NCBI GenBank assembly: GCA_964450735.1 | Contig: CAYVDC010000002.1 | Span: forward strand, 703 to 64,702 | DNA: 64,000 nt | Origin: an uncultured Candidatus Saccharibacteria bacterium | GTDB taxonomy: Bacteria > Patescibacteriota > Minisyncoccia > Phycocordibacterales > UBA9973 | Direction: 5' to 3' | Shown here: positions 1 through 64,000 of the stretch, piece by piece | Layout of the letters: each line of letters starts with the position of its first letter | How positions within the stretch are numbered: position 1 is the first letter of the stretch | Made by a program: the position numbers and the translations under genes | The notes under the pieces: generated by a model | Seen by the model: the letters and a program-made list of their open reading frames with translations, nothing else | What the model was told of the DNA's origin: nothing | The model's database searches: none

Positions 1-45
1 TACTACAGTTTCTATTTGTATTGGTGTTTTTGTTTCCATATATGA

Positions 46-945
46 TTACCCGTTAAACGCTTCTTCTAATTTCGCGATGTCGATTTTCTTCATCTGCATC
101 ATTGCGCCCATTGCTCGGTTTGCTTTGTCTCGTTCAGGACTGCTAAGCATCTTTCCCATATCCTTCCAAGCGATCTGCCACGAGACACCATACTGATCTT
201 TGAGCCATCCGCATTGTTCTGAATTTTTATCAGCTGAGAGCTTGTTCCAGTAGTAATCAATTTCCTCTTGATCGTTACAACTCACGAGAAGTGAGATTGC
301 TTCATTGAAAGTAAACGCATGCTCGCCCGGACCATCCATGGCAACAAATTTCTGTCCTTCGATAGTAAAGTCTGAATACATTACTTTACCTTCTGCACCC
401 GGAACCTGATCGGCGCCGTACTTCTGCAATTCCAATACTTTTCCGTCCTTGAACACTGAAGTATAAAAATTGATTGCCTCTTCTGTTTTGCCGAATTTGT
501 CGCCGGTAAACAAGAATGCAGGCAGGATCTGTCGTGGAGCGCCATTGTCAGCATAGATAAGCTGCCAGGTAATGCCATACTTATCTTTGATCCAACCGTA
601 GTATTCGCTGAATGGATATTTGTCGAGCGGCATCATTGCTTCTCCCCCTTCTGACAGTTTATCCCACACCTCTTTCAATTCATCTTTGTTGGTGAAATTC
701 ACCATGAATGAAATTGCCGGAGTGAATTTGAAGAGCGGACCGGCGTTAAGCGCGAGGAAATGATATCCTTCGATTTCGAATTCTGTTGTCATTACTGTAC
801 CTGGCGTCATGCCATGGATTTCCTTGCCAGCTTCAAGATACCGAGCAGTCGCTCCGATTTTACCGTTCTTGAAAATAGAAGTATAAAACTGTGAGGCTTC
901 TTCGGCTTCGTGAGAGAACCAGAGATGCGGAGTGATTTTTTGCAT
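46..945 (-). CDS. Tandem two-domain VOC/PhnB-like protein (glyoxalase/3-demethylubiquinone-9 3-methyltransferase-domain family)
   Basis: 299 aa starting MQKITPHLWF. It has two internally repeated ~140-aa halves, each with the YGxxWQ motif typical of the PhnB-like VOC fold. Confidence 0.6.
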   Translation of the reverse strand: MQKITPHLWFSHEAEEASQFYTSIFKNGKIGATARYLEAGKEIHGMTPGTVMTTEFEIEGYHFLALNAGPLFKFTPAISFMVNFTNKDELKEVWDKLSEGGEAMMPLDKYPFSEYYGWIKDKYGITWQLIYADNGAPRQILPAFLFTGDKFGKTEEAINFYTSVFKDGKVLELQKYGADQVPGAEGKVMYSDFTIEGQKFVAMDGPGEHAFTFNEAISLLVSCNDQEEIDYYWNKLSADKNSEQCGWLKDQYGVSWQIAWKDMGKMLSSPERDKANRAMGAMMQMKKIDIAKLEEAFNG

Positions 946-1046
946 ATGATGACTGTTTACCTACCTGGGTAATGACTAGTATTGTAATAGATCAATTATA
1001 TCAATTTTTAGCGCATATTACATAATAATGCTATAAATAATTTACT

Positions 1047-1670
1047 GTGATTTTTAAAGATATTTCGACAGCAATCATACTCGGACTTATCGGCGGCCTG
1101 ACACCAGGACCTGTCATTATCCTTGCCCTTTCTGAAATTCTACGTTCTCCAACAAAAGGAATTTCAAACGGCACCATGTATATAGCCGTAGCAGGACTGA
1201 CTGAATTTTGTATTGGGTTTTTCCTAGTGGCGACATCATCATGGCTGAAAATTCCTCCTTTTATTTTTCATATGCTTGCTGTTGTCGGAGCTTTTCTACT
1301 GTTTTACATTGCCTTTCAACTTTACAAAATTAAACATTTTCAATACGAACAGGAAAATAAGAAAGTTGGCGTAAAACATATAATCATGCTCATGATTTTA
1401 AACGGACCAATGTGGCTATTCTGGATTTCAGTATGCCTCCCTATCGCTTTCAGTCTTGGAAATCAAATCCACTACGGGCAATATCTGTTCATCGCCATAT
1501 TCGAAGTTTCAATGGTTACGGCGCTTGCCGCAATATTCTTTAGCTTCCGACTACTTAGGAAATATCTTTCAAACGAAAAAATCGTCGGGAAAGTTTTTAT
1601 TATTCTCTCTGTCCTCATTTTCTTGATAGGATTGAGACTATTATATTCAGAAGTAAGTCTTTTGCTGTAA
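1047..1670 (+). CDS. LysE/RhtB-type amino-acid exporter family membrane protein
   Basis: 207 aa with about 6 TM segments and an N-terminal GLxPGPV motif characteristic of LysE-type translocators. Confidence 0.5.
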   Translation: MIFKDISTAIILGLIGGLTPGPVIILALSEILRSPTKGISNGTMYIAVAGLTEFCIGFFLVATSSWLKIPPFIFHMLAVVGAFLLFYIAFQLYKIKHFQYEQENKKVGVKHIIMLMILNGPMWLFWISVCLPIAFSLGNQIHYGQYLFIAIFEVSMVTALAAIFFSFRLLRKYLSNEKIVGKVFIILSVLIFLIGLRLLYSEVSLLL

Positions 1671-1671
1671 C

Positions 1672-1974
1672 ATGAAAATACTCGACCGCACAAAAGTAAA
1701 GAAATTTCAGGAAATTCCAAACGTCGGTCCGCGGATCGCCCATGATTTTCGAACGCTTGGCATCAAGTCCCCTGCCGATCTTGCAAAGCAAGACGCCATG
1801 AAGATGTATCTTAAACTAGAGAAGCTGACGAATTCAAAACAAGACCCATGCGTGCTCGACACCTTTATGGCTGCAGTAGATTTCATGCGAGGAGCAGAAG
1901 CGAAACCATGGTGGCACTACACGCCAGAACGAAAGAAATTACTTTCGAAAAAAGTAAATCTGAAATTCAAATAA
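1672..1974 (+). CDS. Helix-hairpin-helix domain protein (Cdd1-like)
   Basis: 100 aa with IPNVGPRIAHDFRTLGI, DPCVLD and PWW motifs, as recalled for Cdd1-family HhH proteins. Confidence 0.5.
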   Translation: MKILDRTKVKKFQEIPNVGPRIAHDFRTLGIKSPADLAKQDAMKMYLKLEKLTNSKQDPCVLDTFMAAVDFMRGAEAKPWWHYTPERKKLLSKKVNLKFK

Positions 1975-2009
1975 CATACCGGGCGCGGCCTACGGCCGCG
2001 CCCGGTATG
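1975..2009. terminator. Bidirectional rho-independent terminator between convergent genes
   Basis: Perfect GC-rich inverted repeat cataccgggcgcggcc-tacg-gccgcgcccggtatg. Confidence 0.7.
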
Positions 2010-2032
2010 TATAAAAATTCCTACTTTTTATC

Positions 2033-3742
2033 CTAACTGAATGTAAACGCATACGCTTCCAAACCCTTTTGCATCACTTTGATTTCAAGCACATGCTCGC
2101 TTGGACCGTCTTTTAGATCAACGAGGGTATACAACCGTGCCTCATTAAATTGCACCAATCCATTTTTTACATCGCCCCCCGCCTGATCCACGGTGATCAA
2201 TTTTCCATCAAGAAAAATCTGCGCATTTGCAGGAATGGCAGACGAAGCTACCAAGTGAACTTTTGAAGCGCTGAAATGATACCTGATCGACCCTGCGTCA
2301 CTCGATAATTCAGCATACTCAGGTTTTTCATCCCAATCTCCTGTAAGCGAATAGCGGTTCTTTGGAAGATTTCCATTTCCGCTGTATGCATATTCGCTTC
2401 GTTCGCTACCCAAATATGTTTCAGGACTTTGGTTAAAACCGCCAAGCTCTGTTTCAGGCATTTGGTTTGCACCGAGCATGACAGAGGGCTCGCCCAAGAG
2501 TTTTGCTCGTTCATTCAAAAGTTCGACTATCTTGCTTTCAGTCACATCATAATTCCCCTCGCCAATATGATCGTAAACGACATATCCATCAATATCAATA
2601 AGATACTTTCGCGGCCAATAATTATTACCATACGCATTCCACGTTCCATAATTATTGTCCAGCACTAATGGGAATTTCAAGCCGAATTGCTTTGCGGCTG
2701 CTTCAACATTTTTTTGCAAATGTTCAAAAGCGAATTCAGGAGTATGAATGCCGATAATGATTAAACCTTTATCTTCATATTTGGTATACCAATCATTGAG
2801 ATATGGAAATGTTCGCTGACAATTAATACAACTATACGTCAGTATATCGAGAAGAATTACTTTTTTACCAACATACTGACCAATGGTAATCGGCATACTG
2901 TTTGTGTTCACGTATCCGTCTGGGCGAGTAATTTCTTTGTACTTTGCAAACTGAAGTGCTTTTTGTTCAGCAGTAAGAATGCTCGTATTCTGCACCTGCT
3001 CTCCGGCAGGCACTGCTTCGCTGCTTTGCAATAATTTCTGCTCAACTTTAGTGATATCAAAAACGCCGCTACTGATCACACTAGTTTGAATTTTCTTATC
3101 AAGACCGCTCAGGACAAAGATACCAATAAGAAGAAACAAAATCCCAACACCCTTTTTAAGCCACCCCTTTGGGTCTGTAACGGTACCGAGTTTTTCAGTT
3201 ATGCGCTGACCAAGAAGAGAAATAACCAATAATATCAATCCTAATCCAAGAGCATAAGCAACCAAATAAACCAGTCCTTTGCCAAAGCTCTGTGGCAAAA
3301 CTGTGGCAAGAATTACGAAATATGTTGGCGAACAGGAGGAAAAAACCGGACCAAGAGATGCCCCGATAATCACATCTCCCCAGAAATTTTTTTTCTTATA
3401 GCCGGCTCCAAGTACTTTATTGGAACTAATTCCCATTCGCTCAACAAACGGCAGCCGTTCCCAGAGCCCCGGAAAAATCATTGTCAGCGCGACAAGAATC
3501 AAAATGCCGCCCGAAATATACTGCCAGACCTGCGGTGGAATTGTAATAAACGCCGTACTCCATTTGAGAATGAGAGTAAAGAGGACTATAGAAATAATAA
3601 GCGAACCGATGATAACATATGACTTTCGCTTATTTGATCCATCCGAAATGGATCCGCCGATAATCACCGGTAGTAGCGGCAGCACACATGGTGCAAGTAC
3701 TGTAAGCACACCTGCGATAAATGAGAGTAAGAGAAATGTCAT
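2033..3742 (-). CDS. DipZ-type thiol:disulfide protein: CcdA/DsbD transmembrane domain fused to a TlpA-like thioredoxin domain plus a C-terminal domain
   Basis: 569 aa. The N-terminus has multiple TM helices with an APCVLP motif (CcdA/DsbD family). The central part has a CINC thioredoxin motif in a WYTKY context. Confidence 0.7.
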   Translation of the reverse strand: MTFLLLSFIAGVLTVLAPCVLPLLPVIIGGSISDGSNKRKSYVIIGSLIISIVLFTLILKWSTAFITIPPQVWQYISGGILILVALTMIFPGLWERLPFVERMGISSNKVLGAGYKKKNFWGDVIIGASLGPVFSSCSPTYFVILATVLPQSFGKGLVYLVAYALGLGLILLVISLLGQRITEKLGTVTDPKGWLKKGVGILFLLIGIFVLSGLDKKIQTSVISSGVFDITKVEQKLLQSSEAVPAGEQVQNTSILTAEQKALQFAKYKEITRPDGYVNTNSMPITIGQYVGKKVILLDILTYSCINCQRTFPYLNDWYTKYEDKGLIIIGIHTPEFAFEHLQKNVEAAAKQFGLKFPLVLDNNYGTWNAYGNNYWPRKYLIDIDGYVVYDHIGEGNYDVTESKIVELLNERAKLLGEPSVMLGANQMPETELGGFNQSPETYLGSERSEYAYSGNGNLPKNRYSLTGDWDEKPEYAELSSDAGSIRYHFSASKVHLVASSAIPANAQIFLDGKLITVDQAGGDVKNGLVQFNEARLYTLVDLKDGPSEHVLEIKVMQKGLEAYAFTFS

Positions 3743-3764
3743 ATGTTAGATATCGAATTACGTA

Positions 3765-4055
3765 TTATTGCTTCATCATTGCGTCACCTTTCATTTTCAT
3801 GTCGCCATCTTGCATCATTGCATCTTTTGGCATCATGCTAGCATCCTTCATCATAGTTCCACCATCCTTTTTCATCATATCTCCCTGCATCATGGCCTCC
3901 TGCGTCATCATGGCTTTCTTCTCACCAGACTTCACGCCTGAAGCGTACGATACGGCACCTACGATAAGTACCACAACTAGTGCACCGATAATCAACGCAA
4001 TTGAATTACCTCCTTTCATTCCCATGTTCATATCTTCGTGATTCATTTTTTCCAT
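3765..4055 (-). CDS. Small membrane-anchored Met-rich protein (MMxK/D repeats)
   Basis: 96 aa with one TM helix after a His/Met-rich N-terminus. The C-terminal 55 aa consist of MMKKD / MMPKD / MMQDGD-type repeats. The DNA shows catcat periodicity. Confidence 0.5.
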   Translation of the reverse strand: MEKMNHEDMNMGMKGGNSIALIIGALVVVLIVGAVSYASGVKSGEKKAMMTQEAMMQGDMMKKDGGTMMKDASMMPKDAMMQDGDMKMKGDAMMKQ

Positions 4056-4112
4056 AAAGCTATTTCTCCTCGTTTATAATTACTAATCGAACTTTATAGA
4101 GTATATACAAGA

Positions 4113-4148
4113 AGAACCCAAATGTAAAGTTAACTTTACATTTGGGTT
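4113..4148. terminator. Rho-independent terminator
   Basis: gaacccaaatgtaaag-ttaa-ctttacatttgggttc, a perfect 16-bp stem. Confidence 0.6.
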
Positions 4149-4164
4149 CTGGGGAAATCTATGA

Positions 4165-4530
4165 TTAGTGAGCGATTCGATTAAAAATCCGTGCCCCTAC
4201 TTTGCCTATAACCATAGCAATGAGCGCGCCGAGCAGCCATGGATCATATGGCATGTATATTGTCTGCCAAGTTATACCTGCGAGCAATACAAGAATCCCA
4301 AGCGTGTATCCAAAGCGCCCAGAACGGTTTTTATGATCAAGTTCCCTCTCATCATGAACTGTTTCGTGCACAACCAGTCCAGTAAATAACCCAGTACATA
4401 TAAGCAAAAGACCATATACGGTGAGATGCAGGGTATTCGACATTAGCATTCCAAAAGGATTGATGAGCAGAAACCCAAAAACCAACAGAAGTATTGAGAG
4501 CACTAATTCTTTCCAAGTAATGTATTTCAT
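4165..4530 (-). CDS. Small integral membrane protein co-transcribed with the XRE regulator
   Basis: 121 aa with 3-4 TM helices. Its stop lies 7 nt upstream of the XRE gene start. Confidence 0.4.
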   Translation of the reverse strand: MKYITWKELVLSILLLVFGFLLINPFGMLMSNTLHLTVYGLLLICTGLFTGLVVHETVHDERELDHKNRSGRFGYTLGILVLLAGITWQTIYMPYDPWLLGALIAMVIGKVGARIFNRIAH

Positions 4531-4536
4531 AGTAAT

Positions 4537-4743
4537 TTAGTTATCGTACCAAAAAAGTTTTTCGACTGTGGTAGTAAAATACGCCGCAATATCAAGTGCG
4601 AGCGCGACCGACGGAGTATAATTCCCTTTCTCCATGGCAATAACCGTCTGACGCGTGACGCCTACGGCTTGGGCAAGTTCTTCCTGGGTTATTTTTCTTT
4701 TTTGCCGTGTTTCATACACAGCATTTTTGACCACTCGTGACAT
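4537..4743 (-). CDS. XRE-family helix-turn-helix transcriptional regulator
   Basis: 68 aa containing the classic HTH_3 motif ITQEELAQAVGVTRQTVIAMEKG. Confidence 0.8.
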   Translation of the reverse strand: MSRVVKNAVYETRQKRKITQEELAQAVGVTRQTVIAMEKGNYTPSVALALDIAAYFTTTVEKLFWYDN

Positions 4744-4816
4744 GCATACATAGTACTAAAAAATGCTGTTAAGTCAACTTAACATGCTTTCTTGACGACT
4801 ATGATACACTTAAGAT

Positions 4817-5410
4817 ATGAAAACAATTAACAGCCGTACAGCGGAGCATGATATCGACGACGTATTCCTCAAACGTTCTTCCCCGCGAGCAATGTCGGGC
4901 GAACCACTCTCTACCGAAGAACTCATGACACTCTTTGAAGCCGCACATTGGGCGCCTTCGGCAAACAACAACCAGCCGTGGAGATTCCTATACGCAATCA
5001 AAGGGACTCCTGATTTCGACCTTTTCCTTTCATTTCTCAAAGAAAGCAATCAGGTCTGGTGCAAGAACGCTGGAGCGCTCGTGATCGAATTTTCCAAAAT
5101 CCATATGGATGACGGCAAAGACAATGCTACGCATTCATTCGACGCCGGTTCAGCATGGGAAAATCTCGCCCTCCAAGGAGCGCATATGAAGTTGGTTGTT
5201 CATGCAATGGCGGGATACATCAATGAAACATTACGAGAAACACTTGGCGTGAGCGATGAATATCAAACTGAAGCAATGATTGCCATTGGCCATCCTGGAA
5301 ATATCGCTGACTTGCCTGAGCGCTTGCAGGAACGCGAAGCACCGAGCCAGAGAAAAGGTGTTGGTGAAATTGCGTTTGAAGGGAAAGAAGGGGTAAAAAA
5401 TCTAATATAA
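4817..5410 (+). CDS. Nitroreductase-family oxidoreductase
   Basis: 197 aa with the APSANNNQPW nitroreductase signature. Confidence 0.8.
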   Translation: MKTINSRTAEHDIDDVFLKRSSPRAMSGEPLSTEELMTLFEAAHWAPSANNNQPWRFLYAIKGTPDFDLFLSFLKESNQVWCKNAGALVIEFSKIHMDDGKDNATHSFDAGSAWENLALQGAHMKLVVHAMAGYINETLRETLGVSDEYQTEAMIAIGHPGNIADLPERLQEREAPSQRKGVGEIAFEGKEGVKNLI

Positions 5411-5430
5411 ATAGCACTTTATTTGATCAA

Positions 5431-5456
5431 AAAAGCCTATTAATATAGGCTTTTTT
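5431..5456 (+). terminator. Rho-independent terminator
   Basis: aaaagcctat-taat-ataggctttttt hairpin followed by a T-run. Confidence 0.6.
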
Positions 5457-5525
5457 GATCTTGACAAATGATACTTATTATGGTATCATATACATATCTT
5501 TCAAAAAACAATAAAAAATTACGAC

Positions 5526-5909
5526 ATGAGAACTCAAGCCCTTACCCCCGTAAACAAGACAGTTATATTTGTAACAATGATACTAATAGCTATTGCGGCT
5601 TATTATTTTAAGTCCATAACAATAGCTGGCAGCATTGTTGGAATACTACTTGCCTTACTGCCTGAAAAAACTGCCGAGCTTATTTACACTGAACCCTGCG
5701 TAAGAAGCTTTGATACTGCTGAATTCTACGGAATATGCGTTGGAGTAGGGTTAGTTTCTTTTCTTTTCATGCTTCCCTTTTGCACAGTAGAAACACTTTC
5801 TATCCGTTGGGATTACTATGTAATGGGATGCAAAATTGGACTTGGATTAGTTGTAGGGTTATGCCTTACGGTAAAAATACTTGAAACGTATTTTGAAGAA
5901 TACTACTAA
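5526..5909 (+). CDS. Hypothetical membrane protein
   Basis: 127-aa ORF with 3-4 hydrophobic helices and no recognisable motif. Confidence 0.35.
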   Translation: MRTQALTPVNKTVIFVTMILIAIAAYYFKSITIAGSIVGILLALLPEKTAELIYTEPCVRSFDTAEFYGICVGVGLVSFLFMLPFCTVETLSIRWDYYVMGCKIGLGLVVGLCLTVKILETYFEEYY

Positions 5910-6024
5910 AAACTAATACCAACTACCTGCAAACAACAGTCATTAAACACTTAAAGCGATTCCTTTCTGGGATCGCTTTTTTATTGGTCAGTTCACTCTT
6001 TTGTGCTACAGTTTTTTTATACCT

Positions 6025-6783
6025 ATGATAGAAGTCAAAAATCTCAAAAAAGTCTTTACATATAAGGGCAAAGAAATCATCGCCGTCGACAATGTGAGCT
6101 TTACCATTCAACAAGGCGAAGCCGTTGCTTTCATCGGACCAAATGGCGCCGGCAAATCTACGACAATCAAAATGCTGACTGGAATTCTTTGGCCAACAAG
6201 CGGTACTGTTTCAGTACTTGGCTTGTCTCCACAGCATGACCGCAAAGCAGTTGTACAGCAGATTGGCGCAGTATTTGGACAGCGAAGCAATCTCCTTCCC
6301 AACCTTCCCGCAGAAGACACACTCAGGCTCTTGGGAGTAATGTATGGTCTTTCAAAAAAAGAGATCGAAGAACGTATCGCATATCTCGAAGAAACAATGA
6401 ATATCACGGCATTCCGAGGGCAACCGATCCGCACGCTTTCTCTTGGTCAGCGAATGCGCGTTGAGATCGCCTGCGCGCTCGTGCACAATCCTAAAATCCT
6501 TTTTCTTGATGAGCCAAGCATTGGTTTGGACATCATTGCAAAACAGAATTTGCGCGAAACTCTTCAAGAACTTCGCGCCAAGCACAACATCACTATTTTC
6601 CTGACTTCGCACGATGTCGGCGATATCGAAGCAATCTGCGACCGTACCATCGTCGTTAACCATGGAACAATTGTCGTAGACGAGCCAACAAGCGAACTGT
6701 ATAAACTCGTCGACCAAGAAAAGAAGATGGTCATGGTCGGCCCTTCCCTCGAAGATGTTCTCGTCAAACTCTACAATCAATAA
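6025..6783 (+). CDS. ABC transporter ATP-binding protein
   Basis: Walker A GPNGAGKST, the signature LSLGQRMR and Walker B ILFLDEP. I moved the start to the ATG at 6025 (MIEVKNL). Confidence 0.85.
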   Translation: MIEVKNLKKVFTYKGKEIIAVDNVSFTIQQGEAVAFIGPNGAGKSTTIKMLTGILWPTSGTVSVLGLSPQHDRKAVVQQIGAVFGQRSNLLPNLPAEDTLRLLGVMYGLSKKEIEERIAYLEETMNITAFRGQPIRTLSLGQRMRVEIACALVHNPKILFLDEPSIGLDIIAKQNLRETLQELRAKHNITIFLTSHDVGDIEAICDRTIVVNHGTIVVDEPTSELYKLVDQEKKMVMVGPSLEDVLVKLYNQ

Positions 6784-6786
6784 TAT

Positions 6787-7578
6787 ATGTACGCCGGTCT
6801 CTATTACATTTACACAGTGGCAAAGAACAGCGTGGAGCAGCCAAAGAAACTTGTTTTTCAAATGCTGAACCACACGGTTTTTCTGCTGTTCAGTATTTAC
6901 CTCTACAAATATGTGTATGAACTTTTGCCGGGCGTATCATCAAAGCTTCCTTTTTCAAATGCTATCTGGAGTATGTCCATGTATTTTGTTGCGTTCTGGT
7001 TTTCTCTGAGATCAATTGAAAAATTATTCAGTGAAGACATTAAAACCGGAAATGTCGAAATTTATCTTCTCAGACCGATCAGTTACGTCTGGCAAAAAGT
7101 ACTACTGCAGGTTGGACAAGGGTTTATTCCCTTTCTTTCCGCATTAGTGCTTTCTGTCATTATCAATTGTCTAATCGTCGGATTGCCAGAAATGAGCACG
7201 CCAATCGGGGTCTGGATTTTGGCGCTCATAGTCATCTTCGTCTTGAGCCAGATCCTTACCGCTCTTTTGTACATCCTCTGTGGTCTTTCAGGATTCTGGC
7301 TTGAAAATAGCCAGCCAATATACTTTATCGTCAGCAAATTCATCATGATCTTCGGCGGCGCTTGGGTGCCTGTGGCCTTCTTTCCTAAAACACTTCAGAT
7401 CATTGCTGAATATTCTCCATTTGGAGCCTCTCTTGGAATCTCGTACGCAATGTACCCCAACTTTGCCGAACATTTTGGAACATTGGTTCTGACAATTTCC
7501 TTCTGGATTATTATATTCGCCATTCTTACCCAGATCATATCGAAGCGTGCGGCGAGAAAATTATCAGTCAACGGCTAA
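6787..7578 (+). CDS. ABC-2-type transporter permease subunit
   Basis: 263-aa polytopic membrane protein immediately downstream of the ATPase, with a 3-nt gap. Confidence 0.55.
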   Translation: MYAGLYYIYTVAKNSVEQPKKLVFQMLNHTVFLLFSIYLYKYVYELLPGVSSKLPFSNAIWSMSMYFVAFWFSLRSIEKLFSEDIKTGNVEIYLLRPISYVWQKVLLQVGQGFIPFLSALVLSVIINCLIVGLPEMSTPIGVWILALIVIFVLSQILTALLYILCGLSGFWLENSQPIYFIVSKFIMIFGGAWVPVAFFPKTLQIIAEYSPFGASLGISYAMYPNFAEHFGTLVLTISFWIIIFAILTQIISKRAARKLSVNG

Positions 7579-7581
7579 TCT

Positions 7582-8364
7582 ATGAACAACCTTCGTTACT
7601 TCATCGCCCAATCAAAATATAATTTCAAAAATGCCTATGTATTGGGACATTCATTTTGGATCGGCATTATTAGCATGATCTTGAATAACATGACGTTCTT
7701 CATTATCTGGCTTCTGTTCATGCAAGCGACCGGTCCGATCAATGGATGGACCAGCTTAGATGTTTTTGGCATGCTTGGTGTTGCGCTTATAGCTTTCGGA
7801 GTAACACACTCGTTCTTTTACGGCGTACATGAACTGCCGCAATTCGTAGTCCGAGGCACCTTTGACAGCGTCCTTCTCTCCCCTGCAAATGCTTTCTTCA
7901 AACTCGGTGGAACTTCATTCTCCATTACCGCTTACGGCGATCTCATTCAAGGAATCGTAGTATCGATAATCTACGGCGTACTTTCTCATTTCACCCTCGT
8001 TGCTTGGCTGATGTATATCGCGGCCGTCGTTCTCGGTTGCATTGTTTTCCTCTGCATCAAATTACTGACATCACTTGTTGTGTTTTTCATACATGATGGC
8101 GAGGTAATCTCCAGCCAATTATTCGAAATCTTCCTGCGTCCAGGCTTGTACCCTGGCTCGATCTTCCCTGGCAAATTCAAAATATTCTTCATGACTGTTA
8201 TACCGACGCTTCTTACCAGCGCCGTTGCGGTGGACGTCGTGAAGTTGAATTCGCTTTACCTTTTGCTTTTTGCTTTAATCGTAACGCTTTTCTGGGTCTG
8301 CATAGCATACCTTGCCTTCAACAGAGCGGTACGAAGGTACGAAAGCGGAAACTTTTTAAGATAA
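7582..8364 (+). CDS. ABC-2-type transporter permease subunit (second)
   Basis: 260-aa polytopic membrane protein, with a 3-nt gap after the previous permease. Confidence 0.55.
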   Translation: MNNLRYFIAQSKYNFKNAYVLGHSFWIGIISMILNNMTFFIIWLLFMQATGPINGWTSLDVFGMLGVALIAFGVTHSFFYGVHELPQFVVRGTFDSVLLSPANAFFKLGGTSFSITAYGDLIQGIVVSIIYGVLSHFTLVAWLMYIAAVVLGCIVFLCIKLLTSLVVFFIHDGEVISSQLFEIFLRPGLYPGSIFPGKFKIFFMTVIPTLLTSAVAVDVVKLNSLYLLLFALIVTLFWVCIAYLAFNRAVRRYESGNFLR

Positions 8365-8367
8365 AAA

Positions 8368-8904
8368 TTATTTCTTCATCAGTTCCGCCAATTTTCTGAC
8401 TGTATTTACATTCCGCGCCGTCATTCCTTTGTACACTTTCGTGCCTATGAATTTATGCATCTCACTTTTGGTGTAGTATTTCCGATCAAACGTCCACACA
8501 ATTGCGCCTGAAAAGTATTTTAAAACGTCCACATCAGGATTCTGCGCGATAAGGCTGACTGTTTTCTTGCTGTCGAATTCATCCCACAGAAAAAGCACAT
8601 CCGTTCTTCGCTCTTTGTCATTCGTCCATTCTTTTGGAATGGCTTTAGCCAGTTTTTGAATATTTTTCAAATCTCGTATGATCACGCGAACGGCAAACCC
8701 GAATTTCTTTTCAATCCCCTTTTCTATTTCTTTTACCAGAACAGCCGGTGATTTTGAACTTTTAAAAATAACATTGCCAGAATTGATGTAGGTGGAAACA
8801 TCCATATAGCCAAAACCCTCAAACAACGTTTTGAGGGTTTTCATAGGAACTTTGCTGTTCCCTCCGACGTTTATTCCCCGGAGGAGCGCGACGTAGGTGG
8901 CCAT
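8368..8904 (-). CDS. DUF1697-domain protein
   Basis: The start YVALLRGINVGGNSKVPMKTLKTLFEGFGYMDVSTYINSGNVIF matches the DUF1697 consensus. I trimmed the start to M at 8904. Confidence 0.7.
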   Translation of the reverse strand: MATYVALLRGINVGGNSKVPMKTLKTLFEGFGYMDVSTYINSGNVIFKSSKSPAVLVKEIEKGIEKKFGFAVRVIIRDLKNIQKLAKAIPKEWTNDKERRTDVLFLWDEFDSKKTVSLIAQNPDVDVLKYFSGAIVWTFDRKYYTKSEMHKFIGTKVYKGMTARNVNTVRKLAELMKK

Positions 8905-8908
8905 AGTA

Positions 8909-9283
8909 CTAGATCGTGATATTAGGGTGTAGCTTGTGGTATGAACAGTATGAGACAGCGAGAATTGCCAAGATAATGAGCGGGAAGATCGCGCCAAAAC
9001 CAAAGCCGTCTACTATCATGATGCTGATCGAAGCCGAAAGGAAATCGATAACAAATCCAGCATACGCCCATTCCTTAACACGTGCAGGGACCGCAGGAAT
9101 AATGAGTGCCAATGTTCCCAAGACCTTGAAAACCATAAGTACGAACACGAAGTACACAGGATATCCAAGATGAGTAATGCCTGACTGAGCAAATTCAGTA
9201 TGCGATGTAAGCGCTGGCATGACTCCCTCGAATAAGAAGATAAATACTGTTGAAATCCAAAAAGCTATTTTATATTTTTTCAT
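8909..9283 (-). CDS. DoxX-like family membrane protein
   Basis: About 125 aa with 3-4 TM helices, starting MKKYKIAFW. Confidence 0.45.
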   Translation of the reverse strand: MKKYKIAFWISTVFIFLFEGVMPALTSHTEFAQSGITHLGYPVYFVFVLMVFKVLGTLALIIPAVPARVKEWAYAGFVIDFLSASISIMIVDGFGFGAIFPLIILAILAVSYCSYHKLHPNITI

Positions 9284-9350
9284 ATGAGTAATTATAAACC
9301 TTTTTATAAAAAGTAAAAACACGGATTGCTCCGTGTCGTTACTGTTATTT

Positions 9351-10097
9351 CTACAGCGTCTCTGCGAACACATTCATCGCATCGCGCAAAAAGTGCGGCA
9401 ATTGGGGATGATATTTGGCGAATGTTTTAGTGAAACGTGGATCGTCGACATACATCTGCGCCAAACCTTTAAAAATCTCCTTGGTTGGTGCATAGAATTT
9501 CGAAAGATGTTGATGATATTCAGAAATATACACCTGAACTTCATCGCTTGTTACATCCATTTCAACAAGAGTGGCGCCTTTTTGCAAAAGCGCTTCCCAT
9601 TCTTGCTTCACTATTTCCATTTCTGCCTTGGTCATTTTACCGACTTTGGCAACCGACTCTTTGTACGCAGCTGTGCTTCCCCATCGCTCCTTTGCCTCCT
9701 TGGCATACTCTTTCATTTCCTCGTCGGAAAATGCATCGTATAATTCTTTGTCTTCCATATTTTTTTCTTTGTTAATTTTTTTAATTGTCTTGTCGATTGT
9801 TTTAACCAGCTCATCCAGTCGCTTCCGCTTTACGAGGATCATCTGCCGGTGCTCGCCAAGTGCGCTCGCCATATCAAAATTCGGGCTCTCGAGAATTGTC
9901 TGAATATCTTCAAGCTTGAAATCGAGCTCTCGGAAAAAGAGGATCTGCTGCAGCTTCAAAAGATCCGCCTCTTCGTAGACACGATACTGGTTTTTGGCAT
10001 TGCGTCCGGAACGCAGAAGGCCGATTGCATCATAGTGATGCAATGTTCGAACGCTCACCTTCGCCAGTTGTGCCAATTGATGGACTGTATATGACAT
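9351..10097 (-). CDS. MerR-family transcriptional regulator with a TipAS-like C-terminal effector domain
   Basis: The N-terminus YTVHQLAQLAKVSVRTLHHYDAIGLL is a MerR HTH. A coiled-coil follows, then a roughly 140-aa C-terminal domain resembling TipAS/Mta. Confidence 0.8.
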   Translation of the reverse strand: MSYTVHQLAQLAKVSVRTLHHYDAIGLLRSGRNAKNQYRVYEEADLLKLQQILFFRELDFKLEDIQTILESPNFDMASALGEHRQMILVKRKRLDELVKTIDKTIKKINKEKNMEDKELYDAFSDEEMKEYAKEAKERWGSTAAYKESVAKVGKMTKAEMEIVKQEWEALLQKGATLVEMDVTSDEVQVYISEYHQHLSKFYAPTKEIFKGLAQMYVDDPRFTKTFAKYHPQLPHFLRDAMNVFAETL

Positions 10098-10177
10098 AGA
10101 CTTGTGTTTATTGAGGAAAATCTCGACTAGATAATCCTTATACTAACATAAACTATCACGTAACGTCAGAGTCAAGT

Positions 10178-10218
10178 AATTAGGGTAATCCCCTCTGCCG
10201 TGGTAAGGTCAGAGGTAT
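10178..10218. promoter_or_regulatory. Nested inverted repeat in the MerR divergent promoter region
   Basis: gggtaatcccctctg ... cagaggtattaccc, with tcagag repeated upstream. This is a candidate operator or RNA hairpin. Confidence 0.3.
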
Positions 10219-10241
10219 TACCCACTAACTTGAGAAATACT

Positions 10242-10352
10242 ATGGACCCAGTTACAACAACAGAAGGAACAGAGGAAACAACAATTCCTACTCCTGTAGA
10301 AGAAACAACAGAAGCTCAGCCTGAAGCAGAAAGCACAGAAGCTGCTGCGTAA
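10242..10352 (+). CDS. Small acidic Thr/Glu-rich peptide (36 aa), divergent from the MerR gene
   Basis: ATG..TAA ORF giving MDPVTTTEGTEETTIPTPVEETTEAQPEAESTEAAA. It is not in the ORF track because it is shorter than 60 aa. A strong terminator follows, and I see no Shine-Dalgarno sequence. Confidence 0.3.
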   Translation: MDPVTTTEGTEETTIPTPVEETTEAQPEAESTEAAA

Positions 10353-10355
10353 GTA

Positions 10356-10420
10356 TGAAAAACAAACTCCCCTTGCCCGCCACAGCTTAAACGTAAGCGA
10401 AGGTAGGCAAAGGGAGTTTT
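10356..10420 (+). terminator. Complex rho-independent terminator
   Basis: The stem aaacaaactccccttgcc pairs with ggcaaagggagttt, encloses an inner hairpin gctta-aacg-taagc, and is followed by a long T-run. Confidence 0.6.
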
Positions 10421-10457
10421 TTTGTTTTTTATAATCCATATCTGCTATCATTACCAC

Positions 10458-11057
10458 ATGAACAGAACTGACAAGATTAATGAGGAACAAGAAATCACCT
10501 GGCTTGCCTGTGCTGGCATTATCCTTCTATACCTTATCCCCTACGGCATTGTTAATCACCTTCCGCTTCACCGAACTATTATTCCGTTTTTACCGGGCGA
10601 AGCTTTGATACCATTTGCACCATGGACATTTGTTATTTATATTTCCGTTTTTATTCAAGCATTGATCATTATCAAATTATTGCCGCAGCGCATTATAAAA
10701 AAAGTAGTAATGTTCGCAGGTGGAATGGTTTTTGTTGCCCTGCTTATTTTCTTGTTTTTTCCAATCGAATACCCTCGAATGCTGTACACCAGTAGTAGCC
10801 CCCTTATTAACTTATTTAGGCTGACGGATGGACCAGGAAATTGCTTCCCATCGCTTCATGTTGCCATGACAACGCTTTTGGCGTTTTGCTATATGCTGGT
10901 ACAAAAATCCACATTGAAACGAATTCTAATGTGGACTTGGACAACTGCCATCTGCATATCCGTACTCACCACAAAACAGCACTACATCATTGACGTGCTC
11001 GGCGGAATTGCCATTGCGCTTCCTAGTATGTTTCTCATCAACAAATATTGTCGATAA
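10458..11057 (+). CDS. PAP2-superfamily membrane phosphatase/transferase-like protein
   Basis: PSLHVA and HYIIDVLGG motifs sit in a polytopic membrane protein. I set the start after the terminator, at M of MNRTDKI. Confidence 0.55.
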   Translation: MNRTDKINEEQEITWLACAGIILLYLIPYGIVNHLPLHRTIIPFLPGEALIPFAPWTFVIYISVFIQALIIIKLLPQRIIKKVVMFAGGMVFVALLIFLFFPIEYPRMLYTSSSPLINLFRLTDGPGNCFPSLHVAMTTLLAFCYMLVQKSTLKRILMWTWTTAICISVLTTKQHYIIDVLGGIAIALPSMFLINKYCR

Positions 11058-11816
11058 TTACTGAGCCTGCTGCATTTGCGGCATCCTCAAATTTTGCGGG
11101 GAAAGCCGCGGAGCGTTTTTGTGAATACCAAATGGACGAATGTGCCCATTTTGAATATCGCCCGCCACAAAGATAATTGAACCTATTTCAAAATCATGTG
11201 GAAGTTCAGGTGGAAGCTCGATAGTAATCGGTGCGCGGGATGTTAGATGAATATCTTGAACTGTTACCGTTGTATCTGTCACTGCGAGCACGAGGCATTC
11301 GCAAATGCCTTTTTCTCCTGGTGGACGTCGTGCCTCATTATAGAAATCGCCAACCGGCCGAGGAAGATGCCCCATCTGAGATTGTCGTTCTATCTCTTTG
11401 TTAAGCGGAGTACTGAGACTTACAATCAATCCAGAAGCAAGCACAACAACAATAAGCCCTGCTGCCATATAGATGCCTGGGCGCTTATAGCCAAATTCAA
11501 ATGTTTTCAATAAATACTGAAGGCTGATAATGAGAGCAATGTCTATAAACACTAGTGTCCAAGGGAAAAACTTGAGGAATACGAGGTATCCGCGCGGGCC
11601 GAATTCCAACAGCGTCCCCCTGCCGCTTTCGATAATATGGAAAAGAATGAAGTTGCAGATAAATACGGAAATGATAAAAACGATTACGGCAAGAAACGTA
11701 ACAATTGCCACTTTCCATATGAAGCTGCTTTTGGGACGCATTGAAAGTTCCTGCGAGCTGATTTTCTGCAAGATCTGATCTTTGATGCTGTTGTGCTGAT
11801 TAGTATTATTTTCCAT
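11058..11816 (-). CDS. Membrane protein, candidate anti-sigma factor
   Basis: 252 aa with 3 TM helices, directly downstream of the ECF sigma gene with a 4-nt gap. I see no recognisable anti-sigma motif, so the call rests on position. Confidence 0.35.
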   Translation of the reverse strand: MENNTNQHNSIKDQILQKISSQELSMRPKSSFIWKVAIVTFLAVIVFIISVFICNFILFHIIESGRGTLLEFGPRGYLVFLKFFPWTLVFIDIALIISLQYLLKTFEFGYKRPGIYMAAGLIVVVLASGLIVSLSTPLNKEIERQSQMGHLPRPVGDFYNEARRPPGEKGICECLVLAVTDTTVTVQDIHLTSRAPITIELPPELPHDFEIGSIIFVAGDIQNGHIRPFGIHKNAPRLSPQNLRMPQMQQAQ

Positions 11817-11820
11817 ATAA

Positions 11821-12381
11821 TTATTCTTCTTTATATATTTCCTTGAGTGCTTCCTTTGCTCGTTTCAACCGTACCCCAACTGTTCCGACAGGAACCTGCA
11901 GAATGTCGGCGACTTCTTTGTAACTCATTTCTTCAAGGTATGAGAGGATGAGCACTTCTCTGTATTTCTGCGGCAACCGATCGAGGGAGGCATCGATCAT
12001 CTTCCTCATTTCTTGCTGTTCACGCTCACCGACCGCAGGGTCCTCATAAACAACATGGGGCAAGAATGTGTCGAAATCAAAAAATGAAATAGGGTTCCTG
12101 GAATTTTTCTTTAGAGCGTTAACAAATGCATTGTGCGCAATACGATAGATCCAAGAGGAAAATTTCTGCGAAAGATCAAAACTCTGAATGTTTTGGTAGG
12201 TACTGATAAATACATCCTGGACAATATCTTTGATATCTTCGCGGTCTGAAAGAAACTTGCGTCCGTATCGCAGCAGTTTGGCTTCGTATCGTTCTATCAA
12301 TACGCCAAAGAGATTGCTGTCTCCTCGTTTGACCTTGTCAGCGATATCCTCGTCCTTCTCTTGTATCACATCAGCGTTCAT
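11821..12381 (-). CDS. ECF-type RNA polymerase sigma-70 factor
   Basis: Region 2 has DIVQDVFISTYQNI and region 4 has the HTH SYKEVADILQVPVGTVGVRLKRA. I moved the start to MNADVIQ. Confidence 0.85.
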   Translation of the reverse strand: MNADVIQEKDEDIADKVKRGDSNLFGVLIERYEAKLLRYGRKFLSDREDIKDIVQDVFISTYQNIQSFDLSQKFSSWIYRIAHNAFVNALKKNSRNPISFFDFDTFLPHVVYEDPAVGEREQQEMRKMIDASLDRLPQKYREVLILSYLEEMSYKEVADILQVPVGTVGVRLKRAKEALKEIYKEE

Positions 12382-12528
12382 GCCGTATACAGTATAGTAC
12401 AACCGAGACGAGTTATTTATTTCATTACTTATACTACTAACAAAAAGCCCCTGGAGTCATAGGGCTTTTTGTTAGTAGTACACGAGAAGTATACGGCTAT
12501 AGAGTTGTATGTATGAAGAATTTTTTAT

Positions 12529-13227
12529 TTACTGAGCTTTTGTTGCACCGAAGACTGGCTGCTTTCCTCTAAAACCTCGTCCTTCGCCCATTGGAGGAAT
12601 GCCATCCATGATGTGATTAGCTACGACCGATGTGCCAGTTACTGTGCCTTGAATGCCGACAGTATCACCGACTGCAATCGCAGAAACAGTAGCGTCTGTC
12701 GGCTTAGCGCCGCTTACTGACTTTGAAACTTTTGCGCTCGTTGCATCAACAGTATATGAAGTACCGTCTTTGCCGAGCACTGTTAGCGTATTTCCACTCA
12801 GAGCTGAAACCGTTCCAACAACGCCTGGACCTCGCCCATGACCTTTGCCTGGTCCGCCACCAAAGCCGCCCATTGGAATTTTTCCGCTCATGATATGTTC
12901 TGCTGAAACAGATGTTCCATCAACAGTTCCATGCACGTTGAGAGTATCGCCTACTTTTACATCTGCAGTCGTAATTGTCTGCATTTTTTCAAGTGCTGCT
13001 TTTGATGCATCGACGGTGTATGTTTTGCCATCACTACCGGTGAGGGTTATAGTCGTTCCTGATACAGAAGCGACAGTTCCTGAAACGCCTGCGCCTCTAA
13101 AATTTTTCTGTGCTTCTCCAGCAACTGTTGTTGCGCTTTGCGCGTTTGCAAAACCAATTGCGCCGACAGCTGCTCCTCCAAGGAGCGCCATGCCGAGCAT
13201 TGGGATGATAAGTTGTTTTTTATTCAT
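12529..13227 (-). CDS. Secreted tandem-repeat protein (DUF5666-like), probably first gene of the ECF sigma operon
   Basis: Signal peptide, then two ~70-aa repeats of the form GTVxxxSGxTxTxxGxDGxxYTVDAxxAK...HIM.G separated by a Gly-rich linker. Confidence 0.5.
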   Translation of the reverse strand: MNKKQLIIPMLGMALLGGAAVGAIGFANAQSATTVAGEAQKNFRGAGVSGTVASVSGTTITLTGSDGKTYTVDASKAALEKMQTITTADVKVGDTLNVHGTVDGTSVSAEHIMSGKIPMGGFGGGPGKGHGRGPGVVGTVSALSGNTLTVLGKDGTSYTVDATSAKVSKSVSGAKPTDATVSAIAVGDTVGIQGTVTGTSVVANHIMDGIPPMGEGRGFRGKQPVFGATKAQ

Positions 13228-13404
13228 TCTGATATTTTATTGTGTATATTACTATTACTAATTTCGACAAATATTACTTAAACCATGGTGGAGCATGCAT
13301 AGAGCATCCATGCTCTCATTAATTACTACACCTCGAAGCATCGTTTTATTTCATTTCTTTCAATCACGACACAAATACATTTCTACGCAATAACAGCCAG
13401 CTCA

Positions 13405-13635
13405 ATGCCATTAGAAAATAAGATCCTTTTGACTTCCCTGTTGTATTCACGATACAATGAATACATGAATATCATTCAAGCAACTATCCAGACAATCTGG
13501 ATGTCACTCGTCGCCTTGGGATTGATCAAGGTGATCATTGTCCTTGTTATTATCGGAGTGCTTACTCGCATCCAGCCGCTTCTTGGCTTGATCGCAACGG
13601 TTCTCTTTATCGCCTACCTAGTTCACTGGATTTAA
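13405..13635 (+). CDS. Small hypothetical membrane protein
   Basis: 76-aa ORF with two TM helices. The true start may be an internal Met (MNIIQ). Confidence 0.3.
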   Translation: MPLENKILLTSLLYSRYNEYMNIIQATIQTIWMSLVALGLIKVIIVLVIIGVLTRIQPLLGLIATVLFIAYLVHWI

Positions 13636-13646
13636 TTCAACAAAAG

Positions 13647-13695
13647 CTCGCAAATTAAAAAACCTTACAATTTGTAAGGTTTTTTAATTTGCGAG
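13647..13695. terminator. Bidirectional terminator (24-bp perfect palindrome)
   Basis: ctcgcaaattaaaaaaccttacaa-t-ttgtaaggttttttaatttgcgag. Confidence 0.7.
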
Positions 13696-13700
13696 ACAGA

Positions 13701-14078
13701 TTATTTTAACTGGCTTTCTTTTCCGTTCCAAGACAAGAACGCAAGCGCCAAAACTGAAATAGCTAGACCAATATCTCGGATTGCAACCGCGTTGAAACGC
13801 AAATCAACGGCAATCGAAAGAAGATGGAGCGCAAGCAATCCTGCAACAAACCACACATAGAGATTGAATGCCAAGGCAAGGGCAAGGATAACCTCAATTC
13901 CTCCGTTAATAAGGACAACAGTATGGGCGCTCATCCCTGAAAAAGCAGTGACCCATCCTGGGATGAGCGATGTCCACATGTCTGGATGCAGCAACTGACT
14001 AATACCGAACCATGCAAAAACAAAGACAAAACCGAAGCGTAGGAGGAGTTTCCCGATAGTTTGTGTGTTGAAATTCAT
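13701..14078 (-). CDS. DoxX-family membrane protein
   Basis: 125 aa with 4 TM helices and a DoxX-like arrangement. Confidence 0.55.
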   Translation of the reverse strand: MNFNTQTIGKLLLRFGFVFVFAWFGISQLLHPDMWTSLIPGWVTAFSGMSAHTVVLINGGIEVILALALAFNLYVWFVAGLLALHLLSIAVDLRFNAVAIRDIGLAISVLALAFLSWNGKESQLK

Positions 14079-14096
14079 ATAGTGACTATTTGATGA

Positions 14097-14519
14097 TTAT
14101 TTTGCCAATGTTCCGATCTTGAACGAAGCAAGCTCTGTTGCTGGACGGCGATCTCCGCTATGCTGGCCATTGAAAGCAGCTGAACCATCTTTGCCGCAAA
14201 GGGAAAGAATTGCTTCTTGTCCGCCAGGGTGCTGGCTGATCCATGAAGTAACGTTATATACATTGCCGTTGACGGTAGTCCAGCAGTCAGCTTTGGTCGA
14301 GTGAGCGGCAATCTGTGCGAGCGTATAAGTGTCCTTGGCAACGACTGGCGTTTCGGCTGGAGTCTGTCCTGTTGATGATTGAACGTTTGTTTGTGTAGGA
14401 ATATCGCCTACAGCGCCTGGAGCCACCGTGGACTGTTTTTTGGAAACACCGACAATGATTACAACTGCAACGATGACTAATATGAGCGCTCCGATGATTA
14501 TATTGGTCTTTTTTGACAT
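14097..14519 (-). CDS. Membrane-anchored cytochrome b5-like heme-binding domain protein
   Basis: N-terminal TM helix and a C-terminal cytochrome b5 core: VYNVTSWISQHPGGQEAILSLCGKDGSAAF contains the HPGG motif. Confidence 0.75.
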   Translation of the reverse strand: MSKKTNIIIGALILVIVAVVIIVGVSKKQSTVAPGAVGDIPTQTNVQSSTGQTPAETPVVAKDTYTLAQIAAHSTKADCWTTVNGNVYNVTSWISQHPGGQEAILSLCGKDGSAAFNGQHSGDRRPATELASFKIGTLAK

Positions 14520-14680
14520 ATGTTTTGAGAAAACTAATTAGTAATACGATATGTAGTATATCATCGTGTACACCATTTCGTCTTGTTGTCTGCAGGGGTC
14601 TTGCCAGGGAACCCGCCGATCGTGGTATACTTACAGCATTACAAATTAAATTATTCGGGCCTCGGCTCGCTACAATATAT

Positions 14681-14959
14681 ATGGCAGAAGAAGTAAAAAT
14701 GCATGGAAATGGCTGTACATGCAGCAGCGGTGACATGATGGGACACATTGGTCACAAGAACCGTCACAAGCTTTTGAAGTTCGTCGTTGTTTTGATCTTT
14801 ATGTTCATGTCATTCTCACTCGGCGTGCACTTTGGTGAAATCAAAGGCGCTCTCGGTATCACTCCTTTTACACAGTACCGAACATTGCACACTAACGGTG
14901 CTGGAAACATGATGTACAGCGGACAGCAAGTTGCTCCTGGCATGATGAATCAGTACTAA
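14681..14959 (+). CDS. Small membrane protein with a His/Cys/Met-rich N-terminus
   Basis: Starts MAEEVKMHGNGCTCSSGDMMGHIGHKNRH, followed by a TM helix. I moved the start to ATG at 14681 because the upstream part of the ORF overlaps the neighbouring gene. Confidence 0.4.
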   Translation: MAEEVKMHGNGCTCSSGDMMGHIGHKNRHKLLKFVVVLIFMFMSFSLGVHFGEIKGALGITPFTQYRTLHTNGAGNMMYSGQQVAPGMMNQY

Positions 14960-14974
14960 AGCTTCCAAGCTTAT

Positions 14975-15023
14975 ACAAAACACAACGGGTGACGCGCTTT
15001 GCGCGTCACCCGTTGTGTTTTGT
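14975..15023. terminator. Bidirectional terminator (23-bp palindrome)
   Basis: acaaaacacaacgggtgacgcgc-ttt-gcgcgtcacccgttgtgttttgt. Confidence 0.7.
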
Positions 15024-15029
15024 ATTTAC

Positions 15030-15311
15030 CTACTCTAGCTTCTTTTCAACAAACCGAAACACTCGCCGAAATGATCCAAACACTTCCTTCCACGTTTTTT
15101 TAGTGATGTAAAAAATATAAAAGATATCGAGGATGGCAAACGTATTTAGGATAAGCAGTGCCGCAAACCATTTCTTGTCTCCTCGCTTCGCAGCCACCCA
15201 TACTGAATATACCTTCCATGGCAGAACCCATACTACAATAAGGACCAATACACCAAGGTTATTTCCAATTAACAATTTCATACAGACAGTATACCAAATG
15301 GCACACTTCAA
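15030..15311 (-). CDS. Small hypothetical membrane protein
   Basis: 93-aa ORF with 2 TM helices and Trp-rich juxtamembrane segments. Confidence 0.35.
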   Translation of the reverse strand: MKCAIWYTVCMKLLIGNNLGVLVLIVVWVLPWKVYSVWVAAKRGDKKWFAALLILNTFAILDIFYIFYITKKTWKEVFGSFRRVFRFVEKKLE

Positions 15312-15371
15312 CTAAACACACAAAAGCGGCTTGTGTGTTCTTTTGCAAGAAAACCATGATACAATAGTGGA

Positions 15372-15839
15372 ATGGAAAAAGAGCTCAGCTGGTCAGCATT
15401 TGAATACAAACAAAAAGTCCATACCGTAGACTGGTATTGGACCGTCGGCCTTATTACCGTCGTAGTTGTCGTGGCTTGTATTTTCTTCAAAAATTATCTC
15501 TTCGCCTTTTTGCTACTTATGGGCATCGGTACCCTCACCTACCTTTCGTTCAGAGCGCCAGAAGAAGTCAGCATTGTCATCGATGATAAAGGCATTCGCG
15601 TGCGCAACAACCTGTTTACGTACCGAAACCTCAAAGGATTCTGGATCGAGGAAGAAGCGCAAGAAAATGGCGATCGACACTTGCTTATACTTACTTCTCG
15701 CACCTACTCACCGCTTCTAGCTCTTCCGCTCGGAGATGTAGCCCCAGAAACAATCCGACAAGCACTGCTGCCGCATCTCAAAGAGCAGGAAATGCATGAA
15801 AGCGTTTCGCATAAGTTTCTAGAGATCCTTGGGTTTTGA
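15372..15839 (+). CDS. Hypothetical membrane protein
   Basis: 155 aa with an N-terminal double TM helix and a soluble C-terminal domain. Confidence 0.4.
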   Translation: MEKELSWSAFEYKQKVHTVDWYWTVGLITVVVVVACIFFKNYLFAFLLLMGIGTLTYLSFRAPEEVSIVIDDKGIRVRNNLFTYRNLKGFWIEEEAQENGDRHLLILTSRTYSPLLALPLGDVAPETIRQALLPHLKEQEMHESVSHKFLEILGF

Positions 15840-15928
15840 CTTGCCGATAGGCAAGTCCCGCGCGCGGCGTGGTACATAAAAATTCAGTGACAAGGCGCGT
15901 GCAGCCACTAAGTGTAAGGATAACTAAC
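15838..15928 (+). repeat. Copy 1 of a three-copy dispersed structured element
   Basis: The first hairpin is gacttgcc-gata-ggcaagtc. It is followed by ccgcgcgcggcgtggtac, the spacer aaaaattc, the second helix partner ggcgcg, and the invariant tail tgcagccactaagtgtaaggataact. Compare 43649-43738 and 51138-51226. Confidence 0.6.
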
Positions 15929-15949
15929 ATATAAACCAAACAATTCACC

Positions 15950-16084
15950 ATGGAGGAAGAAAAAGAAATCATCTGCCCAAAGTGCAAGATTCCAATGGAA
16001 AATGGCGTTTGTCCTGTCTGCGATATGCGAGCAATCGATATCGAAGACGAGGATGAATACAACGACCGAAGAGAGCGAAGATAG
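15950..16084 (+). CDS. Small zinc-ribbon peptide (44 aa) with an acidic tail
   Basis: ATG..TAG ORF giving MEEEKEIICPKCKIPMENGVCPVCDMRAIDIEDEDEYNDRRERR, with CxxC-x8-CxxC. A terminator follows. Confidence 0.35.
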   Translation: MEEEKEIICPKCKIPMENGVCPVCDMRAIDIEDEDEYNDRRERR

Positions 16085-16088
16085 AAAA

Positions 16089-16116
16089 TAAAAAACCGCA
16101 CTAGTGCGGTTTTTTA
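16089..16116. terminator. Rho-independent terminator
   Basis: aaaaaaccgcac-tagt-gcggtttttt. Confidence 0.65.
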
Positions 16117-16133
16117 TTTTCTAGAAATGAGAA

Positions 16134-16796
16134 TTATTTCTTCTTTCCAGCTGGCTTCTTTTTCGCAACAACTTTCGCTGCTGGTTTCTTTTCTGCCTTC
16201 TTTTCTACTTTCTTTGATTCAGGCTTTGCCTTGGCAATCTCAGCTTTTGGAGCTTCTGTTTTGACTACTGGCTTTGCTGGTCCTTCTGCAGGAATTCGTC
16301 CGTTTGCACGAACCAAATCCATCAAACGATCGAGCTTAGAGTTTGCTTTTGCAAGCTCGCTCTTAAGCTCTTCGATGCGAGGATCCTTTGCTTCACGCAT
16401 TGGAGCGCTCTCAGGCTTTCGGTATGAATCCTGTCGATCTCCACGGTCATCTCGTCCGCCGTATTCTTTCTTTGGATATGCTGCGCCTGGAGTTGCGCCT
16501 TTCATGACACCAAAACAATCGCTGCAATATACTGGCTTCTCGCCATTTGGACGAAATGGCACTTCACATGATTTGCCGCAGTTAGCACAAGTTGCCTTGT
16601 GCATTTCAACACGTCGATCATCGCCACCTTTGCTAAATTTACCGCCAAAGTTTCCGCCCCGGCTAAAGCTTGGTCGGCTGTCGAAATCACGTTTTGGAAA
16701 ACGATCTCCTCCGCCTCTATTATCTCTATCTCCGTACCCTCCTGATTTTTTGAAATCTTTCATAATACTCGTAGCTAGTTCTGATATGCTTGACAT
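16134..16796 (-). CDS. Zinc-ribbon protein with an RGG/Arg-Gly-rich N-terminus and a Lys/Ala-rich histone-H1-like C-terminal tail
   Basis: The central motif is CANCGKSCEVPFRPNGEKPVYCSDCF (CxxC-x17-CxxC). The N-terminus has RGGGDRFPKRDFDSRPSFSRGGNFGG. The C-terminus reads KKVEKKAEKKPAAKVVAKKKPAGKKK. Confidence 0.55.
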   Translation of the reverse strand: MSSISELATSIMKDFKKSGGYGDRDNRGGGDRFPKRDFDSRPSFSRGGNFGGKFSKGGDDRRVEMHKATCANCGKSCEVPFRPNGEKPVYCSDCFGVMKGATPGAAYPKKEYGGRDDRGDRQDSYRKPESAPMREAKDPRIEELKSELAKANSKLDRLMDLVRANGRIPAEGPAKPVVKTEAPKAEIAKAKPESKKVEKKAEKKPAAKVVAKKKPAGKKK

Positions 16797-16854
16797 CCTA
16801 GCATTTTATTGCTGAAAAAGCTAGCTCCCCCATTAATTCATATATAAACTACCA

Positions 16855-17310
16855 TTATATCGAAAGCACATACCAAACAAGTAGTCCGAGCGCTGTCCAC
16901 CAACCAGCAAAAGAAAATAAAAAACTAACAATGATTTTTCGCTGTATGCTAGCAGGTAGAAGTTCCTGGCTTTTACCTTCCTGTTCTTTCTTGAGTAAAT
17001 ACGGACTAATATTGAACGATAGAAAGCATCCATTGAGTATAAGAATAAGAGCAATGCATGCGTGCACTAATGGTATGCCAATAAATGGCACGTCTCGATA
17101 TAGAATTGCACCGCCACTACATGCGATGATCATTCCCGCCCAAATAAGCGGCTTGGTAATCTTGTGTGTACGAATTGTTGCTTCTGTCCAATATGGCGAG
17201 GTTCGCGCCATAAGTCCATGAAAATCAATGACTGTTACCGCTCCTTGGCCAATTACGAAGCCCGCAAGAAAAATGAATAAGCCTATAAAATCAAATAGTT
17301 GTACATTCAT
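16855..17310 (-). CDS. Hypothetical membrane protein
   Basis: About 150 aa with 4 TM helices. I trimmed the start to MNVQLFDF. Confidence 0.4.
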   Translation of the reverse strand: MNVQLFDFIGLFIFLAGFVIGQGAVTVIDFHGLMARTSPYWTEATIRTHKITKPLIWAGMIIACSGGAILYRDVPFIGIPLVHACIALILILNGCFLSFNISPYLLKKEQEGKSQELLPASIQRKIIVSFLFSFAGWWTALGLLVWYVLSI

Positions 17311-17393
17311 ACATACATGATCCCATGTAAACTCGGTCCTGTCGAGCAAAAGATCTATTGTTTATAAAGCTTTCTGAAGTGTATACTACAAGG

Positions 17394-18266
17394 ATGAAAG
17401 AATTCCGGCCATCCCCAAAACTGCTCATACCGCTGATTATTATCGGCATACTGGCGATCGTGGCATTAAGCACACAAAAGCCAGAGAACGCGCCAGCTAA
17501 AAAAATAGACGTGGCAATTCTTCCGACTGTGCCTTTCGAAAATTTCACCCCGCCAACTCCGCCAGAACCACCTAAACCAGTTCCTAAGGTCTTCGAATAC
17601 ATTGAGGTCACTGAGAGCTGCAACTCTGGATACGGAGGCGATGCGTGCGTCAATATCCGCTCAGGAGCAGGCACATCATTCCCTGCAGTCATGAAAGTCC
17701 GAAATGGCATGGTCCTTCATGTAAACGGCACGATTGAAGCAGATGGCCATACGTGGTACAGGATTGTCTTTGATGACTGGCTCCGGTATCCAGAGCGTGT
17801 ATCAGGCAATTGGTACATTGCCGGAGACTATGTTCGCCACTTCACTACCGACGGACCATCTGAAATTCCTCAGAACACGAAGACAGATACGACAAAGCGA
17901 ATTCTTGTCGACCGAAGCGAGCAGATGCTCTATGCGTACGAGGGAGACTCGCTCTTCATGCAGCAAAAAATCTCTACCGGCCTCGATGGCACTCCAACTC
18001 CCCGCGGAACATTCTACGTATATCGAAAGACTCCAAGTCGATACATGCAAGGCCCGCTGCCAGGAATTAGCGATCAGTATTACGATCTCCCTGGAGTTCC
18101 ATGGAACATGTACTTCACTGAAGGCGGCGCTGTAATTCATGGCGCATATTGGCACAATAACTTCGGACAACCATGGTCACACGGATGCGTTAACCTTCCT
18201 CCAGAGAAAGCACGAGAATTATATGATTGGGGCGTACTGGGAATGCAAGTAACCATACAAGATTAA
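17394..18266 (+). CDS. L,D-transpeptidase (YkuD domain) with an SH3b-like N-terminal domain
   Basis: The catalytic motif HGCVNL sits in a YkuD context (AVIHGAYWHNNFGQPWSHGCVNL). There is an N-terminal TM anchor and an SH3b-like region (WYRIVFDDW...GNWYIAGDYV). Confidence 0.85.
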   Translation: MKEFRPSPKLLIPLIIIGILAIVALSTQKPENAPAKKIDVAILPTVPFENFTPPTPPEPPKPVPKVFEYIEVTESCNSGYGGDACVNIRSGAGTSFPAVMKVRNGMVLHVNGTIEADGHTWYRIVFDDWLRYPERVSGNWYIAGDYVRHFTTDGPSEIPQNTKTDTTKRILVDRSEQMLYAYEGDSLFMQQKISTGLDGTPTPRGTFYVYRKTPSRYMQGPLPGISDQYYDLPGVPWNMYFTEGGAVIHGAYWHNNFGQPWSHGCVNLPPEKARELYDWGVLGMQVTIQD

Positions 18267-18271
18267 AGACT

Positions 18272-18304
18272 AAATCCCCTTATATAACATAAGGGGATTT
18301 TTGT
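18272..18304 (+). terminator. Rho-independent terminator
   Basis: aaatcccctta-tataaca-taaggggattttt. Confidence 0.7.
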
Positions 18305-18368
18305 TATTGGATTATAATTATCAACATAGTACCTTGCATAACATAGTACCATATGCAATACTATTAGT

Positions 18369-18701
18369 ATGAAAGATAAACAATCCGAATCCGCACTGGT
18401 GTCGATGCGAAAAGGCATGATCGAATTTTGTACCATGCTCATTATCGATAAAGGTAAAGTATATACATCAGATATTCTCAAACAGCTCAAGTCAGCAAAC
18501 CTGCTCGTCGTTGAAGGAACTCTCTATCCCCTCCTCTCGCGTTTGAAGTCAGAATCACTTGTTGATTACGCATGGGAAGAATCAAAGTCAGGGCCTCCAA
18601 GAAAATATTACACCCTTACTCAAGCCGGAAAAGAAATGCTCTCGCAGTCGAAAGAGGCATGGAAAGAACTTACCAATTCAATTACTATCCTTTTGAAATA
18701 A
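18369..18701 (+). CDS. PadR-family transcriptional regulator
   Basis: EGTLYPLLSRLKSESLVDYAWEESKSGPPRKYYTLTQAG matches the PadR winged-helix signature. Confidence 0.85.
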   Translation: MKDKQSESALVSMRKGMIEFCTMLIIDKGKVYTSDILKQLKSANLLVVEGTLYPLLSRLKSESLVDYAWEESKSGPPRKYYTLTQAGKEMLSQSKEAWKELTNSITILLK

Positions 18702-18702
18702 C

Positions 18703-20370
18703 ATGAAAAAAACATTCAGCATCAGTATTAACAACACGCCCTTCACCATCGAAGAAGACGCGTACCATAAACTCGAAGCATATCTCAATACCATCAAGGC
18801 ACATTTTGCCGGAACCGAAGACAGTGAAGAAATCATCAAGGACATCGAGGCAAGAATTGCCGAGAAGCTTTCTGAGCTTCCGCACGCAATTACCACGCAA
18901 AAAGATGTGGAATCGATCATTGAGGATATGGGAACGATCAATCAGTTCGATGATGAAGCAAAAACAGCGTCTTCACTTGGAACAAAAACAAAAAAGCGTC
19001 TCTATCGCGACACGGATTCTGCTGTTATCGCGGGAGTGGCCTCAGGACTTGGTCATTATTTTGGCATCGATCCAATTCTTATCAGATTGATATTCATTAT
19101 CATAGTGCTAGCAGGAGGATCTGGAATTATTATCTATCTCATCCTTTGGTTTATTATTCCTGAAGCAGAAACTACTGCACAAAAACTTGAAATGCGGGGA
19201 GACCCGGTAACGCTTTCGAATATGAGCGAGATCATCAAAGAAAAATTCGAGAGCATAGACTCAGATAAAATTAAAGCGGGTGCAGAAAAGGTAGCTAGAA
19301 TGCCCCACGGAATCCTTCGTAGTTTTGCTGCATTCATTCAACGGTTTGTCTTCCCTTCAATACGTATTCTTTTTGGCAGCATATTTATGATCGGCGGAAT
19401 CGTAGTTTCCCTTGGCATTACTGTCGGTTTCGGTATTCTCCTCTTTGCTGTTCCGAGCTCGTATCTTTCAACTGAGATGGCTACCATCATTCATAATCCT
19501 CTTGCATATGCCGTTATCGCTGGATTGTACTTCGCCTTTCTCGTACCTGCTATAGTAGTCTTTTTCTGGGGGCTTGGCTCGATCGGAAAAAAATCCTATG
19601 TCAGCAAAGGTGCATACTGGTCACTCTTTCTCATATGGGTAGTAGCAGTAATTATATCTATCGTTGGAGGAACACGCTTTGTCATGAAGACACAAGAGGC
19701 TCGAGCAAACGATCCAGCTTTTCAAACAACCTCGAGGACACTTTCATATGATTCATTCGAATCGCTCTATGCAGCAGACTCGATTGCTGTAACATATGTA
19801 CAAGGAAGCACGTATTCTCTCACTGTCACTGGAACTGAGTATGATCTTGACCATCTTGCTATTACCAATACTGAGAATTCTCTCGCTATTGATCGAACCC
19901 GCGACCACTCAATCTGCTTCTTCATTTGCAGCAACGGTCGCATCACAGCAACAGTAACTGCTCCAGCACTTGAAGCAATCACTCTTCGAGACGCTTCTAC
20001 GATCGAGGGGGCGATGACTACTAGAATTCCCCTTACCCTCACTGTTCGCGATGCAAGCCGCGCAACAATGGATATCGATGGAACTTCACTGATCTTGATT
20101 GCGCGGGACGCATCAAAAATCGTCCTTTCTGGCAGAGCTGACTCGGAAGATGTAACCTTGTCTGACGCCTCACGATACGATGGACAGGCAATGAAAACAG
20201 CGACGGCAACTATTTCTGCACGAGATGCTTCTCGTGCAGAAATAGCAGTATCAAAAAAACTTATCGTACACGCCCGTGATGCTAGCTCGGTACGGTACAG
20301 CGGAAATCCTGAAGTGCAAAAAGAAACCAGCGATGCTTCGTCGGTACGCAGAATCGAAACAACGGAATAG
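18703..20370 (+). CDS. PspC-domain membrane protein fused to a DUF4097-like beta-repeat domain (LiaF/YvlB-like envelope-stress module)
   Basis: The PspC core is RLYRDTDSAVIAGVASGLGHYFGIDPILIRLIFII. The C-terminal 200 aa carry RDAS repeats about every 18 aa. The gene lies 2 nt after the PadR gene. Confidence 0.7.
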   Translation: MKKTFSISINNTPFTIEEDAYHKLEAYLNTIKAHFAGTEDSEEIIKDIEARIAEKLSELPHAITTQKDVESIIEDMGTINQFDDEAKTASSLGTKTKKRLYRDTDSAVIAGVASGLGHYFGIDPILIRLIFIIIVLAGGSGIIIYLILWFIIPEAETTAQKLEMRGDPVTLSNMSEIIKEKFESIDSDKIKAGAEKVARMPHGILRSFAAFIQRFVFPSIRILFGSIFMIGGIVVSLGITVGFGILLFAVPSSYLSTEMATIIHNPLAYAVIAGLYFAFLVPAIVVFFWGLGSIGKKSYVSKGAYWSLFLIWVVAVIISIVGGTRFVMKTQEARANDPAFQTTSRTLSYDSFESLYAADSIAVTYVQGSTYSLTVTGTEYDLDHLAITNTENSLAIDRTRDHSICFFICSNGRITATVTAPALEAITLRDASTIEGAMTTRIPLTLTVRDASRATMDIDGTSLILIARDASKIVLSGRADSEDVTLSDASRYDGQAMKTATATISARDASRAEIAVSKKLIVHARDASSVRYSGNPEVQKETSDASSVRRIETTE

Positions 20371-20374
20371 CAAT

Positions 20375-20411
20375 ACAAAAACGCTTCTCAATATCTGAGA
20401 AGCGTTTTTGT
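20375..20411. terminator. Rho-independent terminator
   Basis: acaaaaacgcttctca-atat-ctgagaagcgtttttgt. Confidence 0.7.
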
Positions 20412-20416
20412 ATACT

Positions 20417-21106
20417 TTATTCTACCAACCGGGCTGTCACTACCAACCGTTCATCATAGGTATGCTCGGATCTAATAAGCGTTCCCGTGCAAGTTATGAG
20501 TTTGATGTACTTTCCATCATTTTGGCTGAAAATCTCTTCAGTCGGCGCCTCTTTGTAGTTATATGTATGGATGGAAATAACAGAAAACGTATAACTTGTT
20601 CCGTCATTAAGTGTAACCGTAATCTTCGCTTCAGGCTGTATTTCTTTCAGTCGCTTGAAAACCCCCGGCAATGCAAGGCCATTATCTACATGCCCTGCAA
20701 GCACAGCGCTTCCAGTTTCCCCAGGCAGAGTGCCAAATTTGTACCAGCCGACGCTTGCATAGTTTCCAGGTGTTGCCATAGCTCCTGCCTTGGTAACCCC
20801 TACAGAGACTACCGGTGCATTAATTCCAAGCGACGCGATGATGATACGGTTTGGAGCAATACTATCGTCTTCTTCTTTTACTGTTGTTTCTGTATCTGTA
20901 CCCCAAACTCCTACTGTAGTTGGAAGTGCTGCTAGTCCCACGGCATCATGATTATCATCATTTTGATCAATCAGCCGCGAATGTTCTGTATCGCTTCGGA
21001 AAAATACATCAGTTCCAACAGTACTGACCACCACTATTGCGATAAATACAACGGCGGCAAGCGCAGTGATCAAAGCAATGATAATTTGTCTGTTGGTTCT
21101 AATCAT
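20417..21106 (-). CDS. Sortase (cysteine transpeptidase)
   Basis: N-terminal TM anchor, the AVLAGHVD His motif, the catalytic LITCTG (TLxTC) motif and a downstream Arg. I set the start at MIRTNRQ. Confidence 0.8.
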   Translation of the reverse strand: MIRTNRQIIIALITALAAVVFIAIVVVSTVGTDVFFRSDTEHSRLIDQNDDNHDAVGLAALPTTVGVWGTDTETTVKEEDDSIAPNRIIIASLGINAPVVSVGVTKAGAMATPGNYASVGWYKFGTLPGETGSAVLAGHVDNGLALPGVFKRLKEIQPEAKITVTLNDGTSYTFSVISIHTYNYKEAPTEEIFSQNDGKYIKLITCTGTLIRSEHTYDERLVVTARLVE

Positions 21107-21160
21107 AATGTGTTTGGTATGCAAAAACGGGTGCTTGCACACCCGTTTTATGCGATACGA

Positions 21161-21823
21161 TTATGCTCGTGCGTTTCGAGTAAGAGCGAATCCACCAGCG
21201 AGGACAATTGCTCCGGCAAGAGCCAAGAGGGCCATTGTTGCAGGGGCAGTTGCACCTGCACCGGTATTTGGCAATGTTGGAACTGTTGGAGTTGTTACAA
21301 CAGAGCCCAAAGCCAAGCTACATGCGAATCCAGTTGTTGTGCTGAAACCAGTAGTTGATGTACAACCAGGGTAAAGCGTGTATGCTCCCCAAGGAGTAGT
21401 GCTGCTTACAGTGCTACATGCAATACCGCTTGTGCTGCTGTAACCGAAGTTTGATGAACAACCATATGGATATGAAACAATACCAGCTGAACTAAGTCCG
21501 GTTGCACCATTACATGGCGCGCCTGTTATTGTGCTAAATCCATTTGTACTTGTACATCCGTATGGAAATGCAAGTCCTCCGTTTGAGGCCAATGTTGATC
21601 CGTTACAAGGCATACCTGTCTGTGAGTTGAATCCTGCAGTTGATGAACAACCGAGTGGGATGCTTGTTGAACCATTACAAGATGCTCCAGTTGTTGTGCT
21701 GTATCCTGCGCTTGATGAACATCCCGCAGGATAAACAGATTGTGCATTTGCTTGCTGCGCTCCAATAAATCCGATACCTGCAACGAGAGCAATTGCGACG
21801 ATGAATGTATAAAGTTTTTTCAT
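21161..21823 (-). CDS. LPNTG-anchored cell-surface protein with five ~22-aa Cys-pair repeats (sortase substrate)
   Basis: Signal peptide, then five repeats of YPxGC(S/T)SxxG(F/Y)SxxTGxxCNG. The C-terminal sorting signal is LPNTGAG, followed by a hydrophobic segment and RNARA. The gene is immediately upstream of the sortase gene on the same strand. Confidence 0.7.
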   Translation of the reverse strand: MKKLYTFIVAIALVAGIGFIGAQQANAQSVYPAGCSSSAGYSTTTGASCNGSTSIPLGCSSTAGFNSQTGMPCNGSTLASNGGLAFPYGCTSTNGFSTITGAPCNGATGLSSAGIVSYPYGCSSNFGYSSTSGIACSTVSSTTPWGAYTLYPGCTSTTGFSTTTGFACSLALGSVVTTPTVPTLPNTGAGATAPATMALLALAGAIVLAGGFALTRNARA

Positions 21824-21927
21824 AGTGAGAATAATAAACTAATTTAATAAAATCTTAATAATTCGGCCTGTATTCAATATAGACCTATCTGACATAAATG
21901 CAATGGGAGTTTTCCCCAAATAGCGCA

Positions 21928-21960
21928 ATCCCCTTATTTTGCAATGTAAAATAAGGGGAT
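21928..21960. terminator. Hairpin terminator
   Basis: atccccttatttt-gcaatgt-aaaataaggggat. Confidence 0.5.
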
Positions 21961-22055
21961 AACTTTATTTTTGATATTTAATTATTACTTAATTCAATAT
22001 AAAAAAGGGGCACCCTGTAAAGGCACCCCAAACCAAAATTAAAACGTTATATATC

Positions 22056-22607
22056 TTATCTCGGATCACGAGAGATCCATGTACCGTTACTATCCAGCCT
22101 GCCGCCATATCTTGTTCTATGGTATGTGCGTACCGTCCCACCAGGGTGGTTGCTTTTCCATATCATGATGCTACCGGCAATGATCGAAGCGGCGCTCAAA
22201 GAGTAGCCAGAAATAATATAGTATCTCGCATAATAATTGCGGGGACTGCATCCACATGGATTGCCGAATTCATAATTGAAATGGTAAGCACCGGTGCTTA
22301 TTCCCCCTAAAATGCCGAATACTACTAACGTAATCCCCCATGATTTAAGTGGGTCACTCCGATAGACCTGGTGGCTTACGGCCACGATAGGTCTACTTTG
22401 AACTCTCCGCAGAATACTTCCGCCCGTATACCTTCGGCTATTTCCATAGCGGTAATTGTATGGTTGCTGAAAGTGGCGCGGTTGTACATAGTAACCATTT
22501 TGAGGCCTTCCGTAGTTTTGATATCCACGACCAGGAAACTGATACTGGGCAAAAAGCCCTACTGAAAAAAAGATGGCAAGTACTGCCGTAAAAATAAGCT
22601 GTTTCAT
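22056..22607 (-). CDS. Hypothetical secreted/membrane protein, Tyr/Arg/Gly-rich
   Basis: 183 aa with a signal peptide, a low-complexity YxxxRxY region and one internal TM helix. Confidence 0.4.
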   Translation of the reverse strand: MKQLIFTAVLAIFFSVGLFAQYQFPGRGYQNYGRPQNGYYVQPRHFQQPYNYRYGNSRRYTGGSILRRVQSRPIVAVSHQVYRSDPLKSWGITLVVFGILGGISTGAYHFNYEFGNPCGCSPRNYYARYYIISGYSLSAASIIAGSIMIWKSNHPGGTVRTYHRTRYGGRLDSNGTWISRDPR

Positions 22608-22701
22608 ACGAACTAGTTTTATGATGATGTAATCGAATTTCGAATTGTTTTCACTTTACAAGAAAATTGCAATATGTCAACTTATACACTTTGGTGAGAG
22701 A

Positions 22702-23187
22702 TTAGATCTTCTTCCCCTTATTTACTACCTTCAGAACTTTGGCATTGAGTTTTTCACTTAGACCCTGAATAAATTCTCTCATAACCACTGCATGAGACAT
22801 TATAAAAAATCGTGATAATACTGGCGCGGTAGCATTCATCCAAGGTTTTGTTGTAACAATATCCCAATAGAATACTACTGTTGTTAGTTTTGGAGCTTTT
22901 TCTAACGTAAAGAGGCCTGCTCCTTGCAAGTCGCCTTTTGAATCGAACCGAATTTCTTTATCAACTTTTACATCCGTTACTTGCATTGAGAACGTTAGGT
23001 AATATCCGAAGTGTCCAACTTTTATGGTCACAACTTGATCCTTACCTTCGCCTCTAGTTGTGACTTTTTGAACTGCTTTCCACCAGATGCCCCATTCTTT
23101 GAAATCTAGGAGCGTATCCCATACAAGATTGGGTGCTGCGGCAATTGTGAATGTAGTAACAAATGAATACGGTATAGGATTAGTCAT
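22702..23187 (-). CDS. SRPBCC (START/polyketide cyclase-like) family protein
   Basis: 161 aa of roughly the SRPBCC size, with a WxxLxDFxxWxxW start. Confidence 0.45.
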   Translation of the reverse strand: MTNPIPYSFVTTFTIAAAPNLVWDTLLDFKEWGIWWKAVQKVTTRGEGKDQVVTIKVGHFGYYLTFSMQVTDVKVDKEIRFDSKGDLQGAGLFTLEKAPKLTTVVFYWDIVTTKPWMNATAPVLSRFFIMSHAVVMREFIQGLSEKLNAKVLKVVNKGKKI

Positions 23188-23190
23188 TGC

Positions 23191-24477
23191 TTAACTCTTA
23201 CGAAAAATATTTCTAAGGTATCCCCCAATAAACTCTCCGAGGTAGTCTCGTGTTTTTACCCACAAACCAACTGGTCGCATGGTTACGCGCAATGGATCAT
23301 ACAGATAGGAATATTTAGTCGCCTGGCCAATAATCTCCCCTGTCAAAATTTCTCCTGCGAGATGCGAGTACGTCATGCCGTTTCCAGAATATGCAGTGGC
23401 AACAAGGCGATTTGGGTGATTCTCATCATATCTGCCAATAAATGGCAGACCGTCAATGGATTCAAGGATTGGCCCGCTCCATTGAGTGACAATTTTATAC
23501 ATAAGCGTTGGAAAATATTTTTCCAAGTATGCCCGAAGCGCTGTATAATTTTTTTCTGGATCGATAGGAACTTCTTCACGATGGTCTTCCCCGCCAATAA
23601 TCATACGGTCTTCGTTTTCTCCTTTATCAATACGGAAATAATGGTACGGATTCATATCATCAAGATATATTCCCTCTTTGAGTGAATCTTTTGGAATTGC
23701 CAATTCGTAGATATAGGTAATATACATTCCTTTCTTAGCAAAAAGCTTCCACGGATTTTTGAATGGATAGTATGTTGCCATCACTACGAATCGTGCAGTT
23801 ACTTTCCCGTGCTCAGTTATGACAGTGGCTAGATTATCGCCTTCTATTTCCAGAGCTTCTGTATGTTCATAAAATGTCACACCGAGAGCCTCAGCTTTTT
23901 TTCGCAAAGCTATCAGATACTTGAGTGGATGAAATTTTCCTTGATTGAGATACTCCACGACGCCTTTGTGGCAAAATGGCAATTTGCTGTCTTTGATAGT
24001 TTCAACTTTGAACCCCAAATCTTTGGCGCGATCTTGCTGTTCTTTCAAATGATCGCAGCCGCTTTTGCTGGTGGCATACCAAAACTCTGGAACTCGTACG
24101 AATTCACAGTCGATGGTTTCTTTTTTTACATTTTGCTCAATGAGGTTGATGGCATGCTCGCCTGACCGCCAGATATCAATGGCTTTCTGTTCGCCGAACA
24201 TTGATATCAAATCAGAAAGTTCGGTATCAATATCCGCGCCGAGCATGGCAGTTGTGTAGGCAGTAGCACTGCTGTCAGCAAGCGTGCCTTTTTCAAGTAC
24301 AACGACTTTCTTGCCTGCTTGAGCGAGATTGTAGGCTGTAACAATTCCCGTCATGCCCCCGCCAATGATCACTACTTCAGTACCCACTGCGCCCTTGAGA
24401 GGTGGATATACGGGTGCTTGTATTCCCTTATTCCATGTTGATGACATGGAATCAAGTATACAATATATTTTAATCAA
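23191..24477 (-). CDS. FAD-dependent oxidoreductase (DAO/glycine oxidase-like)
   Basis: N-terminal Rossmann GxGxxG motif (VVIIGGGMTGIVTAYNLAQAGKKVVVLEKG) in a DAO-family-sized protein. Confidence 0.7.
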   Translation of the reverse strand: MIKIYCILDSMSSTWNKGIQAPVYPPLKGAVGTEVVIIGGGMTGIVTAYNLAQAGKKVVVLEKGTLADSSATAYTTAMLGADIDTELSDLISMFGEQKAIDIWRSGEHAINLIEQNVKKETIDCEFVRVPEFWYATSKSGCDHLKEQQDRAKDLGFKVETIKDSKLPFCHKGVVEYLNQGKFHPLKYLIALRKKAEALGVTFYEHTEALEIEGDNLATVITEHGKVTARFVVMATYYPFKNPWKLFAKKGMYITYIYELAIPKDSLKEGIYLDDMNPYHYFRIDKGENEDRMIIGGEDHREEVPIDPEKNYTALRAYLEKYFPTLMYKIVTQWSGPILESIDGLPFIGRYDENHPNRLVATAYSGNGMTYSHLAGEILTGEIIGQATKYSYLYDPLRVTMRPVGLWVKTRDYLGEFIGGYLRNIFRKS

Positions 24478-24501
24478 ATCCTAATGTTTCAAATATAAAC
24501 C

Positions 24502-25215
24502 TTATCTCTGAATGTTTTTATATTGTGTCGCGATCGGCTCAAGTTGTCTTGGATCCATTCCTAGTTTAACGAGTTCATTCATGTATTTATCAATATCAGT
24601 AGCTTGATGGACATAGGCACTGTGCTTTTTTGCCATAGTGGTAAATTTCATGATCAATAAATTGTGAACGGTCCTAAGTAATTGTTCTTTATTGAAACCA
24701 ATTTTTAACAATTGATCCATGTACTTTTTTACATCTTCGATCTGAAAATCATAATTCATATTCTTTTTTGCAAATGTTATGAATTCTTCTTTTTCTCTTG
24801 CCTCATTATATGGTTCTTACTGTGGTTCAGTATACTTATATGATGGTCTTTCGTACGTTGTCTGTTTTTCTTGAGAACCGGTAGTAGTTTGACTGTTAGA
24901 ATATTTTGATTCTGGCTGGCTATAGGATGAACTCATTGCGTTGGCAGGATCTGACAAAAAAGCATACGCCTCCGAAATCAATTTAAACACTTCTTCATAA
25001 TTAGTAACTAAGTTTTTGTTCCCTATTTGAGAAACTCTGTCAGGATGATACTTGATGGTTGCCTTTCTGAAAGCAGATTTGATTTCTTTTTCATCTGCAC
25101 CAGGAGAAATTCCTAATCTTTCATGAAAAGTTTTACCCTTCCAAGAAGCTAAATTCTCAAGTGAGGGTTCGTTGCCCTGTTTATTACCTGGTGTCTAATT
25201 AGGATTAAAAGCCAT
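24502..25215 (-). pseudogene. Disrupted J-domain (DnaJ-like) protein gene
   Basis: Single reading frame: ATG (25215), then MAFNPN, then TAG (25195-25197). The J domain follows with the HPD motif (KEIKSAFRKATIKYHPDRV), then a Ser/Thr/Gln-rich linker, then TAA (24817-24819). The 85-aa C-terminal ORF 24502-24759 continues in the same frame. Confidence 0.5.
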
Positions 25216-25310
25216 ATAGTGATTTATACCATATAAGCATCTTCATGTATATTCAACAGACCATTACAATATATCTAGCAATATATGTGTTTACTTGATA
25301 CATTGTATCT

Positions 25311-25670
25311 ATGCAAAAATCAAACATCCTCTATGGAGTCCTTGGCCTCGTCCTTGGCGCTCTCATAACCATCGGGGTCACTATTGTTATCAACAACAAA
25401 AGCCACAGCATGGAGGCTATGATGGCTGACATGACGAAGAGCCTCGAAGGCAAGACTGGCGACGATTTTGACAAAGCTTTCATTCAAGAAATGATCGTTC
25501 ACCACCAAGGCGCGATCTCAATGGCTGGCATGGCGCTTGTCCAGGCCAAGCATCCGGAAATCAAAATCCTCGCTGACCAGATCATTACTGCTCAAACAGA
25601 TGAAATGACCAAAATGGAAAGCTGGATGAGCGAATGGTACGACATGGGTACGATGAGTATGCATCATTAA
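25311..25670 (+). CDS. DUF305-domain protein (membrane-anchored)
   Basis: N-terminal TM helix and the motif FDKAFIQEMIVHHQGAISMA typical of DUF305. Confidence 0.6.
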   Translation: MQKSNILYGVLGLVLGALITIGVTIVINNKSHSMEAMMADMTKSLEGKTGDDFDKAFIQEMIVHHQGAISMAGMALVQAKHPEIKILADQIITAQTDEMTKMESWMSEWYDMGTMSMHH

Positions 25671-25682
25671 AAAAATTAAAAA

Positions 25683-25703
25683 GCACCCAACCGGGTGTTT
25701 TTT
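25683..25703 (+). terminator. Short GC hairpin with T-run
   Basis: gcaccc-aacc-gggtgtttttt. Confidence 0.45.
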
Positions 25704-26340
25704 AAGTTTCTTTGAACACCTCGAGGATCTGGCTCAGGTATTCACTCTTGAAGATAAAGATGATTTCGCTCCAAGTTGAAATTGTTTCCGCAAGTGGGAT
25801 CTTTCTCTCTGCGATGCGGTGAAGCAATGAAAAGGTAATATTCGGCTTTGGATGATATTTCTCATCTATGGAAAGTCCAATAGCGCTTAGATCTTTCAAA
25901 AACAAAACGGGCTTGGCTTTCATGTGCTTTAAGACACTTTCAGCTTTTGATTCACTGCAGATAACTATCACGGCACGTGTATTCTGAGAAAAACTAAACC
26001 ACTCATCGCTTTTGGGTTTGATAGTTTTTTCAAGCACCGAAAGCCGGGAAACGGTTTCAGAGGTTTTTTCAAATACGAGTTCTGCGAGTGGCGTCTTTAC
26101 CGTTAGACCATCAACTTTTACTTCCTGGGCAAGCGGCTTTACTCCTTCCATTTTATATTGGAGGCGAGAAAGGGCCATGATAATAGTTGAGAGCTTCACG
26201 TCCTTTTTAGTGACTTTCTCAACAGACTTATGGATTTTGCGTGCGTAGCTTGAGAGATTGAGAATACCGCGCGACAGACACTGAGCTGCCTCATGATCTC
26301 GTTGAATGATTTCCTCTACTTTCTGTCCTATTTTTATCAT
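25702..26340 (-). CDS. Hypothetical protein (possible winged-helix N-terminus plus ACT-like C-terminal half)
   Basis: About 212 aa starting MIKIGQKVEEIIQR. I recognise no strong motif, and the domain guess is weak. Confidence 0.3.
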   Translation of the reverse strand: MIKIGQKVEEIIQRDHEAAQCLSRGILNLSSYARKIHKSVEKVTKKDVKLSTIIMALSRLQYKMEGVKPLAQEVKVDGLTVKTPLAELVFEKTSETVSRLSVLEKTIKPKSDEWFSFSQNTRAVIVICSESKAESVLKHMKAKPVLFLKDLSAIGLSIDEKYHPKPNITFSLLHRIAERKIPLAETISTWSEIIFIFKSEYLSQILEVFKET

Positions 26341-26449
26341 TGTTATAAATATAACAAATTGTTGTAATTCACACAAATTATCGATTTACTATGGTATTAC
26401 AAATGTATTGAATATGCTGAAGAAAATTCACTCATTAAAAACGTAAAAC

Positions 26450-27154
26450 ATGAAAACAATTAACGACTTACAACAATCTGACCGCGAAAGAGCAGTAACT
26501 TTATTGCGCGATACTAGCAGCATGATCTCATCGCTTTCACAGGCCCCTTTCGGAGAGATTGCTGCTTCGGAACTAAAAGAACATCTCATTACAAAATTAA
26601 TTGCCGAGTTTGGTTTGGATCGCGAACCTCTCACTAAAACGGTCGACTGGGAACTAGCGCCTGTATTCCCTATTACCTATGATGTTCTTGAACTCTATGC
26701 CAAAGGTTTGCCCAATAAAGCCCCTGGACTAGCATTGATGCTGCACAAAGACGACGAGATTGTTTCTTTCGGAACGTTTCGAGTATTGCTTGATGAGGTT
26801 CATGCAATAAACAAACCCAAGTTCGTAACCATTATTACAACGAGCGGCGAACTTGATCCAACCATCAAAGCAGGTACGAAAATACGCCCATACATGGCAA
26901 TCTTGCTCAGTGTTCCAACAACGAAATGGGCTATTGCGAAACCGATCGCTCCTGGAAGCGCATTCGCCCAACCAACGCATTTATTTGAGTTCGCAGACAA
27001 AGTTTCAAATGAAAATAATAATGTTTTTATTCTCTATGAAATGAACGACTATAGACAATATCTCTCTATTGCTCGCGAAGTTAAAAAAGAAGAAGCAATC
27101 ACCTTGCTCGTCATCAGTACCAACCCTGATGAGAAGCAACTATCTAACAATTAA
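26450..27154 (+). CDS. Hypothetical protein
   Basis: 234-aa ORF with a terminator downstream and no recognisable motif. Confidence 0.4.
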   Translation: MKTINDLQQSDRERAVTLLRDTSSMISSLSQAPFGEIAASELKEHLITKLIAEFGLDREPLTKTVDWELAPVFPITYDVLELYAKGLPNKAPGLALMLHKDDEIVSFGTFRVLLDEVHAINKPKFVTIITTSGELDPTIKAGTKIRPYMAILLSVPTTKWAIAKPIAPGSAFAQPTHLFEFADKVSNENNNVFILYEMNDYRQYLSIAREVKKEEAITLLVISTNPDEKQLSNN

Positions 27155-27164
27155 TTCATTTCTG

Positions 27165-27192
27165 GAGGTTGCTGTCGGCAGCCTCCTTTTTA
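27165..27192 (+). terminator. Rho-independent terminator
   Basis: ggaggttgctg-tcgg-cagcctcc followed by ttttt. Confidence 0.7.
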
Positions 27193-27213
27193 TAAATAAG
27201 TTATACTTTATAT

Positions 27214-27765
27214 ATGGAAATACAACTTGGAAATCTTACTATTCTTCCGGCTCTCAAACATCTCGATATGCTTTCTGAAAGAACCGCTGTCGCCATACAA
27301 TCACTTGCAGATAGTGAACAAATCGGTGTGGCAGAAATAGACCCGCAGTTTTCGGATACTGCATCATTTTGCAAAGAGTATGGAGTAACGCCAGAACAGT
27401 GCGCTAATTGTGTCATTATCGAAGCGAAGCGCGGAGAGAATAAGGAGTTTGCTGCCTGCATTATACTGGCAAGCACGCGAGCCGATGTGAATGGTCTTGC
27501 CCGAAGGACATTGGACGCTCGCAAAGCATCGTTTGCTTCGATGGATCAAGCGGTTTCTGAAACCAGCATGGAATATGGAGCGATCACGCCGATCGGCCTT
27601 CCAGCAGAGTGGCGAATACTTGTTGACTCAAAAGTTATTGAGACAGATTACGTAATTATTGGCAGCGGAATTCGGAAATCTAAGTTAGTGATCCCTGGAA
27701 AAGTACTCGTTCAAATTCCAAATGTGACAGTACTTGAAGGACTAGGAAATCCTATTTCTCAGTAA
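27214..27765 (+). CDS. YbaK/ProX-like aminoacyl-tRNA deacylase domain protein
   Basis: 183 aa of about the YbaK/EbsC domain size, with a GAITPIG-type motif. Confidence 0.45.
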   Translation: MEIQLGNLTILPALKHLDMLSERTAVAIQSLADSEQIGVAEIDPQFSDTASFCKEYGVTPEQCANCVIIEAKRGENKEFAACIILASTRADVNGLARRTLDARKASFASMDQAVSETSMEYGAITPIGLPAEWRILVDSKVIETDYVIIGSGIRKSKLVIPGKVLVQIPNVTVLEGLGNPISQ

Positions 27766-27768
27766 CAC

Positions 27769-28602
27769 TTACTCTTTGTTTTTACGAAGCGCTTCAAAAC
27801 TTAGCATTGCTCTTTTTCGGTCTACTCCCCATCGATAGCCGCTGATCTCGCCGGTGGACTTGAGCACTCGATGGCATGGGATAATATAGCCGACAGGATT
27901 GCTGCCGACCGCGCCGCCAACAATGCGCGATGCTTTTTTATTGCCAATCTTTTGCGCAATTTGTCCGTATGTTGTTATGCTTCCTTCTGGAATTGAAAGT
28001 AATGCTTCCCAAACCTTGAGTTGCAGATTTGTTCCATGGAGATGAAGTTTGATTTTTGTCTTTGGCGTAATTCCTTTGAAGTACGATCTGATCGCTCTGT
28101 GTGATGCCTCTTGTTTTTCAATGAACTTTGCATTTGAGAACCGGGATTTGAGATCGATGACCGCTTCTTTTTTTGAATCGGCAAAAAGCACATTGCACAC
28201 ACCGCGCGGCGTTGAAGCGACCAAGCAAAATCCGAATCGTGTTTCAAATGTCGAATACTTGATTATCAAATTCGCTCCGTTGTTTTGATAATCCCCTGGC
28301 GTCATTGCTTCAATGTCGACAAAGAGATCATGTAGGCGTCCGGAACTACTGAGTCCAGCTTTGACTGATGTTCGAACGATTTTATTTTCCTTCAACAATT
28401 CTTTTGAATATTGCAGGCTCAAATATCGTCCGAATTGCTTCGGAGTAACACCTACCCAATTCGTAAAAACTTTTTGAAGATGTCCGGGGCTGACTCGAAG
28501 TGAATGAGCAAGCTCCTCGAGAGAATGCGAATTGAGCTTGTTAGTGACAATATGCTCAATGACCATTTTGATCGATTCATAGTGGTTGGTCGACTGTTTC
28601 AT
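27769..28602 (-). CDS. Ada-like fusion of an AraC-family HTH domain and a methylated-DNA-protein-cysteine methyltransferase (MGMT) domain
   Basis: The N-terminal AraC HTH is LEELAHSLRVSPGHLQKVFTNWVGVTPKQF. The C-terminal MGMT active site is IPCHRV, with SYGQIA upstream. Confidence 0.8.
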   Translation of the reverse strand: MKQSTNHYESIKMVIEHIVTNKLNSHSLEELAHSLRVSPGHLQKVFTNWVGVTPKQFGRYLSLQYSKELLKENKIVRTSVKAGLSSSGRLHDLFVDIEAMTPGDYQNNGANLIIKYSTFETRFGFCLVASTPRGVCNVLFADSKKEAVIDLKSRFSNAKFIEKQEASHRAIRSYFKGITPKTKIKLHLHGTNLQLKVWEALLSIPEGSITTYGQIAQKIGNKKASRIVGGAVGSNPVGYIIPCHRVLKSTGEISGYRWGVDRKRAMLSFEALRKNKE

Positions 28603-28709
28603 GTAGTGGCAGTATAGAGAAAAGACGCCTCTCTATCAACCCGAAAATGGTTTTTATCCTATAAACCACCCCAATTCCCCTCAGTGGCCTCTGGTGATAT
28701 ACTCTTTGT

Positions 28710-30890
28710 ATGAAAGAAAACTTCGGGAATGAGGCGCTCGGCAGATCGAAACATTTGGGAAATATGGAGATAGACGAGGAAGCAAAATTCCGTCTAGCAG
28801 CCCAAAAAATACAAAAAGGTGATTTATCAAGCTTCGCCGAATTCAGGGGATTTTTTAAAAGCGAGATAGCAGCTGAAACAAAAAAATTTGCGGAGAATCT
28901 TGATCCAATCGCGCAAGAAGAATTAGAGGCTCAAATAGACACTGAGCTCATGCTTTTTGTAAAAAATCTTGGAACGATGCGCGAACCATACATGTACAGC
29001 GTAACCAAAGAAGCGCTCCCTGGAATCATAGACAATGCGGTTCTTGCCCTTGGCAATCAAGGACAAAGAGAAGAAACTAGCCAAGAAAGAAAGTATGACT
29101 GGAAAGAGGCAGAGCTTATCGCCGAAGCTGATTTGCTTACTAGAAAATTCGAGCAATCGATCAACGCAGAAGGATTAGTAGAAAATATCGGCAACAATCT
29201 TGGGCGTAAACCCAATGGCAAATATATTTCATCATCAAAAGCATTCGATATTCTTCCCTATCTATTTGGTGAAGAAAACATGCAGTCTATCAGCAAAACA
29301 ACCGAATTATCGATTGCCCGCTTACACAATATATTCGCCGTATTCCGTGACCGTATCCGCGAAGCGCTCAGCAAAACGACGATGGCGCGACATGACCTTG
29401 ATACTGATGTCGCGCTTGAACATTTCAAAAAAAAGCTGAGACAAGAATTGAGCGATTTTCCAACTAGCTTTGAAGAGGACGAGGATGGCAGCTCGATGAG
29501 CGAAATGGATTCAGATGAGCACATTTCCTCAGAAGGAAAAGCAAGTTCCAAACAGCCAATAGAAAAAAAAGTAAGACGTGAACTAACCTTTTCAGAAACA
29601 AAAGAACGAATTCGATTGCTCGGCATTGGCAACGAGGTTAAATATAAATATTCCTACAAGCAATATGATCTGCCCAAAGAAAGCACGCTTGCATCCTTCG
29701 CAGGGACACCAAAGTATCCAGACGGTTCGATAGACTGGAAAACATTCTTTACTGAAACTCCATGGACATACGAAGATCTTAGAAAGGACATACTTTCAAA
29801 GAATATTGTTTCCGTCGCAGGTTATAGAACTAACGCTCCGTCACATAACTGGCCAGAGTGGAAATTCGTAACAGCAATGCCTGAATTTCCTAAAACTGAG
29901 GATAGCAAGCCGAACACTAATGCTTTTTTAGAGGTGAAACCAAAAGAGACTGTTACTTGGCCGACGTGGACAGCAGAAACATTGATTGCTGATATCAAGG
30001 CAAAGGGCGTTACATCAGAATCTGAATTCAAAAAAGCTCGAAGCAACGAGGGGTACTTCTGGCCAAATGCCATTACTTCAAAGAAATTCCCTGGATTACC
30101 TTTTTATCCCAACAACAGCGTTGATTGGAAAAAAGTCTTCACTGGGGAATCATGGACATACGAAGATTTGCATAAAGACATTCTTACTAAATTGAAGAAC
30201 CCAAGCAAGGATAAATACGAGTCCGCGCGCGAAAAGTATAATTGGCCGACACTGCCTACATTGATTGCCATGGAAGGGTTTCCGAAGATCGAAGAAAAAA
30301 ATGACTGGGATACATTTTACGAGAGGAAGAATTTTACTATCGACGAATTGAAAAGCGAGGTGGCAGAAAAAGGAGTCACCAATCAAAAAGGATACTTGGA
30401 CAACATGGAAAAATACGGATGGCCGTTGTTCTACAAAGTGGAAGGATTTCCTCGATACAAAGAGGGACCAGGCAATTGGTACGCGTTTTTCAATAACAAC
30501 GAAAACGTAACATTGGACAAAATGAAATCCGAAATGCTCACCTACAATATCAAGTCACACCTTGATTACGATCGCCTCTCCGAGGAACACAACTGGCCGC
30601 CTTTGGCCGTCCTGCGCAATATGCCCGACTTCCCAAAGACCCAGCAGGGCAAGAATGACTGGGATGCATTTTATGGAATTGCAAAAAAAGTAGCGCCAGA
30701 AACCTTGTTTGTAACCAAAGAAGGAATTTCATACGAAAAACTGAAGAGCGAGGTTCAACATCTGGGAATCAAAACCATTAGTTCGTACATAAAAGCAGCT
30801 GCGAATAGAGGCTGGCCATCTCTCGACGAACTCGGCGAACTAGAGGAAGTGAAAAAAATGAAAAGCTGGAATGAGTTTTTTGGAAGATAG
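28710..30890 (+). CDS. Large cytoplasmic tandem-repeat protein of unknown function (six to seven ~58-aa repeats)
   Basis: 726 aa. After residue 300 come repeats of the form DWxxFF...(W/F)TYEDLxKDI...(N/G)WPxLxxLxxMPEFPK. I could place them in no family. Confidence 0.6.
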   Translation: MKENFGNEALGRSKHLGNMEIDEEAKFRLAAQKIQKGDLSSFAEFRGFFKSEIAAETKKFAENLDPIAQEELEAQIDTELMLFVKNLGTMREPYMYSVTKEALPGIIDNAVLALGNQGQREETSQERKYDWKEAELIAEADLLTRKFEQSINAEGLVENIGNNLGRKPNGKYISSSKAFDILPYLFGEENMQSISKTTELSIARLHNIFAVFRDRIREALSKTTMARHDLDTDVALEHFKKKLRQELSDFPTSFEEDEDGSSMSEMDSDEHISSEGKASSKQPIEKKVRRELTFSETKERIRLLGIGNEVKYKYSYKQYDLPKESTLASFAGTPKYPDGSIDWKTFFTETPWTYEDLRKDILSKNIVSVAGYRTNAPSHNWPEWKFVTAMPEFPKTEDSKPNTNAFLEVKPKETVTWPTWTAETLIADIKAKGVTSESEFKKARSNEGYFWPNAITSKKFPGLPFYPNNSVDWKKVFTGESWTYEDLHKDILTKLKNPSKDKYESAREKYNWPTLPTLIAMEGFPKIEEKNDWDTFYERKNFTIDELKSEVAEKGVTNQKGYLDNMEKYGWPLFYKVEGFPRYKEGPGNWYAFFNNNENVTLDKMKSEMLTYNIKSHLDYDRLSEEHNWPPLAVLRNMPDFPKTQQGKNDWDAFYGIAKKVAPETLFVTKEGISYEKLKSEVQHLGIKTISSYIKAAANRGWPSLDELGELEEVKKMKSWNEFFGR

Positions 30891-30958
30891 TACTATTTCA
30901 GAACACACAAAAGAGCGGTCATGCCGCTCTTTTGTATTTCCAGCCATCTTAATTTCAT

Positions 30959-31819
30959 TTGCGGTATACTACTAGGATGAAATACATAGCCACCATTTTT
31001 GTCATCATATCAGCGCTCGCGATAATCCCCCACCATGCGTCTGCGCACCAACCATATATTGTCACTGAAGTCCCTGTCACGGTAACTCAGCCCGAGATTT
31101 CAAAAGCATACTACAGCACTCTCGTCGACAAGGCACAGGTATACCTCATTCATGCTCCTCAAGCATTTGATCTCTATGTAAATGTCTTGGTTCCTGACAT
31201 CGAAGGACAAAAGAAAGACGTTTCTGCTGTCATCGTCAAAGACGGAAAACAAATTGCGGTACTTGATGGCACGACCGCAACATGGAAATCATTTCTTGAA
31301 CCATTTGCGCACGACAAATACTTTATGGGGCCAGAATATCGTTCTCATGTAGAAGCAGGCGAATACCAGATTGCTGTCTGGAGCACAAACAATGACAGCA
31401 AATACTCTCTAGCCATTGGTGAGATTGAGAAATTCAGTTTCAAAGATAGCATTCGAACTCTCTCTGTCATACCTGAATTAAAGAAAAACTTTTTCAATAA
31501 ATCCCCCATCGATTTTATGTTAGCTCCATTTGGATACGGACAGATTATTGTTCTTTATATATTGGCAATTATTTTTGCTCTCATCTACCGAGCACTTCTA
31601 AAACGTTTCGCAAAAAACACCATCCATAGCGAAACAAAAAATATCGGCATGCGAGACAGGCTCCTTCGCTTGGGCATTGGCATAGCACTCATCATCCTCG
31701 CCATTACGACAACATGGAATCCATTTCTCATCTTCTTCTCTGGATTCTGCCTCTTCGAAGCTGCGTTCAGCTGGTGCGGATTCTATGCGGCAATCGGAAG
31801 AACTACCTGTCCAATGTAA
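30959..31819 (+). CDS. Secreted N-terminal domain fused to a YgaP/DUF2892-like transmembrane C-terminus
   Basis: A signal peptide and a ~190-aa extracytoplasmic domain, then TM helices ending in the motif WNPFLIFFSGFCLFEAAFSWCGFYAAIG. Confidence 0.45.
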   Translation: MRYTTRMKYIATIFVIISALAIIPHHASAHQPYIVTEVPVTVTQPEISKAYYSTLVDKAQVYLIHAPQAFDLYVNVLVPDIEGQKKDVSAVIVKDGKQIAVLDGTTATWKSFLEPFAHDKYFMGPEYRSHVEAGEYQIAVWSTNNDSKYSLAIGEIEKFSFKDSIRTLSVIPELKKNFFNKSPIDFMLAPFGYGQIIVLYILAIIFALIYRALLKRFAKNTIHSETKNIGMRDRLLRLGIGIALIILAITTTWNPFLIFFSGFCLFEAAFSWCGFYAAIGRTTCPM

Positions 31820-31906
31820 AAGGCTAGTTTTGGAAGTATTAAAATTGCATGAATATAGCTCTAGACAAAACTTGCTTATAGTGTCCAAATATGGAATGAT
31901 GACTAG

Positions 31907-32449
31907 ATGACCCCGTATGTAAATGTCCCTCAAATAGTCTCAAACGTCCCCTTCTACTCCCAATTTAAAGATATTACTGCCCCGAAATGGCAAAAAGTCG
32001 GCTGCGGCATAACAAGCCTGGCTATGGTTATAGACTTTTATAAAGACGATGTTCCTTCTGTAAACACATTGCTCAAAGAAGGTCTTTCGCTTGGTGCCTA
32101 CACTGACAAATCTGGCTGGGCATACAAAGGACTGATCCAGGTAGCCAAGAAGTATAACCTTACAGGAACAACGTATGATCTTGGAACCTCTAGTTCAAAG
32201 GTTGCCCTGTACGAACTTACAAAATCGCTTGAAGCAGGGCCTGTTATTGCATCAGTGCACTACAAACTTGATCCAAAGAACACCATTCCTCACCTCATCG
32301 TCATCGATGGTATCTCAGACGATATTGTGTACTACAACGACCCTGCGGCAAAAACCGGTCAGAAAGAAATTTCTACTTCTGATTTTTTGAAAGCGTGGAA
32401 AAAGCGTTTTATTGTCATCCGTCCTGCTCCAGAAAAAACCGCCGCGTAA
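31907..32449 (+). CDS. Peptidase C39-like (C39_2/BtrH-like) cysteine peptidase domain protein
   Basis: VPFYSQ...KVGCGITSLAMVIDFY carries the catalytic Cys in a C39-like context, and a His lies downstream (IPHLIVID). Confidence 0.65.
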   Translation: MTPYVNVPQIVSNVPFYSQFKDITAPKWQKVGCGITSLAMVIDFYKDDVPSVNTLLKEGLSLGAYTDKSGWAYKGLIQVAKKYNLTGTTYDLGTSSSKVALYELTKSLEAGPVIASVHYKLDPKNTIPHLIVIDGISDDIVYYNDPAAKTGQKEISTSDFLKAWKKRFIVIRPAPEKTAA

Positions 32450-32480
32450 TTTTTCTTTATCAATAAATAATCTAAACACT

Positions 32481-33275
32481 ATGGAACAAAAATCTATCAG
32501 CGAACTTATGAGCCTTTCATCAAAAGTTGCCATCGTCACCGGCGGCGCAATGGGCATTGGATATGGTATTGCCTATCGCCTCGCAGAAGCAGGCGCTGCT
32601 GTAGTAATTGCTGATATGAATGCAGAAGTTGCTGCGTCATCCGCAGCAAAACTTGTTGCCCGTGGATGGAAAGCAACTGCAGTGGCTGTTGATATTTCTG
32701 ATGCGGCGCAAGTTGCGGCTTTAATGGACACAGCAGTCACAACATACGGACGAATAGATATTTTGGTAAATAACGCGGGGATCTATCCAAACATACCAAT
32801 GATGGAAATGCCTGAAAAAGACTTCGACCGTATTCTTTCAATCAATCTTAAAGGAACGTTCCTCTGCACCCAAGCAGCTGCAGCCCAAATGATCAAACAA
32901 GGCACCGGAGGAAAGATCATTATGATCACTTCAATTGATGCCTTGCACCCATCAATGGTTGGTCTCGCAGCATATGACGCTTCAAAACACGGACTTTGGG
33001 GCTTTACCAAAAATACTGCACTTGAACTCGCTCCTCACAATATCTGGGTAAACGCCATTGCTCCCGGAGGAGTCAAAACACCTGGTACTGGAGAAAATGC
33101 GCCAATAAGCAAAGAAATGGAAGAACACATCAAGCCGTTTCTGCAGAAAATTCCAATGCACCGCATGGGAGAATCAGACGAAATTGGAAAAGTCACACTG
33201 TTTCTCGCCTCAGATCTTTCAAGCTACATGACAGGTGCTCAGATCGTAGTAGATGGAGGCGCGCTCCTTGTATAA
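32481..33275 (+). CDS. Short-chain dehydrogenase/reductase (SDR) family oxidoreductase
   Basis: The glycine-rich NAD(P)-binding motif VTGGAMGIG, NNAG and the catalytic YDASKHG (YxxxK) are present. I set the start at ATG 32481. Confidence 0.85.
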   Translation: MEQKSISELMSLSSKVAIVTGGAMGIGYGIAYRLAEAGAAVVIADMNAEVAASSAAKLVARGWKATAVAVDISDAAQVAALMDTAVTTYGRIDILVNNAGIYPNIPMMEMPEKDFDRILSINLKGTFLCTQAAAAQMIKQGTGGKIIMITSIDALHPSMVGLAAYDASKHGLWGFTKNTALELAPHNIWVNAIAPGGVKTPGTGENAPISKEMEEHIKPFLQKIPMHRMGESDEIGKVTLFLASDLSSYMTGAQIVVDGGALLV

Positions 33276-33302
33276 AATTTCAGAACAAAATAAGCAGCAC
33301 TA

Positions 33303-35042
33303 TTACGCCACCTCTTTTTGGTAGCATCCTTCGCAATAAATCACCTCGCTCCGTAGAGGAGAATACGAAGTTTCAAATTCGTTCGGGCACGATCCAGTAT
33401 GGTCGTGGTTTTCCTGGCTGCACATACATGCACGATGCCAAAGTTTTCGCGGATTGCGCTTGCTCATGCGCGCCTGGTGACGGCATTCAAAATCCTGATG
33501 CGGAATTGGTAAATGCATTTTTCGGTAAAATTCTAGTTCTGCCTGGATGAGACGGAAATTTTTTCCGCAGGTTTCACAAATCAGGGTTTCTTTGAGTATG
33601 CCATCTGTAACCTCTTCGATCGTTTGCGGCATATCAGCGCTTTTGATGGTTTCTTTGCCAAATGTTCCAGTATTCATTTCTCGCCAATTGAATCCGCGCT
33701 CAGTGGCGACTTCTTTGGAGAGCGGGTAAAAATCCTGCGAAAGGGCTTCGTTGTAGGTAAATGGCGCAATGTCCGCTGGGAAAAATTGCCCATAGCGAGG
33801 ATCGTCTTTCATCTCGGCGTCTATTTTTGCTTTGAGCTCTTGGTATTCTTCTTTTGAATATTCCCGGTTCAAGATCATATAGTTCCCTTTGCGGATAGCG
33901 ATACAACCAAGGGCATTTGAAAGATGATAGCAGTTTTCGCAGTACTCCACTTCATTACAGTAAAAGACAAAAGCTGAATTTTTGAGCTTGCTTCCCTCGA
34001 GAGCACCCATAATATTGTATCCAAACGATGGTTTGTAGTAATAGTTATTGCAATCCATGCTGTCGATCGGGCTTTCAGTATCAGTCATGTATGAGCAGTT
34101 TTTTGCATCATAAGTATCAAACAGCAAAACACCATCATGGCAGTTATGGATATAGTCCCCTGTCACATTATTGCACTTTGTCTGAGATGAAAACTTTTTA
34201 AGTGCCTGGCTTTTTATTTTCTCAAATTCTTTTTTAGCTGCTTCAATGCTTTCATGGCTTGAGAGTATTTCTTTTTTCTTTTCCTCAAACTCTTTTTTAG
34301 AATACTGTACGTTGTAAATGGAGTTCGACATATGCCGTCCGTTGGTGCAGAAAATACAATTCTGACTGTCGCGCATGTTGTAGCAGAACAACAGTTCGCT
34401 CGAAGACTGACATTGCTCAGAGAACATGCACTTGAAGCAATTTCGTGAGTCGAGACATTCATAGCAAAGCTCTGACTCGTGCAAAAATGCACAGTCTACA
34501 CACTGTTTGTCTCGCTGGAGCAATCGCCCATACAAGCAATCTTCATTGTAATCAGCAGCAAAAATAAGATAGCAGTCTTTGTTTTCCGCCGAACCGTTGG
34601 TGTACTCGCTTCGTACGTTATTGAAAGCCATCAAGCTCATACGAGGAACGGAATGTTGCAGTTCTTTGTATTGGTCAAAAAATGACTTGAAAAAATCATA
34701 CTCTCTTCCGAAGCTTTTTGGATCCCAATTGTCGCTCCACCAGCAGGTATGACAATACACTGTGTATGGGGATTCGGGCGAATACACGGTGATCATGTCT
34801 GTTTTGCAGAGATCACACGGGCGTTTGTAAAAAGTTCGCTCATTTCGAAAAACTAGGCGATGCATCATGCGGCAATCCGGACAAAAGTTCGGAAATGGCA
34901 CATTCATTTGGGAGTAAAATATCTGATCTTCAGTGCGGATCGTGAAGTCTTTCTTGCAATCCTGGCAGTTTTTAGTCTGGGGTTCCATGTGCGGATTATA
35001 GCAAATATAGTAGAGAGAAACTTGTGTCTCTATTCGATCCAA
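33303..35042 (-). CDS. Cys-rich protein with multiple zinc-ribbon motifs flanking a central NCxxC-repeat region
   Basis: 579 aa. The N-terminus has CQDCKKDF...FYSQMNVPFPNFCPDCR and the C-terminus has CETCGKNF...FYRKMHLPIPHQDFECRHQAR, both matching the probable-zinc-ribbon pattern CxxCxxxF..FY..P.P..CxxCR. CDLCK-x17-CHTC is also present, and the centre holds (NCxxC...C...C) repeats. Confidence 0.6.
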   Translation of the reverse strand: MDRIETQVSLYYICYNPHMEPQTKNCQDCKKDFTIRTEDQIFYSQMNVPFPNFCPDCRMMHRLVFRNERTFYKRPCDLCKTDMITVYSPESPYTVYCHTCWWSDNWDPKSFGREYDFFKSFFDQYKELQHSVPRMSLMAFNNVRSEYTNGSAENKDCYLIFAADYNEDCLYGRLLQRDKQCVDCAFLHESELCYECLDSRNCFKCMFSEQCQSSSELLFCYNMRDSQNCIFCTNGRHMSNSIYNVQYSKKEFEEKKKEILSSHESIEAAKKEFEKIKSQALKKFSSQTKCNNVTGDYIHNCHDGVLLFDTYDAKNCSYMTDTESPIDSMDCNNYYYKPSFGYNIMGALEGSKLKNSAFVFYCNEVEYCENCYHLSNALGCIAIRKGNYMILNREYSKEEYQELKAKIDAEMKDDPRYGQFFPADIAPFTYNEALSQDFYPLSKEVATERGFNWREMNTGTFGKETIKSADMPQTIEEVTDGILKETLICETCGKNFRLIQAELEFYRKMHLPIPHQDFECRHQARMSKRNPRKLWHRACMCSQENHDHTGSCPNEFETSYSPLRSEVIYCEGCYQKEVA

Positions 35043-35058
35043 ATGTTAATGATGTGGT

Positions 35059-35088
35059 TATTGACAATATTTAATTATATGTTAATAT
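35059..35088 (+). promoter_or_regulatory. Candidate sigma-70 promoter for the 35184 gene
   Basis: ttgaca, a 17-nt spacer, then taatat. Confidence 0.3.
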
Positions 35089-35183
35089 GAAAAAAATGAT
35101 GTTATTGCTGTAGTTATATAGGTTTAGTGATACTAACTATGCTCACTTGAGAATAGCTGCTACCACTAAATCTAAAAACAATC

Positions 35184-35750
35184 ATGCAAAATCAAACCAC
35201 GCACATTACAAAAAGAAAATTTATTTTTTTAACTTTAATACTTGTATGTCTTATTGTTGGGGCAATTGGCTTCAACGATCTATGGGCTTACAAGACGAAT
35301 CCCTACAAACCGGCAAAAGAACAATTCCCCGATTTGTACAGATTGTATTCAACAACGGAACTTTCATTAGTACCTTATTTTAAAACTAATAAGGAAGGCG
35401 CAACAACAATTACTGACCGGGAACTAAACACTGGGCTGAATAATTTTGTTTCAAAATTAGAGACGGCTAAAATTTGCAACCCTCCAGTTATTGATAAACG
35501 GACCATCCTTTTTGGAAAACCTCCGTATGAAGACGATTTAAACACCACCCGCAGTGCCTGGATACAAACCATTCAAGAATGGATGCGTGTACAGACTACT
35601 GGACTGGTAATTATCAAAACCAAACCACTAGCCGACAACGGTACGCATTCGTACTCACAGCCAGTTGTTATTGATGACGATAATATTGGCTTGGATTTGT
35701 TCGAAGAGCAAAAAGCAATAGCCGAAATGCCTATTGGCACATTTTGGTAA
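35184..35750 (+). CDS. Hypothetical secreted protein
   Basis: 188-aa ORF with an N-terminal signal/anchor helix and no recognisable motif. Confidence 0.4.
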   Translation: MQNQTTHITKRKFIFLTLILVCLIVGAIGFNDLWAYKTNPYKPAKEQFPDLYRLYSTTELSLVPYFKTNKEGATTITDRELNTGLNNFVSKLETAKICNPPVIDKRTILFGKPPYEDDLNTTRSAWIQTIQEWMRVQTTGLVIIKTKPLADNGTHSYSQPVVIDDDNIGLDLFEEQKAIAEMPIGTFW

Positions 35751-35828
35751 GAACAATAGTAACGATATATTTAGAGCGACAAAGAAATTTGTTGCTCTTT
35801 TTTATTCACTCATTGATAGAATCCTATA

Positions 35829-36260
35829 TTATTTTTCAGCCAACACTTTTATTCTCTCCAAAGCCTTAGGAATTCTTTCCTCAAATAGTTCTTCCATTCC
35901 CGCCGGGATATCTGAAGCATAGGTAAGCGTCGTAACTCCATCATGCTCTACCAATGAATACGTCTCTCCCCCGCCAGTCCATTCCTTTTCTCGAAGTGCT
36001 TCTCCACTGTCTTTGGTATCTGCCTTATGTTTCATTGATATGAATTCGTTTGGAATAAGTTTTTCAACCAAACTGGTTACGCCATATCCATTTACAGCAG
36101 ATATAAACTGCACTTCATTTCCTTCTTTGAGTTCCCCCTTCAAATAGGTTCCTTCATCGATAATACCCGCCCAATCGCGGAACGTCCTGTCGTCCCAAAG
36201 GGTGTGCCAGACGGTTTCTCTAGAGGCGTTGATGGTGGTTGAAAATTGGAGGTTTTGCAT
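35829..36260 (-). CDS. SRPBCC/AHSA1-like domain protein
   Basis: 143 aa starting ETVWHTLWDDRTFRDWAG, typical of Aha1-like SRPBCC proteins. Confidence 0.5.
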   Translation of the reverse strand: MQNLQFSTTINASRETVWHTLWDDRTFRDWAGIIDEGTYLKGELKEGNEVQFISAVNGYGVTSLVEKLIPNEFISMKHKADTKDSGEALREKEWTGGGETYSLVEHDGVTTLTYASDIPAGMEELFEERIPKALERIKVLAEK

Positions 36261-36279
36261 GGATATATTTTATCATAAT

Positions 36280-36310
36280 AAAACGCCTCTAAATAATATA
36301 GAGGCGTTTT
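36280..36310. terminator. Bidirectional terminator downstream of the tRNA
   Basis: aaaacgcctcta-aataata-tagaggcgtttt. Confidence 0.65.
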
Positions 36311-36359
36311 ATTATGTCAGAAGTAACCTCTTCGTAACACAGAACCTCGCACTAAGATG

Positions 36360-36431
36360 TGATCTCGCCAGGAATCGAACCTGGATTTAAAGTTCCGCAA
36401 ACTTTTGTCCTATCCGTTGAACGACGAGACC
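36360..36431 (-). tRNA. tRNA-Arg (anticodon GCG)
   Basis: Folded by hand on the reverse complement. The acceptor stem is ggtctcg/cgagatc, the D-arm is gttc-aacggata-ggac, and the perfect anticodon stem aaagt/acttt carries the loop ttGCGga. The T-arm is ccagg-ttcgatt-cctgg. No CCA is encoded. Confidence 0.75.
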
Positions 36432-36578
36432 GGATAACTAAATTCCCGCCAGAAGCGGAAACGTGGTGTACTATACCCTATTTATTTGATTTAGTCCAGA
36501 AACCCTTGAAAGCTTTGACTATTGCGCAACTCGGGTATAGTGTGTACAAAACGATTCTTCACCAAACCCCATACCAAT

Positions 36579-37010
36579 ATGAGCTCATTATACTACCCCA
36601 TCCTGACCGGCTTCTTGTTTTCAATTCTTGTTATCTGTTGTGATACGCCAACTGTTGAAACACTAGAGTTCCGCTTGTTTGTAATTATTTTCAGCATTGG
36701 CTTCAATTGGATAGGCCAAACATTCTTGGCAATCCGTATGAGATGGAAAAGCGTAATGCTTGGAGGAACAATGTTCGCCGTAGCCATGTTCACTTCATTC
36801 GCAGTTGGCATGTTTGTTCTAACTAAATTATATTATTTGGACCGCCATAAAATAATTTATTTTACTTCATCAGAAAGCCTTCTGCTGTGTTTTCTTGTCA
36901 CATATACGACCGCCATGTTTATAGTGCAGGTATTGTTATACCAACTATTTGAACGACCTGGGACACGGTTTTATATTCCGACATTTAAAGAAATTGAGAA
37001 AATGCACTAA
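36579..37010 (+). CDS. Hypothetical membrane protein (first of two tandem paralog-like ORFs)
   Basis: About 143 aa with 4 TM helices and no recognisable motif. It lies next to the tRNA gene. Confidence 0.35.
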   Translation: MSSLYYPILTGFLFSILVICCDTPTVETLEFRLFVIIFSIGFNWIGQTFLAIRMRWKSVMLGGTMFAVAMFTSFAVGMFVLTKLYYLDRHKIIYFTSSESLLLCFLVTYTTAMFIVQVLLYQLFERPGTRFYIPTFKEIEKMH

Positions 37011-37032
37011 TCTGTTCATTAAAACAAACAAT

Positions 37033-37440
37033 ATGAAAATATCGCACCTCTGTTTCGTCATCGGCATTTGCCAGATTGTTGTTCTGTACCAGATCGACAT
37101 GCAGTTTCTTGCCACGCACTTGGAAGAAGAGTACTCTAATATTCTGTTTTCTATGGGGGTATTCAACACGCTGCTGTATGTACCCCTGCTGTTCTTTATC
37201 GGTGCATTTCGTTGCAGTACGGGAACAAAACTGCTCACTCTCGTTTGTTTAGTGTTCCCCTACATGGCAAAAGAGTCGGTGCAGTGTTTGAACCACTACC
37301 TCTATACGAGCAACTATATTCGCGCTGTAGATATACGAAATGAGCTAAACACGTTCATACTCATGTATACGTTTATTGCTTTTATCATGAGACAAGCAAC
37401 ATATGAAGTACTTGATAAGCAATTTATACACCATTTTTAA
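37033..37440 (+). CDS. Hypothetical membrane protein (second tandem ORF)
   Basis: About 135 aa with 4 TM helices, similar in size and topology to the preceding ORF. Confidence 0.35.
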   Translation: MKISHLCFVIGICQIVVLYQIDMQFLATHLEEEYSNILFSMGVFNTLLYVPLLFFIGAFRCSTGTKLLTLVCLVFPYMAKESVQCLNHYLYTSNYIRAVDIRNELNTFILMYTFIAFIMRQATYEVLDKQFIHHF

Positions 37441-37491
37441 AATCACGATTTTATTTTCAATCGCTCTGGCAATTTGCCGGGGCTTTTTTAT

Positions 37492-38628
37492 TTAGTGCTT
37501 GTGCCCATGCAAATCGCCCTTGAATTTCCTTCCATGTAGCATAGCCACCGCCACAAATGTAGTAATCGGCACCGCAAGCACCAAACCAATTGATCCAACA
37601 AATGTCCGCAATAGCTCTGTAGAGAACAATTCCCTATTTATTGTAACGAGCGGTGCCTCCCATGAACCAGATGCGAAAAGCAGTAAGAGCGGCAGCGAGA
37701 CACCGACATAGGCAATCGCCAGCGTATTCACAAGTGCGCCAATGTGTTCCCGTCCGATGCGCATGCCTCGCGAGAATACGTGCGCACGCTCCATGGTAGG
37801 ATTGGCGCGGTACAATTCTTCAATAGCGACTGACTGGCCGATAGCAGCATCATACAGCACGCCAAGGAGCCCAATAAGGATACCTCCAAGGAGGATGCCA
37901 GACATATTAAGCGTGCCATTAGTGTTTAAATTAAGATATACAGATTCATCGCTGGTAACTCCAGTCAGGTGCGCCATGTGCACAGCGATGGAAGAAAGAA
38001 CTCCGGTGAGAATGACCGTGGCGATCATTCCAATAACAGCAGAAGATGTTGTTCTATTGAACCCGTGGGTAACATATGACCCAACAACAGTAATAAGTGA
38101 AGAGACCGCAATAGCAATCAAGATTGGCGAATATCCTTTAAGTATTCCCGGTATCAAGACAAATGCAATAAGCAGCAATCCTCCGCCAAGGCTGATTAGC
38201 CCCCGAAGACCTTGAATGCCGCCGAACACGAGAAGTACCAGGACAAACAAAATACCAAAAAAGATAATGATATTTGTGCGATCTGGTTCAAAAACGGCAA
38301 AAGTCACCTGTCCATCCTCAGAGACATTACGGTTAATCCAAACCTTCGCGCCTTTATTTAAATTATAATAGTCGTTCTCGATTACTGTTGTTCCTGTTGA
38401 ACCATCTTCAGCAGTATAAGATACTTCGATCTTCTGGGTTTTAGTAATTACCTGCGTTCCGGGAATCGTCGCTTCTCCGACAGAAACAACATCAGTGACC
38501 TTCCCTCGAATAGTAGTAGAAGTCTGTGCTTCTGCGTGAGGAGCAACAAAAGAAATTGCAGCGACGACCAACAGGACAATCAGGAAAAATTTATTTCGCG
38601 CAGTTCTTGCAAAGACCATAGAGTTCAA
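37492..38628 (-). CDS. YibE/F-like polytopic membrane protein
   Basis: 378 aa with a signal peptide, a ~100-aa extracytoplasmic N-domain and then 7-8 TM helices. It is the last gene of the Fur-regulated operon. Confidence 0.45.
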   Translation of the reverse strand: MNSMVFARTARNKFFLIVLLVVAAISFVAPHAEAQTSTTIRGKVTDVVSVGEATIPGTQVITKTQKIEVSYTAEDGSTGTTVIENDYYNLNKGAKVWINRNVSEDGQVTFAVFEPDRTNIIIFFGILFVLVLLVFGGIQGLRGLISLGGGLLLIAFVLIPGILKGYSPILIAIAVSSLITVVGSYVTHGFNRTTSSAVIGMIATVILTGVLSSIAVHMAHLTGVTSDESVYLNLNTNGTLNMSGILLGGILIGLLGVLYDAAIGQSVAIEELYRANPTMERAHVFSRGMRIGREHIGALVNTLAIAYVGVSLPLLLLFASGSWEAPLVTINRELFSTELLRTFVGSIGLVLAVPITTFVAVAMLHGRKFKGDLHGHKH

Positions 38629-39022
38629 ATGAGTGGCGAACCACTTTGCTAAATTCTTTTGTTTGTTTGAGCGCGGATTTGATCAGGCTTTCGGCATCGC
38701 AGCCGACGAAGTCAGAAACCTTATGGCAATTCGTACAGATAATGTGATGATGGTCATTCTTTTCGTCCATGATCTCAAAGTAGGCCTGATCGTGCCCAAA
38801 GTCCACTTGGCGGACAATCCCCTTTTCAGTAAAAGCCTTGAGGACTCGATAGACCGTAACCTGGTCAATTCCCTTTTTGGTGACTTTGGCAAAAAGCTCT
38901 TTTGTTGAAAGGGGTTTTGTAGCATGGGCGAGCACCTCCAAAATGTCGGCACGAGGACCCGTCTTTTTGGAGCCTGCTCGGGCAAGCAATGATTCGATTG
39001 GTTCATGGTTGTGAGCTGTCAT
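38591..39022 (-). CDS. Fur-family metalloregulator (Zur/Fur/PerR)
   Basis: The winged-helix N-terminus reads LSTKELFAKV...VTVYRVLKAF. The motif HHHIICTNCHKV (HHHxxCxxC) and a C-terminal CKNC are present. Confidence 0.85.
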   Translation of the reverse strand: MTAHNHEPIESLLARAGSKKTGPRADILEVLAHATKPLSTKELFAKVTKKGIDQVTVYRVLKAFTEKGIVRQVDFGHDQAYFEIMDEKNDHHHIICTNCHKVSDFVGCDAESLIKSALKQTKEFSKVVRHSFELYGLCKNCAK

Positions 39023-39041
39023 GGAAAAAGTATAGCATGAA

Positions 39042-39446
39042 CTAATGATGATGCTCTCCCCTAAGCACATGAACCTGATAATGGACTAGCTCTTGCAGAG
39101 AAACGTACAAAAATCTTAAAAAGACAGCGACAAAGGCAACAACCATCCAAGAAAGAAAAAAATGAGTAATAAGAACTGAATGCGTCCAATTTGGAATTGG
39201 ATTGCGCCAGAGAACAAAGAAAAATGCCAGCCAATAAGTAAAACAAAGTCCGCAGGTAAGAGCTTTACTGAGAACTGGCATACGAAAAACAATCCATTCT
39301 TTCCATTGAGGATGATCATGAAGGAGTTTGCGCCACAAGACTGCGACGCCTGATATAGTTAGCACTGAAAGTATAATTGACTGAAACATAGCGATAAAAT
39401 AATACCCCTCTTTTGCAAAAGGGGTATTTGTAAATAATAACTGCAC
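39042..39446 (-). CDS. Membrane protein (DUF1360-like CxxC-in-membrane motif)
   Basis: LTCGLCFTYWLAFF inside a TM helix, with a C-terminal His-rich tail (RGEHHH). Confidence 0.35.
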   Translation of the reverse strand: MQLLFTNTPFAKEGYYFIAMFQSIILSVLTISGVAVLWRKLLHDHPQWKEWIVFRMPVLSKALTCGLCFTYWLAFFFVLWRNPIPNWTHSVLITHFFLSWMVVAFVAVFLRFLYVSLQELVHYQVHVLRGEHHH

Positions 39447-39448
39447 AC

Positions 39449-40213
39449 TTATTGCAAGCCCAATAATTCCTGGGCTTCCTTGGTAATGGTGTACTCAAAC
39501 GGCAATTTCTGATTCAAGATCAGCTCGCTCTCCGCACACATATGTGTAAATAGTGACTGCGTCGCTTCAAACCGTTGTTCTTCCGTGAGCTTGAAAATAA
39601 TGGAGCCCGAAACAGGCTGCAGATTGAGCAGGCTGCAATCGCAGTCGCAATTGTGAATCAACACCATTTTAGTGTGGCGGTAAAATGTTGACTGGCAATG
39701 CAACGAGAACGAATACACTTTGCCGAATGCATGCAGGCATGTATCAATAACACCATAGTGGTGCGGCAAGCTGTCAGCTTCCTTTAAAATTGATTTCTTT
39801 TCTTCCGGCTCCGAACGAGTTGCTAAGTGAGCAAGCGCATCCCACATCACGCTTGAAACGCGATCACCAAACTCCAGCGAAAGCTCTTCGATAGCATTCA
39901 ATGCATTTGTTTTCAATTCAAAATAGGGATCGCCTGTTTCTACTGGAAACAGGCTGCGGTCAAATGGTTCGGCGAATCCTTTGCCTAACGCAGAGAGGAA
40001 TGCGCGGGCATTTTTGTATTCCCTGCAATCAGTTCCATACTTTCTTCTGGTCCATGCGAGGTGAGCATATGCCCGAAGCAGCAGGTCCTCATGAAAATTT
40101 CTGCCTTCCAGCTCTTGCAAGCTCTTGGGTAATTCAATGGTTTTTTGTTCCTCGTCCATAACGAGAGGAATAAGCCTCATGTCGATGACTTTAAATTCAC
40201 ATGTCTTGCACAT
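39449..40213 (-). CDS. Hypothetical Cys/His-rich cytoplasmic protein, first gene of the Fur-family operon
   Basis: 254-aa ORF containing MCKTCEF, HNCDCDCS and HHYGVIDTCLHAFGK, which suggests metal binding. Confidence 0.4.
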   Translation of the reverse strand: MCKTCEFKVIDMRLIPLVMDEEQKTIELPKSLQELEGRNFHEDLLLRAYAHLAWTRRKYGTDCREYKNARAFLSALGKGFAEPFDRSLFPVETGDPYFELKTNALNAIEELSLEFGDRVSSVMWDALAHLATRSEPEEKKSILKEADSLPHHYGVIDTCLHAFGKVYSFSLHCQSTFYRHTKMVLIHNCDCDCSLLNLQPVSGSIIFKLTEEQRFEATQSLFTHMCAESELILNQKLPFEYTITKEAQELLGLQ

Positions 40214-40244
40214 ACGTTTTATTGTTTAGGTTAAAGAATACAAA

Positions 40245-40298
40245 TGCAATTTATTTGCAATTATACACAGACTGGATTATATTGCAAGTAAATTGCAA
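40245..40298. promoter_or_regulatory. Two TTGCAA-N5-TTGCAA operator-like boxes in the divergent promoter region
   Basis: Box 1 is tgcaatttatttgcaa (40245-40260) and box 2 is ttgcaagtaaattgcaa (40282-40298). The hexamer TTGCAA is self-complementary. Confidence 0.45.
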
Positions 40299-40300
40299 AT

Positions 40301-41026
40301 ATGATATATTCTCTTTTAGATATGAATACGTACATCGCCCTCTCTCTCGTAGCGATCATTCCCCCGCTCGCCATCGTCCTCCTGCCAAAAAACAGGAACT
40401 TTTTCGACAAGCCTCTCGTGCGTGGATTCGGTCTGGGAGTATACGCGGCACTTATTATTATTCTTTTTCGCGAAGGAACCGAACATAGCGGGATTCTTGT
40501 TGGAGGGTTATGGTTCGTACTCGGCATCGCCATCAGCTTCATCATCGGACTGTTCATCAAGGAATTTCATCACCACCACAATGCGGCGGAAAAAGCACAC
40601 CGACACAATCGTGCCAGCATGCTCAGACTTCTCATTTCTGACTTCTTTCATAACATCGTGGACGGCATTGCAATAGTTGCTTCATTTACGGTGAATCCTG
40701 GTTTTGGACTAACATCGCTCCTTGGAATCTTGGGGCACCAGGTTATACAGCAAGGAGGACAACAAATACTCCTGGTTGAGAGCGGTATTGCTCCTCGAAA
40801 AGCCGTTTTCTTTTCATTCATCGTGTCTCTCTCTGTTTTTCTTGGACTAATAATCACCGGAGAAACAATTGAGACGATTTTCATCTGCGTGTCAGCAGGC
40901 ATCGTGTTGTGGAAAGTTGGCACTGATGTCAGTCACACAAAATGGAGCGCAACCACTATTCTGGGATTTATTTTGGGAGCGGCTCTTTTGACCATACTAT
41001 TGATCGCAGTACCTCATCAGCATTAA
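40301..41026 (+). CDS. ZIP-family (ZupT-like) metal cation transporter
   Basis: The ZIP signature is FHNIVDGIAIVASF. There is a His-rich loop (EFHHHHNAAEKAHRHNRAS), GILGHQVIQ and 7-8 TM helices. The true start may be the second Met at 40322. Confidence 0.7.
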   Translation: MIYSLLDMNTYIALSLVAIIPPLAIVLLPKNRNFFDKPLVRGFGLGVYAALIIILFREGTEHSGILVGGLWFVLGIAISFIIGLFIKEFHHHHNAAEKAHRHNRASMLRLLISDFFHNIVDGIAIVASFTVNPGFGLTSLLGILGHQVIQQGGQQILLVESGIAPRKAVFFSFIVSLSVFLGLIITGETIETIFICVSAGIVLWKVGTDVSHTKWSATTILGFILGAALLTILLIAVPHQH

Positions 41027-41105
41027 GCAATACAACAAACGCAACAAGCGTGGGCGCCTAAGGCGCCCACGCTTGTTTTTCATTATCCCTCTTATTTTTT
41101 ACAGA

Positions 41106-42116
41106 CTACTTCCCCATCGTCGTTTCAATCAAAATTGCCGTAACCTCATACGGATCCATGTTTGCTGCAGGGCGACGATCTTCGAGATAGCCTCGCTTTT
41201 CGTTTGCAGTCGCCATTGGAATGCGAATAGAAGCACCGCGATCTGAAACTCCGTAACGGAATTGATCAATACTACATGTTTCGTGCTTACCAGTAAGACG
41301 CAATTCATTTCCTTTTCCGTACACTGCGATGTGTTCTTTTGTTTTCTTGCCGATTTTCTTACAAGCTTCTTCGATCACTTTCAAGCCGCCGGGAGCACGC
41401 ATTGATTTGGTGCTGAAGTTCGTATGAGCACCTGCACCATTCCAATCTCCAGCCAAAGGTTTTGGAGCAAGCGAAACCACAATGCCAAAATCTTCAGCGA
41501 GACGATTCAACAACCACCGTGCAATCCATAGTTCATCAGAAACTTCCAGCGCACCCAATGTTCCAACTTGAAATTCCCACTGACCAGGCATTACTTCAGC
41601 GTTGATACCAGATATTGAAAGTCCAGCAGCCAGACACATATCCAAATGCTTTTCGATCAGCGGTCGGCCGAACGCATTCTGTCCGCCTACACTACAATAA
41701 TACTGTCCCTGTGGAGCAGGAAATCCGTTCTCAGGAAATCCAAGCGGACGTCCATCTTTGAACAAAGTGTATTCCTGTTCAATACCAAACCATGGATCTT
41801 CATTCTTGGACTTTTTGAGAACCTCTCGCAGTTTAGCGCGAGTGTTTGTGGCGTGGATCGTGCCATCTGCATTCAACACTTCGCACAAAACCAAAATATG
41901 CGGATTGCCGCGAATCGGATCAGAAACAAAAAACACCGGCTGGAGCATACAGTCACTAAAATGACCTTCTGCTTGCTCGGTGCTTGATCCATCGAACCCC
42001 CACTTTGGAAGTTCAGACACTTTGGTAATTTTCTTGTCCAGAATCTTCGTCTTGGAACGAAGTCCCGGTGTTGGGCTATGCCCGTCGATCCATATATACT
42101 CGGCCTTTATTTTCAT
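41106..42116 (-). CDS. Glutamine synthetase, type II (eukaryote-like GSII)
   Basis: 336 aa, which is the GSII length. It has AEYIWIDG at the N-terminus, the conserved GSII blocks (FDGSSTEQA; EVMPGQWEFQVG; NGAGAHTNFSTK) and the ligand-binding RGASIRIP. Confidence 0.85.
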   Translation of the reverse strand: MKIKAEYIWIDGHSPTPGLRSKTKILDKKITKVSELPKWGFDGSSTEQAEGHFSDCMLQPVFFVSDPIRGNPHILVLCEVLNADGTIHATNTRAKLREVLKKSKNEDPWFGIEQEYTLFKDGRPLGFPENGFPAPQGQYYCSVGGQNAFGRPLIEKHLDMCLAAGLSISGINAEVMPGQWEFQVGTLGALEVSDELWIARWLLNRLAEDFGIVVSLAPKPLAGDWNGAGAHTNFSTKSMRAPGGLKVIEEACKKIGKKTKEHIAVYGKGNELRLTGKHETCSIDQFRYGVSDRGASIRIPMATANEKRGYLEDRRPAANMDPYEVTAILIETTMGK

Positions 42117-42234
42117 TTCTAGGTCCTCATGTTAACTACTAAGTAGGTATTGTATCACCTGATTTTCAATCAACAAAAAATCCCAAACAAAGTTGGGATT
42201 TTCAGTGTATTTCCGAGTTATTAACATTTACGAT

Positions 42235-42495
42235 TTACGCGGCCCACGCTTTGAGTTCATCGAGCGTCGCTTCTCCACAAATGGTCTTGCCGGAATTTTT
42301 GTTGATGAAGAACGGTACTCCCCCGCATTCGCCATCTTTATCGCATTCCTTTAGTATTTCTGAATTCTTTTCATCATGCCAGACTTCGAGGCGGTCGACG
42401 ACGACTCCTGTTTCTTCTTCAAGTTTTTTTATTATCGGCTCCATGCGCTCGCAGTGAGGACATTCGGTACCATAGAAATTTATGAGGTGTGACAT
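42235..42495 (-). CDS. Thioredoxin/glutaredoxin-like protein
   Basis: The start MSHLINFYGTECPHCERMEP carries the CPHC redox motif in a small protein of about 86 aa. Confidence 0.7.
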   Translation of the reverse strand: MSHLINFYGTECPHCERMEPIIKKLEEETGVVVDRLEVWHDEKNSEILKECDKDGECGGVPFFINKNSGKTICGEATLDELKAWAA

Positions 42496-42496
42496 A

Positions 42497-43060
42497 TTAT
42501 TGTGTCGAGACAAGCTGAAACTGCCCATTAACAATCTGGTAGCGATATTGGAACGTGGTAGTTGAAATGACAAGTACGCCAGAATCTGCGGAATAGTAGA
42601 AATTTGTAACCTCCTTTGGCCCGCCTTCATCAGCATCCATATATTGAGTAGGAACTTTCAGGACTTTTCCTGTTGTTTTATCAATTGCATAAAATTGAGT
42701 ACATCCTGATCCGCAACCAACTTCTACAACACGATAGTGTCCGTTAAAGTTTGCTGGTTTTGCCAATTCGGCTGTGAAGAGTGATTTATAAGTCTGGGCA
42801 TACGAGCTCGACATATCCAATGTAACTGCTGCAGCTGGCGTTGGCTGAGTTTGTGCAGGCTGAACTGGGGTCTGAGTATTTGTTCCCTGGACCTGATTAG
42901 GAACCTGTTGATTATTAAGTGTTGCCGTAGGTACATTATCAAAAGCACCTTCATACTGATTTGGCTTTGACTTGTTCCCGAGCAAAAGTACTACGAGGAT
43001 TCCTGCGAGCAAGAGACCGATAACGACAAGCACGACACTAATGAATTTATTTGATTCCAT
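42497..43060 (-). CDS. Hypothetical membrane-anchored protein with a Gln/Pro/Thr-rich linker
   Basis: 187 aa with an N-terminal TM helix, a low-complexity linker and a ~90-aa globular C-domain containing VEVGCGSGCTQFY. Confidence 0.4.
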   Translation of the reverse strand: MESNKFISVVLVVIGLLLAGILVVLLLGNKSKPNQYEGAFDNVPTATLNNQQVPNQVQGTNTQTPVQPAQTQPTPAAAVTLDMSSSYAQTYKSLFTAELAKPANFNGHYRVVEVGCGSGCTQFYAIDKTTGKVLKVPTQYMDADEGGPKEVTNFYYSADSGVLVISTTTFQYRYQIVNGQFQLVSTQ

Positions 43061-43239
43061 AGTTAAAATGATTACTACTAATTACTCTGATAATAGTATC
43101 ATAGTTGCCATTAGCTCAGTAGCGAAAAGGTCGCTGATCGGACAAGATATGCAATTGTAAGGCCGAGGAGGATGATCATAGTAGTAACTTCTTATTTGTA
43201 TACTTACTATGACGGGCGATCTCCGACTTTCTTACAAAA

Positions 43240-43266
43240 CAAAAACCCCCGAAATGGGGGCTTTTT
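43240..43266 (-). terminator. Terminator of rpsT
   Basis: On the minus strand, aaaagccccc-atttc-gggggtttttgtttt. Confidence 0.7.
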
Positions 43267-43272
43267 GAGTGA

Positions 43273-43527
43273 CTATTTTGTGAGTCGAGCGAGGCGTGCG
43301 TTCTTGCGGGCTGCTGTGTTCTTCTTGATAACACCTTTCTTTGCTGCCTTGTCGATTGCTGCCTGAGCTTTTGAGAGAAGCTTCTTTGCTTCCGCGAGGC
43401 TCTTTGCTTTGACGAGCTTTTCAATCTCTTTGATTGAATCCTTCATTGTCTTCTTTCGGCGATCGTTAACTGCCTTTTTCTTCGCGCTTCCGCGGAGGGC
43501 CTTTTTTGCTGATGCTGTGATTGGCAT
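43273..43527 (-). CDS. rpsT: 30S ribosomal protein S20
   Basis: 84 aa, Lys/Ala-rich, starting MPITASAKKALRGSAKKKAVNDRRKK. Confidence 0.9.
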   Translation of the reverse strand: MPITASAKKALRGSAKKKAVNDRRKKTMKDSIKEIEKLVKAKSLAEAKKLLSKAQAAIDKAAKKGVIKKNTAARKNARLARLTK

Positions 43528-43648
43528 GAGATTATTTTTTCTTACTTACTAATGATAAATAAATATTGGAGTATATATTTGTACCGCGTACGAGACACGT
43601 ACTTAGGTACTAGCACTATACCAGAAAAGCTATATATTGCAAGGCTGG

Positions 43649-43738
43649 GGACTGGCTGGTAAGCCAGTCACCGCGACCCGCGTGATACATTAAATTTCCA
43701 AGACCAGGGTCGTGCAGCCACAAAGTGTAGGAACAACT
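43649..43738 (+). repeat. Copy 2 of the dispersed structured element
   Basis: The first hairpin is gactggct-ggta-agccagtc. It is followed by ccgcgacccgcgtgatac, the spacer aaatttcc, the second helix partner gggtc, and the tail cgtgcagccacaaagtgtaggaacaactg. Confidence 0.6.
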
Positions 43739-43753
43739 GGAATAAATACTTCT

Positions 43754-44030
43754 GGGAGAGCGCACCAGCAGTAGTTTCCTGACTTGCTCACGCTGCGTCA
43801 GGAGAACTACTGCTTCGCGCCCTGTGCATCTCATCACCGTACTCATTGGCAATCACCACCCTTTACCGTAAGGGTGGTGATTGAAATACTAATGGCTTAT
43901 AGATGTTCAGGGCGCGAAGTCTCATGCTGCCGAAAGGGCGTTACGGAGCGCGACGGCGCGAGTACCAGCCGAAAATCCCTCAGGATTTTACGGCGTGTCC
44001 TTTCGGCAGCATGAGGCGTAGCGCTCTCCC
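43754..44030. ncRNA. Candidate structured RNA (~277 nt) of unknown class between rpsT and ruvA
   Basis: Terminal helix gggagagcgc/gcgctctccc. Inside it lie hairpin gcagtagtt..aactactgc, a 12-bp helix cttcgcgccctg/cagggcgcgaag enclosing hairpin atcaccaccctt-taccg-taagggtggtgat, and a 17-bp helix ctcatgctgccgaaagg/cctttcggcagcatgag enclosing two small hairpins. Confidence 0.45.
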
Positions 44031-44073
44031 AAAACCCTAATCCAGTTACCCTTTGCCATGATATACTATTCCC

Positions 44074-44643
44074 ATGATCGGCTATATTGAAGGCACTATC
44101 CGCCTCGTGACAGACAAATACGTACTCGTGAGCACTGGCGGCATTGGCTATAAAGTTTTTGGGACCCAGGAACTTTTGGCTAAGCTAAATGGCCAGACGA
44201 ACTGTTCCCTTTTTACGCACCTTGCTGTTCGAGAAGACGCCCTCGATCTCTACGGATTTGAAAACGAATCCGAACTTTCTCTTTTTGAACTTCTCATCAC
44301 TGTTTCCGGCATCGGCCCGCGCGGTGCTTTGAATGTGCTTTCGATCGCAAGCATCGAAACATTGGAACAAGCGATTGCTACCGGAGACACCGGCTACCTG
44401 ACAAAAGTCTCCGGCATCGGACGCAAAACCGCAGAAAAAATTGTTCTTGAACTCCGCGACAAGATGCAGGCTCGAACAAATGGCGAAACCAAGAAAGATC
44501 TTCGCGGCGAATCCGATGCAGTACTTGCTCTCCAGTCACTTGGTTACTCACAAAGCGAATCTCGCGAAGCGCTCAAGCAAATTGATCCAAACCTTACGAC
44601 AAACCAAAAGATCAAAGAGGCGCTCAAATTTTTAGGAAAATAG
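44074..44643 (+). CDS. ruvA: Holliday junction branch-migration protein RuvA
   Basis: The start MIGYIEGTI is the RuvA N-terminus. An HhH pair (GIGPRGALNVL ... VSGIGRKTAEKI) and a C-terminal domain III are present. Confidence 0.9.
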   Translation: MIGYIEGTIRLVTDKYVLVSTGGIGYKVFGTQELLAKLNGQTNCSLFTHLAVREDALDLYGFENESELSLFELLITVSGIGPRGALNVLSIASIETLEQAIATGDTGYLTKVSGIGRKTAEKIVLELRDKMQARTNGETKKDLRGESDAVLALQSLGYSQSESREALKQIDPNLTTNQKIKEALKFLGK

Positions 44644-44654
44644 AATATGGAATA

Positions 44655-44688
44655 AAAAAATGCCGGGCGATTGCCTGGCATTTTGTAT
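44655..44688 (+). terminator. Rho-independent terminator after ruvA
   Basis: aaaaaatgccgggc-gatt-gcctggcattttgtatttt, with one mismatch in the stem. Confidence 0.6.
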
Positions 44689-44711
44689 TTTAAATGCGGT
44701 AAAAATAAAAA

Positions 44712-45494
44712 TTAGTGTGAGGTAGTGTAGAAACAATAAATAACAAACAGCCATGATGTAATGTTTCCCGTTTCAGCAATCAATACACCTATAGCGTTTC
44801 TTCTTCTGAACTCTTCTTTGTCATGTTTGTGAATATGCCTATAGTAGGCAAGTTTACAAATGATCAATCCAAGCCCAATGACAAGGGATGCTCCAGCAAC
44901 ACCTTTTGTGCCGGCACTTAAAATATTAATGCCTGATACGAATTGTGGAACAACCACGATTACAAAGCCAATAATTCCACAAAAATACGGATTAAAGAAT
45001 GGTTCTTTGGTTCGCATTTTTGCCAGAACGTATAAAGCCAACACAATGCCGATAACTACTTTGAATGTCATCCAGTCTCGTTCTTTAAAAACATCCAATA
45101 TATCGAGATGTTCTACAAACATTCTTTCATAGCCACAAGTCGCGGATAGTATGCAGTACGCAGCGGCGCTTACCATATACAATATGCAACCTGCCCTGGC
45201 ATCTTTCTGGATTAAAGAGATATCTGACTTATACCAATTTTCCCATGTCGGTTTCCAGATAATTGAACTAAGCACTGCGTTAAAAAGGTCAAAAAAGAAG
45301 AGACAGCAAAATACGGAAATGGTTACTCCTTCAGTTCCCTGCATGCCTTTCATTGCAACATTTTGAAAATATACTGCAAAGGGGGCACCGAGGACTTGAG
45401 AAGCACCAAAAAGGTACGGCGGAGGTATTTTATTCAGTTTCATAGAAGGAATTTGGTTGGCGCCTATTATACCACAAATAGCGTATAAAATCAA
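44712..45494 (-). CDS. Hypothetical polytopic membrane protein
   Basis: 260-aa ORF with 6-7 TM helices and no recognisable motif. Confidence 0.4.
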   Translation of the reverse strand: MILYAICGIIGANQIPSMKLNKIPPPYLFGASQVLGAPFAVYFQNVAMKGMQGTEGVTISVFCCLFFFDLFNAVLSSIIWKPTWENWYKSDISLIQKDARAGCILYMVSAAAYCILSATCGYERMFVEHLDILDVFKERDWMTFKVVIGIVLALYVLAKMRTKEPFFNPYFCGIIGFVIVVVPQFVSGINILSAGTKGVAGASLVIGLGLIICKLAYYRHIHKHDKEEFRRRNAIGVLIAETGNITSWLFVIYCFYTTSH

Positions 45495-45520
45495 TACTTC
45501 TCGTCTGGTATACTCTCAAC

Positions 45521-46459
45521 ATGCCTGAACTCCCTGAAGTCCAAACAACCGTCGCAAGCCTCCAGAAAGTCCTTCCAAAATTGACTATTAAAGACGTTTG
45601 GAGTGATCTTCCTTCCAAGCGTCACGGAGTTCTTCATTATGCCGAATCGCTCAAAGACCCCGTGTTCTATCAGAAGTTTAAAAAAGTAGTTACTGGCGCG
45701 AAAGTAATTTCAGTTAAGCGCCGGGCGAAGAATATTCTGATCAATCTCTCGAACAAAAATACAATCCTAGTACATATGAAAATGACCGGACATTTTTTGT
45801 ATGGTGATTATGCTTTCGACAAGAAGACAAATAGTTGGTATGCGACAAAGCCCGGCCCCCTTTCCGAAGATCCGTTCAACAAATTCCTACATACAGTATT
45901 TACGCTTTCTAATGGAAAGTTCCTCGCACTTTCCGATATGCGAAAATTCGCGAAGATTACTTTGGTTCCAACAAAAGAATTGCATGATTCGAAGCATCTT
46001 GCTGGTCTTGGTCCTGAGCCATTAGAGAAAGTGTTTACCTTCAAAGTATTCTGTGAACAACTGGGAACTCAGCCGAATGGAAAAATCAAACCTACGCTGA
46101 TGGATCAGACAGTCATCGCCGGTATTGGAAATATTTATTCAGATGAGGCGCTCTGGCTTGCTGGCATTCATCCTAAAGAACGGATAAAAAATATATCAAA
46201 ACAAAAAATAAAGCTGCTCTATCCTGCAGTGATTGCAGTACTCAAAAAAGGAATCGATTTCAAGGGAGACTCAACCAGCGACTACCGAGACATTGATGGG
46301 CGTGCTGGAAAATTCAGCGGAATGCACAACGCCTATCGTAAAACCGGAAAGCCCTGTGGCAAACGTGGCTGCTCAGGTGTTATACTTCGTAAAGTCGTAG
46401 CCGGACGAAGCGCGCATTTCTGTTCAGTACACCAAAAGCTTCAGAACAAGACGGCATAA
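45521..46459 (+). CDS. mutM: Formamidopyrimidine-DNA glycosylase (Fpg/Nei family)
   Basis: The N-terminal MPELPEV carries the catalytic Pro2/Glu3. The H2TH region and a C-terminal zinc finger (CGKRGC...HFCSVHQK) are present. Confidence 0.85.
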   Translation: MPELPEVQTTVASLQKVLPKLTIKDVWSDLPSKRHGVLHYAESLKDPVFYQKFKKVVTGAKVISVKRRAKNILINLSNKNTILVHMKMTGHFLYGDYAFDKKTNSWYATKPGPLSEDPFNKFLHTVFTLSNGKFLALSDMRKFAKITLVPTKELHDSKHLAGLGPEPLEKVFTFKVFCEQLGTQPNGKIKPTLMDQTVIAGIGNIYSDEALWLAGIHPKERIKNISKQKIKLLYPAVIAVLKKGIDFKGDSTSDYRDIDGRAGKFSGMHNAYRKTGKPCGKRGCSGVILRKVVAGRSAHFCSVHQKLQNKTA

Positions 46460-46484
46460 TTACAAACTAATTTTTAAAACTATT

Positions 46485-46679
46485 ATGAGTGGACACGGAG
46501 GAGGCGGAAGCGGTATCGGAAAAGTAATAGGCATAGTCATATTGGTCATTTGTGTGATGTTCGTTATTTGGTATTACACGGGAGGACCAGAACGTGCAAA
46601 CACAGCGGACCCATTTCAAAAGCCGCTCGCACCTATTGATACAGGCGAGACTTATGGCCCAGGAGAGATCGTAAACTAA
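46485..46679 (+). CDS. Small hypothetical membrane protein
   Basis: 64 aa with a Gly-rich N-terminus (MSGHGGGGSGIGK) and one TM helix. Confidence 0.3.
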   Translation: MSGHGGGGSGIGKVIGIVILVICVMFVIWYYTGGPERANTADPFQKPLAPIDTGETYGPGEIVN

Positions 46680-47152
46680 ATCCCAAGTATTCGAAACAGG
46701 GCGATGCCTCCAGCAACGGAGACATTAAGCGACTCTTTCTCCCCTTTCATAGGAATCTCGGCAATGGTTGTAGAGAGTTTCAAAGCTGTTTTTGAAACAC
46801 CCTCGACTTCATTACCTAAAATAAAAGCGACCTTTTCGGTGGCTTTTATTTTTTTGTAATCAACGGAGTCTTTTGACTGCTCAATGGCAATAATCTGAAA
46901 ACCCTCTTTTGAAAGCTTTTTGAGTACTGGAGAAATTGTTTTTATATGTTCCCAGGCGATTGTTTTTTCTGCTCCTAGAGCTGCTTTGGCAATGTCGCTT
47001 CGAGGGCGATCAAATCTATCAACTGGGTCAGGAGTATAGCCGACAATGTATATTTTTGAAATTCCTGCTGCATCAGCAGTGCGAAAGAGCGCCCCGACGT
47101 TTTGAGCGGAACGGATGTTTTCGAGGATGAGAATGGAAGTGTTAGTTTTCAT
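46676..47152 (-). CDS. SpoU/TrmH-family RNA 2'-O-methyltransferase
   Basis: LILENIRSAQNVGALFRTADAAGI is the SpoU motif 1. FILGNEVEGVS and PMKGEKESLNVSVAGGIALF are motifs 2 and 3. I set the start at MKTNTS. Confidence 0.75.
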   Translation of the reverse strand: MKTNTSILILENIRSAQNVGALFRTADAAGISKIYIVGYTPDPVDRFDRPRSDIAKAALGAEKTIAWEHIKTISPVLKKLSKEGFQIIAIEQSKDSVDYKKIKATEKVAFILGNEVEGVSKTALKLSTTIAEIPMKGEKESLNVSVAGGIALFRILGI

Positions 47153-47750
47153 TGGTTTTAAAATGCGCGTCCATTGATTGAATAAAATAATGCTGCAATT
47201 CTTGTGTCGGGATAGAATTGAAAACATACGGCTGTGCCCATGGTCGGCGATCTATTTCTTTTTGAATATTTTCGGGGTGCGAATAGATCTCACCGATGTC
47301 GATGATTGCAAACGTGCCGTCGGGCTTGATGCCAAAATTTGAACCGAGGTTAAAGCTCTTGTCGACGAAGCGAAGATCAATAAGCTTATCAGTGAAGGAC
47401 AGGAATGCGTCCACTACTTTTCTGCCTTCCTCGAGTGAAACACGGCGTAAGTAATGCGAAACAGATTCGACATAATCTTGTTCGTAATCAATTCCGTTTT
47501 CAAGGATACGCGGATTACCGATCAGCTCGGGACTGATTTTCATATCTTGGATTTTTTGAAAAGAACTTTTGATATTACTATCAGACGCATGGTAGTGCTT
47601 AGCAAACCGGGGAAACGGATCTTTAGTGTGCTGTAGATACGAACAAAGCATCTGCCAATACGCGACAATCCGAGAATTGCGCTTCTTGAATACTCGGCCA
47701 TTACCAAGATCATATGTTGTATATTGCCAGCCGCGGCCGAGTAGTTTCAT
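47142..47750 (-). CDS. Hypothetical protein, possibly protein-kinase-like fold
   Basis: LLGRGWQYTTYDLGNGRVFKK resembles a Gly-rich loop followed by a Lys, and IDIGE resembles a DFG-like segment. Both matches are weak. Confidence 0.3.
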   Translation of the reverse strand: MKLLGRGWQYTTYDLGNGRVFKKRNSRIVAYWQMLCSYLQHTKDPFPRFAKHYHASDSNIKSSFQKIQDMKISPELIGNPRILENGIDYEQDYVESVSHYLRRVSLEEGRKVVDAFLSFTDKLIDLRFVDKSFNLGSNFGIKPDGTFAIIDIGEIYSHPENIQKEIDRRPWAQPYVFNSIPTQELQHYFIQSMDAHFKTNEN

Positions 47751-47754
47751 ACGG

Positions 47755-48333
47755 TTAATAATTTTCTATTGAGATTCCAAGACCTTTGAGAGCTACAGCA
47801 ATATCTTTCACGGGCAGTCCAACAATACTGTCATAATCTCCTTCTACTTTTTCAACAAATCCTGCGCCGCCACCCTGGATGGCGTATCCTCCCGCGCGCT
47901 CAAGAGGCTCGCCCGTTGCGATATAGCTGTCGATGTCCTGATCTGAATAATTGTTAAAGAAAACCTTTGCTTCCACGACATCATTTATGACAGTTCCAGT
48001 TTCCGTATCAATAACAGCGTATCCAGTAAGCACGGAATGCTGCTTGCCACGAAGCGCGATCAGCACTTCTTTCGCTTTTTCTGCAGTGTGCGGCTTACCC
48101 AAAACTTTGTCCTCAAATGCCAAAAACGTATCGGAGCCGATAATAATACCTTGTTCTTTGCCAGCAACCGACTGTGCCTTACCCAAGGAGAGAAACTTTG
48201 CCAGTTCAAGAGAAGGCATATTAAGCGTCATATCTTCTTCATAATCACCAGGGATAACCTTAAACGGAATACCGAGTTTGGCCATAAGTTCCTGACGGCG
48301 TGGAGAGGTTGAAGCAAGAATGATGCGTTTCAT
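47755..48333 (-). CDS. maf: Maf-like nucleoside triphosphate pyrophosphatase (septum formation protein Maf)
   Basis: The start MKRIILASTSPRRQELM is the canonical Maf N-terminus, and GSDTF...GKP...YSIVGLP follows. Confidence 0.85.
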   Translation of the reverse strand: MKRIILASTSPRRQELMAKLGIPFKVIPGDYEEDMTLNMPSLELAKFLSLGKAQSVAGKEQGIIIGSDTFLAFEDKVLGKPHTAEKAKEVLIALRGKQHSVLTGYAVIDTETGTVINDVVEAKVFFNNYSDQDIDSYIATGEPLERAGGYAIQGGGAGFVEKVEGDYDSIVGLPVKDIAVALKGLGISIENY

Positions 48334-48433
48334 AGAATGAGTATAGCAAAAAATGGTTTTATTTGAAGGGCAGATAAGCAAATCAAATCTAGATCTTTTA
48401 CTTTACTTGACTAAAGTACTTTAGTTTGCTAAA

Positions 48434-48778
48434 GTGGGTTATATGGAACTCAATTGGAACACCAAAGAAAATAAGCAATTCGTAGACGCAATCCTCTACC
48501 TCAAAAATGAGGACGAGGCGAAACGTTTTCTGCGTGACCTACTCACCCCTCAGGAAATTGAGGAATTTTCAAAGCGCCTTGAAACAGCTCGCTTGTTAAC
48601 AGAGGAGCTTTCCTATTCTTCAATCGTCAAAAAAACTGGTCTTTCTTCCACCACAGTCGCCCGTATTTCAAAATGGCTCAAAGGATCTCTTGGTGGATAC
48701 CGCCTCATTCTTGTTCGCCTTGCAAAGCATCATCATACCCTCTCATCTTCTGGGAAAGGGTTGTCTTTGCATTCGTAA
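48434..48778 (+). CDS. YerC/YecD (TrpR-like) family protein
   Basis: LLTPQEIEEFSKRLETARLL...SYSSIVKKTGLSSTTVARISKWLKGS matches the YerC/YecD Trp-repressor-like pattern. Confidence 0.65.
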   Translation: MGYMELNWNTKENKQFVDAILYLKNEDEAKRFLRDLLTPQEIEEFSKRLETARLLTEELSYSSIVKKTGLSSTTVARISKWLKGSLGGYRLILVRLAKHHHTLSSSGKGLSLHS

Positions 48779-48795
48779 CATTGTTTCGAAGCCAG

Positions 48796-48824
48796 CCCCT
48801 TCCCCGTTTGGTGGAAGGGGTTTT
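48796..48824 (+). terminator. Rho-independent terminator
   Basis: ccccttcc-ccgtttggt-ggaaggggtttt. Confidence 0.7.
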
Positions 48825-48861
48825 ATTATTTATAACCCTAACAATTCTTTAAAATTAAAAA

Positions 48862-49353
48862 ATGAAAAAGACTAACCAAAAAGAAATTTTGAACAATTTA
48901 TTGCACAATCCATCAATGAAATATGACGGGTTGTACGAACAAATTAATTGGGCTCGATGGAGCAAAGACGCTATTGCCGACTTTTTAATCAGTTATCCTG
49001 ATCAAACTCTTGCTAGGTTTTACATTCTTGAGCATGGCTTTTTAACGAATACCGACGCTATAAAGAAAGTATTTTTATTTTTCGAGGAGAGAACTTGTCA
49101 GACATGCGATCGGATTATTGAACTGTTTAGCACTCAATTACCAGAAGAATTGACTGTTCTTTATTTTCTTAAAAAGGAAAATAAACTTGGGAATTGTTCA
49201 TACTATAATCTATACAGAGCTACGTTAATCCTACAATATTGCCTTCTTTCCCCTGGGAATAAAAAGATCATGGAAGAGAAGAAATCTTTATACGCGAAAC
49301 AGGAAGAAACGCGACAAAGTACGTACCAAGGTGGAGGAGATGGGAGACATTAA
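48862..49353 (+). CDS. Hypothetical protein
   Basis: 163-aa ORF with a hairpin (aaccagtatgt-tacg-acatactggtt) immediately downstream and no recognisable motif. Confidence 0.35.
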   Translation: MKKTNQKEILNNLLHNPSMKYDGLYEQINWARWSKDAIADFLISYPDQTLARFYILEHGFLTNTDAIKKVFLFFEERTCQTCDRIIELFSTQLPEELTVLYFLKKENKLGNCSYYNLYRATLILQYCLLSPGNKKIMEEKKSLYAKQEETRQSTYQGGGDGRH

Positions 49354-49515
49354 AAATGAACCAGTATGTTACGACATACTGGTTTTATTATAAACCCATA
49401 CAAATTACTCGGGATACGGGATCTCCGCTACTGCGGCAGGTGCTTTTCCACCTCGCTTCGCTCGTACGGAAAAGCCTTTCGATCCCTTACGCGAGCCAAG
49501 CAGTTGGCTCGCTCC

Positions 49516-49572
49516 GTGGTGCACACAATACAAAAGGCCGCCGGCTTAGCCGGCGGCCTTTTGTATTGTGTG
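49516..49572. terminator. 27-bp perfect palindrome abutting the 3' end of tRNA-Lys
   Basis: gtgcacacaatacaaaaggccgccggc-tta-gccggcggccttttgtattgtgtgcac. Confidence 0.7.
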
Positions 49573-49643
49573 CACCCGGAAGGGATCGAACCTTCGACCA
49601 TTTGCTTAAGAGGCAACTGCTCTACCAGCTGAGCTACGGGTGC
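49571..49643 (-). tRNA. tRNA-Lys (anticodon CUU)
   Basis: Reverse-complement fold. The acceptor stem is gcacccg/cgggtgc, the D-arm is gctc-agctggta-gagc, and the anticodon stem gttgc/gcaaa (one G.A mismatch) carries the loop ctCTTaa. The T-arm is gaagg-ttcgatc-ccttc and the discriminator is A. Confidence 0.85.
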
Positions 49644-49732
49644 ATTCGTGCGTATTTATCGCGTACGTAAAGTAACATATATTGCGATAAAAATCAATTT
49701 GTATTACTTCTACGAAGGGCTATACTGAGTAT

Positions 49733-50326
49733 ATGAAAAAGAATAACAATATATTGATCATAAGCGCCATCGTACTCGTTATCATTATCGGCGTCGCTTT
49801 TGCCTTCAAAGCTTCAAGCGCACCAAGCAAATATCAGCCATTCGCACAGGGAATGACCGACAACGGAACCAAGTTCTACGGAGCTTTCTGGTGTCCTCAC
49901 TGCCAGGCACAAGAAAAAGAACTCGGCATGACTCGCCAATCTCTCGAAAAAATGGGGCTCTATCATGAGTGTTCCCTTGCAAGCGGACAGGGACAGACAC
50001 AGCTTTGTATCGATGCAAAAATCGAAAGCTACCCTACTTGGGTCTATCCAAAAGAATTTTCTCTTACTACAAACCTCAAGCCAACAATCTGTGAAATTCA
50101 GCCTGGACCAGCAGAGCAAGATGCTTCATGCAAATCGTACGGATCAAAATTCTTCAAGACTTGGGTCTTTGCAGTTGATAAAGGTTTGACCATTCAAAGC
50201 GCAACAGAGCCGAAACATGAAGGAGATGTCTGGACATATGCAGCAGGCTCACGAACGACAGGTGAAATCACCCTCGAACGCCTCTCAAGCTTTTCAGGAG
50301 TAGCGCTTCCAGTTGAAGCAAAATAA
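49733..50326 (+). CDS. DsbA-like thiol:disulfide oxidoreductase (membrane-anchored, CPHC active site)
   Basis: N-terminal TM anchor and FYGAFWCPHCQAQE, a thioredoxin-fold CxxC motif. It is adjacent to a DsbB-like gene. Confidence 0.65.
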   Translation: MKKNNNILIISAIVLVIIIGVAFAFKASSAPSKYQPFAQGMTDNGTKFYGAFWCPHCQAQEKELGMTRQSLEKMGLYHECSLASGQGQTQLCIDAKIESYPTWVYPKEFSLTTNLKPTICEIQPGPAEQDASCKSYGSKFFKTWVFAVDKGLTIQSATEPKHEGDVWTYAAGSRTTGEITLERLSSFSGVALPVEAK

Positions 50327-50331
50327 CCTGT

Positions 50332-50865
50332 ATGTCACCATTAACCGAAACAATTAACTTTATAGCAGCCCTCGGAACACTGACGCTTGGCGCATGTGCT
50401 GTAGCACTTCTTGTCGCTCATCTTATACACCGAAAGAAAGCCCATCATATTTTAGATAAAATAACCAAATGGTTGTTGTGGCTTGGACTGGCAATAGCAA
50501 CGTCATCAATCGCTGCAAGCTTAATCTACTCAGGCGTTATTGGATATGCTCCTTGCCAGCTTTGTTGGTGGCAGCGCGTACTGATTTATCCGCAAGTGCT
50601 CCTCTATGCGATTGCCATCTTTGCGGAAGACAGAAAAATATTCCGCTATACGCTTGCTCTTTCACTCGTCGGAGTAGTCTTCTCTCTCTATCATAATTAT
50701 CTAGACTGGGGAGGAAGCGCGCTCATTGCATGCGACGCTTCGGTCTCATGTACGATGCGATATGTTAATGAATTTGGCTTCGTAACAATCCCCCTTATGT
50801 CGCTTTTGTCGCTTACCAGCCTTGCAGTTATTGCTTGGATTGGACTTGAGAGAAATCAGGGATAG
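50332..50865 (+). CDS. DsbB/BdbC-family disulfide bond formation protein B
   Basis: Four TM helices, APCQLCWWQR in the first periplasmic loop (the DsbB CxxC...QR motif) and a second Cys pair (CDASVSC). Confidence 0.8.
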   Translation: MSPLTETINFIAALGTLTLGACAVALLVAHLIHRKKAHHILDKITKWLLWLGLAIATSSIAASLIYSGVIGYAPCQLCWWQRVLIYPQVLLYAIAIFAEDRKIFRYTLALSLVGVVFSLYHNYLDWGGSALIACDASVSCTMRYVNEFGFVTIPLMSLLSLTSLAVIAWIGLERNQG

Positions 50866-51083
50866 GTTATCCACAACGCCGGCTCGCAAAGCGAGCCGGC
50901 GTTCGTGTATACTAGATGTAAGTTTGACATACGGAGCGCTAGTGAATGTAACCCTCTTCGGGATTCAACTTTGCACCAAGTCCTCTGTACCAGAAGCACT
51001 ATCATTATTTGTAGCTTCGCGTCGTTGTTCTTTCAACAATAAAATCTTCTCAGTTAATTCTGTTCTTTGTATCAAAAAGGCTA

Positions 51084-51138
51084 AAGAGCCTCGAGCATGC
51101 AACCATACGTTGGTTTCATACTCGAGGCTCTTTTTTTA
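51084..51138 (+). terminator. Compound terminator
   Basis: aagagcctcgag ... ctcgaggctctttttttatt, with an inner hairpin aacca-tacg-ttggtt. A GC hairpin aacgccggctcgc-aaa-gcgagccggcgtt sits upstream at 50875-50903. Confidence 0.65.
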
Positions 51139-51226
51139 TTTCGCGAAAGCGAAATACCGCGCCCAGCGTGGTACTACTAAAATTCCCACACCAGGGGCGT
51201 GCAGCCACAAAGTGTAGGAACAACTG
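51138..51226 (+). repeat. Copy 3 of the dispersed structured element
   Basis: The first hairpin is atttcgc-gaaa-gcgaaat. It is followed by ccgcgcccagcgtggtac, the spacer aaaattcc, the second helix partner gggcg, and the tail cgtgcagccacaaagtgtaggaacaactg. Confidence 0.6.
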
Positions 51227-51249
51227 AAATCATGTTTCAGAACTTGTAT

Positions 51250-51903
51250 TTAGATAACTTTCAATATAAACCTCTCCAATTCCTCCTCAATATCAAACAG
51301 TCCATTGTGCGCTCCATGAACGATGCGGACCAATTCTCGTGACGCGTTCTCGAGCTCACCTTTTTTCCAAGCGGAGAGTCTGTTTTTGGTAAACATATTT
51401 TTTACTGCCCAGAACAAAACCCCGATGATTGCTTCTGGCGCCTGTTCATGAAAAATGGCCTCGCGGTACAAGAGCCATGTCCCCTTTTTATCTTTTGCCG
51501 AGAAAGCATCAGTTAGCGCAAAAATATTGAATTCTTTTTTCTTTGCTTCTTTGGGTTCATCGCAGAGAATTATTTGCGCGCCGGATTTTTCAAGCGACTT
51601 CACGATGTCTTTAGTCAGCTCGCGCTCCATGATAAAGATGGTATTTGATGACTCCGCAAGGCGAGGTGCAAAGTCCAAGAGTATTTCGCCGAATGATTCA
51701 TTTAGAAATGGGTATTCAAATGCTAGCGAAAGAGTGTCATCGAATAACGACGAGCCGCCTGAAATTTGTTCGAGCTCAGCGATTGATGATTCACTCGCTG
51801 ATTTAGAAATAACATCAGCATTCTCTATGCCAAGTTTTTTCAACAGCTGGTCGCGCGCTTCGTGACGCTTCTCTGCGCTTGTTCCATAGATAAGGTACAG
51901 CAT
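51250..51903 (-). CDS. holA: DNA polymerase III delta subunit-like protein (short HolA)
   Basis: MLYLIYGTS is a HolA-like N-terminus. It lies in the same strand block as polA. At 217 aa it is shorter than a typical HolA. Confidence 0.5.
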   Translation of the reverse strand: MLYLIYGTSAEKRHEARDQLLKKLGIENADVISKSASESSIAELEQISGGSSLFDDTLSLAFEYPFLNESFGEILLDFAPRLAESSNTIFIMERELTKDIVKSLEKSGAQIILCDEPKEAKKKEFNIFALTDAFSAKDKKGTWLLYREAIFHEQAPEAIIGVLFWAVKNMFTKNRLSAWKKGELENASRELVRIVHGAHNGLFDIEEELERFILKVI

Positions 51904-51912
51904 TGATCGTAA

Positions 51913-52380
51913 CTACTTAACCTGGTTTTTATATTGTTTGTATTCGTCGCCGTATTTTTCTTGGAGAAGCTTTTCTTCTTTTGGCAGAAAGAAAACTTTC
52001 GTAATAACAAAAGCAATAAGTGTTGTTACAACAATTGAAATTGAATTGAAAAGAAAACCGAGGCCAATGATCATCAAAAAAAGTCCAAGGTGTGTCGGGC
52101 TGCGGCTAAATGTATATGGCCCGCGGAAAAAATCATGCGTATGTGTTGTTGGATCAACAGTGATCTGCTTGACTGCAAGCTTGTGCGAGGTGTGCTGTGC
52201 CCACAATATGAGCGCAGGACCAATGAACATGAGAACAAATCCTACTGGCGTCAAGAACGGCGCATCAAAGCGAAGCGCAAATTTTGTATCAATCAAAAGC
52301 CCTAGCAAGAACGTTGCAAAGTATACGAGATATGAGTGTCCTAAAACAGTATGGACAAGGAAGCTTTTGTCGATTTTCAT
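51913..52380 (-). CDS. Isoprenylcysteine carboxyl methyltransferase / phospholipid methyltransferase (ICMT/PEMT) family membrane protein
   Basis: FFRGPYTFSRSPTHLG...LPKEEKLLQEKYGDEYKQYK matches the C-terminal ICMT/PEMT motif (RHPxY...EE..L...FG..Y..Y). Confidence 0.7.
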   Translation of the reverse strand: MKIDKSFLVHTVLGHSYLVYFATFLLGLLIDTKFALRFDAPFLTPVGFVLMFIGPALILWAQHTSHKLAVKQITVDPTTHTHDFFRGPYTFSRSPTHLGLFLMIIGLGFLFNSISIVVTTLIAFVITKVFFLPKEEKLLQEKYGDEYKQYKNQVK

Positions 52381-52412
52381 ACTAATAGATTAACTATACA
52401 CTAAGGCACCCC

Positions 52413-54845
52413 CTACTTCAATTCCCCCCAGTGCTTGCCGATATGGGCAACTACTTCAATTGGAACAGGTTTTCGAGCACCCAAGAATTCGTCTGAGACA
52501 GTGTCTTCCATAGCTGTTTTAATAATCTTCGTAGCCTGCTCTTCATATCCGTTATCTACCTCAAATATAAGTTCGTCGTGCACCTGGAGGATTAGGCGAA
52601 TATTGTTCAAGAGGCCTGCTTTTTGCAAAGCTGTTTCTGCCTGACACATGCCGATTTTAACGATGTCTGCCCCTGTCCCCTGAATTGGCGCATTTATAGC
52701 CATTCGCTCAGCCATTGCCTTGATGAATGGAATTTTTGATCGAAGTCCGGGAAACTGTCGTCGTCGGCCAAAGAGTGTTTCAGTAAATCCTTTCTGTTTT
52801 GCGGTTTCAATTACTCCGTCGAGATATGCGCGAATTGTCGGAAACTGAACAAAGTAATTATCGTAAAATGCCTGGGCTTCCGCTCGGTCAGTTCCTAGGT
52901 TTTCCTTCAAAGCCGTAACCCCCATACCGTAGAGAATGCCGAAGTTAATTACTTTTGCCCGTCGGCGCATTTCGTGGGTAACGTCTTTTTCAGCAACGCC
53001 AAACACTCTGCTTGCCACCGCGGCATGAACATCTTTGCCTGAGCGAAAGATTTCTATCAAACTTTCATCCTGAGAAAGAAGCGCTGCCAATCGAAGCTCA
53101 ATTTGTGAGTAATCGAAAGACATGAACACCGAACCCTTGGGCGCGATAAACGCGTTGCGGATATTTTTGCCGAGTTCGGTTTTTGTAGGAATATTTTGCA
53201 GGTTTGGATTGTTGGAAGAAAAGCGTCCAGTCACCGCACCCATTTGGTTGAAGTCCGCATGCAATTTACTATCTTCTCCAACAAGAGCCGGAATAGTATC
53301 AATATATGTAGAGAGTAATTTCTGCAATTCTCGGTATTTGAATATATCTCCAACAATCGGATGGACGTCGCGCAATTTCTCCAACTCGCTCTCGCGAGTT
53401 GATCGTGCTCCGCCAGCAGTCTTTTTGAGCTTCTTCCCATCATTAGAAACAAGTTTCATTTCATCGAACAAAATATCGCCAAGCTGCTTTGGAGAATTAA
53501 TATTGAATTCTTTTCCAGCATGCTTGTAAATGGACTTCTCCAAAATAGAAAGTTCCTTATGATATTCTTCAGAAAGCTTTTTTAAATAGTCGAGATCAAC
53601 CATCACCCCCTGCTTTTTCATATTGTCGAGAATTGGAATGAGAGGCAATTCAATGTTTACATAGACATGCCAAAGATCGTTATCTTTCAAGGCCTTTTCA
53701 ATCTTTTCTTCTGCTACCTCAAAACTGCCGGCATTCTGAAAATGAAGAATGTCGTCTGCAGTAATATTGTTAAGATCAGAATTAAGAAGCCACATGCCGA
53801 TCGCAAGCTTCTTAATTAGCTTTGGATCAGCACCAGCTTCTTCCGGTGAAACCTCAGGAGTCTTCGATGAAACTTTTTTCTCTACAACCACTTCCCCGCT
53901 CAGAAGTCTCTTCACTCGCTCAATCAAACTGCGGAATTCCAATTCTCTATAGAGCGTTTCAATTTGCGTAACCGAAAGATTTTCGCGAAACATTTTTTCG
54001 GGAACTTTGAAATCAATCGGTGCATCGCGGCGGATAGTGGCCAATGTTTTTGAGAACATCGCTTCTTCTTCGCCGTCTTGGAGAAGTTTTACGATACGGT
54101 CGGTGACGCCTGCAGCTTTCACTTTCTCAGGAGATTTCTTGAGAACCTTATACAAATTTTCTAATGTGCCGAATGTGGTAATAAGCGTTGTGGCTGTCTT
54201 TTCCCCAATGCCTGCAATACCGATAATGTTATCTGAAGGATCTCCCCGTAGCCCTTTATAGTCAGGGAGCAATTCGGGCTTGAAGCCGAAACGCTGCAGG
54301 ATAGCTTCTTCGTCATAGAGAATAGTATCGTTCAATCCTTTCTTCAATGTAAATACCTGTACTTTCTTCTTGTCGATCAATTGCATTGTATCCATGTCCC
54401 CGGATGCAATAATGATCTCGATGTCTTTATTGTCTTTCAATTCTTCGACAATTGTCCCAAGAATATCATCGGCCTCAAAACCAGGCTTGTCGTAAATCGG
54501 AATATTGAATGCTTCAAAAATTCTTCGTGAGGAAATAAGCTGGGCAATAAGTGCTTCATCGGTCTTTGCTCGTCCTGCTTTGTAGCCATCATAGGCAGCA
54601 TGGCGAAATGTCGGTTCTGGCAAATCGTAACAAGCAACGATATAGTCAGGCTTGAGATCTGAAATGATCTTGATAAGCATGGTTGAGAGGCCGTACAAGG
54701 CCCCTGTAGGCACGCCAGCAGACGAACTGAAATCAGGCAGCGCATGGTAGGCGCGATGGATGATTGCATGAGAATCAAGCAAAATAAGGCGTTTTTTAGT
54801 ATTTGAACCAGATGTTTTTGCGGGCATAAGTATACTATAGCGCAT
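52413..54845 (-). CDS. polA: DNA polymerase I
   Basis: The N-terminal 5'-3' exonuclease region reads LILLDSHAIIHRAYHAL. Polymerase motif A is present, together with motif B RRRAKVINFGILYGMG and motif C QVHDELIFE. Confidence 0.9.
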   Translation of the reverse strand: MRYSILMPAKTSGSNTKKRLILLDSHAIIHRAYHALPDFSSSAGVPTGALYGLSTMLIKIISDLKPDYIVACYDLPEPTFRHAAYDGYKAGRAKTDEALIAQLISSRRIFEAFNIPIYDKPGFEADDILGTIVEELKDNKDIEIIIASGDMDTMQLIDKKKVQVFTLKKGLNDTILYDEEAILQRFGFKPELLPDYKGLRGDPSDNIIGIAGIGEKTATTLITTFGTLENLYKVLKKSPEKVKAAGVTDRIVKLLQDGEEEAMFSKTLATIRRDAPIDFKVPEKMFRENLSVTQIETLYRELEFRSLIERVKRLLSGEVVVEKKVSSKTPEVSPEEAGADPKLIKKLAIGMWLLNSDLNNITADDILHFQNAGSFEVAEEKIEKALKDNDLWHVYVNIELPLIPILDNMKKQGVMVDLDYLKKLSEEYHKELSILEKSIYKHAGKEFNINSPKQLGDILFDEMKLVSNDGKKLKKTAGGARSTRESELEKLRDVHPIVGDIFKYRELQKLLSTYIDTIPALVGEDSKLHADFNQMGAVTGRFSSNNPNLQNIPTKTELGKNIRNAFIAPKGSVFMSFDYSQIELRLAALLSQDESLIEIFRSGKDVHAAVASRVFGVAEKDVTHEMRRRAKVINFGILYGMGVTALKENLGTDRAEAQAFYDNYFVQFPTIRAYLDGVIETAKQKGFTETLFGRRRQFPGLRSKIPFIKAMAERMAINAPIQGTGADIVKIGMCQAETALQKAGLLNNIRLILQVHDELIFEVDNGYEEQATKIIKTAMEDTVSDEFLGARKPVPIEVVAHIGKHWGELK

Positions 54846-54887
54846 CTACTAATAAAAAAGCAGTTTTTAAAAACTGCTTTTTGAAAA

Positions 54888-55316
54888 TTACCATTCCCAA
54901 TCTCTTTCAGGAATATCTTCTCCTTTTTTACCACATTTTATGCAGACAGGAATTTCAGATAGCTGCCCCGATGAACAACCAGAGGTTACTGAAATTACTT
55001 CGTGCAAAACCAGGTGTAATCCTCCTTTTTCACAACACTGCCGAAGCTGCAGCACACCATCTTTAATAAGCTTCTTTAGTTCACGCGTAGGTATACACCG
55101 GGATCTTCCTACTTCCTTAACCCAAATCGTTGTTCTCCATGACTCTTGTGTAAACGAAGTTGCAACAATTTCATCTCCTTTTAAAACAGAGATAGGGAGT
55201 GAAGCAATAGTACTACAAAAAGCAGGAACGGGGTCTTGATGGTGTACTTCAGGAAATGAAAAGGATTGTAAAACCAAATAGTAGTTTTTTGTTTCGAGTG
55301 GTTTTTTTGTGTTCAT
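54888..55316 (-). CDS. Hypothetical protein with a C-terminal CxxC zinc-ribbon, immediately upstream of polA
   Basis: 142-aa ORF with CIKCGKKGE near the C-terminus and no other recognisable motif. Confidence 0.35.
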   Translation of the reverse strand: MNTKKPLETKNYYLVLQSFSFPEVHHQDPVPAFCSTIASLPISVLKGDEIVATSFTQESWRTTIWVKEVGRSRCIPTRELKKLIKDGVLQLRQCCEKGGLHLVLHEVISVTSGCSSGQLSEIPVCIKCGKKGEDIPERDWEW

Positions 55317-55612
55317 AAAAAGTAGTTTTAGTTATTGTATTTTTAAGGTACAAAAATACCGGCAATCTCGCCGGTTACAATGATCTCGATATGAGAGTAA
55401 AAGCTATATATTGAAACACACAAAACCGGCACGATATGTATCGTTTGCGCGCCAGCTATTCGTCTGTATGTTCATATATTTCATAACTACGTATATACTA
55501 GCAAACTAGTACAGAAAAGTCAAGCTCGCTACTAGTCCGTGTGGAAAAGTATATCTAACACAAAAGCCGGCATTTGTGCCGGCTTTTGTGGTGAGGATGT
55601 AGTTACGTACAG

Positions 55613-56152
55613 TTAGTTGGTTGTAGTGAAGCTTGCAACATCACTAAATCCATGAGCATTTGCAGGGTGAGAGTTAGGACCATAGTTCGCTACAGCTCTA
55701 AAGTAATATGTTGTATGCGGCTGCAATCCAGAGATTGGAATGCTGAGGGTCCCCTGAGTAGGGCCGTTGATCGCCGAAGTTGAACTGAGGTTTGTTGGAG
55801 ATGTTCCATATTCAAAATATGAAGTCTGGCCTTGCGCAGCGCCATTATATTTGTCCATCAACCCCAAGATTGTTGCATTGAGCGTTGCAGAAGTAGAAGA
55901 AATATTGGTTGCCGCGTTTACAGTAAAGATAGGCGCTGGCATACCAGTAGAACTTGGTACTGTCGGGGTTGGTGAAACAGCCGGATTCTGAGATACATTT
56001 GTAGGTTTTGTATCTGCTGTTGTCTGTTCATTTTTTACTTCTGCAGTCGGCACGCCAGGCGCAGCTACATCAGACTTTGAATACCATACAAAATAACCAG
56101 CCATTGCCACGATAACGAGAATCAAAATTCCTATCACGATATTCTTATTCAT
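55613..56152 (-). CDS. Membrane-anchored protein with an FN3-like domain
   Basis: N-terminal TM helix, a Pro/Thr linker, then a ~90-aa domain ending TTYYFRAVANYG (FN3-like). It resembles a segment of the 793-aa neighbour. Confidence 0.45.
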   Translation of the reverse strand: MNKNIVIGILILVIVAMAGYFVWYSKSDVAAPGVPTAEVKNEQTTADTKPTNVSQNPAVSPTPTVPSSTGMPAPIFTVNAATNISSTSATLNATILGLMDKYNGAAQGQTSYFEYGTSPTNLSSTSAINGPTQGTLSIPISGLQPHTTYYFRAVANYGPNSHPANAHGFSDVASFTTTN

Positions 56153-56249
56153 ATAAATCTCATTTACTATTATAAAATCGAGCTCCAATAACTATATCAC
56201 TTAGGCGATATATAAGTATAGACGGATGAGCAGGTCTTTTCTTACAAGA

Positions 56250-56687
56250 TTATTTTAACGTAATTTCCCGCTTCGTCTCGCTCTTGTGTTTCAACGAAAT
56301 AGTAATATGCTTCTTAGGCAGCAATTTCCCCATCTGTTCAGGCCACTCCAAAAAGATCACATTGCCAGGATCAGTTACCAATGTATCCCAGCCAATCCGA
56401 TTGGACTCCTCGGGCTTTTCAAATCGATACGCATCAATGTGATGAAATAGCCTCCATTCCTTTTTAGAAAGTTTGTAGCTTTTGAGCAGCACGAATGTCG
56501 GACTGATCACTTTATCTTTAATTCCAAGAATCTTGGCAATCTCTTTCGTTACCGTCGTCTTCCCTGCCCCCAAATCACCCGACAATGCGACGATGGTCGC
56601 CCCATCACTATTCTTGTGCTTCACAATGTATTGAATGACCAACTCAGCGATCGCTGGAATATCGTTTTCAGTAAAGACTTTTTTCAT
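56250..56687 (-). CDS. tsaE: tRNA threonylcarbamoyladenosine biosynthesis protein TsaE
   Basis: P-loop ALSGDLGAGKTTVTK, the SPTFVL motif and the HIDAYR(F) motif are all present in a protein of about 146 aa. I trimmed the start to MKKVF. Confidence 0.85.
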   Translation of the reverse strand: MKKVFTENDIPAIAELVIQYIVKHKNSDGATIVALSGDLGAGKTTVTKEIAKILGIKDKVISPTFVLLKSYKLSKKEWRLFHHIDAYRFEKPEESNRIGWDTLVTDPGNVIFLEWPEQMGKLLPKKHITISLKHKSETKREITLK

Positions 56688-56823
56688 AAGATTAGAATAC
56701 CACAAAGCTCCAAGCAATGTCTCGTGTAGCTTTGGCCGAGGACCCTCGCCTTCAGGAAGCTGGTTGCTGGCGAATCCGCAGGCCAAAGCTACACGAGACA
56801 TTGCTTGGAGCGGTACTAAAACA

Positions 56824-56855
56824 AAAAGTCGCCGGGGCATTCCGGCGACTTTTTG
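56824..56855. terminator. Hairpin terminator
   Basis: aaaagtcgccgg-ggcatt-ccggcgactttt. Confidence 0.65.
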
Positions 56856-56908
56856 GGCATTCATTAGTTCGTCACATAGGCATGTTAATTACTAATGTGT
56901 TTGGAGGC

Positions 56909-59290
56909 TTAGTGGTTGTTGTATACAGGCACATCCATGTCTTCGTAGTGCGGAGGCTGTGGAGCTGTATTCATGTTCTGGTTTCTCATACCGTTGTTCG
57001 CATTTGCGTGAGCGTTGTAACCGTTAGGAGCAACGTACGCAACAGGTCGGCGGTAGTTCCGTCGGAGCAAGATCGCGAGGTAAATGAGAAGCAAAAGGAT
57101 GAGGATGAGAGCGAGCCAACCAATCAAGGTTGTAGGCCAGAAACCATTTCCGAAGAGGGCCAAACCAGCAAGTGAGTTACAGTTTGTTGTGTTTCCAAGA
57201 CCATAGGCAATCGCAGTTTCCTGAGAATTGTTCACAGGATTTGTGAAAGCAATAGTAGCCTGAGCAACAACGTTATTTCGGTTGATTGCTGATCGGAGAA
57301 CGACACCAGTGATGTTCATAGAACCAGCCTGGTCCTTGATGAGCGTACCGATAGCAAGCGTAACTGAGTGGTCAGCCGCATTGTAGATACCAGGATTTGA
57401 GCTCTGGAATTCAACGTCTTTCGGCAAGAGAACCTGGAGAACTACGTTGTTCAATGTGTGGCCAGAGATGTTCTTGTAAGTAACATTGTAGTTAACGATG
57501 TTGCCGACACAAGCATTGATCTGCTGGTTATCGTTGACTGCGAGAGAGACCAAGTTTGAACCAGATCCAACTCCAGCGACGACAGTTGTGATAACTGTAG
57601 GAGGAACAACTACTGTTGCAGCAAGCGTTGAGAATGACTGATCATCTCCGTAGAATGTACCGCTTGAGTTAGTAGCGACCGCACGATAGTGGTAGACAGT
57701 GTTAGCTGAGAGGCCAGTGATCGTGTTGAAGAACGGAGCTGAGTTTACTGTACCAGCGTACTGAGACGCTGTAGTAAAGCCATAGTTCTGTGTTGTTCCC
57801 CACTGGAAGTATACCTGAGTAGCGAGTCCGCCTGACTGGACCAAGTTACCGTTCAAACGAGCGCTGTTCTGAGTAACGAGGTTTGGAGCACCAGTGTAAA
57901 CCTGAGTTGTCTGAACAGGAGCTTGAGTGCTCACTGTCAAAGACTGAACCTGTGTCTGACCGCCATTCTGACAATACGCAGTAAGCGTGTATGCCTGGCT
58001 TCCATAGATTGCTCCAGTTGGAGCTGATCCTGAGAGCGGCTGTGTATTGTAGTAATTGTTAAGGCCAGAGATTGAAACTGATGTAGCACCAGTTGTTGAC
58101 CAGTACAATGTCGATGAGCTTCCTGATGTTACCTGAGTTGGTGAAGCATAGAATGAGTTGATCGAACATGCGCTGTAGCTGTTTGCGTAAACAGAGATTG
58201 TCTGTGTAACTGGGTATCCATTCTGACAGTTTGCAGTGATTGTGTATGACTGAGTTCCGTAGATCGGACCAGTTGTTACTGAACCTGAGAGAGACTGGTT
58301 GTAATTATAGCTACCAGTAAGTCCTGAGATTGAGACAGATGTTGCACCATTGGTGCCCCATGTGAGGTTTGTTGTTCCGCCGTATGAGACAGAAGTTGGG
58401 CTCGCATTGAAGTACGAAATGTTACATGCCTGTGCTTGGTTAACAGACACTGTAGTAGTACGTGTTACCGGTGAACCATTGCTACCATATGCTGTGATTG
58501 TGTATGTAGTCGTGTTGGTAAGTGTTCCGGTAGGCTGTGATCCATTCAAGCTGTTTACATAGACGATACCACCCTGGACGATTGCTGATACACAGCCTGA
58601 AGTTGACCAGTTGATTGTTGAAGATCCGCCTGATGTTACATATGAAGGGTTAGCGTCGAACTGGTTAACCACACAAGTCTGAGCTGGAGGAGGAACTGAA
58701 TTCTGTCCAACCTTGTAAGTTACCACGACGACACCCTGGTGACAGAAGATGTCGCTTGATGAACAGTCGCTTGAATCGTGGATATCACCGATGTTCAATC
58801 CGCCATTGAAGATGTCAGTACCCTGTGTGCTTGAGAGAAGCACTGCATTGTGTCCGTAGACTTTTGCTGAAAGGTATGTGAGCGTCTGGCCCTGAGCGAG
58901 GTTTACCGTTGCAGAACCTGAAACTGACGGCGCATTGTTTGCAGAAAGAGTTCCAGTAAATGTCTGGCTGTTAACGACGCCAGTTGACTGCGGGCTCAAA
59001 GTAAACTTTGTTCCTGTTGCAGTTCCAGTACCGCTATTGTTGTAATACAACATTATCCAAACGTTATCCCCTGGCTGAACGCCTGAGATGCTTGTTGAAT
59101 AAGCTGATGGTGATGGGTTACAGCCATTACCGCCGACTCCACAGACCTGGGCCTGGACGAGCGGAAGATATGGGCTTGCGCCTGCACCAAATTGTGGCGC
59201 AGCGTGTGCGTAGCCACCAAAAGCAGCCGTAAGGGCGAAAGCCGCCGCAACGAGTGCGAATTTGATATATTTGTTCATAAATTTTTTCAT
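56909..59290 (-). CDS. Large surface protein with Ig-like repeats, an FN3-like domain and a DUF11-like domain, anchored by a C-terminal TM helix
   Basis: 793 aa with a signal peptide. Three ~85-aa repeats follow the pattern CxIxxFxAxPTxVxxGxSxTLxWxTxGATSVSISG. TVYHYRAVATN suggests an FN3-like fold. A C-terminal TM helix precedes a basic tail (LRRNYRRP). Confidence 0.6.
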   Translation of the reverse strand: MKKFMNKYIKFALVAAAFALTAAFGGYAHAAPQFGAGASPYLPLVQAQVCGVGGNGCNPSPSAYSTSISGVQPGDNVWIMLYYNNSGTGTATGTKFTLSPQSTGVVNSQTFTGTLSANNAPSVSGSATVNLAQGQTLTYLSAKVYGHNAVLLSSTQGTDIFNGGLNIGDIHDSSDCSSSDIFCHQGVVVVTYKVGQNSVPPPAQTCVVNQFDANPSYVTSGGSSTINWSTSGCVSAIVQGGIVYVNSLNGSQPTGTLTNTTTYTITAYGSNGSPVTRTTTVSVNQAQACNISYFNASPTSVSYGGTTNLTWGTNGATSVSISGLTGSYNYNQSLSGSVTTGPIYGTQSYTITANCQNGYPVTQTISVYANSYSACSINSFYASPTQVTSGSSSTLYWSTTGATSVSISGLNNYYNTQPLSGSAPTGAIYGSQAYTLTAYCQNGGQTQVQSLTVSTQAPVQTTQVYTGAPNLVTQNSARLNGNLVQSGGLATQVYFQWGTTQNYGFTTASQYAGTVNSAPFFNTITGLSANTVYHYRAVATNSSGTFYGDDQSFSTLAATVVVPPTVITTVVAGVGSGSNLVSLAVNDNQQINACVGNIVNYNVTYKNISGHTLNNVVLQVLLPKDVEFQSSNPGIYNAADHSVTLAIGTLIKDQAGSMNITGVVLRSAINRNNVVAQATIAFTNPVNNSQETAIAYGLGNTTNCNSLAGLALFGNGFWPTTLIGWLALILILLLLIYLAILLRRNYRRPVAYVAPNGYNAHANANNGMRNQNMNTAPQPPHYEDMDVPVYNNH

Positions 59291-59309
59291 ACGTGTATTG
59301 TAGCATCTT

Positions 59310-59326
59310 GTTGACTATTTGTCAAC
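59310..59326. promoter_or_regulatory. GTTGAC-N5-GTCAAC palindrome about 20 nt upstream of the surface-protein start codon
   Basis: gttgactatttgtcaac is a perfect 6-5-6 dyad. Confidence 0.3.
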
Positions 59327-59471
59327 TATGATGCACATTCTAATAATAACTCACCTCTAAGCTCTCAATCTCGAAATTCAGAGCTTGGAAATAAGGGTAG
59401 TATGTTTTTTAAGCATACTACCGCTTTTTTAATAAAAATCAAATGATTCTAAAAATTCAACAAAAAACAAA

Positions 59472-61457
59472 TTACCTGCCAACTTTTGGTGCAGTAGTTC
59501 TCATCGGAGGTCTTGCTGCATTCATCTGCTGACTACTTCCACCACCACGTTGTACATCGGGGCGCTGTTGGCGCTGTACATTCATGTTGCTAGTACCAGT
59601 TGGTTGATTTGGCGAACGCTGTTGGCGTTGCAGATCGTAACTATTGGTCTTAGGTTGGTTGTAATTAACCTGCGGCTTTGTACGATTCACATCGTAGTTC
59701 GTAGTGGTACCATGCTGAGCGTTACCCTGGTTTCCATAATTACCACGGTAATTAGCATTGTCGTAATTAGTACGTCCATTATTATTCCGTTGCTGGTCAT
59801 AGTTAGGACGATACGGACTACCTTGGTACTGCTGACCGTAATTCGGACGAGGCTGATCAGACGAGTACTGTTGGTTGTAATTAGGACTGGGCTGGTCGTT
59901 TGAATACTGCTGACTGTTCTGTGCTTGCAATTGTTCATCGCGAGCGCGGGCTTGGTCAGCAAGGTATTGTTGTACTGTACGAGTAGGCAATGTTTGTTGC
60001 GGTGCTGTTCTTTCAACAGTGCGTTGCTGGTTTGCATTCACATTCTGCGTGTTCCCATTCGAATAGCGAGTATCTACATATTTTTTCTCGTTAGAAGAAT
60101 TATATATATTTGCGCTTGCCGGACGTGAGTCAGCTGTTGTGTTTGCTTTTGCAGTTCTCGCCAAATCTATGCCTGAACTATATGGCTGCTCATCTTGAGC
60201 TGAAGCGGTAGCAGAATTTGCCAGTGATGCTGGTTGAATAGTTCTTTGCTTGGCCAATGAGTTTGCACTCAATGCGGCTGCAGCAGAAGTTCCTAGTCCA
60301 TTTGCACCATTGTTATTTTCTTTTTTGCCTGCTCCACCACTGTTATTTGCACCATCTCCAGTACCTGAATCGTTCACAGTACCATCCCCTGCTCCGCCAC
60401 CATTATCGTTTCCGGTAGGTGTAGTTACAACGGGGTGATCTCCTCCACCGCCGCCGTTATTCGCCTGTTCTCCAGAACCTCCAGTATTGTTATACAACGG
60501 AGTAGTTGGTGTTGGGCGCGGTTGGTCGGGGTGTACAACCTGCACGGTATTGTTATTGATAATATTGGTGTTGTTAATCTCAATATAGATATCAATAACA
60601 GTCTTGTTTTCAGGTGTTGCGGGAACCATCGCGCATGCGATGCCTCCTGAATTGCAACGATAGGTTGGCTGACAGCCAAAAACTGGCTGGCAAAGATTGA
60701 AGGGCATCATGTAGTAGCCTGGGCCATAGTACATTGGTTGAGTTGGAAACCAAGAACCTCCATAGTTCGTTTCGTACACTTCCTCAGTGTAGTAATTCGT
60801 AGTATAGACGTCCTGGTCATGCACAAACACCGTTTTGTCGATGTATACCGTGTCCAAGTCATGCACTACAGTAGCTGTCGGTCCAGTACGCGGCTGCAGG
60901 TCAATAATTAAATTGATGCAGCATTCTTCGTCTTTTCCGGAGTACTTTGATACGTATACCTTATTACCGTTAAATGGTGAGGTGTACTCAAGCATCGCTA
61001 CTTCGGTATAGGCAGGATTTAAAAAACAGGCAACTTTACCAGTGCTTGGATCAATACCAAGTACATACATAACGCCACCAGGTACTGTTACCAATACCCC
61101 TTTACAGTCTAATAAAATCTTCTGCGCTTGCGCCAAAGTTACATCACTTGTTATGCCGAGAAATGCCCGGTTAAAGTTAATGCAATACGCTGCTTCAGTC
61201 AGGTATTTATCGTACGATGCAACAACGGGATCCATATAACTGGTCAGGTTGTCGTTAGCAACATTTTGCATGTGCTGTGCCCAGGTAATGCCGGTCGAAC
61301 CCTTCTTTTTGAAAGGGTTAACGTGCGGACTACTCGGGTTGTACGTATAAATGTGATACCTTGTTGGCACAATTTGTGCTGATACATTGTTTTTTGCTGA
61401 TGTGCTTCCTATTGCTAATAGCAACAGAAGCAATTTGAAAAAGAATTGCTGTTTCAT
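59472..61457 (-). CDS. Secreted protein with a ~300-aa globular N-domain and a ~350-aa Asn/Gln/Tyr/Gly-rich low-complexity C-terminal region
   Basis: 661 aa with a signal peptide. The N-domain holds several Cys pairs (CCINL, CQPVFGCQPTYRCNSGGIAC). The C-terminus has NYNQQY-like repeats (SQQYSNDQPSPNYNQQYSSDQPRPNYGQQYQGSPYRPNYDQQ). Confidence 0.55.
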   Translation of the reverse strand: MKQQFFFKLLLLLLAIGSTSAKNNVSAQIVPTRYHIYTYNPSSPHVNPFKKKGSTGITWAQHMQNVANDNLTSYMDPVVASYDKYLTEAAYCINFNRAFLGITSDVTLAQAQKILLDCKGVLVTVPGGVMYVLGIDPSTGKVACFLNPAYTEVAMLEYTSPFNGNKVYVSKYSGKDEECCINLIIDLQPRTGPTATVVHDLDTVYIDKTVFVHDQDVYTTNYYTEEVYETNYGGSWFPTQPMYYGPGYYMMPFNLCQPVFGCQPTYRCNSGGIACAMVPATPENKTVIDIYIEINNTNIINNNTVQVVHPDQPRPTPTTPLYNNTGGSGEQANNGGGGGDHPVVTTPTGNDNGGGAGDGTVNDSGTGDGANNSGGAGKKENNNGANGLGTSAAAALSANSLAKQRTIQPASLANSATASAQDEQPYSSGIDLARTAKANTTADSRPASANIYNSSNEKKYVDTRYSNGNTQNVNANQQRTVERTAPQQTLPTRTVQQYLADQARARDEQLQAQNSQQYSNDQPSPNYNQQYSSDQPRPNYGQQYQGSPYRPNYDQQRNNNGRTNYDNANYRGNYGNQGNAQHGTTTNYDVNRTKPQVNYNQPKTNSYDLQRQQRSPNQPTGTSNMNVQRQQRPDVQRGGGSSQQMNAARPPMRTTAPKVGR

Positions 61458-61642
61458 GATTTTCTGTTTAAGTTTTTTGTGATTGTTTTTAGTTTCGGTT
61501 CGGAATATATATATAGATAGGCGGAGATCACCCAGAATTTCATTTACGTCTATTTTGCCCTATTGTATCACAAATAGATTAATTGTCAAGGGCATGCTGA
61601 TTAGGCGTTGTTGGTCGAAACAGGTATAATTCCTTTATATAT

Positions 61643-63349
61643 ATGGTCCAATTTGATGAAGACAATTCAACCAAGCAGCTGGCCGACCTTCGAAAAAACG
61701 AAGAAGAAGATGTTGTTTCTATACTTGCCGCAAATAAATACGGCATGCCCTATATCAACCTCGCGCCTATTATCGTAGAGAACGATGCGCTTCATTATAT
61801 TGGCGAAAAAGAAGCTCGAGAGCTTGGCGTTGCTCCATTTAAAGTACTCGGCAAAAATATTCATATCGCCATTCGCACGCCAGAGAATCCTGCTCTTAGC
61901 GAGTTAACCGAGGAGCTGCGAGTAAAGACAATGATTCCGACCTACTACATGGCTTCACAGGCAAGCCTAGAAAAAGTATGGAGCCGATACAAGGAACTTT
62001 CGCTCGCAACTACTGCACGCGTCGGCGGCATGGATGTTTCAGGAGACACCATCATCGAGCTCGGCAAAAATATTCACAACACCGAGGACATCAAGCAGCA
62101 CATCGAGAAACTAGTGCAAGACAAAGACACCCACAAAGTCTCGCACATCCTGGAGATCATTTTGGCTGGAGCAATTTCTATCGATGCATCAGACATACAT
62201 ATTGAACCAGAAGAAGACTTTGTTCGATTGCGATTGCGATTGGACGGCGTGCTTCAGGACATCTATCATTTCAGCTACGACGTTCACAAACTTTTAAATT
62301 CCCGATTGAAACTCATGTCAGGAATGAAGCTTACCTCAAGCGCTATCGCCCAGGACGGACGCTTCTCAATATTTATCGGCACCGACGAAATCTCGCTTCG
62401 TGTTTCTATTGTTCCAGGCGCGTATGGTGAAGGCATCGTAATGCGTATCTTGAATCCAAAGTCCATTCGCGTGAATTTGGAAAACATGGGAATTGATACC
62501 AAGGTATATGACGTCATGATGAAAGCTATCAACGCTCCAAACGGGCTCATTCTCATCACTGGTCCGACAGGTTCCGGTAAAACAACGACACTCTATGCCT
62601 TCTTGGCCAAGATCTATTCTCCTGAACTCAAGATGATGACGATCGAAGACCCGGTTGAATATCACCTCACTGGAATCACCCAGACTCAAGCTGAGCACGA
62701 CAAAGGATATACATTCGCAGCTGGTCTGCGCGCTGCAATGCGACAAGACCCTGACGTTATCATGGTGGGTGAAATCCGCGATGACGAAACTGCCATGACT
62801 GCCATCGAAGCATCAAATACTGGGCACTTGGTGTTCTCGACACTTCACACCAACTCTGCTGCCGGCGTTGTTCCTCGACTTATCGACCTTGGCGTCAATC
62901 CAAAGATCTTGGTGTCTGCACTCAAACTCTCCCTTGCACAGCGCCTCTGCCGCAAACTCTGTTTGAATTGCCGAAAAGCAGTAGAAGCTCCTGAGCAGCG
63001 GCAGATTGATCTACTTCGAGCTGTCATCAAAAAAGCCATCGAGCTCGGCAAAGATCTCAAGTCATACGAAGTTACTCCTGACATGCCAATCACTCTTTAC
63101 TCCCCTGTCGGCTGCGACAAATGCAACATGACTGGCTACAAAGGACGTATTGGTATCTTTGAAGCGATCCACACAAGCGAAGAAATGGAAAAACTTATCG
63201 TCACAGTTCCATCCGAGCGCGATGTAAAACATGTCGCCGACAAGCAAGGACTCCTCGATATGCGCGAAGACGGCGTCGTCAAAATCGTGAGAGGCATTAC
63301 GTCGTTTGAAGAAGTATCGAACGTGGTGGATCTCTACGAAGCAGAATAA
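61643..63349 (+). CDS. pilB: Type IV pilus assembly / type II secretion ATPase (PilB/GspE family)
   Basis: Walker A LITGPTGSGKTTT. Asp box and Walker B read DPDVIMVGEIRD, and the His box reads GHLVFSTLHT. A tetracysteine motif is present (CRKLCLNC...CDKC). Confidence 0.9.
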   Translation: MVQFDEDNSTKQLADLRKNEEEDVVSILAANKYGMPYINLAPIIVENDALHYIGEKEARELGVAPFKVLGKNIHIAIRTPENPALSELTEELRVKTMIPTYYMASQASLEKVWSRYKELSLATTARVGGMDVSGDTIIELGKNIHNTEDIKQHIEKLVQDKDTHKVSHILEIILAGAISIDASDIHIEPEEDFVRLRLRLDGVLQDIYHFSYDVHKLLNSRLKLMSGMKLTSSAIAQDGRFSIFIGTDEISLRVSIVPGAYGEGIVMRILNPKSIRVNLENMGIDTKVYDVMMKAINAPNGLILITGPTGSGKTTTLYAFLAKIYSPELKMMTIEDPVEYHLTGITQTQAEHDKGYTFAAGLRAAMRQDPDVIMVGEIRDDETAMTAIEASNTGHLVFSTLHTNSAAGVVPRLIDLGVNPKILVSALKLSLAQRLCRKLCLNCRKAVEAPEQRQIDLLRAVIKKAIELGKDLKSYEVTPDMPITLYSPVGCDKCNMTGYKGRIGIFEAIHTSEEMEKLIVTVPSERDVKHVADKQGLLDMREDGVVKIVRGITSFEEVSNVVDLYEAE

Positions 63350-63360
63350 TAAAAAAGAAA

Positions 63361-63390
63361 AAACACTCAGTAGAATTACTGAGTGTTTTT
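63361..63390 (+). terminator. Rho-independent terminator after pilB
   Basis: aacactcagta-gaat-tactgagtgtttttt. Confidence 0.7.
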
Positions 63391-63711
63391 TCTTTTAGAA
63401 CAAAGCATTAATCTCCAAACCATCCATATCCGACTGTGCCGTATATGCATCGCAGCCGTCAAGGAGAGCCCCAGTCGAAACCAAGTCATCCTGTCAGAGT
63501 ACGTACAAACTCGTTAGAGCTGATAGCTTAGAGATTAATACCTTTTTCTTGTTTTGTGAACGTGACCCACATCATACATAAGTAAAATACACAGGGGAAG
63601 CCACGGCTGTGGTATACTCTGTGTATAAGCTGTTAACAATGTGATCTGAGAACAGTATAGCACCTTCGTACTTTTTTGTCAAGTGCTACTCATTGCGACA
63701 GCAAAGAACCC

Positions 63712-64000
63712 ATGGAAGAAAACGAAAATACCATTGTAAATAAAGGCGAAAATAAGGATCATTTCAATGACCGACATTTGGATCATACCCTCCGTCCAGA
63801 CGCTTGGGATGATTATATTGGCCAAACAAGCATCAAGGAAAACTTGAGGATACTTTTGACTGCGGCAAAAGAACGAAACCATCCAGCTGAGCACATTTTG
63901 TTCTACGGTCCTCCAGGATTAGGCAAAACTACCCTCGCCCACCTCGTCGCCCACGAAACTGGCCGCCAGATCAAGATTACGTCTGGTCCTGCTATTGAAA
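63712..64000 (+). CDS. ruvB: Holliday junction DNA helicase RuvB (N-terminal part, truncated by the window edge)
   Basis: [56 protein letters not shown] is the canonical RuvB N-terminus with Walker A. The ORF runs off the window end. Confidence 0.9.

What the first reader, a model, noticed from the sequence alone, without database searches (positions are those of the whole stretch)
15838..15928. Three-copy dispersed ~90-nt structured element with covarying stems and an invariant 27-nt tail
Copies lie at 15838-15928, 43649-43738 and 51138-51226. All are intergenic and all share the same orientation. Each begins with a hairpin capped by a GNRA-like loop, and the stem sequence differs between copies while staying complementary (gacttgcc/ggcaagtc, gactggct/agccagtc, atttcgc/gcgaaat). 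Next come CCGCG-N5-CGTGRTAC and an AAAWTTCC spacer. A second helix follows, and its two strands also change in a compensatory way (cgcgc/gcgcg, gaccc/gggtc, cgccc/gggcg). That helix abuts the near-invariant tail CGTGCAGCCACWAAGTGTARGAWAACT. Compensatory changes in two helices, together with a conserved unpaired tail, point to selection on RNA or DNA structure rather than on coding. I could not match the element to any RNA family I know. It may be a new sRNA or cis-regulatory family, or a REP/MITE-like repeat. No transposase, integrase or RAYT gene is nearby.
Basis: seen in the sequence. Interest (0 to 1): 0.7.

Follow-up and report, generated by a model that had tools for sequence, protein, structure and literature searches.

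The report
Structured mobile intergenic repeat in Saccharibacteria
A roughly 105-base repeat found three times here, and about twenty more times in a few related Saccharibacteria (CPR) genomes, keeps two base-paired stems and a fixed unpaired tail while appearing at or missing from sites between genes in different strains; it is an undescribed family of small structured repeat whose mover and purpose are unknown.

Summary
Three + strand copies (15838-15941, 43649-43754, 51137-51241) score 98-109 bits with a covariance model, and the next-best window hit scores 12.6 bits. Eighteen more copies occur, all in a narrow Saccharibacteria-like CPR clade. Rfam, phage, plasmid and viral collections hold nothing similar.

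Each copy has an 8-9 bp hairpin (P1) with a GNNA loop, stacked on a long-range helix (P2: CGCG+NNN / N'N'N'+CGTG). P2 encloses a conserved ~30-nt loop and is followed by an invariant tail. All 9 P1 pairs and 2 P2 pairs covary.

Context argues against a 5'-UTR regulator: copies lie in tandem, convergent, divergent and antisense settings. About half abut the T-run of an upstream terminator.

Orthologous loci show presence/absence. Copy 1 is a clean 104-nt insertion between two coupled cistrons. Copy 2 plus a 309-nt inverted-repeat-ended module form a 413-nt unit that is missing from strains with ~95% identical flanks.

Variable stem pairs are 98% strict Watson-Crick, with almost no wobble. Other resident copies have persisted at orthologous sites and diverged with compensatory changes.

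Best reading (0.45): a non-autonomous, structure-defined mobile repeat of the ERIC/REP/BOX kind. A host-used structured RNA remains a serious rival.

The parts
15838..15941 (+). Copy 1 of the element, called E here (104 nt). It is inserted between a 155-aa membrane-protein gene and a conserved 44-aa zinc-ribbon ORF. The element's first bases GA complete the upstream stop codon TGA.
   Evidence: CM hit 15837-15941, 97.6 bits. Empty orthologous site in L044 reads GGGTTTT^AATCTCTATGG, against window GGGTTTT|GACTTGCC...CCAAAC|AATTCACCATGG.
15838..15857 (+). Copy 1, P1 hairpin: gacttgcc-gata-ggcaagtc.
15859..15901 (+). Copy 1, P2 domain: 5' strand cgcgcgc (15859-15865), conserved loop (GCGTGGTAC...AAAATTC...ACAAGG), 3' strand gcgcgtg (15895-15901).
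15902..15941 (+). Copy 1, unpaired tail CAGCCACTAAGTGTAAGGATAAC..., up to the right boundary.
43649..43754 (+). Copy 2 of E. P1 is 43650-43669; P2 strands are 43672-43679 and 43707-43714; the tail starts at 43715.
   Evidence: CM hit, 108.7 bits
43737..44045 (+). Module X: a 309-nt, very stably folded segment with three long hairpins in a closing stem, bounded by ~22-28-nt terminal inverted repeats (CTGGAWTA-N5-YYBGGAGAG). Its left repeat overlaps the 3' end of copy 2's tail.
   Evidence: Both ends match the same pattern on opposite strands. Fold is -171.8 kcal/mol, z = -15. Homologs occur in L024, L034, L038, L040 and L053.
43646..44058 (+). Composite E+X unit (413 nt), absent from strains L049/L050/L051, whose flanks are ~95% identical and whose RuvA is 98% identical.
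   Evidence: Empty site reads TTGCAAGGC-G-TGATATACT, against window TTGCAAGGC|TGGGGACTGG...TTTGCCA|TGATATACT.
51137..51241 (+). Copy 3 of E. It directly follows the T-run of an intrinsic terminator and ends about 10 nt before the stop codon of the convergent holA-like gene. P1 is 51137-51156; P2 strands are 51158-51164 and 51195-51201.
   Evidence: CM hit, 106 bits. Orthologous site is filled in L032 and L040, empty in L035, and holds a remnant in L038.
51224..51240 (+). Copy 3 'mini-X' hairpin ctgaaat-cat-gtttcag: only the outer tips of X's two terminal repeats. The same variant is carried by L005(+) and L023; L009 carries a truncated version (AACTGAAATCATGTAAACC) that does not form the hairpin.
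51077..51136 (+). Upstream intrinsic terminator whose T-run abuts copy 3. It is not part of the element, because it is also present at the empty site in L035.

Best explanation
The element (E) is a lineage-restricted, non-autonomous mobile repeat defined by the fold of a single strand rather than by terminal inverted repeats. Two helices need only pair: P1, and P2 with its invariant G.T. They present about 45 invariant or near-invariant unpaired bases in the P2 loop and the 3' tail. I infer that these bases are the recognition surface for a factor encoded elsewhere in the genome, which moves or copies the module. E lands at the ends of transcription units, most often right after an oligo-T run (a terminator tail, or TTTT^A at a stop codon). 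It can carry or lose a second module, X, which has its own terminal inverted repeats. Once resident, a copy is co-transcribed with its neighbours as 3'-UTR or intercistronic RNA, and it is either kept intact or removed cleanly. What is shown: the fold, the covariation, the family's range, the insertion/absence polymorphisms, the target bias and the modularity. What is inferred: the existence and nature of the mobilising factor, and whether the moving intermediate is DNA or RNA.
For: Multi-copy and clade-restricted: there are 21 copies in the window plus about 7 related assemblies, all CPR/Saccharibacteria-like. None occur in viral, phage or plasmid collections.

Discrete module with clean ends: copy 1 is a 104-nt insertion between two cistrons that are 5 nt apart in L044, and it is also absent from L045 and L047. 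E+X (413 nt) is absent from three strains with ~95% identical flanks, and no target duplication longer than 2 nt is seen. The DsbB-holA site is filled in three genomes, empty in L035 and holds a remnant in L038.

Target bias: 11 of 21 copies have TTTT within 14 nt ending at P1, and two empty sites read TTTT^A.

Orientation is not tied to the neighbours. Copies occur in sense, antisense (L001, L002, L005-), convergent and divergent settings, and two inverted copies lie 2.2 kb apart in L005.

There is no consistent sigma-70-type (-35/-10) promoter or terminator of its own.

Variable stem pairs comprise 222 Watson-Crick, 1 G.T, 1 A.C and 3 other. This is what DNA-level pairing, or maintenance of both strands, would give. 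One copy (L021) has the hairpin tip inverted (loop TACC instead of GGTA), which is a DNA-level event.

X is a MITE-like module with terminal inverted repeats, multi-copy and independently present or absent at the same sites.
Against: No mobilising enzyme was found. None of 20 window ORFs tested is a transposase, recombinase or reverse transcriptase.

No copies are near-identical: nearest neighbours are 73-88% identical and mostly lie in other genomes. So there is no sign of a recent burst.

No degenerate fossils exist: nothing scores between 13 and 80 bits in the window plus 155 kb of related loci.

Copies at orthologous loci (L018/L020, L021/L005+, c3/L032/L040) have diverged about as much as their flanks (74-77% versus 76-78%) while keeping every stem paired and the core 84-92% identical. 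This looks like purifying selection on each resident copy, which a purely selfish element does not predict.

E itself has no terminal inverted repeats and no target-site duplication. The c2 site is not T-rich. The S20-ruvA polymorphism is more parsimoniously a loss than a gain, because L053 and L054 carry related inserts at the same site.
Confidence: 0.45

Rival explanations
1. E is a host-used structured RNA module that is only occasionally duplicated or lost. One form of this idea is a cis-acting element in 3' UTRs and intercistronic regions, serving as a protein-binding, processing or stability signal, or as a device for handling terminator read-through. The other form is a family of sibling small RNAs whose invariant single-stranded tail is the working surface.
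For: Two helices covary strongly while the loops and tail stay invariant. An invariant G-U in P2 marks the + strand. Loops are GNNA tetraloops. 16 of 21 copies are co-oriented with the upstream gene and start 0-6 nt after its stop codon or terminator. Copies have persisted at orthologous loci, with compensatory changes and a core 84-92% identical where flanks are 76-78% identical. There are no degenerate copies. + strand folds have z = -2.0 to -3.4.
Against: Three copies lie antisense between tandem genes. About half sit after an efficient-looking terminator, so they would be transcribed only by read-through. No conserved promoter lies upstream of P1, and no terminator lies after the tail. G-U is almost absent from the variable pairs (1 of 227 cells). 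One locus shows a clean insertion into a tightly coupled operon junction, where a new regulatory RNA is not obviously useful. No common gene function appears among the neighbours: FtsW/FolD, DsbB/holA, S20/RuvA, UppP/SecD, a tRNA.
Confidence: 0.3
2. E is specifically an IS200/IS605-type derivative (a PATE). P1 and the mini-X hairpin would be the left and right subterminal hairpins recognised by a Y1 HUH transposase on single-stranded DNA. The P2 domain plus tail would be a guide-RNA (omega RNA)-like scaffold.
For: E has no terminal inverted repeats and no target duplication. Absence is seamless at three loci. Hairpins lie near both ends in the c3-type copies. Insertion is 3' of a short T-rich motif at two sites. 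Pairing is structure-specific and strictly Watson-Crick, with one invariant mismatch that distinguishes the strands.
Against: The 5' flanking 'target' is not constant: TTTT, TTTT, AAGGC and others. The P1 stem sequence is free to vary. There is no strand bias, since two inverted copies lie 2.2 kb apart in L005. No TnpA or TnpB was found in the DNA held. No Rfam IS605- or HEARO-type match was found. Sequence downstream of the tail is part of the inserted segment, so it is not a flank-derived guide.
Confidence: 0.08
3. E is a Sib/Ibs-like type I toxin-antitoxin repeat. The reverse strand would encode a 16-22-aa hydrophobic peptide (for example MISVVPTLCGCTPLVWEF), and the + strand RNA would be its antisense antitoxin.
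For: A reverse-strand frame reads ..(V/I)(V/I)PTL(C/S)GCTxLV(W/A)EF*. An ATG or GTG start and a stop in the linker are both intact in about 10 of 21 copies. The otherwise puzzling conservation of ...AGCAC or ...ATCATG at the far 3' end corresponds to those start codons. Codon second positions A86 and A89 are invariant, giving only V, I, F or L. The family is multi-copy, intergenic, clade-restricted and patchy, as type I loci are.
Against: Six consecutive codons show no synonymous change in 20 copies. Codon-position entropies are not coding-like (1.14, 0.69, 1.03). About half the copies lack a start or the stop, or are frame-shifted (L018, L009, c1, L015). No Shine-Dalgarno sequence precedes the starts. 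A 19-codon open frame is expected by chance about 40% of the time. Coding does not explain the P1/P2 covariation.
Confidence: 0.07
4. E is a portable promoter and leader. The conserved GCGTGGTAC(A/T)T in the P2 loop would be an extended -10 promoter (TGnTAnnnT) like the native ones at ruvA, folD and the DsbB-proximal sRNA. It would drive a transcript that begins in the loop and carries the invariant tail (with AGGA) as its 5' leader.
For: 12 of 21 copies match TGnTAnnnT. Native promoters in these genomes have the same form: GTGATATACT at ruvA, GTGGTATACT in L053, CTGATATAAT at folD, GTGTATACT at the sRNA. In L014 an ORF starts 7 nt after the tail's AGGA. In L015 a tRNA gene starts 20 nt after the tail. 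X, genes or a small ORF follow in about 10 copies.
Against: 8 copies point into the 3' end of a convergent gene within 10-160 nt. 9 of 21 lack the -7 T or the TG. folD has its own promoter downstream of E. A transcript starting in the loop could not form P2, so the P2 and P1 covariation would be unexplained.
Confidence: 0.06

Closest known systems
ERIC / IRU (enterobacterial repetitive intergenic consensus) elements
   Same: Both are ~100-130-nt intergenic repeats in tens of copies. Both occur in either orientation within transcribed intergenic regions and show strain-level presence/absence, variants with internal insertions or deletions, strong sequence conservation without a known transposase, and folds maintained by compensatory change (my knowledge of the ERIC literature, not tested here).
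   Different: ERIC is one long imperfect palindrome, whereas E is an asymmetric fold: a hairpin, a long-range helix and an unpaired invariant tail. The hosts are CPR rather than enterics. E associates with oligo-T sites and with a second module.
REP / REPIN elements mobilised by RAYT (Y1 HUH) transposases
   Same: Both are short, structured, non-autonomous repeats found at gene ends and after stop codons. Stems are kept by compensatory change, and recognition is thought to act on a folded single strand plus a short conserved unpaired motif.
   Different: REPs are 20-40-nt simple palindromes with a 5' GTAG or CGTC tag, usually in inverted pairs and in hundreds of copies. E is ~105 nt and non-palindromic. 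GTAG occurs in the tail of only about 11 of 21 copies and not at a hairpin foot. No RAYT was found.
BOX elements of Streptococcus pneumoniae
   Same: Both have a modular build: conserved end modules with a variable middle. Both form stable secondary structure, lie intergenically and have no known transposase.
   Different: There is no sequence or fold similarity, and BOX modules are tandem boxA-boxB(n)-boxC. Here a structured head (E) is optionally followed by a module ended by terminal inverted repeats (X).
IS200/IS605-derived PATEs and their omega (reRNA) scaffolds
   Same: Both lack terminal inverted repeats and target duplication, are absent seamlessly, have subterminal hairpins, and show structure-specific recognition on single strands.
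   Different: E has no constant flanking target motif, a variable hairpin sequence, no strand bias, and no TnpA or TnpB detected.
Sib/Ibs (QUAD) type I toxin-antitoxin repeats of E. coli
   Same: Both are ~100-140-nt multi-copy intergenic repeats in which a structured RNA on one strand lies opposite an 18-19-codon hydrophobic ORF.
   Different: The ORF is intact in only about half of the E copies, and its substitution pattern is not coding-like.

Membership tests
Any Rfam 15 family (riboswitches, ribozymes, sRNAs, IS605/HEARO-type RNAs) | Covariance-model match at or near the family's gathering score | tested here: not met
   Gathering mode on the whole window gives only 2 tRNAs. E-value mode (up to 10) on the c2 and c3 regions gives no hit overlapping the element except terminator-type noise.
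Cis-regulatory 5' leader / riboswitch | Consistent position upstream of, and co-oriented with, genes of related function | tested here: not met
   Copies occur in tandem, convergent, divergent and antisense settings, and the neighbouring genes are unrelated.
Stand-alone trans-acting sRNA gene | Own promoter upstream and own terminator downstream at each copy | tested here: not met
   No consistent sigma-70-type (-35/-10) promoter or terminator was found. P1 starts 0-6 nt after an upstream terminator or stop codon in about 15 copies, leaving no room for a promoter.
Stand-alone trans-acting sRNA gene | Discrete transcript detected | not testable with these tools
   No expression data are available.
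MITE (inverted-repeat type) | Terminal inverted repeats | tested here: not met
   For E, the left end is the variable P1 arm and the right end is the conserved tail, with no significant end-to-end inverted repeat. Module X does meet this criterion.
MITE (inverted-repeat type) | Target-site duplication | tested here: not met
   Filled-versus-empty comparisons show none at c1 and at most 2 nt at c2+X.
MITE / any non-autonomous mobile element | Presence/absence at orthologous sites with clean boundaries | tested here: met
   Seen at the c1 locus, the c3 locus and the c2+X locus.
MITE / any non-autonomous mobile element | Cognate transposase or recombinase in the same genome | tested here: inconclusive
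   None among 20 window ORFs. An IS200 probe is negative on 381 kb.
REP / REPIN | 20-40-nt palindrome with a GTAG or CGTC tag at its 5' foot, often in inverted pairs | tested here: not met
   E is ~105 nt and asymmetric, and GTAG in the tail is variable and not at a hairpin foot.
IS200/IS605-type PATE | Constant tetra- or pentanucleotide target immediately 5' of the left end | tested here: not met
   The 5' flanks differ: TTTT in 11 of 21 copies, and AAGGC, ATCA, GCAA and others elsewhere.
IS200/IS605-type PATE | No terminal inverted repeats, no target duplication, subterminal hairpins | tested here: met
Integron attC site | R''/R' core sites (RYYYAAC ... GTTRRRY), arrays of cassettes, nearby intI | tested here: not met
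   No such cores are present. Copies lie 7.5-28 kb apart among housekeeping genes, and no integrase is seen.
Type I toxin-antitoxin (Sib/Ibs-like) | Conserved small hydrophobic ORF with a coding-type substitution pattern | tested here: inconclusive
   The frame is present and intact in about 10 of 21 copies, but there are no synonymous changes in six invariant codons and the entropy pattern is not coding-like.

The most novel reading that the evidence does not exclude
E is the recognition module of a so-far undescribed kind of mobile element in CPR bacteria. It would be specified by a folded single strand (hairpin, long-range helix with an invariant G.T, and about 45 fixed unpaired bases) rather than by terminal repeats. 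It would move seamlessly into oligo-T/terminator sites by way of an RNA or single-stranded DNA intermediate and an unidentified enzyme or ribozyme-like activity. On this view the invariant core would be a catalytic or guide-like element, not merely a binding site.
Probability: 0.1. Interest if true: 0.8.

Novelty: new variant of a known kind. Interest (0 to 1): 0.5.

Why it matters
CPR/Saccharibacteria genomes are tiny and streamlined, and few mobile elements or regulatory RNAs are known in them. These genomes tolerate a ~105-nt repeat in at least 6-7 copies per genome. The repeat keeps about 45 positions fixed and two helices paired across genomes whose flanking DNA has diverged by about 23%, yet it is gained and lost between strains. 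This points to either an unrecognised mobilisation system or an unrecognised RNA function in this phylum. The covariance model gives a handle for finding the element and, by phylogenetic profiling, its partner gene. The repeat and its companion module X also explain contig breaks and local rearrangements in these metagenome-assembled genomes.

Tried and rejected
Pseudoknots were not supported. GUGGU (loop) with GCCAC (tail) and UUCC (loop) with GGAA (tail) show no covariation, and natural variants break them. An inner extension UGGU/ACCA behaves the same way (reading).

The local hairpin CCGCG/CGUGG, as an alternative to P2, consists only of invariant bases and is broken in c2, L002 and L021, so it cannot be supported.

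The sigma-70-type (-35/-10) promoter and terminator scans found nothing consistent.

Known RNA families gave nothing.

tRNA linkage was checked: only L015 has an adjacent tRNA.

Viral, phage and plasmid origin found no match. A looser viral pattern returned 29 loci that are unrelated coding sequence and score nothing with the model.

An IS200 TnpA probe was negative.

I looked for a link between the P2 variable bases and flanking target sequence, as in IS608 guide logic. None was seen by eye.

End-to-end inverted repeats in E show only a weak consensus-level resemblance (T.AYT..C.G) and were judged not significant.

+ strand coding was rejected: the frames are closed or not conserved.

My first impression that stems evolve faster than flanks was corrected. 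Over 250 nt the flanks are 76-78% identical and the elements 74-77%.

Two literature searches for a described Saccharibacteria/Patescibacteria repeat or RNA motif, plus one for related transposon families, found nothing relevant.
Full report
**1. Checking the observation**

The three stretches are as described and all lie on the + strand. They align over about 105 nt with 76% mean column identity. The tail pattern occurs three times, against none in 100 shuffles. Rfam finds only two tRNAs in the window at gathering score. It finds nothing for the element in permissive E-value mode.

**2. Range of the family**

An exact scan of one genome per species for the 18-nt tail returned 22 loci. Twelve carry the whole element. 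All twelve are from candidate-phyla-radiation assemblies:
- Saccharibacteria CAZHJZ01, 5 loci
- Saccharibacteria CAYNHU01, 1 locus
- DALYCO01, 6 loci

DALYCO01 is labelled Paceibacterota, but its loci are orthologous to the Saccharibacteria ones. The other ten hits match only the tail and are chance.

A metagenome scan added three new copies. Following flanking proteins into other assemblies added two more, with tail variants GTGCTGCCAC and the canonical form. A covariance model then found one further copy with GTGTAGCCAC.

Viral, phage and plasmid collections hold nothing related. The window itself is an ordinary small-genome chromosome encoding S20, RuvA, DsbB, PolA, holA-like, glutamine synthetase and Fpg.

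**3. Anatomy**

I registered 20 copies by hand into alignment A3.

- **P1** is an 8-9 bp hairpin with loop GAUA, GGUA, GAAA or GCUA. It abuts CCGCG directly.
- **P2** pairs CGCG+NNN with N'N'N'+CGUG across a ~30-nt loop. The loop contains GCGUGGUAC, UAAAAUUC-like and ACCAGG motifs.
- **The tail** follows P2: CAGCCAC-W-AAGUGUAGGAAYAAC...

The pair counts are as follows:
- All 9 P1 pairs change on both sides, and 98% of cells are paired.
- P2 has four invariant pairs, including an invariant G.U.
- P2 also has two strongly covarying pairs, with 7 and 9 double changes.
- Overall pairing is 91.7%, against 30-45% for slid partners.
- No shuffle out of 500 reaches the observed covariation.

Two candidate pseudoknots are not supported.

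The model (R1) finds exactly three copies in the window at 98-109 bits, with the next hit at 12.6 bits. In 155 kb of related loci it finds 19 hits above 80 bits and nothing between 11 and 80 bits. So there are no decayed copies.

**4. Context**

Copies occur in these settings:
- in sense orientation directly after a stop codon: c1, L014, L015, L017, L021, L023, L005+
- directly after the T-run of an intrinsic terminator: c3, L004, L009, L018, L020, L022, L024-, L032, L040
- antisense between tandem genes: L001, L002, L005-
- between divergent genes: c2, and probably L024+, which lies at a contig end

Downstream features vary:
- a co-oriented gene
- a tRNA (L015)
- a small ORF (c1)
- module X (c2, L024-, L040)
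- the 3' end of a convergent gene only 10-25 nt away (c3, L001, L002, L005-)

No sigma-70-type (-35/-10) promoter or terminator is consistently associated. This rules out a 5'-leader regulator. It also makes a self-contained sRNA gene unlikely for the many copies that begin 0-6 nt after a terminator.

**5. Presence and absence at orthologous sites**

*(a) The c1 locus.* In L044 the 155-aa gene ends TAA and the conserved 44-aa zinc-ribbon ORF starts 5 nt later (GGGTTTTAATCTCTATGG). In the window, 104 nt (15838-15941) lie between GGGTTTT and AATTCACCATGG. The element's GA creates a new TGA stop. L045 and L047 also lack the element.

*(b) The c3 locus (DsbB, a conserved noncoding RNA, a terminator, then E, then convergent holA).*
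- L032 and L040 have E.
- L035 has the same terminator followed directly by the holA end.
- L038 has only ATTTGGTGGTTAACTGGAATAG before an X module.

*(c) The c2 locus (S20 and ruvA, divergent).* Three strains with 98%-identical RuvA and ~95%-identical flanks have a 131-nt spacer reading ...TTGCAAGGC-G-TGATATACT. The window has 413 extra bases (43646-44058) at exactly that point, consisting of E plus X. More distant relatives carry X alone (L053) or a divergent relative of E plus other sequence (L054) at the same point. Loss in the three strains is therefore the more parsimonious reading here.

No target duplication longer than 2 nt is seen. Two empty sites read TTTT^A, and 11 of 21 copies follow TTTT.

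**6. Module X**

X (43737-44045) folds with z = -15 into three long hairpins inside a closing stem. Its two ends are ~22-28-nt inverted repeats matching one pattern. It is multi-copy in CAZHUT01 (L040 and L053) and variable in length.

The 3' part of E's tail in c2 is X's left repeat. Copies c3, L005+ and L023 carry only the outer tips of the two repeats as a 17-nt hairpin. L009 carries a truncated version of this variant (AACTGAAATCATGTAAACC) that does not form the hairpin. The repeat is thus modular: a structured head, optionally followed by a MITE-like body.

**7. DNA or RNA, selfish or used**

Evidence pointing to DNA-level maintenance and mobility:
- Of 227 variable stem cells, 222 are Watson-Crick. 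Only one is G.T and one is A.C. From my knowledge of structured RNA families, wobble usually makes up several percent of pairs.
- L021 has an inverted hairpin tip.
- The insertion/absence data in section 5 point the same way.

Evidence pointing to a constraint on each resident copy:
- No two copies are near-identical (73-88% to the nearest neighbour).
- There are no fossils.
- Orthologous copies have diverged in step with their flanks (74-77% versus 76-78%). They have kept all stems paired and the core 84-92% identical.
- The invariant G.U and the co-orientation with upstream genes fit an RNA that is at least co-transcribed.

I therefore rank a structure-defined non-autonomous mobile repeat first (0.45). 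A host-used structured RNA comes second (0.30). The two are not mutually exclusive, as with ERIC and REP elements.

**8. Minor rivals**

*Promoter and leader.* The loop motif GCGTGGTAC(A/T)T resembles the extended -10 promoters native to these genomes, and 12 of 21 copies match TGnTAnnnT. A transcript starting there could not form P2, however, and 8 copies point into convergent genes.

*Small peptide.* The reverse strand carries a short frame (for example MISVVPTLCGCTPLVWEF). Start and stop are both intact in about 10 of 21 copies, which would explain the conserved ...AGCAC and ...ATCATG. But six invariant codons lack any synonymous change, and codon-position variability is not coding-like.

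*IS200/IS605-type derivative.* This fits the seamless, repeat-less ends. It fails on constant target, strand bias and the presence of a transposase.

**9. Verdict**

The finding is real and well characterised structurally, and it belongs to no family in Rfam. It is best filed as a new variant of the small structured interspersed repeats (the ERIC/REP/BOX kind), found in a phylum where none has been described in the literature I could search. Its mechanism of spread and any host role remain open. The steps listed under decisive next steps would settle them.

Noticed in passing
window 50900-51136 (+): There is a ~230-nt conserved noncoding stretch between the DsbB stop/terminator and the terminator that precedes copy 3. 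It has an extended -10 promoter (GTGTATACT at about 50907) and its own terminator, and it is conserved in L032, L035, L038 and L040. It is probably an sRNA. Rfam matches only its terminator (sau-19-like, 31.7 bits against a gathering score of 80).
   Followed up: partly
window 43737-44045 (+); also L024 2240-2385(-), L038 2160-2420(-), L040 3655-3800(-), L053 1335-1490(+), L034 3640-3763(-): Module X is a multi-copy, variable-length (about 120-310 nt), extremely stable hairpin-rich segment with ~25-nt terminal inverted repeats, so it is MITE-like. It occurs with or without E, has no Rfam match, and its function is unknown.
   Followed up: partly
window 15950-16084 (+): A 44-aa zinc-ribbon ORF (MEEEKEIICPKCKIPMENGVCPVCDMRAIDIEDEDEYNDRRERR) is conserved in L044. 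There it lies 5 nt after the upstream gene, so it is a real small gene that ORF length filters would miss. A bidirectional terminator follows at about 16090-16115.
   Followed up: partly
L034 3640-3763 versus window 43949-44060: In the assembly behind L034, the 3' part of X lies next to the holA 3' end. In the window it lies upstream of ruvA. This means either a rearrangement or an independent X insertion. The contig ends inside X, which suggests these repeats break assemblies (L015 and L024 also end at or near copies).
   Followed up: no
L018 about 1900-1935, L020 about 2625-2660, L032 3700-3735(-): Three copies share a further conserved motif downstream of E, ACCTAWTGCCTGCG-N-AGGTATGAAA, which forms a small hairpin. 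It is possibly another module or small RNA.
   Followed up: no
L021 722-743 versus L005 3635-3656: Orthologous copies (FtsW-[E]-FolD) differ by an inversion of the P1 hairpin tip: GCC-GGTA-GGC versus GGC-TACC-GCC. This is the only copy whose loop is not GNNA.
   Followed up: partly
L054 1230-1345: At the same S20-ruvA insertion point, a relative whose RuvA is 79% identical carries ...GTACCCCGCAGCCATTAGGTAATAAATACTT.... This shares GCAGCCA, TAGG and AATAAATACTT with E's tail but is not detected by model R1. It is possibly a divergent subfamily, which would mean the family is wider than the exact-pattern scans show.
   Followed up: partly
window 44059-44076; L005 3768-3787: ruvA and folD appear to be leaderless or nearly so. 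A TGnTATAMT extended -10 lies 8-12 nt before the ATG, with no -35 and no Shine-Dalgarno sequence. This is useful for annotating promoters in this clade.
   Followed up: no
loci L001, L004, L005, L015, L017, L018 (DALYCO01): This assembly is titled Candidatus Paceibacterota, but its loci are orthologous to Saccharibacteria CAZHJZ01 loci (same gene order, 76-78% nucleotide identity). The label may be wrong.
   Followed up: no

Follow-up and report, generated by a model that had tools for sequence, protein, structure and literature searches.

The gene at positions 28710 to 30890 of the window (the whole stretch of 64,000 nucleotides that was analysed) raises two related questions. To which class do the tandem repeats of its product belong, and what could a protein do that carries them behind a front half without relatives? 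The original prediction held that the repeats resemble no known class and that the gene is the first of a co-oriented block.

The gene and its product

The open reading frame, on the + strand and 726 codons long as first described, agrees with the ORF listing. It starts with ATG, and a TGATATACT box lies 7 nt 5' of this codon at 28710, so that transcription may begin at the ATG. The product lacks any transmembrane segment or signal peptide (maximum Kyte-Doolittle 19-aa window 0.84), which bears out the predicted cytoplasmic location. Its features are as follows.

28710..30890, + strand: whole ORF, ATG start; soluble protein of 726 aa, 83.9 kDa, pI 5.6, without Cys
28710..29459, + strand: orphan N-terminal region, aa 1-250, net charge -8, probably helical; zero homologues in 1.84 billion representatives
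29460..29573, + strand: acidic Ser/Glu/Asp-rich linker, aa 251-288, pI 4.25, recognised by composition and charge; single-sequence pLDDT 22-31
29574..29756, + strand: repeat unit 1, aa 289-349, RRELTFSETKERIRLLGIGNEVKY...PDGSIDWKTFFTE; external-only family HMM i-E 1.1e-9
29757..29936, + strand: repeat unit 2, aa 350-409, TPWTYEDLRKDIL...NWP...MPEFPK...NAFLEV; external-only family HMM i-E 1.2e-17
29937..30146, + strand: repeat unit 3, aa 410-479, extended by 7 aa at its N-terminal side; external-only family HMM i-E 4.7e-9
30147..30323, + strand: repeat unit 4, aa 480-538; external-only family HMM i-E 1.1e-13, AlphaFold pLDDT 91-98
30324..30497, + strand: repeat unit 5, aa 539-596, in which the FPRYKEGPGNW loop is shortened; external-only family HMM i-E 1.6e-13
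30498..30677, + strand: repeat unit 6, aa 597-656; external-only family HMM i-E 4.9e-16, AlphaFold pLDDT 89-95
30678..30887, + strand: repeat unit 7, aa 657-726, in which 13 aa are inserted at the N-terminal side; external-only family HMM i-E 1.7e-17 for aa 670-726

The register of the units was taken from homologues, whose arrays open with a W-T-Y-E helix and close with DW..F(L/F)G. Read in this way, the C-terminal array consists of exactly seven complete tandem units of 57-70 aa each (aa 289-726, 438 residues), the last of which closes the protein at its C-terminus with SWNEFFGR. An HMM made solely from the units of other proteins finds all seven domains, which together score 244 bits and have individual E-values between 1e-9 and 1e-17, far beyond chance. 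The tandem repeats that had been read from the sequence alone are thus real, and the motifs named at the time (DW..FF, WTYEDL, NWP and FPK) are all present. Further copies of the repeat were not found elsewhere in the window.

Could the array be a recent low-complexity expansion, or the ORF a mis-call without selected function? The full-length protein is indeed a singleton among 5.8 billion clusters, where a word-index search recovered only the protein itself, and its N-terminal half is an orphan. The identical protein is present on a single NCBI/Logan contig, a search of the genome-contig collection with all 726 residues found no relatives, and neither the word-index search nor HMMER against 1.84 billion representatives found an orthologue of the full-length protein. 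However, Tandem Repeats Finder did not detect a DNA-level repeat in the gene, and the units are closer to those of other proteins (39-48% identity) than to their siblings (mean 25%, best 26-41%), which argues that the array is old and not a recent expansion. Moreover, GC at the three codon positions follows a coding-like pattern in both halves of the ORF, core positions are conserved over 116 units of the family, and the AlphaFold model of the array is confident. For the repeat region this reading is refuted, and as an account of the whole gene we give it next to no weight.

A repeat family on helicases of CPR bacteria

An exhaustive HMMER search of the 1.84 billion representatives showed that the same repeat unit is present in 31 other representative clusters. 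Word-index searches were far less productive, with one fragment (P0002) found by the seven-unit alignment and zero matches by an alignment of 115 units. The 116 aligned units fall into a long (61-aa) and a short (54-aa) form, and conservation in the family is highest at residues of aromatic or hydrophobic character (W, Y, F, P). Most carriers are C-terminal tails of 4-8 units on XPB/RadD-like SF2 helicases of CPR bacteria, and the full-length helicase-type relatives that were scanned contain ResIII, DEAD and Helicase_C domains. In nine of 11 metagenomic loci the same helicase N-terminal part lies directly upstream of 4-7 units, while one relative (P0027) has the repeats on a protein with SNF2 and methyltransferase domains. 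The closest solved relatives of the partner helicase are dsDNA translocases, namely 7clg, XPBII, RAD25, RadD and a type I R subunit. All five genome loci with the repeat belong to CPR bacteria (Gracilibacteria, two Saccharibacteria, a Patescibacteria group bacterium and an uncultured bin). The helicase-repeat genes sit among housekeeping information-processing genes: directly after rpoC-dnaG-rpoD in the two Saccharibacteria, with RNase R, TrmD and rpoB in another locus, and with YchF-Sua5-LeuRS in a third. This helicase-tail family was defined in the present analysis, and no curated model covers its repeat.

The query and the helicase tails (for example P0003, P0006, P0007 and P0009; loci L005-L007 and L011-L020) share one repeat unit, at most 48% identical per unit, in arrays of 4-8 units and in the long form with PEFPKNPDGSNDW. 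What precedes the array is different. The helicases have a ~500-aa N-terminal ResIII/DEAD/Helicase_C motor, whereas the query has an unrelated 250-aa orphan region and an acidic linker. The repeats themselves also differ, in that the query units are short of much of the conserved polar surface and of the net positive charge. Core positions V13, Y26, W42-P43, W66 and F69 are retained in 6-7 of the seven query units. In contrast, the mean charge is -0.1 per unit as opposed to about +1 to +4 in most relatives, and the G-I-K-S-S turn is largely lost (K in two of seven units, the second S in none), while D67, G71 and R78 are each kept in about two of seven. The polar positions that are best conserved across the family are thus those largely lost in the query, which suggests that its ligand may differ from that of the helicase tails.

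These same features could be read in another way, with the array as a protein-protein scaffold that docks its carriers onto RNA polymerase, the replisome or the like, and the query as a competitor or adaptor for the docking site. The near-neutral query repeats with their lost K-S-S, D and G-R positions would fit such a role, as would the aromatic and hydrophobic nature of the top-conserved residues, which is found in many peptide-binding repeats. The gene order after rpoC-dnaG-rpoD, and the proximity to rpoB/rpoC in another locus, point in the same direction. However, the conserved aromatics are most simply explained as the hydrophobic core of a ~55-aa module, and all identified partner domains are DNA enzymes (XPB-like helicase, SNF2, methyltransferase and INT_rpt integrases). 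In addition, the rpoD neighbourhood was observed in a single lineage and the other loci differ. We regard the scaffold as a possible but rather unlikely alternative.

Relation to curated repeat families

Searches with Pfam, NCBIfam, PADLOC, PHROGs and PDB sequences gave zero models that match the query protein; a Pfam KA1 match of 15 bits, against a cut-off of 23, was taken as chance. To this extent the view that the repeat resembles no known class was justified. It was not justified with regard to relatives, since the unit occurs in 31 further clusters and has a distant relative in INT_rpt (Pfam PF14882, the 'Integrase repeat unit', earlier named PHINT_rpt; gathering score 26.5 bits). The connection runs through P0032, which the query reaches in the HMMER search of the representatives with E 1.1e-4. 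P0032 scores 48.4 bits on PF14882 and is the sole scanned relative to pass the cut-off. By hhalign, the family without P0032 aligns to the P0032 repeats with 97.9% probability (E 4.8e-13, 50 of 54 columns), and the long form alone does so with 95.8% (E 7.8e-9). Conversely, the family HMM recovers all five P0032 repeats with 86 bits. Taken by themselves, the seven query units are only weakly connected to the INT_rpt repeats (hhalign 73.8% over 21 columns; 11 bits with the reverse HMM). PF14882 matches neither the whole query (E<=1) nor its single units (E<=10), nor the family consensus sequences and 44 three-unit segments. By profile comparison, the repeat family belongs to the INT_rpt superfamily, as a distant branch.

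In both branches the tandem units are ~55 aa long and their elements follow one another in the same order. The first helix is amphipathic (T-x-E-E-L-K-x-x-V) and leads into a G-I-K/T-S turn; helix 2 has an invariant Tyr, a segment with Pro comes next, and W-x-x-F-(L/F)-G-(R/K) closes the unit. The query long form differs by an insertion of ~8 aa, PEFPK(N)PDGS(N)DW, and by reading W-P at the place of G-A-P in INT_rpt. Carriers also differ, with integrases for INT_rpt as opposed to CPR helicases for the query family, and an integrase domain was found neither in the query and the scanned relatives nor in neighbouring genes. Since the module is the normal tail of CPR DNA-helicases and is distantly related to INT_rpt, it is not new. 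The match to a named family is nonetheless of limited help, as INT_rpt, like the query family, lacks both an assigned function and a solved structure (PMC8078820).

Two other comparisons concern modules of nucleic-acid enzymes. The original prediction set the repeats apart from the helicase-associated HA repeats, and this distinction holds: Pfam HA (PF03457) has no match at E up to 10 to the query, its single units, the scanned relatives, the consensus or the three-unit segments. HA is a short, predicted-helical module that occurs as repeats at the termini of helicases in bacteria and is presumed to bind nucleic acid. The query family is alike in concept, as a repeated helicase-end module, but has different sequence motifs. 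There is some irony in the earlier contrast, given that the query repeat itself is mainly helicase-associated, as a tail of ResIII/DEAD/Helicase_C proteins. Secondly, the first 25 residues of the unit (L-T-x-E-E-L-K-x-E-V-x-x-K-G-I-K-S-S-x-x-Y) look by eye like SAP, HeH or Rho_N, which we treat as a tentative lead. A Rho_N match in one relative is faint (E 0.025), and sequence comparison gave nothing significant for any of these motifs. When SAP, Rho_N, HA and INT_rpt were looked for as recurrent weak Pfam matches to the consensus and the 44 three-unit segments, nothing consistent emerged.

Predicted structure of the repeat

Units 4-6 were modelled by AlphaFold from a 44-sequence alignment. 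The model is helical and confident (pLDDT 89.3, pTM 0.64), and in it each module combines three predicted helices with a short hairpin and is capped by a W..F(L/F)G turn. Unit 5 has confident helices, with its loop and junction at pLDDT 63-74. Foldseek, a check that had been suggested at the outset and was run here on the three-unit model, found no significant structural analogue in the PDB (best E 9) or in BFVD (best E 0.63). A DNA-binding fold is accordingly without a corroborating structural analogue in either collection.

An orphan N-terminal region in place of a helicase

The N-terminal ~290 residues have no homologue among the 1.84 billion representatives, and all matches to the protein fall within aa ~290-726. 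Neither Pfam nor NCBIfam matches this part, and it gives zero functional clue. It is probably mostly helical, the basis for this being a low-confidence single-sequence AlphaFold prediction (pLDDT 32-74). For the full protein, the single-sequence model (pLDDT 39.8) is unusable.

Several candidate identities were tried for this region. GD..F and HTH-like stretches gave it the appearance of a sigma-factor-like domain; Sigma70_r2 and Sigma70_r4 are absent at E<=10, and Smith-Waterman comparisons with two Saccharibacteria RpoD and E. coli RpoE gave z-scores of -0.1, 0.2 and 1.4, so that this identity was rejected for lack of support. A degenerate helicase was rejected as well. Helicase Pfam matches are missing from the query, with the ResIII/DEAD/Helicase_C motor absent ahead of the array, and a profile of nine helicase N-terminal parts gives negative bit scores for the first 295 aa. 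Kinship to the N-terminal domains of P0018, P0020, P0008 and P0005 was likewise rejected on negative bit scores.

Neighbouring genes and mobile elements

The genes downstream are those first described: a YgaP-like_TM/DUF2892 protein, a Peptidase_C39_2 protein and an SDR. Together with the repeat gene they make four co-directional genes with gaps of ~30-90 bp, and no terminator-like site is found between them on the + strand. From this arrangement, and from the lack of a curated family for the protein, one could propose an unprecedented repeat class that is tied to the block around the DUF2892 protein, the C39-like peptidase, the SDR and a Cys-rich protein, with the repeat protein being, for example, a substrate or cofactor of peptidase-linked export. 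Comparison with other loci gave this functional block no support. The neighbours recur in none of the 17 loci with members of the repeat family, and the repeat itself is common to the 31 other clusters and related to INT_rpt. Moreover, a leader peptide, a Gly-Gly-type C39 cleavage context and Cys residues are all absent from the protein, and the C39-like neighbour is a stand-alone 180-aa domain rather than an ABC exporter. A role tied to the downstream genes is thus largely refuted and seems very improbable.

Alternatively, the gene could be a component of a mobile element or of anti-phage defence, or a remnant of such an element. INT_rpt owes its name to integrases and has been used in virome papers to mark them (PMC11502894, PMC12044158), and the helicase partners partially match the models of PbeA, of type IV and type I restriction enzymes, of BrxH and of DpdE. 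However, PADLOC and PHROG give no match to the query, and in the relatives the PADLOC matches are restricted to the generic SF2 core. The repeat gene adjoins no gene for an integrase, a nuclease or a methyltransferase, and the helicase versions lie amid housekeeping genes. A scan of viral contigs with P0002 gave two matches, both spurious and inside a phage portal gene. We consider an origin in defence or mobility improbable.

A candidate adaptor with a helicase-type tail

The repeat type is known yet uncharacterised; what differs is its combination with an orphan front half where a helicase would otherwise stand. The repeats, the family and partner domains to which they belong, their class of fold and the lack of relatives of the N-terminal domain are established by the searches and models above. 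On this basis we propose that the protein is a cytoplasmic, non-enzymatic adaptor or regulator with a nucleic-acid-targeting tail of the helicase type, and put the probability of this at about 0.5. The binding would follow from the logic of domain partners, since the repeats travel with SF2 helicases, an SNF2-methyltransferase protein and integrases. The array would tether or target its carrier to nucleic acid, probably DNA. The adaptor or regulator role is suggested by the replacement of the helicase with an orphan N-domain on the same tail. Here the acidic, putatively helical N-domain would take the position of the helicase, connected through the acidic Ser-rich linker, and the protein would bring this domain, or the ligand of this domain, to the ligand of the helicase tails.

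A bolder version would see the long-form 'FPK' repeat as an undescribed, CPR-specific fold for recognition of nucleic acid or a partner, without a solved analogue, which would form the targeting tail of an XPB-like helicase found across the lineage and linked to rpoD in Saccharibacteria. The query would then be a trans-acting paralogue of this tail, be it as decoy, anchor or regulator, and would compete for the ligand of the helicase through its diverged binding surface. This is speculative, and we think it unlikely.

Implications for CPR bacteria

CPR/Patescibacteria have small genomes with many unannotated proteins. A ~55-61-aa repeat that Pfam and NCBIfam do not detect is the standard C-terminal tail of their XPB/RadD-like helicase, and it combines kinship to INT_rpt with a confidently predicted fold that has no match in the PDB. 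This also calls for some caution with virome pipelines that use PF14882 as an "integrase marker", given that relatives of this family are carried by helicases. The gain for the query protein is modest: a helicase-tail array on an orphan domain, with a putative function drawn by analogy. If the reading as a trans-acting paralogue were true, it would be the first such regulator in these minimal genomes. For the family, the results yield an alignment from which a new entry at family or clan level could be made, along with a concrete target for DNA-binding and structural work.

The gene and its protein

The open reading frame at 28710..30890 (+) is real; it is the longest reading of its frame, begins with ATG and encodes 726 aa, with gene-like codon-position GC across both halves. 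An identical protein is found on only one public contig (NCBI/Logan, sample SRR12404947), and no second occurrence exists among 5.8 billion 90%-identity clusters. The protein, our query, has a pI of 5.6, no cysteines, and 17 of its 18 tryptophans within the repeat region. As the original prediction stated, it carries no signal peptide; it also has no membrane segment (top 19-residue Kyte-Doolittle window 0.84).

A repeat family found on DNA enzymes

Exhaustive HMMER searching of 1.84 billion representatives recovered 31 other proteins at E<=0.001 (21 of them at E<=1e-10), with every match confined to query residues ~290-726. From these 32 proteins, query included, 116 units align cleanly. They come in two forms, a long one (61 aa, with ...MPEFPKNPDGSNDWDTFLGR), borne by the query, and a short one (54 aa, with ...PEWKGWDDFLGR); hhalign relates the two at 99.8% probability. 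Most full-length relatives are SF2 helicases (ResIII, DEAD and Helicase_C by Pfam) in which an array of 3-8 units makes up the C-terminal tail. Among proteins of solved structure, the helicase part comes closest to dsDNA translocases, namely 7clg ('putative helicase'), archaeal XPBII, RAD25, RadD and a type I restriction R subunit. Other architectures also occur. P0027, a relative of 1161 aa from an NCBI/ENA contig, begins with two units, followed by an SNF2 ATPase with a fused class I methyltransferase domain; here the helicase-tail module has another kind of enzyme as its partner. In P0018 and P0020, four units follow a common N-domain of ~280-350 aa that matches nothing in Pfam, PADLOC or PHROG.

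Scanning by pattern with the fragment P0002 yielded five genome loci, every one of them CPR (a Gracilibacteria, two Saccharibacteria, a Patescibacteria group bacterium and an uncultured bin), plus 11 metagenomic loci. In 9 of the latter the helicase N-part immediately precedes 4-7 units. At one metagenomic locus (L013, 1333-3818) the helicase-repeat gene is broken into two stop-to-stop frames that overlap (1333-3099 and 3048-3818), which points to a frameshift or pseudogene or else to a mistake in the assembly. The query is a member of this family, which in other proteins forms the tail of XPB/RadD-like DNA translocases of CPR bacteria.

The helicase versions are set among housekeeping genes. 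In two Saccharibacteria (L005, 307-9188; L006, 48-8948) the order is rpoC-dnaG-rpoD-helicase-GT2, and this position of the repeat-tailed XPB-like helicase, directly 3' of rpoC-dnaG-rpoD and co-oriented, is a hint that this helicase serves a housekeeping function, perhaps one connected with transcription or replication. Another locus has RNase R, TrmD and rpoB/rpoC nearby, and a third has YchF-Sua5-LeuRS.

Relation to INT_rpt

The repeat had been described as resembling no known kind. This stands insofar as the query matches no curated model in Pfam, NCBIfam, PADLOC or PHROGs, but it gives way before the 31 relatives and the link that one of them, P0032, provides to the Pfam integrase repeat unit (INT_rpt, PF14882). 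Neither the query nor the family profile matches any PDB sequence. P0032 matches the query at E 1.1e-4 across the whole 1.84-billion library and passes the INT_rpt threshold (48.4 bits, cut-off 26.5). A family profile built without P0032 matches its five repeats with 97.9% probability (E 4.8e-13, 50 of 54 columns aligned), a profile of just the long form reaches 95.8% (E 7.8e-9, hhalign), and the family HMM detects all five at 86 bits. For the query's own seven units the comparison with INT_rpt repeats is weak (73.8% over 21 columns; 11 bits in reverse). Such profile agreement shows distant homology between the family and INT_rpt. P0032 excepted, the Pfam model matches neither the family consensus nor the other relatives scanned; this places the repeat on a divergent branch beyond the present INT_rpt model, not within the family as currently defined.

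INT_rpt is among the repeat families lacking a structure (PMC8078820) and apart from that turns up in the literature solely where virome papers list 'integrase' HMMs, with PF14882 serving as a marker in pipelines (PMC11502894, PMC12044158). It is an accessory repeat and no more, and the relatives described here are on helicases, so a PF14882 match need not mean an integrase.

Register, number and age of the units

From residue ~290 to the C-terminus, the motifs DW..F(F/Y), W-T-Y-E-D-L, N-W-P and (M)PEFPK recur with a period of ~58-70 residues. The tandem array and its motifs are as first described, but the unit does not start at DW and the count of six to seven becomes exactly seven complete units. 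Homologue arrays start at the W-T-Y-E helix and end at DW..F(L/F)G(R), which sets the start of the unit at the basic residues preceding W-T-Y-E and its end at W..F(L/F)G.

Repeat units of the query (in the homologue register)
Unit 1, aa 289-349
Unit 2, aa 350-409
Unit 3, aa 410-479
Unit 4, aa 480-538
Unit 5, aa 539-596
Unit 6, aa 597-656
Unit 7, aa 657-726, closing with the protein's end, SWNEFFGR

A profile built only from the units of other proteins, with the query left out, finds all seven (independent E 1e-9 to 1e-17, total 244 bits). Tandem Repeats Finder detects no DNA-level tandem repeat in the gene. The units share 39-48% identity with those of other proteins and a mean of 25% with their own siblings (best 26-41%), so the array is ancient and not a recent expansion. 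No other ORF of the window has the repeat.

Predicted structure

Given an alignment of 44 three-unit windows drawn from the family, AlphaFold models units 4-6 (aa 480-657) confidently (mean pLDDT 89.3, pTM 0.64). Each unit is predicted to form a helix of ~11 residues, a second of 7-11 and a short third, with a small hairpin modeled within the FPK...DW insertion and a one-turn helix at W..FF. The top BFVD match of this model, which is non-significant (E 0.63, probability 0.44), is a Bodo saltans virus DEXDc helicase (A0A2H4UVX6); a tail of this kind may be present on helicases of giant viruses. A single-sequence model of the whole query is unusable (pLDDT 39.8) and merely suggests helices at aa 21-248 and disorder at aa 250-340.

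An orphan N-domain

The region of residues 1-250 is acidic, with a net charge of -8 and a pI of 5.3, and a Ser/Glu/Asp-rich linker (aa 251-288, pI 4.25) joins it to the array. The first 290 residues have no homologues among the 1.84 billion HMMER representatives, and comparison reveals no relationship to the helicase N-parts or to the family's other N-domains. A sigma-factor-like region was also considered and rejected (no Sigma70 match; Smith-Waterman z-scores -0.1 to 1.4). The query has an orphan N-domain standing where its relatives have the helicase.

Genomic neighborhood

The window is ordinary chromosome, with PolA, a PilB-type ATPase and GlnII.

Neighbors of the query gene
Upstream, divergent: Ada-like AraC-HTH/MGMT gene
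Downstream, co-directional: signal-peptide protein with a YgaP-like_TM (DUF2892) domain
Downstream, co-directional: Peptidase_C39_2 protein, 180 aa
Downstream, co-directional: SDR
33303-35042, -: Cys-rich orphan, 579 aa, convergent on the SDR gene

The co-oriented run of DUF2892 protein, C39-like peptidase and SDR is as predicted, and co-transcription of the four genes is possible since no + strand terminator-like site lies between them. A functional block, as had been proposed, is unsupported, because these neighbors accompany family members at none of 17 loci bearing repeat-family genes and the proteins are functionally unrelated. The Cys-rich protein has many CxxC pairs, no NCBIfam or PADLOC match, and a sub-threshold match to the zf_Tbcl treble-clef zinc finger (17.9 bits, cut-off 24). 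NCBIfam gives no match for two large ORFs of 793 and 661 aa (56909-61457, -), which lie upstream of the divergent PilB-type ATPase gene.

The divergent intergenic region (28603-28709, 107 bp) contains no Shine-Dalgarno sequence before the query ATG. Within it, an extended -10-like box, TGATATACT, stops 7 nt short of the ATG at 28710, and the opposite strand has a promoter-like TTGATA-17-TATACT immediately upstream of where the Ada-like gene starts. Judging from the sequence, both genes might be leaderless.

A module found with DNA enzymes, and its likely use in the query

The query array consists of seven ancient units of a small helical module. All identified partners of this module are DNA enzymes (helicase, SNF2 and methyltransferase, with integrases for INT_rpt), and for this reason it would most likely be a nucleic-acid-tethering or targeting device. 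The query units retain the hydrophobic core (V/I13, Y26, W42-P43, W66, F69); the family's conserved polar positions (K-S-S turn, D67, G71, R78) are mostly gone, as is the mild positive charge of the relatives. With these losses the ligand of the query may have changed, and a protein-protein scaffold is a serious rival reading of the array. On the nucleic-acid reading, the query itself would most likely be a non-enzymatic adaptor or regulator.

The query is not a categorically new system. The long 'FPK' form and the architecture are new, and the kind of repeat is known but uncharacterized. The repeat alignment would serve well as the seed of a new family or clan entry, and the query raises a tractable biochemical question.

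Follow-up and report, generated by a model that had tools for sequence, protein, structure and literature searches.

A folded insertion between rpsT and ruvA of a Patescibacteria genome and its possible origin in a lineage-specific modular repeat

The rpsT-ruvA spacer and its insertion

The window considered here, i.e. the whole 64-kb stretch of DNA that was analysed, carries rpsT and ruvA back to back with a gap of 546 nt between them (Table 1). The first-pass annotation had called this spacer unusually long, and this is indeed so because of an insertion of 413 nt, which consists of a ~92-nt dispersed element, here termed module A, followed by a nested palindrome, termed module B. The loci L105, L107, L108 and L109 align by blastn with the window up to position 43645 and resume at 44059 with one base between, the empty site reading TTGCAAGGCG followed by TGATATACT, and the orthologous spacers of L001-L004 (131-134 nt) and L146 (113 nt) likewise have flanks that align with the window, which compared with the sister spacers holds exactly 413 nt extra. 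It should be mentioned that the exact RuvA protein of the window has no record, homologues having been used in its place. At the one clean pair of empty and filled sites no target-site duplication is visible, the empty site being GCAAGGC-G-TGATATAC and the filled site GCAAGGC, the 413 nt and TGATATAC, with no direct repeat.

Table 1. Features of the rpsT-ruvA spacer and the further module A copies, in window coordinates
Feature	Position	Strand	Sequence or description	Basis
Module A copy 1, solo	15839-15930	+	abuts stop codon of upstream + strand gene	R1, 103.9 bits
rpsT	43273-43527	-		Pfam
rpsT promoter-like site	43615-43642	-	TTGCAA-16-TATAGT with TG	consensus scan
Whole inserted unit, module A + module B	43646-44058	+	413 nt	blastn against sister-species loci
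Helix P1	43650-43669	+	GACTGGCT / AGCCAGTC, GGTA loop	
Module A copy 2	43651-43743	+		R1, 102.7 bits, E = 2e-24
Long-range helix P2	43672-43678 / 43708-43714	+	CGCGACC / GGTCGTG, 7 bp	
Module A conserved tail	43715-43743	+	CAGCCACAAAGTGTAGGAACAACTGGAAT; last bases are the 5' strand of P0	
Module B	43735-44047	+	imperfect terminal inverted repeats, forming P0	inverted repeat and folds
Outer helix P0	43735-43741 / 44041-44047		AACTGGA / TCCAGTT, 7 bp	
277-nt four-way junction	43754-44030	+		inverted repeats, RNA and DNA folding, tiling
Closing helix	43754-43763 / 44021-44030	+	GGGAGAGCGC / GCGCTCTCCC	
Arm 1 hairpin	43767-43814	+		inverted repeat and fold
Arm 2	43813-43919	+	12-bp basal helix, internal loops, 14-bp apical hairpin	inverted repeats
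Arm 2 basal helix	43813-43824 / 43908-43919		CTTCGCGCCCTG / CAGGGCGCGAAG, 12 bp	
Arm 2 apical hairpin	43850-43883		14 bp, perfect; loop TTTACCGTAAG	
Arm 3	43919-44017	+	19-21-bp basal helix around conserved core and small hairpin	
Arm 3 perfect helix	43921-43937 / 43999-44015		17 bp	
Conserved 25-nt block	43941-43965	+	TTACGGAGCGCGACGGCGCGAGTAC; 25/25 nt identical in window and L135	alignment
Putative ruvA extended -10	44059-44067	+	TGATATACT; directly 3' of insertion	
ruvA	44074-44643	+		Pfam
Module A copy 3, solo	51138-51230	+	directly after DsbB-gene terminator	R1, 103 bits

The insertion begins 3 nt upstream of the -35 hexamer of the rpsT promoter-like site (43637-43642, - strand), whose TTGCAA is kept in the spacers of all relatives, and it ends at the extended -10, of which TGATATACT or the variant TGGTATACT is kept right after the variable segment in L001-L007 and which we infer to be a ruvA promoter element. 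Within 43646-44058 a consensus scan returned neither promoter-like nor terminator-like sites on either strand, with the reservation that promoters of this phylum may deviate from consensus, and the same scan found a weak + strand promoter-like site at 43552-43579.

All helices named in the first-pass description of the 277-nt fold were found again, and the structure is real and far above chance, since the RNA minimum free energy of 43754-44030 is -169.2 kcal/mol on the + strand as compared with a mean of -91.5 (sd 5.3) for shuffled sequences (z = -14.6), none of 200 shuffles being equally stable. The - strand folds to -161.1 kcal/mol (z = -12.7), and with DNA folding parameters 43735-44047 gives -101 kcal/mol (z = -12.8). 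When the 64 kb are tiled in 911 windows of 277 nt the fold ranks first in stability, its energy being -160 where the mean is -66 (sd 13), and its GC fraction is 0.56 as compared with 0.43 in the whole window and 0.32 in the rest of the spacer. Outside the closing helix, P0 pairs the 3' end of module A copy 2 with the 3' flank of the 277-nt fold, and the suggestion that this copy is a physical part of the same unit is accordingly confirmed, as it is also by the two being gained or lost jointly as one 413-nt block. P0 belongs to the terminal inverted repeats of module B, AACTGGAATA (43735-43744) and TAATCCAGTT (44038-44047), which are 90% complementary and have equivalents in L135 (GTTAATTGGAATA and TATTCCAGATAAC), L105a and L006, with the consensus GGTWAACTGGAWTA. 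A coding reading of the open reading frames within the element (78, 76 and 45 aa) was rejected, since relative to L135 there are many indels and a change on one side of a helix is matched by one on the other.

Modules A and B in related genomes

By pattern or covariance-model search module A occurs in 19 distinct copies, three of them in the 64-kb window, and was found only here and in three related Paceibacterota MAGs. The genome scan with the module A pattern gave 15 true and six chance loci, and the covariance model R1 missed divergent A-like variants in L005, L009 and L119, whose relationship to module A is by inspection only. In the alignment, which comprises 18 of the 19 copies, all five core pairs of P1 covary with 100% of cells paired, and the P1 loops are GNNA-like (GGUA, GAUA, GCUA and GAAA). 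Two pairs of P2 covary (CG, GC and AU) and one G-U pair is invariant in 18/18 copies, so that module A has seven covarying pairs in all and no broken pairs in P1 and P2. The structure is 99.2% paired as opposed to 84% in shuffles, with 0/500 shuffles as high. The tail at 43715-43743 is likewise invariant, though partly by construction, this block having doubled as search pattern, and GTAG is present in only some tails (GTGTAGG, with the variants GTAAG, GTGGG and GTTGG).

About 14 of the 18 copies are co-oriented with the upstream gene and several abut its stop codon, while two are placed between a stop codon and an intrinsic terminator of their own, namely L125/L135 after ftsZ and L130. The invariant G-U, the co-orientation and these two stop-to-terminator placements suggest that module A, at least, acts at the level of RNA and in a strand-specific way. 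Many copies are found directly 3' of a terminator U-tract, which leaves no room for a promoter. The notion that module A is itself a promoter, which stems from the resemblance of TGGTACATT to an extended -10, was rejected since key -10 positions are lost in about half of the copies.

The nearest homologue of module B, 72% identical, is found in MAG CAZHJZ in the priA-rpsU spacer, a site that is non-orthologous to that of the window, and L137 and L138-140 lack it at the position corresponding to this spacer. A metagenome scan with the arm-2 pattern returned solely a copy identical to L105a. Compared with L125, module B shows two-sided changes at 17 pairs, and 93% of its cells are paired, a value reached by 0/500 shuffles. 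In the 21-bp helix of arm 3 12 pairs are changed on both sides relative to L125/L135 with none broken. Arm 1 of L135 likewise differs at several positions, every change being mirrored on the opposite strand. It should be kept in mind that compensatory changes are also produced by hairpin-templated DNA processes, a caveat that applies to the covariation of both modules when taken as evidence of RNA.

The GATTGRAAWACWWATGGC on the 3' side of arm 2 and a TTACSGTAA loop are common to all three full copies of module B, and the TTACGGAGCGCGACGGCGCGAGTAC block resembles the module A core CGCGACCCGCGTGGTAC by inspection only. That such blocks are far more conserved than the neighbouring stems suggests a sequence-specific function. 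Conserved loops and variable stems, considered as an argument for RNA, are nonetheless only a local truth (43941-43965 and the 3' side of arm 2) and not an overall one, paired and unpaired columns being 64% and 60% identical (p = 0.59).

Better folding on one strand is expected of an RNA, and the absence of such an asymmetry in module B therefore argues against RNA selection: its strands fold to -177.9 (+) and -176.1 kcal/mol (-), Watson-Crick pairs numbering 111 on the + strand and 112 on the - strand and G-U pairs 5 and 6, and seven other copies show no + strand folding bias either. Counts of 1x1 A-C mismatches taken from minimum-free-energy folds are biased and were not relied on. No clear target-site duplication was seen around module B alone at the flanks of L135 and L105a.

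The two modules behave as separable entities, and at a given site they vary from species to species. At the rpsT-ruvA site L005 has an A-like variant, L006/L007 a short B, and L009 an A-like element together with other sequence, while the contigs of L141-143 all end within a B-like right end. At the DsbB-holA site, for which orthology was established by blastn, the window has module A only, L122 has A and a short B, and a full B is found in L105/L106/L107/L134, where the arm sequences are others but the four-way architecture is the same (z = -9.0). At least two species, those of the window and of L122, keep module A here, and a third, L105, may hold a remnant of it. Elsewhere A and a short B are combined in L105b as in L122, and A, A' and a short B in L119; module B alone is found in L135, L105a and L006, and within the window copies 1 and 3 are A alone and copy 2 is A + B. 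In different genomes B-type copies occur at ruvA, rpsU, holA and tsaE sites and also between convergent genes. Copies within the same genome share segments that are 82-88% identical (L105a/L105b and L006/L119/L122), and as there is one full copy of module B in the 64 kb, next to three of module A, this low copy number and identity do not demonstrate recent transposition. Differential loss from an ancestor with copies at all these sites may instead account for the distribution.

Comparison with known systems

The expectation that the fold belongs to no known RNA class is borne out by Rfam 15, which at gathering thresholds gave only two tRNAs in the whole window and in E-value mode on 43500-44100, 51120-51260 and L135:1900-2300 only noise of miRNA-precursor hairpins and snoRNAs, scoring 11-22 bits against thresholds of 36-80. 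Domains of transposases, integrases and reverse transcriptases are absent from the 40 ORFs of the window (Pfam) and such genes from the gene calls of the related loci (~8 kb each), and no RAYT gene lies within the window. Phage and plasmid collections gave no blastn match to the element and viral contigs no match to the module A or B patterns; the 93 viral-contig matches to GGAGAGCGC-N(35-65)-CTTCGCGCC were all dismissed as chance, from contigs averaging 63% GC. In the literature on structured RNAs or palindromic repeats in Patescibacteria we found nothing describing the A/B element.

Pneumococcal BOX elements are MITE-like and modular (67-637 bp, boxA-boxB(n)-boxC, in Streptococcus pneumoniae), and both BOX and REP/BIME clusters are intergenic, form long stem-loops and can be transcribed (PMC3184786). 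The A/B element is reminiscent of BOX in that separable modules, variable in number and kind, occur in varied combinations with partly complementary ends, a long stem-loop and no coding capacity, and in that a classic target-site duplication is not required of BOX, which is moreover transcribed along with neighbouring genes (PMC3184786). The two are however without sequence similarity, and the modules are here a long-range-helix A and a three-arm nested palindrome B, present in an apparently much lower copy number in a streamlined Patescibacteria host with no known mobilising IS.

REP, BIME and REPIN sequences are GC-rich extragenic palindromes of proteobacteria found mostly after gene ends, and the likeness to them lies in these traits and in mosaic hairpin clusters with conserved linkers, a possible stabilisation of upstream mRNA and a mobilisation thought to occur in trans (PMC3184786, PMC3116915, PMC3733652). 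REP units are however 20-40 bp long, carry a GTAG or CGTC tag and are present in hundreds of copies alongside a RAYT gene, whereas the stems here are 14-31 bp in a unit of 313 nt with no consistent tag, few copies and no RAYT seen, i.e. nothing corresponding to the tagged, high-copy 20-40-bp unit of REP, REPIN and BIME. With Correia (CREE), ERIC, RUP and Nezha elements the A/B element shares a length of 100-400 bp, terminal inverted repeats, long hairpins, intergenic positions often beside promoters and presence or absence between related genomes (PMC3184786). Of the features of MITEs it has terminal inverted repeats as well as multi-locus copies with presence/absence polymorphism. It departs from them in that a target-site duplication was not seen, in having short, imperfect terminal repeats, in an interior that branches as a four-way junction and is not a single hairpin, and in an identity of only 82-88% between same-genome copies.

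Integron attC sites and IS200/IS605 ends keep their structure while the stem sequence varies and leave no target duplication, all of which is also seen here; attC and IS608 ends are however strand-specific, in contrast to the equal folding of both strands observed here, and the A/B element is larger, branched and without an integrase or TnpA nearby. Finally, the GC-rich island in an AT-rich genome, the multi-helix junction, the very negative z and the compensatory changes resemble raiA, OLE, ROOL and GOLLD, but the latter are kept at defined loci from genus to genus, show strand asymmetry and irregular helices with G-U pairs and are in Rfam, whereas the present element has no Rfam match, is absent from orthologous sites and is strand-symmetric.

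Possible origin and function of the element

The 277-nt fold had been proposed to be a discrete functional RNA of the rpsT-ruvA intergenic region, and this is not borne out, given that the block is absent from several sister spacers, that the unit lies between both core promoters without a promoter-like or terminator-like site, that its strands fold equally, and that it belongs to a dispersed modular repeat family. We instead favour, at a probability of about 0.5, that the fold is module B of a lineage-specific modular intergenic repeat of a small Patescibacteria clade (Paceibacterota-type MAGs) and not a conserved RNA gene, and with about the same confidence that the element is a new modular palindromic repeat of BOX/BIME/MITE-like kind. 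Its full unit would be module A (P1, P2 and tail) joined to module B (P0, closing helix and three arms), occupying permissive intergenic positions that follow closely on a stop codon or a terminator and directly precede the next core promoter. Module B may then be a non-autonomous DNA palindrome akin to MITEs, BOX and BIMEs that propagates or is swapped among sites in trans, the agent being a putative transposase, recombination or a switch of template at hairpins. The near-perfect Watson-Crick stems could be kept by hairpin-dependent processes, such as the recognition of single-stranded DNA in its folded form or a correction of quasipalindromes through template switching, in which a change in one arm would be copied to the other; template switching at quasipalindromes is indeed known to perfect inverted repeats (PMC7202029). 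Strand-specific RNA selection on the module B stems does not appear to be involved. At rpsT-ruvA, module B would have landed in the ~4-nt gap between the back-to-back core promoters, and as both of these are intact it is probably neutral or mildly regulatory here, while copies in 3'-UTRs would form part of the transcript and might serve as stable 3' structures like REP and BOX.

A genuine new family of structured non-coding RNA, in which A is the conserved core and B a variable extension from its terminal hairpin, is a somewhat unlikely explanation. The + strand would then be transcribed by upstream read-through or from an unrecognised promoter, and the RNA could stabilise 3'-UTRs, serve as a processing signal, bind a protein or be a ribozyme. 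Such a family agrees with what is seen in module A, i.e. the covariation of P1 and P2 without broken pairs, the G-U invariant in all 18 copies, the GNNA-like P1 loops, the orientation of ~14/18 copies, the abutment to stop codons, the two copies with their own terminator and the retention at DsbB-holA in at least two species, and also with the 17 doubly compensated pairs of module B relative to L125 (93% of cells paired, 0/500 shuffles), the conserved 25-nt block and the arm-2 motifs. High GC (here 0.56) in an AT-rich genome is furthermore a classic signature used for discovering structured RNAs. On the other hand, functional RNAs do not typically have perfect helices 14-21 bp long, which RNase III would cleave, module B lacks strand asymmetry both in energy and in G-U pairs, its paired columns are no more conserved than the unpaired ones (64% vs 60%, p = 0.59), and the unit is missing from orthologous sites in sister species. 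In addition, both core promoters are downstream of the unit at this locus, where the consensus scan gave the unit itself neither a promoter nor a terminator, and many A copies follow a U-tract with no promoter room.

Tentatively, A and B together may also constitute an undescribed class of structured nucleic acid, specific to one Paceibacterota clade, that recruits a specific protein, be it as RNA or as folded single-stranded DNA. A ~92-nt core at gene 3' ends would on this account have had its terminal hairpin expanded to a ~300-nt four-way junction, and TTACGGAGCGCGACGGCGCGAGTAC, GATTGRAAWACWWATGGC and TTACSGTAA would be the conserved loop motifs. The recruited protein might be a recombinase or a factor for processing or stability.

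It is rather improbable that the element is specifically a folded single-stranded-DNA site for an HUH-type enzyme or a recombinase, for example a palindrome-associated element derived from IS200/IS605, a substrate of the REP/RAYT kind or a site resembling attC or an origin. The perfectly compensated stems, the conserved loops and bulges with TTAC motifs (TTACCGTAA and TTACGGAG), the equal folding of both strands together with a fold that is significant with DNA parameters, and the presence/absence variation between species are all in agreement with such a site, as is the lack of a target-site duplication, since none is expected of IS200/IS605-type insertion. Yet neither the window nor the gene calls of the related loci contain a gene for a Y1/HUH transposase, an integrase or Rep, the left flanks share no evident target tetranucleotide, GTAG-tagged 20-40-bp REP units are absent, and phage, plasmid and viral collections gave no match.

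A cis-regulatory leader of ruvA or rpsT, such as a riboswitch, a ribosomal-protein leader or an attenuator, could be suspected from the position between both genes in co-orientation with ruvA and from the weak site at 43552-43579, which could in principle read through, but this is very improbable and largely refuted, as the unit is absent from L001-L004, L105-L112 and L146, including the same spacer in species with a RuvA reported to be 98% identical, is inserted upstream of both the rpsT -35 and the ruvA extended -10, has B homologues that adjoin unrelated genes (rpsU, holA and tsaE) or sit between convergent genes, and has no Rfam leader or riboswitch match. That it is an inverted-repeat chimera is hardly credible at all, for although nested perfect palindromes can come from MDA or assembler artefacts and contigs of one relative break within the element, homologues of the same architecture exist in independent NCBI, JGI, ENA and Logan assemblies and their differences are compensated.

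Returning to the lineage-specific modular repeat, it should be mentioned that the genomes of Patescibacteria are small and streamlined and are usually called poor in repeats and non-coding RNA. The A/B element gives rise to assembly breaks, as in one relative of which three assemblies end inside it, and is a possible modulator of nearby promoters or mRNA 3' ends. It furthermore calls for caution in RNA discovery, since an extreme z, high GC and abundant compensation may also come from DNA palindromes. If on the other hand the element is an RNA, module A in particular would add a new, small and cleanly covarying motif to the structured RNAs, and if the element recruits a protein, it would be a mobile, self-propagating structured element in genomes thought to be nearly repeat-free. 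As a modular repeat, the A/B family would mark recent genome dynamics in these Patescibacteria.

The fold and the insertion that carries it

The gap between rpsT and ruvA contains unusually strong structure, as the first-pass annotation had claimed, and every helix it listed is present at the locus. On the + strand the minimum-energy structure of the 277 nt is a four-way junction of -169.2 kcal/mol (z = -14.6; 0 of 200 shuffles as stable), the - strand reaches -161.1 (z = -12.7), and folding with DNA parameters gives z = -12.8. The fold is furthermore the most stable among 911 tiled 277-nt windows of the 64 kb (-160 vs a mean of -66, sd 13), so that shuffles and tiled windows alike place it far beyond chance, and its GC content is 0.56 vs 0.43 for the window. 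The fold had been assigned to no known class, and the Rfam check agrees: gathering thresholds return two tRNAs only in the whole window, and permissive mode yields nothing but sub-threshold hairpin-type or snoRNA noise for the fold region, one further copy of the dispersed element and a homologous element of another genome. Nothing similar to the element was found in phage, plasmid or viral-contig sequences.

RuvA homologues put the organism within Patescibacteria/Paceibacterota, and relatives keep the rpsT-ruvA order. Their spacer measures 131-134 nt in loci L001-L004 and L105-L112 (RuvA reported 98% identical) and 113 nt in L146; since the former genomes are only ~75-85% identical to the window in nucleotides, they represent sister species and not strains. 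The relatives' alignment to the window ends at 43645 and restarts at 44059, and the window therefore holds a 413-nt insertion replacing one base of the empty site (TTGCAAGGCG followed by TGATATACT), with no target-site duplication visible between empty and filled site. The reading of the fold as a discrete RNA of this spacer is thus not supported, the block being missing from sister species. Flanked by the rpsT -35 and the ruvA extended -10, it sits exactly between two back-to-back core promoters, and a consensus scan detected neither promoter-like nor terminator-like sites inside it; all promoters and terminators named here are matches to a consensus.

Three further observations concern this locus. 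In one RuvA relative (86% identity) all three contigs recovered, each from a different run (L141-L143), end 71 nt upstream of ruvA, breaking at positions 1-71 inside sequence that resembles the right end of module B, the 3' part of the insertion (AAACCCTCAATAC), and pointing to an assembly break brought about by a repeat or hairpin. The 98% protein identity reported between the window RuvA and that of L001-L004 and L105-L112 (P0001) accompanies only ~76-82% identity of the ruvA-containing DNA, like the rest of the locus, a mismatch for which saturation of synonymous sites, with purifying selection acting strongly, would account. Finally, a nested hairpin in the rpsT 5' leader, conserved in every relative examined and without Rfam match, may be an S20 autoregulatory leader.

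Positions of features in the window
Feature	Position	Strand	Remark
Module A copy 1	15839-15930	+	
Small ORF	15951-16085	+	~44 aa
Repeat-bearing ORF	21161-21823	-	no Pfam match
Direct repeats	21329-21724		five; spacing ~96 nt; 62-79% identity
rpsT	43273-43527	-	Pfam
rpsT-ruvA gap	43528-44073		546 nt
rpsT leader hairpin	~43573-43610	-	TACCGCGTACGAGACACGTACTTAGGTA
rpsT promoter-like site		-	TTGCAA-16-TATAGT with TG; TTGCAA = -35; consensus match
Insertion	43646-44058		
Module A copy 2	43651-43743	+	5' part of insertion
Module B	43735-44047		3' part of insertion
277-nt fold	43754-44030		
Closing helix of fold	43754-43763 / 44021-44030		
12-bp helix	43813-43824 / 43908-43919		
Apical hairpin	43850-43883		14-bp perfect
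17-bp perfect helix			inside arm 3
Segment shared with L135	43941-43965		25 nt identical
ruvA extended -10			TGATATACT; directly upstream of ruvA; kept in relatives
ruvA	44074-44643	+	Pfam
Inverted repeat	49440-49643	-	downstream of tRNA-Lys(CTT)
tRNA 3' end and inverted copy	49478-49496 / 49572-49590; 49503-49546 / 49548-49591		
tRNA-Lys(CTT)	49570-49643	-	
Module A copy 3	51138-51230	+	
polA-tsaE segment	54847-56250		~1.4 kb
Segment ORF, 142 aa	54888-55316	-	no Pfam match
Segment ORF, 191 aa	55613-56188	-	weak sub-threshold fibronectin-like match only
tsaE hairpin	56707-56811	-	31-bp perfect; 43-nt loop

Modules A and B at other sites

Module A is the dispersed element of the first-pass annotation, with three copies in the window, and a CGTGCAGCCACWAAGTGT pattern scan over one genome per species returned true copies in DALYCO01, CAZHJZ01 and CAZHUT01 only, together with six chance matches elsewhere. 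In an 18-copy alignment its hairpin P1, with GNNA-like loops, has five core pairs that all covary at 100% pairing. Two pairs of its long-range helix P2 (CGCGnnn / nnnCGUG) covary and another is a G-U that never varies. Over the whole structure the paired fraction of cells is 99.2%, vs 84% in shuffles, of which none in 500 came as high, and 27-44% in slid controls. The covariance model built from module A (R1) scores the alignment copies at 86-108 bits, adds one at L116:3637-3730 for 19 distinct copies, and matches nothing in the window beyond the three. Going by simple ORF calls, about 14 of 18 copies run in the direction of the gene upstream; frequently they adjoin its stop codon or sit 0-6 nt past its terminator U-tract, and two have an intrinsic terminator of their own on the 3' side. 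A divergent variant at L005:2819-3000 and L119 ~1745-1800, a GAAA- or GGTA-loop hairpin followed by GNNCCGAGCCGCRTGASAC, is not detected by R1 and may be a sister motif. Directly 3' of copy 1, and ahead of a bidirectional terminator, lies a small ORF that has a pair of zinc-ribbon-like CxxC motifs.

In module B, terminal inverted repeats that match imperfectly (AACTGGAATA / TAATCCAGTT) pair as an outer helix, which is joined by the closing helix and three arms. The suggestion that copy 2 forms the 5' portion of the fold stands in so far as the outer helix takes its 5' strand from the end of module A, but A is separable and found without B elsewhere. In solo copies the same bases make a small terminal hairpin (e.g. 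CTGAAA-tcatg-TTTCAG in copy 3), and module B hence looks like cargo within it. The B copies collected are three full ones and four shortened ones. The orthologous DsbB-holA site carries A alone in the window, A with a short B in CAZHUT (L122), and in the L105 species a full B of the same four-way architecture but other arm sequences (z = -9.0), identical in five independent assemblies and preceded by an apparent A remnant. Upstream of tsaE, L105 has A with a short B where the window has an unrelated 31-bp perfect hairpin; at the rpsT-ruvA site itself L005 holds an A-like variant, L006/L007 a shortened B, and L009 an A-like element with unrelated sequence. The closest relative of the window B, at 72% identity, lies at L135:1932-2250 (CAZHJZ) in the interval from the priA stop codon to the rpsU promoter, a site of 43-59 nt only in two related genomes, and within-genome copies share segments of 82-88% identity. 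Such modular, dispersed and species-variable copies fit a repeat moved or exchanged between permissive intergenic sites, and not a gene fixed at one locus.

Other structures and repeats occur in the window. The hairpin between the upstream-gene terminator and the tsaE extended -10 showed no sequence similarity to module B, and the nearby polA-tsaE segment is missing from sister species L105. The very long inverted repeat at tRNA-Lys(CTT) surrounds a bidirectional terminator and gives the second most stable region (381-nt fold, -170 kcal/mol, z = -12). The ORF with direct repeats probably encodes a repetitive surface protein.

Structured RNA or palindromic repeat

The module B fold is maintained, since compensated pairs are found in arms 2 and 3: compared with L125/L135, 93% of cells are still paired and 17 pairs have changed on both sides, including 12 in the 21-bp arm-3 helix, where every pair is intact; none of 500 shuffles did as well, and slid controls reached ~40%. 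Some blocks are locally conspicuous for their conservation: the 25-nt segment is the same in both genomes, and all three full copies have in common the arm-2 3' side (GATTGRAAWACWWATGGC) and a TTACSGTAA loop. The best-supported reading, at roughly even odds (about 0.5), takes the 277-nt fold as module B of a new palindromic repeat, modular, intergenic and specific to this lineage, which would have spread between sites and kept its stems perfect. A genuine structured RNA family is the main rival, though an unlikely one; it draws its best support from module A, given the covariation in P1 and P2, the invariant G-U, the co-orientation with upstream genes and the position between stop codon and terminator. 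Module B, however, lacks signatures pointing to one RNA strand: its strands fold equally (-177.9 vs -176.1 kcal/mol), as in seven further family members, its helices are almost purely Watson-Crick (111 pairs to 5 G-U on the + strand, 112 to 6 on the -), and overall conservation is alike in paired and unpaired columns (64% vs 60%, p = 0.59). Furthermore, quasipalindrome template switching transfers a change from one arm to the other (PMC7202029), so that "compensatory" changes may arise without selection on RNA. Less probable still is a single-stranded-DNA site that serves a recombinase or an HUH enzyme as substrate. Among 40 window ORFs, no domain of a transposase, integrase or reverse transcriptase was found. 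A ruvA or rpsT leader is essentially excluded, the block being absent in sister species and upstream of both core promoters, and so is an assembly artefact, as homologous elements of like architecture, with compensated differences between them, come from independent assemblies.

Returning to the palindromic repeat, the nearest in kind are pneumococcal BOX elements, REP/BIME mosaics and MITEs such as Correia (PMC3184786), with which it shares terminal inverted repeats, modules in varied combinations, presence or absence at orthologous sites, intergenic positions after gene ends and long stem-loops. Target duplications and short units tagged with GTAG are lacking, copy number is low and no transposase is known, and as the features of these classes are only partly present we regard it as a new variant rather than assigning it to a named family. 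Since both core promoters are left intact, the insertion between rpsT and ruvA is probably tolerated rather than required.
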